Shown here one piece after another: positions 1 through 27,746 of a DNA stretch of 27,746 nt. Position numbers and translations under genes: made by a program. The stretch is taken from the IMG/VR virus record IMGVR_UViG_3300037423_000201, positions 1 through 27,746 of that record. One strand, written 5' to 3'. Each line of letters opens with the position of its first letter. Position 1 is the first letter of the stretch. Origin of the DNA: a virus (Duplodnaviria; Caudoviricetes). The notes beneath the pieces were generated by a model. That model saw only the letters and a list, made by a program, of their open reading frames with translations, was not told the origin of the DNA and ran no database searches.

Positions 1-1
1 T

Positions 2-121
2 GCCGCCAACCAGATGGCGAGCCAGAGCTTTGACATGCTGGCTGGGGACGGCGGCACAGTGTTCGACGCCACATCTGCCATGTTCGCGGCTGGCAAAGCA
101 GAAGCGGCATCGTTCGCCTGA
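2..121 (+). CDS. 3' end of a hypothetical protein, truncated by the window start
   Basis: Open frame from position 2 (AANQMASQSFDMLAGDGGTVFDATSAMFAAGKAEAASFA) ends at TGA 119-121, directly followed by the next ATG at 122. Not in the ORF track. Confidence 0.55.
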   Translation, partial: AANQMASQSFDMLAGDGGTVFDATSAMFAAGKAEAASFA

Positions 122-298
122 ATGCCAGAACCCCGCGCCATCACCGAAATAGCAGATCGGGAAACAGAGCTGTTCCTGACAGAGCAATCGCGCCAGTTCA
201 TCCAGTGCGGCGTGAACCTTGCTGCCCATTCCATGCCATTGCCTGCGGTGGTGAAGTTCCTGCGCGAACTGGCGGATCAGATCGAGGAATTCTGCTGA
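122..298 (+). CDS. hypothetical protein, 58 aa
   Basis: ATG 122 to TGA 296-298 (MPEPRAITEIADRETELFLTEQ...VVKFLRELADQIEEFC). Abuts the upstream stop and overlaps the next ATG (TGATG). Below the ORF-track length cutoff. Confidence 0.6.
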   Translation: MPEPRAITEIADRETELFLTEQSRQFIQCGVNLAAHSMPLPAVVKFLRELADQIEEFC

Positions 299-474
299 TG
301 GCCAAGCGCCCCTATTCTGCCAAGCAAGCCGCTAAGGGCCGCGATATCGGCAAGAAGGGCAAGGCCTTCGGCAAAATAGCCGAGACGGCAGCCAGGAAGT
401 ACGGATCGAAAGAAGCCGGGAATCGCGTAGCAGGCGCTATCCTGGCGAAACTGCGCAAGGCCGCCGCGAAGTAG
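298..474 (+). CDS. small basic Lys/Ala-rich phage protein, 58 aa
   Basis: ATG 298 in a TGATG overlap with GAGGA upstream; MAKRPYSAKQAAKGRDIGKKGKAFGKIAE...; very basic. Preferred to the track start at 205. Confidence 0.7.
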   Translation: MAKRPYSAKQAAKGRDIGKKGKAFGKIAETAARKYGSKEAGNRVAGAILAKLRKAAAK

Positions 475-506
475 GCATCTACCCACAATCTGAAAGGTGA
501 ACGCTC

Positions 507-860
507 ATGGCTGTGCCCTCTGGCGTGTCGAGAGACTCCGTTCGCGGCGTCGTTGAACTGCTGCCCGGCAATGAATTTGAGACCGTCGCCGCATCCCAGA
601 CTGATCAGGTGATGGGCGCAACCGGAGCGGCCGGCGATCTGCTGTCCAGCATTCTCGTTGTCCCGGCCACGACCTCTCCCGGCAATGTCCAGATCAAGGA
701 TGGCGGCGGCTCGGCCATCACGGTTTTTACCGGCGGTGCAACGAGCGTTGCCGATCTCAAGCCATTTTCCATCTGCCTCGGGCTTCGGTCCCTCTCGGGC
801 GCATGGAAGATAACGACCGGTGCGAACGTCTCGGCGATCGGCATCGGTGACTTCACGTAA
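507..860 (+). CDS. hypothetical beta-rich protein, possibly a virion component
   Basis: 117 aa, GAAAGG RBS, Gly/Ala/Thr/Val-rich, C/G-ending codon bias. Confidence 0.75.
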   Translation: MAVPSGVSRDSVRGVVELLPGNEFETVAASQTDQVMGATGAAGDLLSSILVVPATTSPGNVQIKDGGGSAITVFTGGATSVADLKPFSICLGLRSLSGAWKITTGANVSAIGIGDFT

Positions 861-891
861 CCCCAGCGGTCAAAGCAAAGGATAAACGCAA

Positions 892-1359
892 ATGACCACT
901 CAGCCCCGCGCCTTCAAATCCATCTTCGGCAAGCGCCTCGGCATCGGCGCCTATGGCCAAGTCACATCTCAGCAGCCCACTCAGGTCATCGACATCACGC
1001 CGAAGTGTGTCGATGCCTCGATCACGGTCGGCGCGGAATCGACCGACGTTCGCCAGATCACCATCCAGCTCAAGGACGCTCACGGCAACGCGATCGACTA
1101 CGCCGAAACCGTCGATATTGTCATGCTGCTCAACTCCGGTGGCACCGACTTCGTTGCAACCGGCGGCTCGACTGGCATTGCCATCGGCGCCTCGGGCAAG
1201 CTTTTGACCATCGTCGCCAAGAAGGTGTTCAAGGCCATCTCGACCACTTCCGGTGTTATCGCACTCACCTGGACGGATACAGGCACGGAAGCGGCGTTCC
1301 TCGGCCTCTATCTGCCGAACGGCACGCGCGTCATCTCGTCCACGCTGCAGAACGCGTAA
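892..1359 (+). CDS. hypothetical beta-rich (Ig-like?) protein, possibly a virion component
   Basis: 155 aa, AAAGGA RBS, strong codon bias; segment ITIQLKDAHGNAI resembles bacterial Ig-like (Big) strands. Confidence 0.75.
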   Translation: MTTQPRAFKSIFGKRLGIGAYGQVTSQQPTQVIDITPKCVDASITVGAESTDVRQITIQLKDAHGNAIDYAETVDIVMLLNSGGTDFVATGGSTGIAIGASGKLLTIVAKKVFKAISTTSGVIALTWTDTGTEAAFLGLYLPNGTRVISSTLQNA

Positions 1360-1381
1360 CGGGACAGCTTGGAGGCAAGCT

Positions 1382-1936
1382 TTGTCGAAAGGCGAACTGA
1401 CGCAAAAGCAGGAGGCGTTCTGTCTCGCATACGTTGAGACCGGGAACGCCTCCGAAGCCTATCGCAGATCGCATGATGTAGGCGCCGAGACTAAGCCCGA
1501 GAGCATTTGGCAGTCGGCGTCTCGCGTGATGGCTGATGTCAAGGTTCTCTCAAGGATTGCCGAACTGCGCGAAGCGGCAGCCGAGAGGGCAGAAATCACA
1601 CAGGAGCGGGTGCTTCGCGAGCTCAGCAAGATTGGCTTCGCCGACATCCGCAAGGCCGTCAAATGGGGCGAGGGGCTGGCTGTAGCCGATTCCGAATCCG
1701 GCGAGGTCCGTATTGCTAACGGTGTCGCGCTCATCGGCAGCGAAGACATTGACGACGACACTGCAGCCGCGATTGCCGAGGTTTCGCAGACGAAAGACGG
1801 GCTGAAGGTCAAGTTCCACGACAAGAAGGGCGCTCTCGTGGACATCGGTCGTCACCTCGGCATGTTCAAGGACGACAAGGATAAAGGCGGCGACATCCAT
1901 ATCCATTTCGATGAGCGCCTCAAAGGCGTTCTGTAG
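1382..1936 (+). CDS. terS: terminase small subunit
   Basis: N-terminal LTQKQEAFCLAYVETGNASEAYRRS HTH pattern, ITQERVLREL and KFHDKKGAL..IGRHLGMF typical of TerS; directly before TerL. Start reassigned to TTG 1382, with GGAGG at 1371-1375. Confidence 0.9.
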   Translation: MSKGELTQKQEAFCLAYVETGNASEAYRRSHDVGAETKPESIWQSASRVMADVKVLSRIAELREAAAERAEITQERVLRELSKIGFADIRKAVKWGEGLAVADSESGEVRIANGVALIGSEDIDDDTAAAIAEVSQTKDGLKVKFHDKKGALVDIGRHLGMFKDDKDKGGDIHIHFDERLKGVL

Positions 1937-3309
1937 TGCCGATCAAGCACACCAGAGATCAAACGAAGGCCATCGACCTTCTATCGTCCGATGCTCGATA
2001 CATAGAACTGCGCGGGGGCGCTCGTTCTGGCAAGACTGTTCTGTTCATTGAGAGCATCCTTACCCGCGCTCTCGCCGCAGACGGCAGCAGGCATCTCATA
2101 TCCCGCTTTAGGGGAAATGCCCTAAGCTCGATCTTCGGCCCAACCGGCACGTTCTTCTGGGTGCTCGATAATGGGTTCCCGCCAGAGGTCAGGCAGAGAA
2201 CGCGGCCCAACGTTCAGGCTGGCTACTACGTCCTGCCGAACGGAAGCGAAATCTGGTATGGTGGGCTGGATGATGAGAAGCGGGTGGATAAGCTTCTCGG
2301 CAATGAGTATGCGACGATCTATGTGAATGAAGCCTCACAGGTTCCATACGGCTCGTTCACGACGGTAATAACGCGCCTGGCGCAAGTAGTGGCCCGCAAT
2401 GATGGGCAAGGAGCACTTAGGCAGCGCGTCTATGTAGACGACAATCCGCCATCCGAGACACATTGGTTGCCTCTTCTGTTTCAGAGGAAGGTGGACCCTC
2501 AGTCGCGTAGGCCTCTCGCCAATCCCGGCGACTACGGCACGATGGTAATGAACCCCGAGGGCAACAGGGAGAACCTGGACCCCGCTTTCCTAGAAAGCCT
2601 CAAGAACCTTCCGGAGCGCCAACGTAAGCGCTTCTATGACGGCAAGAACGGTGATGCCGGCGAGGCGGCTCTATGGACTTCAGAGCTTCTCGATCAACAG
2701 CGCATTCTCGACGCAAGTAAGCTTCCGCAGTTCACACGAATCGTGGTGGCGGTGGACCCCAGCGGTGCCGATGATGTTGAAGACACTGATGCCGACGAGA
2801 TCGGGATTGGTGTTGCTGCATTAGGGACTGACGGCAACGCGTACATTCTTGAAGATCTGACTATGCGTGGCAGCCCCAAGGAGTGGGGAGATACGGCAAC
2901 GTCAGCCTACGACCGACATGCCGCCAACTGCATAGTCGGGGAAGGCAATTTTGGCGGGGCGATGGTTCGCCACGTCATCCAAACGGCGAAGCCGGGCGTT
3001 CCGTACAAGGAAGTCACCGCCAGCCGAGGAAAGCACATTCGGGCCGAGCCGGTCTCTGCGCTGTTCGAGCAGCGCAAGGTTTGGTTGGTTGGTCGTTTCC
3101 CCGACCTTGAAGACGAAATGACCGCGATGACGACGGCTGGCTACACTGGCTCTAAGTCACCAAATCGCGTTGACTGGATGGTTTGGGCGATTACCGAACT
3201 GTTCCCATCGATCATCAGGCAGGCAAAGCAGAACGATGGTGGCATCAGTGGCCGCCGCGCTCCTGTGGTCAGCCTTGGATATTCGAAACTGAAGAAACGG
3301 AGAGCCTAA
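1936..3309 (+). CDS. terL: terminase large subunit
   Basis: GTG start overlapping the TerS stop. Walker A GGARSGKT (2014-2037), Walker B IYVNE, coupling motif DDNP, RNase H-like nuclease motifs IVVAVDPS, GEGNFGG and SPNRVD. Confidence 0.93.
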   Translation: MPIKHTRDQTKAIDLLSSDARYIELRGGARSGKTVLFIESILTRALAADGSRHLISRFRGNALSSIFGPTGTFFWVLDNGFPPEVRQRTRPNVQAGYYVLPNGSEIWYGGLDDEKRVDKLLGNEYATIYVNEASQVPYGSFTTVITRLAQVVARNDGQGALRQRVYVDDNPPSETHWLPLLFQRKVDPQSRRPLANPGDYGTMVMNPEGNRENLDPAFLESLKNLPERQRKRFYDGKNGDAGEAALWTSELLDQQRILDASKLPQFTRIVVAVDPSGADDVEDTDADEIGIGVAALGTDGNAYILEDLTMRGSPKEWGDTATSAYDRHAANCIVGEGNFGGAMVRHVIQTAKPGVPYKEVTASRGKHIRAEPVSALFEQRKVWLVGRFPDLEDEMTAMTTAGYTGSKSPNRVDWMVWAITELFPSIIRQAKQNDGGISGRRAPVVSLGYSKLKKRRA

Positions 3310-3518
3310 TGAGCGGCTTGTTTGGCAAGGCTCCTAAGCCTGCAGATCCTACCCCGATGCCCGTTCCTGACGATGCGGCGGCCAAGGCGGCCGATCTTCG
3401 CCAGCGCCAGCAGATTGCATCCCGCTCGGGCCGCGCATCCACCATGCTGTCACGCAACAATGGCGGCTCGGCGGGCACGTCGGCGTATGGAAATAGCCTC
3501 TTGGGCCAGGCCGGCTGA
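3309..3518 (+). CDS. small pre-portal virion protein (position of T7 gp7.3-like proteins), 69 aa
   Basis: ATG 3309 in a TAATG overlap; MSGLFGKAPKPADPTPMP...SGRASTMLS...SLLG; Pro-rich then basic; directly upstream of the portal. Confidence 0.7.
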   Translation: MSGLFGKAPKPADPTPMPVPDDAAAKAADLRQRQQIASRSGRASTMLSRNNGGSAGTSAYGNSLLGQAG

Positions 3519-3523
3519 CCTGA

Positions 3524-5182
3524 ATGGATAGCCGCGCCAAGGAGCTTGTTTCCATCGGGGATAAGCTCTTCGCCAAGAAGCAGCAGTGGGACAGCCTCAA
3601 TCAAGAGGTTGCCACCTACATCTATCCTATGCGCGCGGACTTCACGCAGACGTTCTCGCTTGGGGATGACTTCTCCGAAGACCTGATGGATTCCTTCCAG
3701 GTCCAGGCGCGGGAGACGCTCGGCAACACCATTGGGGCGCTGCTTCGTCAAGGCGAATGGTTCGCGGTCAAGACCGGCCTCGATGAGGTTGACGAAGACC
3801 CGACCAATGCGCGCTGGCTTGAGTACGCGACCAACCATTTCCGCCGGCTGGTCTATGATCGCAGGGCGAATTTCGTCCGCTCGACCAATGAAGCGGATCA
3901 TGACTGGGTGGCGTTCGGCAATCCTGTCCTATCGGTGGAAGAAAGCCCGGATCGCACCCACTTCCTGTTTCGGACCTGGCACCCGAAGGAATGCGCATGG
4001 ATGCTGAACCAGGTCGGCAAGATCGACCACGTTCAGCGCCACATGCCGATGACGGCGCGGAACCTGAAACTGCGCTGGCCGAAGACCATCCACCAGGACA
4101 TTATCCAGGCGGCACAGAAAGACCCGGCGAAGGAATTCAAGGTTCGTCATATCGTCCTGCCGTTCGATGAGATTTACGGCGACGACAAGACCAAGCGGCG
4201 CCAGTACAAGGATAACCCGTTCTGCTCGCTCTACATCGACTGCGAGCATCAGGAAGTGTTGGGCGAAGGCCCGCTTCCGGTCTTCAACTACATCATCCCG
4301 CGCTGGCGCACGGTGTCGAGCTTCCCGCAAGGCTTCAGCCCGGCTGCAATCAACTCGCTGCCCGATGTGCGCATGCTTCAGTCCCTGGCCCGCATCCTTC
4401 TGGAGCAGGGCGAGAAGGCGGTTGACGCGCCGATGTTCGCACGGGGAGAAATCTTCCGAGACTCGGTGAACCGTTATGCCGGCGGCATGACGTACGTTGA
4501 CCTTGAGGCTGACCAGAAGATCCAGGACGCCATCTTCACCGAACCTGCTTCAAGTGGCCTGAGCTTCGGCATGGAGATGAAGCAGGACGTGCGCAACCTC
4601 ATTGCGGAAGCGTTCCTGCTCAACAAAATCATGCTGCCGCCGCAGCAGAAGACGGCTTTCGAGACGCAGGCGAGGCTTGAGGAATATCGCCGGGCCATCC
4701 TGCCGTTCACCGGGCCGATAGAGAGTGAATATCATCTGCCGCTGCTCGATGCAGCATTCCAGATGGCAGTCAGGAACAACGCCTTCAATATCGATGAGAT
4801 GCCCAAGGCGCTGAGCGACAAGGACGTTACCTTCACCTTCGAAGGCCCGCTCAACACGGCGGAGGGCAGGCAGAATGTGCAGGCCTTCCAAGAATCGATC
4901 CAGATCGTTGCTGGCGCTGCCCAGATCGACAAGACGGTTGCAACCCTCATCGACTGGCAGAAAGCTACCAAGGACGCCGTACGCGGCACGCAGGCGCCGG
5001 CAGACTGGTTCAATGATGAACAGACGCAGCAGGATGCGGCTGACCAACAAAATACTATCGACGGGCTTACGCAGGCTGCCGCAGCGCTACAGGGTGGGGC
5101 AGAGGTGGGTAAGAGCGTCGCCGATGCTTCGGTCGCCCTCCAGCAGGCGGGCATGATCCAGCAGCCAGCGGTGGCCGCGTGA
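3524..5182 (+). CDS. portal protein (T7/BPP-1-type head-tail connector)
   Basis: 552 aa after the terminase; pattern of W..L...I.P near the N-terminus, D..AFG, YIIPRW....GFSPA...LPDVRMLQ and TAFET.AR..E matches T7-type portals. Confidence 0.88.
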   Translation: MDSRAKELVSIGDKLFAKKQQWDSLNQEVATYIYPMRADFTQTFSLGDDFSEDLMDSFQVQARETLGNTIGALLRQGEWFAVKTGLDEVDEDPTNARWLEYATNHFRRLVYDRRANFVRSTNEADHDWVAFGNPVLSVEESPDRTHFLFRTWHPKECAWMLNQVGKIDHVQRHMPMTARNLKLRWPKTIHQDIIQAAQKDPAKEFKVRHIVLPFDEIYGDDKTKRRQYKDNPFCSLYIDCEHQEVLGEGPLPVFNYIIPRWRTVSSFPQGFSPAAINSLPDVRMLQSLARILLEQGEKAVDAPMFARGEIFRDSVNRYAGGMTYVDLEADQKIQDAIFTEPASSGLSFGMEMKQDVRNLIAEAFLLNKIMLPPQQKTAFETQARLEEYRRAILPFTGPIESEYHLPLLDAAFQMAVRNNAFNIDEMPKALSDKDVTFTFEGPLNTAEGRQNVQAFQESIQIVAGAAQIDKTVATLIDWQKATKDAVRGTQAPADWFNDEQTQQDAADQQNTIDGLTQAAAALQGGAEVGKSVADASVALQQAGMIQQPAVAA

Positions 5183-5241
5183 GCCACGTGGAAGTCTTCA
5201 GGCGTGAAGCCCTGAACGTCTACATGCAAACTTGGGCAGAG

Positions 5242-5373
5242 ATGCCGCACGCCAAGAAGCTGCTCATTGCTCTTGTCCTGCTCTCGGGGTGCACAACGCA
5301 AGCGCCGGATTTGTCACGTGAAACATCGATCGGCATCACGGAGCTTTTGAAGCACGATCTGAAACACCCATAG
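5242..5373 (+). CDS. small putative lipoprotein
   Basis: MPHAKKLLIALVLLSG-C: basic n-region, hydrophobic h-region and LSGC lipobox. Start uncertain: in-frame GTG 5179 (overlapping the portal stop) and ATG 5224 also exist. Confidence 0.5.
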   Translation: MPHAKKLLIALVLLSGCTTQAPDLSRETSIGITELLKHDLKHP

Positions 5374-5382
5374 GAGGCAACT

Positions 5383-5664
5383 ATGGCAATTGGTAAGGTG
5401 AAAGTTGGCGAGTCTCACGAACGGCTCATGTTCGCCATCGGCGAGACGATCCGCATCCACACCTCGCAATCCCCAATGAGCGTTGAGGCCATCGCTGGAG
5501 TGTTGGCGTTCTGTGCCGGCGCTGCCATCGGTCGAGGGTGCAAGGGACGCAACGAGCGCCGGCAGTTTCGCGAAATGGCCGTTGCCAACATCGACTTCGG
5601 CTTGGAAGCGATGGTCTCCAGCATGGCCAATACGAGCCTTATCCTGCCGGATGGCTTCCAATGA
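5383..5664 (+). CDS. hypothetical protein, 93 aa
   Basis: Strong AGGAGG RBS; ATGA overlap with the next ORF. Confidence 0.75.
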   Translation: MAIGKVKVGESHERLMFAIGETIRIHTSQSPMSVEAIAGVLAFCAGAAIGRGCKGRNERRQFREMAVANIDFGLEAMVSSMANTSLILPDGFQ

Positions 5665-5897
5665 TCGGCTTTGGCTGTCGTTGGTTCGCCATCGATATTG
5701 GGTATAGCCCGAAGTGGGACGAGACCGGCATCTGGGTTTATGGGCCAGTCCGCAAGCAAAGAGGACGATGCGGCGCGCTCCGCTGGGAATGGTCCTTTCG
5801 GTTTTGTTACTACGACATAGACCGTAAGCGGGTTTGGCGGCATCGACCAGCTGAATTCCCGTTTAGGGGCTCTCGGCGCGTAAGGTTCCTAGACTGA
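5661..5897 (+). CDS. hypothetical Trp/Arg-rich protein, 78 aa
   Basis: ATG 5661 overlaps the upstream TGA and its own TGA overlaps ATG 5897, filling the gap exactly. Preferred to the track start at 5538. Confidence 0.55.
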   Translation: MIGFGCRWFAIDIGYSPKWDETGIWVYGPVRKQRGRCGALRWEWSFRFCYYDIDRKRVWRHRPAEFPFRGSRRVRFLD

Positions 5898-6196
5898 TGG
5901 AAGCCCACGCTCCGGCTCCTTACGACAAGGACATCCTCATGGCGGTGCGCGCCTGCATCGCCGGCAAGGCCAATGAGGGCCAGCAGCAGACGGCTATGGA
6001 CTGGATCATCAACCAGGCCAGCAACTACTACGACCTGAGCTATCGCAAGCAGGACAGCCACGCCACGGCCTTCGCCGAGGGCAGGCGGTTCGTCGGCGCC
6101 CAGATCGTGAAAATGCTTCGTGCGGAAACCCTTAAAGCAGTCGAGGGCAAGCCGCCGAAACCAGTTCGAGGCAAGAGGCAAGAGGCACAGGAATGA
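5897..6196 (+). CDS. Bbp19-like phage head-module protein
   Basis: Motif HATAFAEGRRFVGAQI matches the TAF.EG.R.VG..I signature of small proteins found between portal and scaffold in BPP-1-like phages. Confidence 0.75.
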   Translation: MEAHAPAPYDKDILMAVRACIAGKANEGQQQTAMDWIINQASNYYDLSYRKQDSHATAFAEGRRFVGAQIVKMLRAETLKAVEGKPPKPVRGKRQEAQE

Positions 6197-7131
6197 GCGA
6201 GGCAGCAGCGGTCGAGAAGGCCGCCGAGACGACTTCGGCTGAGACTACCGCCGAAACGACCACGCAGACGACCACGGCGGCCGCTACAGAGGCGGCGAAG
6301 ACTTCGGAAGCAGCAAACACCGCTGCGACCGAAACATCGTCTGGCGAGGCTGAGAAGACCGAAGCCAAGTCTCCCTGGGGCGACAACTGGCGTGAGGAAA
6401 TGGCAGGCGGTGATGATGATGTTGCCAAGGCCATCTCCCGCTATGGTTCGCCCAAGGGCGTCGCTCGTGCTCTGCGTGAGGCACAGGTTGCCATACGCTC
6501 CGGCCAGCAACGGCTTCCCAAGCCTGATCCCAAAGACGAAAAGGCCATGGCCGAATGGCGCAAGGCCGAGGGCATCCCCGATGATCCGACCGGCTACAAG
6601 CTGCCGGAGACTGTCACCAAGCGCCTGACCGATGAAGACAAGCCGGTCCTGTCGTCCTTTACCGAGTTCGCTCACCAGAAGGGCGCGCGGCCCGATGTCG
6701 TGGAAATCGCGTCGGAATGGTACGTCGAGATGGCTGAGGCAGCTCAGGCCAAGCAGATCGAAGAGGACAAGGTAGCCTCTGAGCAAGCCGAAGACGCGCT
6801 GCGCAAGGACTGGGCACACGGCGAGTACAAGGCCAACACTACGATTGCCCGGCGCTTCATCGAAGGCATTCCTGGCGTGGGCGCCAAATGGGCAGAGGCC
6901 CGCATCGACGGCAAGCGGCTCGGCGATATTCCGGAGTTCATCTCTTGGGCCGCCGATATGGGCCGCGAGAAATTCGGCGATGTTGCCTTCACCAGCAGCG
7001 ATTCCGAGCGCAAGCACACAGCGCGCATGGAGGAGATCAAGAAAATCATCGGGACCGACGAATATTACGAAAAGGGTCTCGACAAGGAATACGCGGCGCT
7101 TCTCGAAAAGGAACTGAAGCGCAAGAAATAG
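6193..7131 (+). CDS. capsid scaffolding/assembly protein
   Basis: 312 aa, low-complexity A/E/T N-terminus, acidic helical body, G.PDDP.GY.LP and LRKDW motifs, basic C-terminus; directly before the capsid gene. Confidence 0.8.
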   Translation: MSEAAAVEKAAETTSAETTAETTTQTTTAAATEAAKTSEAANTAATETSSGEAEKTEAKSPWGDNWREEMAGGDDDVAKAISRYGSPKGVARALREAQVAIRSGQQRLPKPDPKDEKAMAEWRKAEGIPDDPTGYKLPETVTKRLTDEDKPVLSSFTEFAHQKGARPDVVEIASEWYVEMAEAAQAKQIEEDKVASEQAEDALRKDWAHGEYKANTTIARRFIEGIPGVGAKWAEARIDGKRLGDIPEFISWAADMGREKFGDVAFTSSDSERKHTARMEEIKKIIGTDEYYEKGLDKEYAALLEKELKRKK

Positions 7132-7161
7132 GAATTCCCTGATCTCTGTCAGCGGATAGCA

Positions 7162-7183
7162 GCTCGCTTCGGCGGGCCTTTTT
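7162..7183 (+). terminator. intrinsic terminator after the scaffold gene
   Basis: GCTCGC-TTCG-GCGGGC stem with a cUUCGg tetraloop, followed by C-TTTTT. Confidence 0.75.
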
Positions 7184-7184
7184 A

Positions 7185-7310
7185 TTGCCTGCTCGGCCAC
7201 CCCGGCAACGGCCCCGAGACGGCAAGTCTACTGCCTATGACGTGAAGCCCCGAAAGTTGACCGGCCACCCCTCGCAAGAGGCCCCGGAACGCCTTCGGCC
7301 ACCCTGCACG
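7185..7310 (+). ncRNA. putative structured RNA (capsid-gene leader or small RNA) with three CCACC/CC internal loops
   Basis: Three copies of 5'-CGG CCACC C-3' / 5'-G CC CCG-3' closed by different but complementary helices; two GCAA tetraloops. Pairing worked out by hand. Confidence 0.7.
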
Positions 7311-7352
7311 GACAGCGGCTCCAAAACCCCTCAACCCTGAAAGGAACTGATC

Positions 7353-8195
7353 ATGGCTATCGAAGCCGCAATGATTCAGTATCGGCAGGAGTTCGTCGGG
7401 GCTTTCGAGCAGCGCGTGAGCCTGCTCAAGGCCATGACGACCAAGGAAGCGGTGATCAAGGGCAACCAGGCCACCTTCCTTGTTTCCGGCTCCGGTACTG
7501 ATACCGCAGTCACCCGTGGGACCAACGGCCAGATCCCGTATGGCAACCCCACCAACAACCAGGTCACCGCGACGCTTGTTGAAAAGCATGCGCCGTATGA
7601 ACTGACCGGGTTCAACATCTTCGCCTCGCAGGGCGACCAGAAGCGCGTCATGCAGAATGCGTCGATGGCGGTCATCAACCGCGACATCGATCTCACGCTG
7701 CTTGCCGAGCTGGCTAACGCTACCCAGGACTATCCGTCTTCGGCGCAGACCGCGTCGCTGCAGATGGTCGCTGGCGCCCAAGCCATTCTGGGCAACGCGG
7801 ATATTCCGGTGGAAGACGAGAACAACATGTTCGCGATCATTTCTCCGGCGTTCCGCGGCTATCTGCTCCAGACCACGGAATTCGCCTCGGGCGATTACGT
7901 GGACGTGAAGCCGTTCGGCGGCCCTGCTCGCAAGATGTTCCGTTGGATGGGCATCAACTGGGCTGTGTCCAGCCGCGTCACCGGCCTCGGCACTTCGTCG
8001 GAGCTTTGCTACCTGTTCCATCGTGACGCCATCGGCTACGCGGTGAACGTTGGCGAAGAGTCGATCGCCATCGGCTACGACGAGAAGCAGGACACGTCCT
8101 GGTCGCGCGCCACCGTCTTCCACGGAGCAAAAATCCTCCAGAACACCGGCATCGTGAAGTGGACTCACGACGGCTCGGCGTTCGTTGCTACGTAA
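7353..8195 (+). CDS. major capsid protein
   Basis: 280 aa after the scaffold; GAAAGGA RBS; strong codon bias; A..INR.ID, F.WMG..W and FHRDAIG segments typical of BPP-1/T7-like HK97-fold capsids. Confidence 0.85.
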   Translation: MAIEAAMIQYRQEFVGAFEQRVSLLKAMTTKEAVIKGNQATFLVSGSGTDTAVTRGTNGQIPYGNPTNNQVTATLVEKHAPYELTGFNIFASQGDQKRVMQNASMAVINRDIDLTLLAELANATQDYPSSAQTASLQMVAGAQAILGNADIPVEDENNMFAIISPAFRGYLLQTTEFASGDYVDVKPFGGPARKMFRWMGINWAVSSRVTGLGTSSELCYLFHRDAIGYAVNVGEESIAIGYDEKQDTSWSRATVFHGAKILQNTGIVKWTHDGSAFVAT

Positions 8196-8207
8196 GGAGA
8201 ACGGACA

Positions 8208-8474
8208 ATGGCATACGTTGCTGACAATCTCGCAATGGTCTTCGCCCCTGTGGGCGGCGGTATCATCCCGCGAGCTTTCATCTACCAGACGACTTCCGAC
8301 TCCGACGCCACGATTGTTGGCGCCGGCTACTTCGCGGATGGCGTCACCAAGGGCATGCGCGTTGGTGATCTTGTCTTCGCGGTCGCCACGACTGGCCCGA
8401 AGTACAAGCTCTACCAGGTCGCATCGGTCTCCGGCGCGGCTGCTACGGTAGCGGCTCCGACCGCGATCACCTGA
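8208..8474 (+). CDS. putative capsid decoration/cement protein, 88 aa
   Basis: AAGGAG RBS; directly follows the capsid gene; beta-rich with AGYF....GMRVGD.V. Confidence 0.65.
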   Translation: MAYVADNLAMVFAPVGGGIIPRAFIYQTTSDSDATIVGAGYFADGVTKGMRVGDLVFAVATTGPKYKLYQVASVSGAAATVAAPTAIT

Positions 8475-8476
8475 TA

Positions 8477-8555
8477 GCAGCCTAGCGACTTCGGTCGCTG
8501 GTTGCCTCCCGGCGGTCGAGGGGGCTGGCCAGATTGCGCTGGCCCCCGAACCGCC
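8477..8555 (+). promoter_or_regulatory. two tandem stable hairpins after the capsid/decoration genes
   Basis: 8477-8505: AGCGAC-TTCG-GTCGCT core extended by GCAGC/GTTGC. 8511-8555: GGCGG/CCGCC plus GGGGGC/GCCCCC stem. No U-tract follows either. Confidence 0.6.
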
Positions 8556-8574
8556 TTCAACAAATGAGGCAAAC

Positions 8575-9051
8575 ATGAAGATTCCCGCCAATACGGCGCT
8601 CAACAGCGCTGATTTCACCCGCACGCTTCGCCGCCTGATCGTGCCCAACGACATGACGATGGAAGACTTGTCTGTCCCCGGCAATTGGGCGCACGTCTCG
8701 TCCAAGGTCAAGGTCGATGACGAGGTGATCGTCATCCCGGAAGATCGGACCTGGCGCCTGCATATTCTCGTGGTCGAAGTCGGCGTTGGCTTCGTGCGCA
8801 CCGCGCTCCTCCACGCAATCGATCTCACGAAGACTGTTTCCAAGGCTCCGGCCGTCGAGCAGCCAAGCGCCGTGCCCGACGATGCTCCTGAGCCGCCAGC
8901 GGGCTACACCGTCAACTTCGCGCCGGCTCATAAGTGGCGCGCGATGACGAACGACCCGCATATGGTGGTCAGCAAAGACCATCGCACCAGAGCGGAAGCC
9001 GTCGCTGCTGCTGTAGCGCATTCCCGTAAGGCCTCTGGGCTCGCCGCGTGA
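8575..9051 (+). CDS. hypothetical protein, 158 aa
   Basis: GAGG RBS; Pro-rich linker before a short C-terminal domain; GTGA overlap with the next gene. Confidence 0.75.
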   Translation: MKIPANTALNSADFTRTLRRLIVPNDMTMEDLSVPGNWAHVSSKVKVDDEVIVIPEDRTWRLHILVVEVGVGFVRTALLHAIDLTKTVSKAPAVEQPSAVPDDAPEPPAGYTVNFAPAHKWRAMTNDPHMVVSKDHRTRAEAVAAAVAHSRKASGLAA

Positions 9052-9473
9052 CCACGGTCGCTTATCGCTGGGGTGTGCTGGCGGCTGACAGCCGCATGAT
9101 GAACGGCGGGTGGAAACACCGTTATGCCGCAGAAAAACTATTCCGTCTGCCGGACGGTGGCGTTGCTGCGGTAACCGGCACTTACGCCGAAGCCGTGGCG
9201 TTTGTGACATGGCTGCAGGGCGGCGAGGTTGGTGATAAACCATCCATCTCCGAATCGACAGTGATCCGTCTTCGCAAGAACGGCACGCTGACGATCTATG
9301 AGGGGAACGCATCGTTCAACGTAACGACAGAATTTGGCGCGTGGGGCAGCGGTTCCCCCGCCGCTAATGCCGCGATGTACATGGGTGCCGATGCTGCAAA
9401 GGCCGTCGAGATAGCTGCGTTGCTCGATGATTGCACTGGCGGCGAGGTCTTCACCATGAAGTGCGAGATTTGA
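9048..9473 (+). CDS. Ntn-hydrolase, HslV/proteasome beta-like threonine protease
   Basis: GTG start giving (M)TTVAY; LAADSR; Lys 16 residues after the Asp; GSGS; AVEIA..LD..TGG. Confidence 0.8.
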   Translation: MTTVAYRWGVLAADSRMMNGGWKHRYAAEKLFRLPDGGVAAVTGTYAEAVAFVTWLQGGEVGDKPSISESTVIRLRKNGTLTIYEGNASFNVTTEFGAWGSGSPAANAAMYMGADAAKAVEIAALLDDCTGGEVFTMKCEI

Positions 9474-10103
9474 ATGGCCTCCAAGCTCAGCATCTACAAA
9501 TCAGCGCTGCGCTATCTCGGCAACGCGGCCGGCGTGGCAAGCCTCACCGAGGCAAGCCCGGCCCGCTATGCGCTGGATGATGTCTGGCAGGAAGCCGGCG
9601 AATACATGCTCGCCAAGGGCTTGTGGAACTTCGCCATCCGCTCTTCCGAGTTCCAGCATGACGAGGATGTTGGGCCGCTATTCGGCTACCAGTACGCATT
9701 CTCCAAGCCTACCGATTGGGTGCGCACAGTCTCGATCTCCAGCGATCCCACGTTCCAGATCGGGTTTGAGGATTACAATGACGAGACGGACTACTGGTAC
9801 GCAAACGCCGATCCGCTCTATATCCGCTACATCTCCAATGACAATGATTACGGCTGGAACATCGGCAAGTGGAGGGAACCCTTCGCCCAGGCCTTCGCAG
9901 CCTATATGGCGTTCCAGAGCGCGCTGCCAATCTCAGCGGATAAAGGCAACCGTACGGATCTGTTCAATCTGTCCAAGGCTCTCTTGACCGAAGCCAAGGC
10001 GCTCGATGCCGTCGATGACAAGGTGGACTATTCGCCAGCCGGACGGCTGGTGCAGTCCAGGATGCGTCGCGGCTCACTCTCCGGGACGCGCCGCGGTCTC
10101 TGA
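9474..10103 (+). CDS. tail adaptor / tail tubular protein A (T7 gp11-like)
   Basis: 209 aa; SKL.I...AL..LG, WNFA and Y.Y.F..P.D..R motifs; precedes the nozzle gene. Confidence 0.8.
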   Translation: MASKLSIYKSALRYLGNAAGVASLTEASPARYALDDVWQEAGEYMLAKGLWNFAIRSSEFQHDEDVGPLFGYQYAFSKPTDWVRTVSISSDPTFQIGFEDYNDETDYWYANADPLYIRYISNDNDYGWNIGKWREPFAQAFAAYMAFQSALPISADKGNRTDLFNLSKALLTEAKALDAVDDKVDYSPAGRLVQSRMRRGSLSGTRRGL

Positions 10104-12853
10104 TGCCGAAGCTTAACGTCTACCTTCAGCACTTCGCGGTCGGCGTGCAGGACAAGAAGCATCTGCCGCGCGTCGATCTGGAGCGTATGCGGCTGGCTGC
10201 CGAGACGCAGACCAATCTGCTCCCGCTGACCAGCGGTCCTGCCTTCATGCGGCCTGGTCTGGAATATCTCTCGACCACGGACAGCAACGATGTCTGCCGG
10301 GTGAAGGAGTTCGTTTTCGGCGCCACCGATGCCGCGCTGATGGAATTCACCGACCAACTTATGCGCGTCCGAGTGGACGATACCCTGGTGACACGGCCTG
10401 CAGTCACGGCGGCGATCACAAGTGGGGATTTCTCGTCTTCGACGGGCTGGACGCTCACGGCCACGTCAGGCGCCACTTCGACTGTCTCTGGCGGCTATCT
10501 CAATCTCACGGCTCTGGCGCGCGGCTCGAAGGCCTCCGCCGCGCAAACCGTTACCGTCAACGAGGCGAACACCGAACACGCACTGCGCATTGTCATCGAA
10601 CGTGGCCCGGTAACGCTTCGCGTCGGTTCCACGTCTGGCGGCGACGAGTATATCAACGAAACGGTTCTCCGCACCGGCACGCACTCCCTGGCGTTCACAC
10701 CGACTGGTGCATCCTTCTACCTTCAGTTCTTCTCGACGGATGAAAACCTGAAGCGCGTCGATAGCTGCGTCGTGGAATCGGCCGGAATCATGACCGTGCC
10801 GACGCAATGGCTTGAGGCTGATCTGTTCAAGATGCGCTTTGCGCAATCGGCGGATGTGGTCTTCGTCGCCTGCGCCGGCTATCGGCCGCAGCGTATCGAG
10901 CGACGTTCAACCCGCTCATGGTCTGTTGTCCGGTATCAGCCCGCCAACGGCCCGTTCACGCTCGGAACCACTCGCGATGTCAAGCTGACGCCAAGTGTCA
11001 CCGAGGGAAACGGCACACTTACAGCTTCCGCCTCGTTCTTCAACTCCGATCATGTCGGCACGCTGTTTTCGCTCACCCATGAAGGGTTCGAGTGCCACAC
11101 TCAACTGGCGGCCGAAGGCGAATTTACAGATGCCTTCAGGGTTACGGGCATTCAGGGCAGCAGTTCTGAGGGGCACGACCGGGATTGGGCCTACCAAGTC
11201 ACAGGCACATGGGCTGGCACACTTCGCTGGCAGCGATCCTTTGATGGGAAAGACTCTGGGTTCAGGGACTTTAGGAAGCAGTCTGGGACCAGCGATGTCG
11301 ACATCACGGGCAACGTTGCGTGGACCGCGAACAATGACGACGATGACAACGCTGTCATCTGGTACAAAATCGGCTTTAAGCCGGGGCTCTATACATCTGG
11401 CACGGCGACCATAGATGTCGATTACGATGGCGGCAACGGCACCGGCATCTGCCGCGTCACCGCATACAACTCCCCCACATCCGTCGATATCGAAATCCTG
11501 GCTCCGTTCCATGATACGGTGGCCACCGATGACTGGCGCGAGTGCGAATGGTCCGCCAATCAGATATGGCCGTCCGCTGTAACTTTTGCCGAGGGGCGCC
11601 TGTGGTGGTCTGGCTCGGATCGCCTCTGGGGCTCCGTCTCTGATGGTTTCGAGGACTTTGACGACAGCACGGAAGGCGATAGCGGGCCGATCTCGCGTTC
11701 CATCGCCACGGGCGGTGTAAATGACACGCAATGGCTCCTTGCCCTTCAACGCCTTCTTGTGGGCACGGAAGGGGCTGTCTCGACGGTGAAGTCCTCATCC
11801 TTCGATGAGCCGCTGACGCCGACGAACCTTTCGATCAAGGACAGTTCGTCTACTGGTGCATCCTCAGTCGATCCGGCGCGCGTCGATACCAGGGGCGTCT
11901 TTGTCGATCGCTCGGGGAGGGCGCTGTTCGAGCTCTCATTTGACGGGACGAGTTCAGACTACAACGCCACGCAGATGAGCAAGCTGGCGACGGACCTGTT
12001 TACGTCCGGCATCAAGACGCTCTCCGTGCAGCGTAGGCCGGATACCAGGATATGGGTCATCAACAATGATGGCTCCTGCGTCTGCATCGTCTATGAGCCG
12101 CTGGAACAGGTTCTGGCTTTCATTCCGATTGAAACAGATGGGGAGTTTGAGAGCGTCGCGGTTCTGCCGGCTGATGAGCAGGATCGGGTGTATTTTGTCG
12201 TCAATCGAACCATCAACGGTTCGGCGGTTCGCTACATCGAGAAGATGGCACTCGATAGCGAGGTGAAGCCCACGACCTTGTGCAAAGTCATGGATGCGCA
12301 CGCCCACGGAACCAATTCCCCAGCGTCTACGACTATCCATGTCGGCACGCATCTCCAGGGGGAAAGCGTTGTCGTCTGGGCCGATGGCGCCCCGCTGGTG
12401 ACGCTTGGGGCCAATGGCTACACGACGCCGAACACCTACACGGTGGACGGCAGCGGCAACATCACGGTTGGCTCGGCTGTCACCAATTGGGTTGCCGGCC
12501 TGCCCTACACCGCGCGTTACAAGTCCGCAAAGCTGGCCTACGGCGCGGCGGGCGGGACTGCGATTCTTCAGATGAAGAAGGTGGATGAGGTCGGGGTCAT
12601 AGCTACTGATTTCGTGCGCGCCGGCATCCGCTACGGTTCGCAGTTCGACAATGCGGACAGGCCACTGTTCCCACCGCCCGCCCAGAAGGATTTCACCACG
12701 GCACCTTCTATTGTTCTCAGCGATGTGAACGATGAGGAGGCTTGGATGTTTCCGGGCGAATGGAACTCGGACAGTCGCGTCTGCCTCGAAGTGGCATCGC
12801 CCAACACGGCGACGTTCATTTCCATGGTGTTCGGTGTGACCACTAACGGCTGA
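10103..12853 (+). CDS. tail nozzle / tail tubular protein B (T7 gp12-like)
   Basis: 916 aa; N....GP...RPG, FAQSADV, WPSAVTF.EGRLW, LLVGTEG, RYIE.M and GLPY motifs of beta-propeller nozzle proteins. Confidence 0.85.
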   Translation: MPKLNVYLQHFAVGVQDKKHLPRVDLERMRLAAETQTNLLPLTSGPAFMRPGLEYLSTTDSNDVCRVKEFVFGATDAALMEFTDQLMRVRVDDTLVTRPAVTAAITSGDFSSSTGWTLTATSGATSTVSGGYLNLTALARGSKASAAQTVTVNEANTEHALRIVIERGPVTLRVGSTSGGDEYINETVLRTGTHSLAFTPTGASFYLQFFSTDENLKRVDSCVVESAGIMTVPTQWLEADLFKMRFAQSADVVFVACAGYRPQRIERRSTRSWSVVRYQPANGPFTLGTTRDVKLTPSVTEGNGTLTASASFFNSDHVGTLFSLTHEGFECHTQLAAEGEFTDAFRVTGIQGSSSEGHDRDWAYQVTGTWAGTLRWQRSFDGKDSGFRDFRKQSGTSDVDITGNVAWTANNDDDDNAVIWYKIGFKPGLYTSGTATIDVDYDGGNGTGICRVTAYNSPTSVDIEILAPFHDTVATDDWRECEWSANQIWPSAVTFAEGRLWWSGSDRLWGSVSDGFEDFDDSTEGDSGPISRSIATGGVNDTQWLLALQRLLVGTEGAVSTVKSSSFDEPLTPTNLSIKDSSSTGASSVDPARVDTRGVFVDRSGRALFELSFDGTSSDYNATQMSKLATDLFTSGIKTLSVQRRPDTRIWVINNDGSCVCIVYEPLEQVLAFIPIETDGEFESVAVLPADEQDRVYFVVNRTINGSAVRYIEKMALDSEVKPTTLCKVMDAHAHGTNSPASTTIHVGTHLQGESVVVWADGAPLVTLGANGYTTPNTYTVDGSGNITVGSAVTNWVAGLPYTARYKSAKLAYGAAGGTAILQMKKVDEVGVIATDFVRAGIRYGSQFDNADRPLFPPPAQKDFTTAPSIVLSDVNDEEAWMFPGEWNSDSRVCLEVASPNTATFISMVFGVTTNG

Positions 12854-13221
12854 TGCTTACAATCCATCCTGCCGATCCGCATCAAGTCGCGGTTGCTCTC
12901 GATGTGGTGATCGACTGGCCAGCGGTTGCCTTTATCGGGATCGATGACGGCGAACTGGTAGGGACGGGCGGCATAGCCTGGGGCGCGGACAAATGCTGGT
13001 TGTGGCTTCAGGTCCTAAAGCCGAAGCCATGGTACGCAAAGCCGCTGGTCAAGATGGCCAGACAGATGCTGCGCAAGGCGGTGCAGCTGGGCGAATCTGA
13101 AGTCTACACCGTGCGGGATGCTCAATACGCGTCTTCCGCGAAGCTCCTGAAACTGGTCGGGTTTGAACTGTCCGAGATCAAAGACGGGCAGGAGGTTTGG
13201 GCATGGCATTTCTCCCCATGA
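12853..13221 (+). CDS. GNAT-fold virion assembly protein (T7 gp13-like position)
   Basis: 122 aa after the nozzle; DGELVG.GG, W.W and S.KLLKLVGF acetyltransferase-like pattern; TGATG overlap. Confidence 0.7.
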   Translation: MLTIHPADPHQVAVALDVVIDWPAVAFIGIDDGELVGTGGIAWGADKCWLWLQVLKPKPWYAKPLVKMARQMLRKAVQLGESEVYTVRDAQYASSAKLLKLVGFELSEIKDGQEVWAWHFSP

Positions 13222-13715
13222 TTGGCGCGCTGTTCGGCGGCGCAAGTGCCGCTGGTGGCACAGCCTCCCTCGGTTCGACGCTTGGCGCGATCGGTAGTGT
13301 CGTGTCGGGCGTTGGCACCGTGGCCGCTGGCGTCGCTGAGAACAATGCGGCTAAATTCGAAGCCGCCCAAATGGACCAGAAGGCCAAGGAAGAGGTCGCC
13401 GCTGCTCAGCGTGACGCCATGCAGAAGCGCCGCGAGGGAGCGCTGATCAATTCCAGGGCCCAGGCTATCGCGGCGGCTTCGGGCGGCGGCGCCGGCACCG
13501 ATGCGCCGACAATCGTAAAGCTCATGGGCCAGACAGCGGGCGAGGCGGATTACAACGCGCAGACGGCCATGTATGGCGGCTACTCCCGCGCTGCCGGCTT
13601 GAGGGATAGCGCTAAGGCTCGTCGCGCGTCCGGCAATGCGTCGCTTCTCGGCTCCGTTCTCGGTGGGTTCGGCCAGACAGCGGGCGGTCTCTACAAATCC
13701 GGCGTGTTCGGTTAA
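13203..13715 (+). CDS. internal virion/ejection protein (T7 gp14-like)
   Basis: ATG 13203 with GGAGG at 13191-13195; Gly/Ala-rich hydrophobic ends around a Q/A-rich coiled coil with A.AAASG. Confidence 0.75.
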   Translation: MAFLPMIGALFGGASAAGGTASLGSTLGAIGSVVSGVGTVAAGVAENNAAKFEAAQMDQKAKEEVAAAQRDAMQKRREGALINSRAQAIAAASGGGAGTDAPTIVKLMGQTAGEADYNAQTAMYGGYSRAAGLRDSAKARRASGNASLLGSVLGGFGQTAGGLYKSGVFG

Positions 13716-13727
13716 GGGGAGGCTATC

Positions 13728-16331
13728 ATCGCCCGCCTTCCAACAGCGCTCGATCTCAGCGGCCCGGAGAATCTTCGCTCCGGCCGCTCTATCGCGACGA
13801 TAGACACCAGCGGCATTGGCCGTGGGCTGGCAAGCCTTGGCAACTCGCTGGAACAGATCGGCGCCGAACGCCAGCAGCAGCAGAACACCGTCGATATCGC
13901 CCGCGCCGAGGCCGAGAAGACCAAGGGCCTGCTAGAGGTTCAGGATCAGTTCGCGCACGACCCGGACTATTCGACATACAGCAAGCGCGCTCCGGTCGCT
14001 GCGAACGAGGTCGTTTCCAAAGCCGCCAACCTCATCCGCGATCCGCAGATGCGCGCGCGCTGGTCGATCGGTGCAGGCACGGATGCATTCCGCGTCGCCA
14101 ATGGCATCAATGATCATGGCGTCACTGTTGCACGTGAAGCAGAGACCGTCGCCTTCGACAATGCGCTTGAGACCAATCGGCGCCTCTATGTCGATCCGAA
14201 CACACCGCCCGATGTAAGGGCCAAGGCCAAGGCCGACATTGCTGGCGCGATCGATCAGGGGCAGAAGTCAGGTCTTCTCGATCCGAGCCAGGCGGAAGCC
14301 CGCCGCAAACAGTATATCCAGGATGCCGAGTTCTCGCGCGGCAAGCTGGCGGTTGAACAAGATCCGTCGATCATCTCAAAGCCAAAGGGTCCGGTTGCGG
14401 GCATCGTAGCGGCGGCGGCAACAAGGCATGGTGTTCCGCCGGCAATCGCTCTCGGCATTGCCCAGATCGAAAGCGGGATGAACCCGAACGCTAAGGCGGG
14501 CACGTCATCGGCTGGCGGATTGTTCCAGTTCGTGGACGGCACGGCGGCGCAGTATCATCTGCGCAACAAGTTCGATGCCGAAGCCAACGCGGAAGCCGGC
14601 GCTCGCCTGACAGCGGACAACATAGCGGGGCTGAAGAAAGACCTTGGCCGTGATCCGACGCCAGGTGAGGTGTATCTCGCTCACTTCTCCGGTTATGGTG
14701 TTGCCGAGAAGCTCGCCAAGGCGCCAGCCGACACGCCAACCAGTGACATCTTCAGCCCGCAAGCGATCGCGGCCAACCGATCCATCCTTGCCGGCAAGAC
14801 CGCGGGCGAGGTCAAGGATTGGGCCGAGGCCAAGATGGCCAAGGGCATGCATGACGCGGGAGCTGGGACCAACCCCGACTGGTACAATTCGCTCTCGCCC
14901 GAACAGCGCCAGGTCATCAACAACGAGGTTGACACCCGCAACAACCAGATCGCCGCGCAGACCCGCGCCGATATCGAGGTTGCCACGACGAATGCGCCCG
15001 CTGCGATCCTGAACACCGGGCAGTATACCGGCACCGTTCCGACGCAGCAGCAGTTCTACGACGCCTACGGCCCGCAGGAAGGCGCGACACGCTATGATGC
15101 GTTCGTTGCCTCGATGCAGACCAACAAGCAGGCCTATGACATGCGCACCATGTCGGCGGCCGATATCCAGTCAATGGTCAATGCGGCCAAGCCGACATCA
15201 TCGGGTGACAATGCGGCACTCGAAGCGGCTCGATACAAGACGCTTCAGGATGCGCAGGAAGCCACGATCAAGGCACGCGAGTCCGATCCGGCAACCTACA
15301 TTCGGCAAGCGTTCCCTGATGTCAATCAGAAGTGGAACGACGCGCAGGCGCAGGGCAATTATCAAGCTCCGGTTGCAGCCTCGATCACGGCACAACAGCA
15401 GCTCGGCATAAAGAACATCATGCCGCTGCCGAAGCCGATCGCTCAGACGGCGGTGGATGCCTTCAAGGACGTGACGCAGCCGCAGGCCAATCGCATCGCA
15501 GCCGTGTCGAGCATCATCATGGCTACTCCCGATCCAGGCCAGCGCCAGATGCTATTCAACCAGATGGTGCAGCAGGGCTTGCCCGATGTAACGCAGGGTG
15601 CATTCGAAGCTCTTTCGCGTGGCGACACGGCAGCAGCACAGCGCTTGTTCCAGGCCGCCATGGTCGATCCGAAGGAATTGGCCGGCAACATCCCGAACGG
15701 CATCAAGACCAGCGACATCGACCAGGCCGTGCAAGCCAACATCATGGATCAGGGCAAGGTCGGCGACATCTATTACGGCCTGTCGAGTGGAACGGCGGAG
15801 AACTACACCCGCGCGCAGCGGGATTCGAAACTCATCAACAACGCCGTCAACATCCGCCTCCGCAACGGCGAGACGATGGATCAGGCCATCGCCGGGGTTT
15901 CGAAAGACCTCTATGGCGATGTCCAGGTCATTAACCAAGGCCATATGCAGATCCTTGTTCCATCACAGGCCGACAAGGGCGCCGCCATCACCGAACTGTC
16001 GGCAAAGCTGCCAGAAGTCGAGACGGCGCTGAAGAATGCCATTGCCGTTCCTCCGGGGACCAACCCGAGCGCGAAAGCCATCATCGAGACGGCTGCCGCC
16101 AACCATATTCCAAATGTCCTTGCCAACGGCTTCTTCCGCAATTCCGGCGACGGGTTCGTGTTCATCGATCCGTATACCGATAGCGCGGTAGCGGACGAGA
16201 GTGGGGCACCGATTATCTTCAAGATCACTGGCAACCTTCCGCCTTCACCTAATGCGCCGCTGACCAATCTTGGCACGACTGGCGCCGACACGCAGCAGCT
16301 CAACCAGATGCGCAGGACGATGGGCCAGTGA
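13728..16331 (+). CDS. ejection protein with a soluble lytic transglycosylase (SLT) domain
   Basis: SLT motifs IAQIESG.NPNA, GLFQF and YLAH. The frame is open for 107 codons upstream of the track ATG (14049), back to an ATC placed 5 nt after GGAGG (13718-13722); 867 aa from there. Confidence 0.8.
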   Translation: MARLPTALDLSGPENLRSGRSIATIDTSGIGRGLASLGNSLEQIGAERQQQQNTVDIARAEAEKTKGLLEVQDQFAHDPDYSTYSKRAPVAANEVVSKAANLIRDPQMRARWSIGAGTDAFRVANGINDHGVTVAREAETVAFDNALETNRRLYVDPNTPPDVRAKAKADIAGAIDQGQKSGLLDPSQAEARRKQYIQDAEFSRGKLAVEQDPSIISKPKGPVAGIVAAAATRHGVPPAIALGIAQIESGMNPNAKAGTSSAGGLFQFVDGTAAQYHLRNKFDAEANAEAGARLTADNIAGLKKDLGRDPTPGEVYLAHFSGYGVAEKLAKAPADTPTSDIFSPQAIAANRSILAGKTAGEVKDWAEAKMAKGMHDAGAGTNPDWYNSLSPEQRQVINNEVDTRNNQIAAQTRADIEVATTNAPAAILNTGQYTGTVPTQQQFYDAYGPQEGATRYDAFVASMQTNKQAYDMRTMSAADIQSMVNAAKPTSSGDNAALEAARYKTLQDAQEATIKARESDPATYIRQAFPDVNQKWNDAQAQGNYQAPVAASITAQQQLGIKNIMPLPKPIAQTAVDAFKDVTQPQANRIAAVSSIIMATPDPGQRQMLFNQMVQQGLPDVTQGAFEALSRGDTAAAQRLFQAAMVDPKELAGNIPNGIKTSDIDQAVQANIMDQGKVGDIYYGLSSGTAENYTRAQRDSKLINNAVNIRLRNGETMDQAIAGVSKDLYGDVQVINQGHMQILVPSQADKGAAITELSAKLPEVETALKNAIAVPPGTNPSAKAIIETAAANHIPNVLANGFFRNSGDGFVFIDPYTDSAVADESGAPIIFKITGNLPPSPNAPLTNLGTTGADTQQLNQMRRTMGQ

Positions 16332-18355
16332 GCGACATTTATTCGATGTCGAGCCCGACCTACACCGGGCTGTCAAAGCTCGATCTGCTGGACTCGGCCA
16401 TGAGCCAGCCGCTCAGCCTGACATCGACGCTGTGGCAGGAAGGCAAGGGCGGAGCGCTGGAGAGTTTCGGCCTCGGCACGGCCTTGCGCTATGGCACTTT
16501 GCCGGAACAGGCCCCGGTGCAGGAAGGCACGGACGAAAACGGCAACGCCATCGTTGGACCGGGGCAGGTCTATGTTCCGCCGGATGTTGGCATGAGCGAT
16601 GCCCTCATGGGCAATTGGGGCGATACGCCGGCACAACTGGAACAGCGCCGGCAACAGGCCGGAGCGCTGACGGAGGACCAATACAAAGCGTCTCCGTCCT
16701 ATCGCAAGGATATTCCCTACGATCCGGGGATGACGGAAACCAGGGCCGCCGCACTGGCTGCGATGGACGATGCCAAGAAGGTGCGCGAGTTCTATGCGCA
16801 GAAGCGGCCTCTCGCTGCGTTCCTTGGCTCCATGGCAGGGCAGGCGCTTGACCCGATCAACTACATCCCGGTCGGAGGGGCTGCCGTAAAAGCCGCCGCC
16901 ATCGGGCGCTTCGGCCGTATCGGCGGCGAGGCATTGGCCGCTGGTCTTGATGCTGCCGCGAATACAGCAGTCTTCGGCCTTGGCACCGCAGGCATGCGCG
17001 CGCAGCTGGGCGACGATGTGTCGTGGCAGGCACTGATTTCGCAGATCGCCACGGCGGGCCTTATCGGCTCGGCCTTCGGAACCATTCACGGAGCCATAGG
17101 GAGCCGCGTGGACGCGCGCTTGATGTCAGAGGCAGAACAGCGCCTCGCGACGCTGCAAACCACTCAGGAGGCCCGCATTGCCCTGAACGAGGGCATTGAC
17201 GCGCTTGTCCGTGGTGAAGATGTCAATCTGTCGCCAAACTCGACGGAGCCGCTGCAGCGCATCGTAGACGATATCGCTACCCATGGCCCACCGCCGCAGG
17301 AAGTGGCAAACTCCATTGTCAACACGCCCGCTTCGGCGGGCTTTTCTTTGGACCCCAACGCCACCTTCTACCATGGTGGCAGGGCAGACCTACAGGAATT
17401 CACAGACGCTTTCCGCCGCGACGGCACGCCCAAGGACAAGTACGACGTTCGTGGCATCTATGTCACGGAGAACCGTCGGTTGGCGGAGCAGTATGTCGGC
17501 AAGGACGGCAAAGTTCACGAAGTTCAGATTGACGCCAAGAACCCTGTCGTTCTGCCCGACCCGCGCTTCCCTGAAATCGACTCTGCATCACTCACCGCGA
17601 AGGACATCGAAAAGCTCAAGGCCGCAGGATACGATTCTGTCATTAACAAAGACAGGATGGAAGTTGCCCTTTTCGAAGGCAAGCAAGTCAGCCACAAGGC
17701 GCTAATTGCAAAGCAGCCAAGCTATGAACTGGTGCGGGCAGATCACGGCGATATGGGGTTGCCGGAACCTAAGCCTGGGGTAGACGAAAGGGTCTATGCT
17801 ATCCATCGCGATGGCGAGCCAGTTGGCTATGCCAATATCGAGATGCGAGGCGACCAGGCCTACGTCAAAGACATCTATAACACCGACACCCTAGACACCA
17901 CGAACTCCCTTGGCACATCTGCAGTAGCCCAACTTTTGAGGCAGTTCGTCAAGGAAAACCCCGGCGTAAGAGTCCTTGCCGGCGAGAGGGTGAGCGGCGC
18001 CCGGCGGGGCGGCATTCATGGGCTGGCCGGTACAGGCGAACACATTGCCCTGACGCTGCCAAGAACCCGCACGGCAATCGACACCGCCAAGCCAGCGCCG
18101 GAAACACGCCCAGAAGGCATCAAGCAGGCCGAGGCAAGCGTAGCCAAGCCGGAAGACACCAAGGCTCTCGCCGCTCAGTATAGCGTTGATCCGGCAACGG
18201 GGGCCTTTCCAGAGGAAGCGCAAGTGGCGCAACTTGCTACAGAAGGCCGCTTGACGCCAGACGATGCCGTGAACCTAGCGCAGGCGGAAGCGGACTATCA
18301 TGCGGGCGCGTCGTTCGGCGAAGCTCTCAAGTCAATTGTCGGGTGCCTTATCTGA
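16328..18355 (+). CDS. ejection protein with inserted ADP-ribosyltransferase-like and GNAT-like domains
   Basis: 675 aa, GTGA overlap. G...DPINYIP followed by Gly/Ala hydrophobic helices typical of ejection proteins, then FYHGG, GIYVT....A.QY, GYDSV....E...F, then a beta-beta-beta-alpha GNAT-like segment. Confidence 0.75.
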   Translation: MSDIYSMSSPTYTGLSKLDLLDSAMSQPLSLTSTLWQEGKGGALESFGLGTALRYGTLPEQAPVQEGTDENGNAIVGPGQVYVPPDVGMSDALMGNWGDTPAQLEQRRQQAGALTEDQYKASPSYRKDIPYDPGMTETRAAALAAMDDAKKVREFYAQKRPLAAFLGSMAGQALDPINYIPVGGAAVKAAAIGRFGRIGGEALAAGLDAAANTAVFGLGTAGMRAQLGDDVSWQALISQIATAGLIGSAFGTIHGAIGSRVDARLMSEAEQRLATLQTTQEARIALNEGIDALVRGEDVNLSPNSTEPLQRIVDDIATHGPPPQEVANSIVNTPASAGFSLDPNATFYHGGRADLQEFTDAFRRDGTPKDKYDVRGIYVTENRRLAEQYVGKDGKVHEVQIDAKNPVVLPDPRFPEIDSASLTAKDIEKLKAAGYDSVINKDRMEVALFEGKQVSHKALIAKQPSYELVRADHGDMGLPEPKPGVDERVYAIHRDGEPVGYANIEMRGDQAYVKDIYNTDTLDTTNSLGTSAVAQLLRQFVKENPGVRVLAGERVSGARRGGIHGLAGTGEHIALTLPRTRTAIDTAKPAPETRPEGIKQAEASVAKPEDTKALAAQYSVDPATGAFPEEAQVAQLATEGRLTPDDAVNLAQAEADYHAGASFGEALKSIVGCLI

Positions 18356-20883
18356 TGAAAATCCGCTACAAGATGGGCGCCGACTGCTTCAACGCTGCCA
18401 ACGCGGCTTCGGGCGAACAGCTCAACCGTGAGGACATCGAGGCAGCCTTCCAGCGCATGGCCGAGTACAAGGCCAGCCTTCAGGCTTCCGGCGATATCAC
18501 CAATATGGGCGACAAGTTGCGCTCCTTCGCCGAACGTGAGGCAGAGCGCACCAAGATTGCTGCGGCCATGCAGCGCCGGCATGCGGCCTTGAACATCCTG
18601 GTGCGCGACCGGCTGGACAAGACGCTTCAAGGCTTCCTTGCCGCTGGACTAACCCCTAAGCGCGCCTTGCTGGCTGTGCTGGAAGGGACATCGAAGGGCG
18701 TTGAGAATGGCCGCAATTCGGTCGGCGCGCTCAACCTCGCCTATGAGGCCCGCTATATCGGCGATATGTTCGCGGAGATCCAGGCGCATTCGGAGCATCT
18801 CGTCCATGCTTTGCGCGATCCGCGTCTCGATGCCGATATCGCAAGGGAAATGGCGGAACTGAGGGACGGCGGCAAACCCGGCATCACCGGCAACAAGGAC
18901 GCTCAATACGTCGCCAAGGTCTTCTCCACCTATGCGGAGATGAGCCGCACCGACCTGAACAAACTCGGGGCATCGATCGGTAAGCTCGACGGCTGGTCGG
19001 GTGCCCAGACGCATGACGATATCAAGATGATCGCGGCCGGCAAGGACGCATGGATTGCCTCCGTGCTGCCGAAACTGGACATCGCCAAGACCTTCCCCGA
19101 CCTGACATCTGTCAAGGAAGCGGAAGACGCGCTCAGCGGCATCTACGACACCATCGTCACGGGCCTGCCGAACAAGCCGACGCCTCGCGAGATCGGACAA
19201 CGTGTTTCTCCGGCCAATCTGGCGAAGTCGCTCGGCAAGTCCCGCGTGCTGCATTTCAAGGATGCTGAATCAGCCTTGGCCTACCGCGACCAGTTCGGCT
19301 ACGGCAACACTGTTTCGGGCATTATTGCGCATCTCCGTTCCGCCTCACGCATGGCGGCCAACATGGAAGCGCTCGGGCCAAACCCGGAAGTCATGTATGG
19401 CGCTGTTGTCGAGGGCCTGAAGCGAGCGATCAAGGAAAATCCGAACCTCTCGCCGGCCGAGAAGACCAAGCAGATGAAGGGTCTCACCATCGACGGCGGG
19501 GCGCTGCGTCATGCGCTGGACATCTCGACAGGCTTGGTCTCTCGCCCGGTCGATGTGAACGGCGCCAAGATCGGCTCCGACATCCGCGCCGTGCAATCGA
19601 TGGCTAAGCTTGGCGGCGCCATCTGGTCGTCCATGTCGGATACCGTGACGGCCGGGCTTGCCTCACAGTTCCGTGGCTCCGGCTTCCTCCGTGGCTTCGT
19701 CGCTCAGATCGACGGCATCATGCATGGCCGCCCGAAGAAAGAGCAGGCAGAGATTTCGTATTTGCTGGGCGAGGGGTTTGACGGACTGATTGGTCACATC
19801 GTTTCCCCGGCGGCTGCGGTGGATGGGCCGGTCGGCAAGCTATCCAAGATGCAGGAGACGTTCTTCCGCTGGAATGGCCTATCCTGGTGGACAGACATCA
19901 TGCGGGCTTCGGCGGGGCGCATGATCTCGTCAGAGATGGGCATGAGGGCCAAGACTGCCTTCGCCGATCTGCCGGCGAATTACCGCCATGTGCTCGGCCT
20001 GCACGGCATTACAGAACCGAAGTGGGAAGCAATCCGCAAGGCGCAGTTCCGTGAGCTTAATGGCAACACGTACGTCACGCCTGAGAAGATGCGCGATCTC
20101 CCGGATGAGGCTGTAGCCGGTCTTGGCAAGGATGCTGACGCGGCGCGCCATGATCTGGAAATGTCCCTGCGCCGCTTCTTCGCCGATGAAACCTCGTATG
20201 GTGTGATTGAGACCGACGCCCGTTCGCGCCGCACCACGACGCTCGGCACCAGGCCCGGCACGATCGCGGGTGAGGGCATCCGCTTCATTATGCAGTTCAA
20301 GGGCTTCCCGATCGCCTTCGCGCAGCGCACGATGGGCAGGGCTGCATTCGGCTTCAGACAGGGTGCCAAGCTCGATCAGGTAGCCCACATCGGTACTATG
20401 CTCGCCGGCCTTACCATGGCTGGCTATGCGGCAATGACCATGAAGGATTTGACCCGTGGCTATTGGCCGCCTCGCGATCCGACCGACCCGCATACATGGG
20501 GCGCAGCCTTCGTCCAAGGTGGTGCGGCCGGCATCTACGGCGATTATCTCTTCAGCCGCGTCAACCGCTTCGGCGGGGGGCCGCTGGAAACGGCTCTCGG
20601 CCCGACGATCGGCGCAGGCTCCGGTCTGGTGGATCTGATCCTCAAGGCCCGCGATGCGTCGGTGAGTTCGGATGAACAGGTGAAGCTCGCGGACTGGCTG
20701 AACTACGCCACGCAGAACACGCCGTTCGTGAACCTCTATTATGTGCGGCCGGCGCTGGATTTCCTGTTCCTGAACTCGCTGCATGAAGTGGCAACGCCAG
20801 GCTACATCCGAAAGACGGAATCCAAGCGGCAATCGCAATACGGCCAAAAGCTGATGATCAAGCCGCTGCAGCCGTTTCAGTAG
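18355..20883 (+). CDS. large internal virion/ejection protein
   Basis: 842 aa from ATG 18355 (TGATG overlap); helical; QFK.FPIA, a hydrophobic segment, GG..GI.GD and LGP in the C-terminal part, as in the last ejection protein of podoviruses. Confidence 0.8.
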   Translation: MKIRYKMGADCFNAANAASGEQLNREDIEAAFQRMAEYKASLQASGDITNMGDKLRSFAEREAERTKIAAAMQRRHAALNILVRDRLDKTLQGFLAAGLTPKRALLAVLEGTSKGVENGRNSVGALNLAYEARYIGDMFAEIQAHSEHLVHALRDPRLDADIAREMAELRDGGKPGITGNKDAQYVAKVFSTYAEMSRTDLNKLGASIGKLDGWSGAQTHDDIKMIAAGKDAWIASVLPKLDIAKTFPDLTSVKEAEDALSGIYDTIVTGLPNKPTPREIGQRVSPANLAKSLGKSRVLHFKDAESALAYRDQFGYGNTVSGIIAHLRSASRMAANMEALGPNPEVMYGAVVEGLKRAIKENPNLSPAEKTKQMKGLTIDGGALRHALDISTGLVSRPVDVNGAKIGSDIRAVQSMAKLGGAIWSSMSDTVTAGLASQFRGSGFLRGFVAQIDGIMHGRPKKEQAEISYLLGEGFDGLIGHIVSPAAAVDGPVGKLSKMQETFFRWNGLSWWTDIMRASAGRMISSEMGMRAKTAFADLPANYRHVLGLHGITEPKWEAIRKAQFRELNGNTYVTPEKMRDLPDEAVAGLGKDADAARHDLEMSLRRFFADETSYGVIETDARSRRTTTLGTRPGTIAGEGIRFIMQFKGFPIAFAQRTMGRAAFGFRQGAKLDQVAHIGTMLAGLTMAGYAAMTMKDLTRGYWPPRDPTDPHTWGAAFVQGGAAGIYGDYLFSRVNRFGGGPLETALGPTIGAGSGLVDLILKARDASVSSDEQVKLADWLNYATQNTPFVNLYYVRPALDFLFLNSLHEVATPGYIRKTESKRQSQYGQKLMIKPLQPFQ

Positions 20884-21056
20884 GAATGGTCTAGGGAAAC
20901 CAGCGCGGCAAGCACAGCGGCAACCGCAAACGGCCCCAGCCAAACGGCGAGGAAATAGCCGAAGCCTTTAGCCTTACCCGTCGTCCAGACATAGATGCCG
21001 AAGACGAATGCCAGCGTCCAGGCGATGAATATCGCGATTGCAGCGGTCTGGTTCAA
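20877..21056 (-). CDS. small two-TM membrane protein, 59 aa
   Basis: TTG start overlapping the upstream TGA (TTGA on the minus strand); two hydrophobic stretches, AAIAIFIAWTLAFVFGIYVW and FGYFLAVWLGPFAVAAVLAALV. Confidence 0.6.
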   Translation of the reverse strand: MNQTAAIAIFIAWTLAFVFGIYVWTTGKAKGFGYFLAVWLGPFAVAAVLAALVSLDHSY

Positions 21057-21241
21057 CGGCGCAGGAACCGCAGCCGGAAGCCAACAAGACCACCGACCAA
21101 TGCCCATGGTCCAGGCTTCGGTGTGCCGAACCAGTAGCCAAAGCTCAGGCCGTCAGCTTGGGCGAAGTATCCGACTATCACGAAGACTACCGCGCCGATT
21201 AGCGCGGCAATGATGAACTCAGCGGCCGTTCTTTCAACCAT
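21053..21241 (-). CDS. small membrane protein, 62 aa
   Basis: ATG 21241 with GGAG and GAG upstream on the minus strand; FIIAALIGAVVFVIVGYF, WALVGGLVGF and a basic tail. Confidence 0.6.
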   Translation of the reverse strand: MVERTAAEFIIAALIGAVVFVIVGYFAQADGLSFGYWFGTPKPGPWALVGGLVGFRLRFLRR

Positions 21242-21278
21242 GGCCGCGCACTCAACTCCAAAACTCAAGATTTCGCAA

Positions 21279-21304
21279 GGCCGCTCCTTTCGGGGCGGCT
21301 TTTC
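21279..21304 (+). terminator. intrinsic terminator upstream of the tail fibre gene
   Basis: GGCCGCTCC-TTTC-GGGGCGGCT stem-loop followed by a T run. Confidence 0.75.
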
Positions 21305-21321
21305 TCATGGAGCTTGCCGAA

Positions 21322-23646
21322 GTGACCAGCATCCAGATTGATCGCAACGATGGGCTGTCCAGTTCGACCGCCATCAAAGGCCCGGTGAAGGCCGCGACCA
21401 CGGCCAATATCACGCTTTCGGGCGAGCAGACCATCGACGGTGTTGCGGTGGTGACGGATGACCGCGTGCTGGTGAAAGACCAGACCAAAGCGGTGGATAA
21501 CGGCATTTGGAAAGTTTCCACCGGGGTATGGTCGCGCGCCAAGGATTTTTCCAGCAACCGCGATGTCAGATGCGGGACCGTAGTCAATGTTGTCGGCGGC
21601 ACGGTCGGCAGCGGCCAATGGCAGCTTACCACTTCCGATCCCATCACCATTGGCTCAACCAGCCTGACGTTCCAGCGCCTCGTCCTGTCAGCAAGTCAGT
21701 TGATAGATGAAGATGATATGGCGTCGAACAGCGCGACGAAAGTTCCATCGCAACAGAGCGTCAAGGCATATGTGGATAGTTCCAGCCTGGTGAATGCCAG
21801 GGTGTACGGTGCGTCGCCTAGCAACACAGCAGCGCAGAACGACGCTGCGTTTGATGCCATAGACGCTATAGGCTCTGCTACGCTAGGCCCCATTTTCCTC
21901 GCCGCCGGCACATACCAGACGAACAAAACCCCGTATCAATTGCTCAACACGGTATTCGCTGGCCCCGGCAAAGTGGAGATGAGTGGGTACGCTCAAGCCC
22001 CTCGGCGGAGCATGATGTCTACATACCCTGGGACGCCAGACGACGACCATCTAAAAACCTTTGATGGGCTTACCGAGAAAACCCTTACACAGATGTATTC
22101 GTTTGTAGGGTCCGCTGTGGGGTCGGCCTCTACCGGCCTCGATACCTATCAGACGCTCACGGGGGCGGCGCAAGAATTCAAGATCTTCGAATTTACTGGT
22201 GGCCATAACCCGCGCACCGGAGACAACAGGGATCGAAGTGGAGCGGCCAGGGCGTTCCATCGCCTCTATCACGGAGGCATGGGCGATATCATTGATACGC
22301 AATTCCACATTACCATGTACGGAACCCTGCCAGGGCAAACGCATTTCCTGGCCGGGCCGGCAGCGGCAGCCTTCAATGGCGGGGTCGATACCACTGCCGC
22401 CGGGGCCTATCTGCAATTCTACGAGATGGGCTTCAACGACAATGGCTACGAAGCGGCGGCGGTCCCGCGCGTTATCAATCTGTACCGGACTAATGCCGGT
22501 ACAACGTTCGGCTCCGTCTGGATCGGTGATCGCGTCCAATCCGGCGGCACGCAGGCAATCGACGCATTCTATGCACCGTCCGGTGCTGCGAAGCGTGGGT
22601 TTGATGTCACTGCGGCCACTTTCGACGCCAACAAGGCGGCATTCGCTTTAAAGCAAGACGATCGTATCTATCTGAACTCTTCATCGGCCGCCGACACAAC
22701 CGGCGCGAAGTGGTACGCCACCACTGTTGGAACGGAGTATATCACTTTTTCCAGCGCCAACTCCGCCATAGAGCTGATGGTCGGGGGAGTGCAGGCAGCT
22801 CAGTTCAAGAAGTCCACAACGCCAGTTAATTGGGTTTCTTTCACGAGCGCCGACACGGCAACCTCGCCGCTCGTCCAGGCCGCTGGCGGCGACACCAATG
22901 TTGGCCTACGTCTGGCGGCCAAAGGCACCGGCTCGATCTCCTTGCTGACTGGCTCGCTAGAGCAGGTTCGCGTTGTCAACGTCGCCTCTGCGGTCAACTA
23001 TCTTGATCTGCGTGGTGCCGCCACAGCAGCGGCACCGATCTTGCGCGCAGAGGGCTCCGACACGAATATTGGACTGACCCTTCAGTCAAAGGGGACTGGC
23101 GCCGTTCTACTTAACCCGAACGGATTACCAGCGCTCAGCGTGAGCGCCTCCAGCACTGCGGTCAACTATATGACGCTCGCCGCCTCGGCTACCGGGCTGG
23201 CGCCAACATTCTTGGCGGCAGGGTCTGATTCCGACGTAGGAATTAGTATCCTCGCAAAAGGCAATGGCACCATTCTGTTCGCCACCGGCGCAAGCGCGGC
23301 CAATATCCAATTCCAGATCGGCACGGTCGCAACGCCCGTGAACCGTTTCCGGGCAGACGGTAGCGCGACCGGAGTGACACCAGTGCTCGTTACCGCTGGG
23401 TCAGACACCAACATAACTGGTGTAGTGAGAGGCAAGGGGACGGGCGGCGTTCAACTCCAGGACGGTGGTGCAGCTACGAAGATCGCCTGCAACACAACAG
23501 GCATTGGCTTCTTTGCCACCGCTCCCGTTGCGAAACAGACGGTTGGCGCGGCTCTGAGCACGGGTGGCGCAGAAACCAACACCAACCTCGCGACGCGCAT
23601 TAACGAAATTCGGGCCGCGCTGATCGCCTATGGTCTGGCAGCATAA
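21322..23646 (+). CDS. tail fibre / tailspike receptor-binding protein
   Basis: N-terminal VKAATTANITLSG.QTIDGV..DRVLVKDQT..NGIW domain; VN...YGA...NDAAF...IFL.AGTY beta-helix entry motif; four C-terminal repeats. GTG 21322 (GGAG at 21309-21312) preferred to ATG 21307. Confidence 0.85.
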   Translation: MTSIQIDRNDGLSSSTAIKGPVKAATTANITLSGEQTIDGVAVVTDDRVLVKDQTKAVDNGIWKVSTGVWSRAKDFSSNRDVRCGTVVNVVGGTVGSGQWQLTTSDPITIGSTSLTFQRLVLSASQLIDEDDMASNSATKVPSQQSVKAYVDSSSLVNARVYGASPSNTAAQNDAAFDAIDAIGSATLGPIFLAAGTYQTNKTPYQLLNTVFAGPGKVEMSGYAQAPRRSMMSTYPGTPDDDHLKTFDGLTEKTLTQMYSFVGSAVGSASTGLDTYQTLTGAAQEFKIFEFTGGHNPRTGDNRDRSGAARAFHRLYHGGMGDIIDTQFHITMYGTLPGQTHFLAGPAAAAFNGGVDTTAAGAYLQFYEMGFNDNGYEAAAVPRVINLYRTNAGTTFGSVWIGDRVQSGGTQAIDAFYAPSGAAKRGFDVTAATFDANKAAFALKQDDRIYLNSSSAADTTGAKWYATTVGTEYITFSSANSAIELMVGGVQAAQFKKSTTPVNWVSFTSADTATSPLVQAAGGDTNVGLRLAAKGTGSISLLTGSLEQVRVVNVASAVNYLDLRGAATAAAPILRAEGSDTNIGLTLQSKGTGAVLLNPNGLPALSVSASSTAVNYMTLAASATGLAPTFLAAGSDSDVGISILAKGNGTILFATGASAANIQFQIGTVATPVNRFRADGSATGVTPVLVTAGSDTNITGVVRGKGTGGVQLQDGGAATKIACNTTGIGFFATAPVAKQTVGAALSTGGAETNTNLATRINEIRAALIAYGLAA
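22825..23457 (+). repeat. four degenerate 56-59 aa repeats in the fibre C-terminus
   Basis: Consensus VN......A.T...P...A.GSD.N.G.....KG.G...L, with units starting at 22825, 22993, 23161 and 23338 (spacing 168, 168, 177 nt). Confidence 0.85.
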
Positions 23647-23655
23647 GGATTGCTT

Positions 23656-23832
23656 ATGGAATACGTCCTCAAATTAAATGAGCAACAGATTACCATCATC
23701 GGTGCGGCATTGGCAGAGATGCCATTCAAGGTAGCCCAGCCGGTGCTGGCAGCTATTCAAGCGCAGATCGACAACGCCGCACCGACCAACGAGCAGGAAT
23801 CTCCTACGTCAGAAGGCCGAGCGGCCACCTGA
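23656..23832 (+). CDS. small protein after the fibre, possible fibre assembly chaperone, 58 aa
   Basis: ATG 23656 with AAGGA upstream; L.LNEQQ..II..AL.EMPFK.A.P....I..Q pattern often seen downstream of fibre genes. Confidence 0.65.
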   Translation: MEYVLKLNEQQITIIGAALAEMPFKVAQPVLAAIQAQIDNAAPTNEQESPTSEGRAAT

Positions 23833-23837
23833 ACCGT

Positions 23838-24494
23838 TCACATCGCCGCCGTTTGCGCTGCCTGCCGGCGACCCTGGGGCCGCTTTTCAAAGACAACAAT
23901 ACTGTCGTAGACAGCGATGTAGTCAGTCGTTCGCGTAAAGTCGCTGACAGGCAGCTTTCCGCCCGTGTAATGGGCATTTAGCTCGTCCATCTTGTCCTTG
24001 ACGAATTCCATGAAGGTGCCAGGGCGTTTTAGCCCTCCCTCGTACTCGTCAAGGTAAGCCGTATGCAGATCTTCCGCGAGATAGACGCCGTTCGGGGCCA
24101 CCTTGTCGTAGAGCAGTTCGAAGCTCTTCACCAAGTGCCGCATGATGTGGCTGCCGTCGTCAATGATGACATCGAAGTAGCCATATTTCTTGATGATCTC
24201 GGCTATCAGAGATGGGTCATCTTGACTGCCAATGAAGACCTCAACGTCAGGGCCTTCGTGGGCTTTGCAAGACGGCTCGATGTCGATGCCGACTATCCGA
24301 ACACCAGGGCCAAAGTAGGCCTTCCACATTTGGAGCGAACCGCCTCCAGACACTCCGATTTCGAGAATTTGCGGGCACTGGTCGCGGAAGCGCTCGAAGT
24401 GCCGTTCGTAGATATCAAAGTAGTGGAACCACTTATGCAGCAGCTTGTCGCCGTTGTTTAGAAAATACTGATGCAGAAAGCCGCTGCCAGCCAT
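23838..24494 (-). CDS. class I SAM-dependent methyltransferase, sugar O-methyltransferase-like (MycE/TylE-type motifs)
   Basis: HKW.HY...Y, ILEIGV.GGGSL.MW..YF, IVGIDI, G.QDD, FDVIIDDGSH and GVY..ED. Start reassigned to ATG 24494 (AAGGAAAGGG upstream), 218 aa. Confidence 0.88.
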   Translation of the reverse strand: MAGSGFLHQYFLNNGDKLLHKWFHYFDIYERHFERFRDQCPQILEIGVSGGGSLQMWKAYFGPGVRIVGIDIEPSCKAHEGPDVEVFIGSQDDPSLIAEIIKKYGYFDVIIDDGSHIMRHLVKSFELLYDKVAPNGVYLAEDLHTAYLDEYEGGLKRPGTFMEFVKDKMDELNAHYTGGKLPVSDFTRTTDYIAVYDSIVVFEKRPQGRRQAAQTAAM

Positions 24495-24589
24495 GGAATA
24501 GTGCCCTTTCCTTAACGGGCATTTCCAAGACCACGGACCAGCGGCCTGGTCAACCGGAAAGATCAGATACACCAACCCAAGAGGCAACC

Positions 24590-25324
24590 ATGGACCGCAA
24601 CTTCGCGCGTTCCCTTTCGCTCGTTCTGCAGTACGAGGGCGGCTGGGCGGATAACCCTAAAGATCCCGGCGGCGCCACCATGAAGGGCATAACCCTTAGC
24701 ACCTTCCGCCGCTGGTTTCCGAAAGCCACCAAGGCCGATCTCAAGGCAATCTCGGATGAGAATGTCGCCACGATCTATCGCGCTGACTACTGGAAACCCA
24801 TCGGCGGCGACGCGCTGGCCTCCGGGGTCGATCTCGCCACGTTCGACGCATCCGTAAACTCTGGCGTCGGTCGCGGCAAGCAATGGCTCAATGCATCTGT
24901 CGGCGGCTCTGATGTCGAGACGGTCAAGCGCATCTGCGCCAAGCGTCTCAGCTTTATGCAGGGGCTCGCCATCTGGAAAACCTTCGGCAAGGGCTGGGCC
25001 AAGCGCGTTGCCGCCATCGAGGCCAAGGGCGTTGCGTGGGCAACCGCACTTCCTGGCAATGAAGCCGTGGTGAAGAAAACCCTCGAAAACGAGGCGACCA
25101 AAGCAGCCAACACGGCGAAGTGCCAAAAGGGCGCTGGCGGGGTGATCGCTGGTGGCGGAGCGGGCGCCACTCAAGCGCCGATCGAGCATTTCCAACACAC
25201 CGGTTCGCTCATCATCTTTCTCATCATCGTCGCTGCCGTCGCCAGCTTCCTGATCTACCGCGCATACATCAACCGCGAGCGCGCCAAGGCTTATGCCGCA
25301 GAGGCCGCAGGAGTTTCCCCATGA
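24590..25324 (+). CDS. endolysin, glycoside hydrolase family 108, with peptidoglycan-binding segment and C-terminal TM helix
   Basis: EGGW.DNPKDPGGATMKGIT, IY...YW, FDASVNSG, R..F....W..FGKGW..RV; hydrophobic LIIFLIIVAAVASFLIY near the C-terminus. Confidence 0.92.
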   Translation: MDRNFARSLSLVLQYEGGWADNPKDPGGATMKGITLSTFRRWFPKATKADLKAISDENVATIYRADYWKPIGGDALASGVDLATFDASVNSGVGRGKQWLNASVGGSDVETVKRICAKRLSFMQGLAIWKTFGKGWAKRVAAIEAKGVAWATALPGNEAVVKKTLENEATKAANTAKCQKGAGGVIAGGGAGATQAPIEHFQHTGSLIIFLIIVAAVASFLIYRAYINRERAKAYAAEAAGVSP

Positions 25325-25527
25325 GCATCTTCATCCGCATCGCACTGCGCTACGGCGCGGCCATTCTCGTCACGCGCGGACTTCTCGGCGCCGATGACGC
25401 CGCCGCTATCAGCACTGATCCCGATATCGCCATGGCCGTGGAAGTCGGCATCGGCGGCGCGCTCGGCATCGGTGCCGAGGTTTGGCATTGGGTCTCCGCA
25501 AAGCTTGGTCTCTACAGGAGCAATTGA
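25321..25527 (+). CDS. putative holin-like membrane protein, 68 aa
   Basis: ATG 25321 in an ATGA overlap with the endolysin stop; MSIFIRIALRYGAAILVTRG...IGGALGIGAEVWHW; two hydrophobic segments. Confidence 0.65.
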   Translation: MSIFIRIALRYGAAILVTRGLLGADDAAAISTDPDIAMAVEVGIGGALGIGAEVWHWVSAKLGLYRSN

Positions 25528-25528
25528 C

Positions 25529-25639
25529 ATGGAAAATCTCAAAGGTTGGCTGACTGAAAACCTCGCCGCGCTGAAGCCGTATCTCATCACGGCCGGCTCC
25601 GCATTTGCCATTGGCCTCATCTTCGGGCTCTGGATCTGA
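25529..25639 (+). CDS. 36-aa single-TM peptide
   Basis: AGGAG RBS; MENLKGWLTENLAALKPYLITAGSAFAIGLIFGLWI; TGATG overlap with the next gene. Confidence 0.65.
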   Translation: MENLKGWLTENLAALKPYLITAGSAFAIGLIFGLWI

Positions 25640-26058
25640 TGAACTGGCTGCTTCAGCTTCTTGGCATCGACCCTGTTGGGAAGATACTCGACGGGCTGAA
25701 TACTGCATACAAGGCCAAGCTGGCAGCGCAGAACGATGCTGATCGCATCGCCGCCGATGTGACTATCCAGCGCTACCAGGCCCTGCTTGAGCAGCAGAAG
25801 ACGGCGGCCAGCGTCGTCACCGCCGGGATGTCTCACAAGGCATTCTGGATACCGTGGCTCATTGCTGCTGTTCCTACAGCCGCCTGGTTTGGCTGGGGCA
25901 TGCTGGACAGCCTCTGCAACGGCGCCTTGCCCGATGCCGCCGCGTTACCGCCGCAGCTCAAAGAGTATGCGGATATCGTCTTTCAAAACATCTTCTATGT
26001 TGGCGGGGGAGTTGCCGGGCTCGGTGCCATCGCTAATGCGATTGGGAGACGTAAATGA
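25639..26058 (+). CDS. putative holin (3TM/GTA-holin-like topology), 139 aa
   Basis: Amphipathic N-terminus, coiled coil, then FWIPWLIAAVPTAAWFGW and IVFQNIFYVGG hydrophobic segments with a basic tail; lies in the lysis cassette. Confidence 0.6.
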   Translation: MNWLLQLLGIDPVGKILDGLNTAYKAKLAAQNDADRIAADVTIQRYQALLEQQKTAASVVTAGMSHKAFWIPWLIAAVPTAAWFGWGMLDSLCNGALPDAAALPPQLKEYADIVFQNIFYVGGGVAGLGAIANAIGRRK

Positions 26059-26357
26059 CGCCGGAAAATCTCCTCTATCTCGTCCTCGCCATCGCAGCGG
26101 CAGTCGGCGGCGTCTACTGGCGCTTCAGTTCGGTTGTCAGCGACGCCAGGAACGACACGGCCAGCGTCCGCAGCGATCTAGCTGCACACAAACTCCACAC
26201 CGCAGAAACCTACGTGACCAAGGCCGGGATGCAAGAACAGACCGCCGCGATCATGAAGGCCATCGATTCAGTTGGCGACAAGATCGACCGCACCAACGAG
26301 CGGCTTGATCGCGTCTTTGAGCACCAGCAGCCGGCTCGGCCAAGACGCGGCTCGTAA
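26055..26357 (+). CDS. single-TM coiled-coil phage membrane protein, 100 aa
   Basis: N-terminal LLYLVLAIAAAVGGVYW, then KLH.AE.YVTK and a coiled coil (I..KIDR...RLD); ATGA overlap. Confidence 0.7.
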   Translation: MTPENLLYLVLAIAAAVGGVYWRFSSVVSDARNDTASVRSDLAAHKLHTAETYVTKAGMQEQTAAIMKAIDSVGDKIDRTNERLDRVFEHQQPARPRRGS

Positions 26358-26390
26358 TACTCTCCTCCCTCCACTGAAAGGATAAATGCC

Positions 26391-27053
26391 ATGGGCGAAA
26401 AACTCGCCTTCTGGGCCTCTTTTGCGTGCCTGTGCGTTGCCTTGTCCCTGCTCACTATCATGGCTGTCTTCGTCACGGTCAGTCCGTCCAGCGCGCGAGC
26501 GCCTGACGATATCCTGGTGGCCGATCCCGTTGTCCTCCTTCAGATCGGCGACGAAGGCGAGTGCACAGGTTTCGTTATCCCGGCATTCGTCGCTCAATCC
26601 ATTGCCACGGCCGGTCATTGCGCAGCGGCGGCGGAAGGAAAGACCGTCACGGCCAAGGACAGCCTCGGGCACACTTTCCAGGTTTCGATGGTCTACGTCG
26701 ACAAGATGCATGACCTGGCAATCTTTGCCGGCGCCATCAAAGACCCGGTAGCCTCCGCGCAACTCGCCTGCGACGCTCCGGTCAACATTGGCGATCAGGT
26801 TTCCATCATCGGCTATCCGCTCGACTTTGGCAGGGTAACGACGATTGGCACCGTGGCCGCCCCCCCGGGTCCATGGCGGTACTGGCCTGAGGTCTATCGC
26901 TTGAACATCTTCGCCGGCCCCGGCAACTCTGGCAGCCCTGTTTTCAATAAGGCCGGGAAGGTGATCGCGGTGCTGGTCGGCGGCAACCCTGACTGGCCCG
27001 GCATGTCGATGGCCGTTCCAATCTCCGAATTCTGCCACCCGAAGATCGTCTGA
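26391..27053 (+). CDS. trypsin-like (S1) serine protease with N-terminal signal or anchor
   Basis: Catalytic triad motifs CTGF...ATAGHC, HDLAI and GNSGSPV, plus IGYP; hydrophobic N-terminus; GAAAGGA RBS. Confidence 0.88.
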   Translation: MGEKLAFWASFACLCVALSLLTIMAVFVTVSPSSARAPDDILVADPVVLLQIGDEGECTGFVIPAFVAQSIATAGHCAAAAEGKTVTAKDSLGHTFQVSMVYVDKMHDLAIFAGAIKDPVASAQLACDAPVNIGDQVSIIGYPLDFGRVTTIGTVAAPPGPWRYWPEVYRLNIFAGPGNSGSPVFNKAGKVIAVLVGGNPDWPGMSMAVPISEFCHPKIV

Positions 27054-27095
27054 TTTTCCACTTTCGCGGCTCTGTCTGGCCGCATCAGTGGGAAA
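27054..27095 (+). promoter_or_regulatory. intergenic stem-loop
   Basis: TTTTCCACT/AGTGGGAAA (9 bp), a 3x3 internal loop, then GCGGCT/GGCCGC; begins at the first base after the protease stop. Confidence 0.5.
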
Positions 27096-27124
27096 CCCTC
27101 CCGTAACAACCTCATAGGACCATC

Positions 27125-27746
27125 ATGAATGTGGACGGTGTTACGACAACGCCGCCGGAAGGCTTGCTCCGGCTTCGCGTCCTGCTCCCCGAATTCACCA
27201 GACCAGATGGGAGCCTGAATATCAGGGGCATCGCTGGCGCCCTTGGAATCTCGCGATCCTCCGTCATGCGCTGGAAAGCCAAGATCGACGAGGAAGACAA
27301 GCAAGCCGCCCAAATCAACTATACACCGGACATCGACGGCATCGAGGAATCCAAGCCTCGCGTCCGTGTCCGCGCCTACAATCTCTCCGTCACCAAAGAC
27401 CTTCCCGTCCGTCGAGTGGTGGCAATCGGCGACCTTCATCTCAAGCCCGGGATGGATGTCGAGCACTTCCGCTGGATCGGCCGCTACGTGGCTGAAACTC
27501 GCCCTGACAATGTGCTCCAGATCGGCGATTTTTTCGACTTCGAATCCTGCGAAATGCATAGCGCGGCAGGGTCTGCAAGCCAAATGCAGCGCCCAGCCTT
27601 CCTCGATGAAATGGGGGCCGGGGAAGACGCTCTGGAAGCCTACCATGCTGAAGTCGGTCTAGGCGATTTCCCGCATGATGTTATCTACGGGAACCACGAA
27701 TATCGGGTCGAAAGGTTAGAAGAGCTGGCTCCCAATCTTGCGGGAA
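27125..27746 (+). CDS. HTH plus calcineurin-like metallophosphoesterase, truncated by the window end
   Basis: Not in the ORF track (no stop in window). From ATG 27125 (AGGA upstream): IRGIAGALGISRSSVMRW (HTH), VVAIGDLH, LQIGDFFD and IYGNHE. Confidence 0.85.
   Translation, partial: MNVDGVTTTPPEGLLRLRVLLPEFTRPDGSLNIRGIAGALGISRSSVMRWKAKIDEEDKQAAQINYTPDIDGIEESKPRVRVRAYNLSVTKDLPVRRVVAIGDLHLKPGMDVEHFRWIGRYVAETRPDNVLQIGDFFDFESCEMHSAAGSASQMQRPAFLDEMGAGEDALEAYHAEVGLGDFPHDVIYGNHEYRVERLEELAPNLAG

Follow-up and report, generated by a model that had tools for sequence, protein, structure and literature searches.

Three copies of one internal-loop RNA module precede the major capsid gene of the podovirus-type phage analysed here, and these modules are conserved among its relatives and selected as RNA structure. 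As co-variation between the loops and protein sequence suggests, the loops are very probably read directly by the three-helix N-terminal domain of the scaffold-like protein encoded upstream, one domain per module, with Tyr/Phe84 placed at loop position 6. Scaffold binding to the capsid leader may in turn raise translation of the capsid gene, with output following the free scaffold pool, a reading to which we give a probability of about 0.52.

The capsid leader and its genomic setting

The window, meaning the whole 27,746-nt stretch of DNA that was analysed, comprises an entire IMG/VR virus record (IMGVR_UViG_3300037423_000201; Caudoviricetes) that is 54% complete. It encodes a podovirus-type set of head and tail genes, namely terminase, portal, Bbp19-like gene, 312-aa scaffold-like gene (ORF call at 6193..7131, + strand; phrog_3742, unknown function), major capsid gene (7353..8195, + strand; PF19821 Phage_capsid_2 and phrog_3437) and tail genes. 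The nearest named relatives of the scaffold-like protein, the likely reader of the RNA, are from Mesorhizobium, and relatives of the capsid protein were found in contigs of Rhizobium, Neorhizobium, Pelagibacterium and Pseudorhodoplanes. Loci resembling prophages are present in Rhizobium sp. BK251, Rhizobium sp. P40RR-XXII and Neorhizobium sp. IRAMC:178. Beyond the capsid gene and an 88-aa gene lies a 158-aa protein of unknown function (phrog_26742; 8575-9051), retained at this place by 105 of 124 relatives, and an HslV-family peptidase gene in the head–tail region (phrog_1040; 9048-9473) occurs in 20 of the 124 relatives examined.

The sequence-only reading had described three copies of the module, one of them strand-swapped and nesting another, and inspection of the sequence together with folding confirmed their presence and positions. 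Module 1 (7185..7225, + strand) is a GCAA-capped hairpin with its long strand at 7195-7202 (GGCCACCC), its short strand, GCCCC, at 7211-7215 and an outer helix formed by TTGCC and GGCAA (7185-7189/7221-7225, + strand). Module 2 (7261..7287, + strand) is likewise a hairpin with a GCAA cap, its long strand at 7263-7270 and its short strand at 7281-7285. Module 3 (7241..7310, + strand) is strand-swapped, with the short strand (7247-7251) ahead of the long strand (7297-7304); it encloses module 2 and carries the mismatch A7245.G7306. Two further elements were missing from the earlier description: helix P2 (7233-7235 with 7317-7319), which closes the core domain (7233..7319, + strand), and, between the scaffold gene and the RNA, an intrinsic-terminator-like hairpin with a UUCG loop (7162-7177) and a U tract (together 7162..7186, + strand). 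On the 3′ side, sequence and alignment define a C/A-rich linker with a Shine–Dalgarno (SD)-like AAGGA at 7341-7345 (7320..7352, + strand).

When the window sequence was folded alone, the GG/CC pairs reached probabilities of 0.87-0.98, and the closing C-G pair 0.88 in module 1, 0.95 in module 2 and 0.49 in module 3. The window region showed no excess stability over shuffled sequences (z = +0.95), and the evidence for structure is therefore comparative, not thermodynamic. The window has two occurrences of the hairpin pattern itself, where 0.04 would be expected.

Conservation and selection on RNA structure

Relatives of the capsid were taken from viral, genome and metagenome collections and by gene-blind patterns, yielding 171 distinct capsid-gene leaders, including two distant controls. 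The parser recovered the nested core, in which module 3 surrounds module 2, from 149 of the 171, and module 1 was found in 122 of these 149. Across 420 modules the consensus is RG-NYWMC-C for the long strand and G-CY-CY for the short strand, though the parser selects for this consensus and the invariant letters are thus partly so by construction. The claim that the 5x2 loop is invariant holds for the letters of the window but not across phages, where the loop varies among the 420 modules. Module 2 has its long strand first in 68 of the 149 leaders, as in the window (hereafter the LS layout), and its short strand first in the other 81 (the SL layout). This strand order changes once on a capsid tree of 124 proteins, and a model built from LS leaders alone, which has one strong site only in the window, detects SL leaders down to E about 1e-6. 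The spacing from first to last long strand is similar in the two layouts (medians 104 and 109 nt).

Most unparsed leaders (22 of 171 and, in a new set, 27 of 99) contain variant modules by eye, and a few, such as L641 and L763, show no module by eye; the RNA is absent from the distant PF19821 phages EXVC031P and MT838907. In four leaders (L339, L340, L341 and L344) module 2 has no tetraloop and is capped by a long loop in which the 7-mer AAUAAGC is repeated, and four others of the same capsid family (L363, L659, L677 and L759) have a divergent capsid leader with a promoter and different loops. Many LS-clade relatives share variants of a small hairpin seen by eye in the window just 5′ of the terminator, CUGA...UCAG followed by a purine-rich stretch (7139..7152, + strand).

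Selection on RNA structure was evident in a sequence-only alignment of the 68 LS leaders, in which 82.9% of cells were paired, versus 75.3% when shuffled and 20-43% when slid, and 24 of 37 pairs showed two-sided change. Covariation was assessed with a pairing-blind parse of 74/75 non-redundant leaders, where the flanking pairs of all three modules exceeded permutation except at position +2 of module 3. For example, pair -1 was complementary in 146 of 171 cases (97.9 permuted) and the G1:C5 pair in 197 of 207 (172 permuted), while loop–loop controls lay mostly at permutation level (e.g. 29/207 versus 30.1), two of them at p about 0.03-0.05. The first flanking pair varies between G-C, A-U and C-G, and parsimony places 2-19 Watson–Crick-to-Watson–Crick changes on each flanking pair. 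The 3-bp helix P2 also covaries, native duplexes standing at -4.07 kcal/mol versus -3.41 for chimeric ones (p=0.0002). RNAalifold recovered 7 pairs only, on a gappy alignment, and the GTT/AAC link that had been proposed between modules 3 and 2 is poorly kept, with 52.8% of cells paired in an ambiguous register.

GNRA caps are present in 164 of 271 cases, versus 9 on the other strand, and G-U outnumbers A-C in the modules (35 versus 15), which together identify the plus strand as the structured one. A DNA-level repeat or operator is ruled out by the covariation, the strand swap and this strand asymmetry, and the original proposal, that selection acts on RNA structure, is borne out by the covariation and strand asymmetry.

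Association with the capsid gene

The RNA is tied to the capsid gene in position. The last long strand lies 53-64 nt from the capsid start in the LS layout and 39-85 nt in the SL layout, and about 34 nt separate the end of the structure from the start codon. In several phages (L002, L004, L010, L056 and L062) the RNA keeps its place by the capsid gene despite DNA inserted 3′ of the scaffold gene. The stretch from scaffold stop to leader is an insertion hot spot, with 100-900 bases in these five loci and in L058, L344, L365 and L530. Gene-blind scans gave 240 loci, 84 of which passed the structure filter; this capsid was the first ORF in 59 of the 84, four more (L424, L518, L519 and L560) proved to be capsid genes whose ORF had been miscalled or was interrupted, and by eye the remainder resemble repeats or chance matches. 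A single-module scan returned mostly chance matches, with paired flanks in 14 of 125. Across 196 upstream regions, 308 module hits lay within 200 nt upstream of the capsid start and 15 were scattered beyond -330, with no module cluster at the start of the scaffold gene. Contigs from four RNA libraries cover the leader and the capsid start, three of them bridging both; transcription, ends and strand are not readable from contigs.

The element thus shows the positional features of a cis-regulatory 5′ leader, namely the same strand, a fixed distance and one gene family. The suggestion of a separate phage ncRNA is not supported, given the fixed distance to the capsid start and the lack of any terminator 3′ of the element. 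In three loci (L019:1554-2500, L018:99-1045 and L560 from 1619) the capsid gene itself is interrupted after codon 9-10 by about 0.9 kb of extra sequence, which contains a LAGLIDADG-like ORF and whose ends look like those of a group I intron by eye; these inserts have no Rfam match at gathering level.

A scaffold–RNA complex could instead act on transcription or stability, as a shield against Rho or nuclease or by read-through into the tail genes. For an antitermination element, another suggestion made from the sequence, the nearest terminator would be one upstream of the RNA. The C-rich linker at 7320-7340, modelled as unstructured, and a terminator-like site just upstream of the RNA in 42 of 67 LS leaders are compatible with such a role, but this terminator lies upstream of the modules and so out of their reach in cis, none was found between the RNA and the capsid gene or just 3′ of the capsid gene, and the constant spacing from the start codon favours a role in translation. 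We regard an effect on transcription or stability as improbable.

Co-variation with the scaffold-like protein

The label of scaffold for the 312-aa protein is a putative one that rests on weak tblastn matches among Pelagibacter phage proteins, of which six are annotated as (putative) capsid assembly protein, on a match of the family profile to HTVC010P gp07 (E=5e-35) and on gene order. The P22 scaffold family was absent among its PHROGs and Pfam hits, and the structure searches run returned no solved structural relative of the protein, its N-terminal domain or the capsid. Its model is all-helical. Residues 58-106 (6364..6510, + strand) form a predicted three-helix N-terminal domain with nearly invariant W66, R67 and R83, and the model of residues 66-102 has a pLDDT of about 90.

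Loop positions 6 (C/A) and 5 (A/U) change together in all copies of one phage. Between modules 2 and 3, concerted change was seen in 12.5 of 13 independent pairs at position 6 and 6.8 of 8 at position 5, and was much weaker at positions 3, 4 and short-strand 3. A reader that co-evolves with the loops would account for such concerted change better than copying between repeats. With the position-6 letter as one of five loop traits tested against the residues of six proteins, the association of Phe84 with loop A ranked first among 3,890 residue tests (phi 0.90). In the window the residue is Tyr84, with its codon at 6442..6444 (+ strand), and across phages Tyr accompanies loop letter C and Phe accompanies A. 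Among the 94 discovery phages with Tyr or Phe at this site, Tyr84 occurred with loop C in 69 and Phe84 with loop A in 24, with one exception; beyond these, 10 have other residues at position 84 and 11-12 are without the region.

The link between residue 84 and the loop persists in tree-aware tests, whether the pairs are drawn from the capsid tree (9.7 of 11, p=0.002) or from one built on scaffold residues 107-end (6.8 of 8, p=0.016). On the latter, the loop letter changes 18 times, residue 84 changes 18 times and the two jointly 20, which excludes simple linkage. A held-out set of 99 new leaders (72 parsed, 53 with the scaffold domain) contained 19 A-Phe, 2 A-Tyr, 30 C-Tyr, 1 C-Phe and one mixed case, such that 49 of 52 fit (Fisher 5e-11, with close relatives counted separately); taken alone, this set falls short of significance in a tree-aware test (p=0.06, with 5 of 7 pairs). 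When both sets are combined, 16.3 of 18 independent pairs agree and 0 are opposite (p=3e-5). Sister phages also differ in loop and residue 84 together, for example L039/L047 versus L044 and L321 versus L308.

The residues that track the RNA loop (80, 84, 93, 94, 98 and 102-106) all fall in the N-terminal domain. Residues 80, 93 and 94 follow the same loop letter as residue 84, K98 follows loop position 5 (phi 0.72) and residues 102-106 follow short-strand position 3 (residue 106, phi 0.78), the last two associations not being significant in tree-aware tests. Loop position 3 has many residue matches, by ancestry only. The capsid protein was rejected as the reader, with no column tracking the loop (best MI 0.32), and the 88-aa, 158-aa, Bbp19-like and tail-tube proteins likewise show no tracking.

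The co-variation could run through a third factor. It is conceivable that the loops are read by a host protein or a metabolite, or read each other, and that the link to residue 84 is indirect, as the tests covered neighbouring proteins of the phage, six in all. However, close sister phages change loop and residue together, three loop positions point to one 30-residue stretch, and a fixed host factor or metabolite would leave the repeated concerted change unexplained, making another reader highly improbable. Direct reading by the scaffold domain remains the favoured explanation, and the multivalent protein-binding RNA tied to the scaffold that was envisaged from the sequence gains a probable partner from the loop–residue co-variation.

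Predicted effect on capsid synthesis

In the mechanism proposed here, the N-terminal helical domains of the scaffold would bind the three 5x2 loops in the capsid leader, and bound scaffold would hold the C-rich module strands and helix P2, keeping them off the ribosome-binding site, or, by an alternative route, would help ribosome loading. As scaffold was drawn into procapsids, the activating signal would fall. Activation is preferred because spare scaffold would signal a shortage of capsid and, given scaffold binding, its chance appears somewhat better than even. Such binding would, we infer, set the capsid–scaffold stoichiometry.

Modelling of the SD supports a switch in one of the two layouts. 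In 61 SL leaders the cost of opening the SD was 5.9 kcal/mol when free, 4.0 with upstream sequence shuffled and 3.6 with modules formed. An anti-SD arm that starts at the 3′ side of P2 also shows covariation with the SD (p=0.0002), and this pairing is strong in 15 of the 61. With P2 forced, the cost fell by at least 0.5 kcal in 25 of 79 SL leaders and rose in 17. The LS clade, window included, showed no SD burial in the models (2.4 free, 2.3 with modules and 3.3 shuffled, n = 14; 2.9 versus 2.9, n = 66) and no covariation of an anti-SD arm (p=0.92), and the SD of the window opens at a modelled 2.3 kcal/mol, the same with modules forced. A conserved alternative pairing that would bury the SD, a feature of ON switches, is thus indicated for SL leaders and not for the LS clade of the window. 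Directly 5′ of the RNA, 20 of 81 SL leaders have a sigma70-like promoter, versus 3% in shuffles.

The same scaffold–loop co-variation would also underlie an assembly platform, in which leader-tethered scaffold catches nascent capsid protein and nucleates procapsids with little change in translation. Such a platform could operate in the window's clade without the modelled SD switch, and it accords with a three-site spacing that is similar between layouts and survives the strand swap of module 2. Relief of SD burial by module formation in the SL layout argues against it, as does the RNA's own promoter in that layout, which fits a regulated leader, and a platform seems unlikely overall.

Alternatively, leader-bound scaffold might repress the capsid gene by blocking ribosome loading, much as free P22 scaffold represses its own gene; the end of the structure adjoins the ribosome footprint. 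Repression of capsid by spare scaffold would, however, worsen the imbalance, modelled module formation frees the SD rather than burying it, and the scaffold gene of this family is without an upstream module. Repression is thus also improbable, and activation of capsid translation by bound scaffold remains the preferred reading.

Relation to known systems and to the wider phage family

As anticipated from the sequence, the element belongs to no known family: cmscan of the window and 11 related loci gave 0 Rfam 15 matches at gathering threshold, and at E<=10 the window matched isrB only (E=1.6), a chance match on the terminator. A loose resemblance to the C-loop had also been noted. C-loops occur in rRNA, the thrS operator and viroids, and have a closing U-A pair whose A makes a trans Watson–Crick/Hoogsteen contact with the first C, as well as two non-Watson–Crick pairs across the strands that build two triads. 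They are described as asymmetric, C-rich internal loops in hairpin stems, in which the longer strand usually starts with C (bioRxiv 10.1101/2021.12.02.470923). The leader loop is also asymmetric, C-rich and within a hairpin stem. In contrast to the C-loop, it is closed by C-G in 418 of 420 modules, and the short strand is without A in nearly all modules. Its first base is C in 243, A in 156, G in 12 and U in 9; the resemblance fails on the closing pair, and the first loop base is an uneven fit.

The closest known idea is scaffold autoregulation in phage P22, in which the scaffold represses the gene that encodes it. In P22 the N-terminal part of the scaffolding protein (gene 8) is reported to act on translation (bioRxiv 10.1101/2022.12.13.520362). 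The N-terminal part of the scaffold may be the regulatory part here too, as the co-varying residues all lie within 77-106, but the sites are in the capsid leader and are missing ahead of the scaffold gene. Operators and activators of translation that are bound by protein include the E. coli thrS operator, Mu Com-mom and the MS2 coat operator, which share with this leader structured or repeated sites upstream of the ribosome-binding site and, as proposed here, a protein reader whose free pool is sensed. Com-mom, which activates by freeing the start region, offers a model for the SL layout. They differ from this system in that a morphogenesis scaffold would here act as reader on a different structural gene, and there is no sequence or family match.

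GP20-a and GP20-b (RF02991, RF03003) and the csRNAs before capsid genes are comparative-genomics candidates that, like this element, lie directly upstream of phage head genes, and Fremin et al. 2023 predicted 8,495 RNAs from the database that holds the window record (PMC10690425). None of their candidates is listed under PF19821, a separation made by the table only, such that overlap with an unnamed candidate is possible, and no binding partner proposed for the capsid-gene candidates was found in their text. No description of this element was found in the literature searched, which covered Weinberg 2017 (PMC5737381) by its main text, where the word 'capsid' does not occur. Nor was a feed-forward link from scaffold to capsid found in that literature.

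Related modules extend to a cultured phage. In Alteromonas phage ZP6 (L769:1821-1920; NC_070953.1, about 5729-5830) the capsid gene is preceded by a consensus sigma70 promoter and then by two modules that keep the geometry but have GUAGC/GU loops. A scan for this version gave 121 matches, of which 5 were linked to a capsid gene, some of these five being nested like the window's; the version precedes capsid genes in L797, L824, L828, L873 and L886. Three scaffolds with GUAGC/GU leaders have Val or Ile at the position matching residue 84 by eye. The module is absent from the capsid leaders of HTVC010P (L767:2930-3040) and HTVC100P (L768:3085-3200), which have other hairpins and, by eye, a purine-rich internal loop; their scaffolds keep the N-terminal motif (W..., KF, LAKSY), and a small ORF lies between scaffold and capsid.

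The scaffold–capsid balance of tailed phages is a long-standing problem for which P22 is the one genetic example, and no defined RNA site was found for P22. New here are two loop letters that shift in all three copies, one of them tracking scaffold residue 84. They name an RNA site, a protein domain and a one-residue, one-base specificity swap, testable with a domain of about 55 residues and a 30-nt hairpin, and this small natural RNA–protein pair with alternative specificities is a possible orthogonal tag. The RNA element also marks a large phage group, a pattern scan with one capsid profile giving an estimated 950 stretches in IMG/VR. At its broadest, and at slightly less than even odds when all its parts are taken jointly, a widespread podovirus scaffold family (HTVC010P-like phages, Mesorhizobium/Rhizobium prophages and ZP6) would be a sequence-specific RNA-binding protein with a readable code (Tyr84 for C, Phe84 for A and an aliphatic residue with GUAGC loops), which switches on capsid synthesis through a modular, permutable three-site leader and perhaps also chaperones the capsid protein co-translationally.
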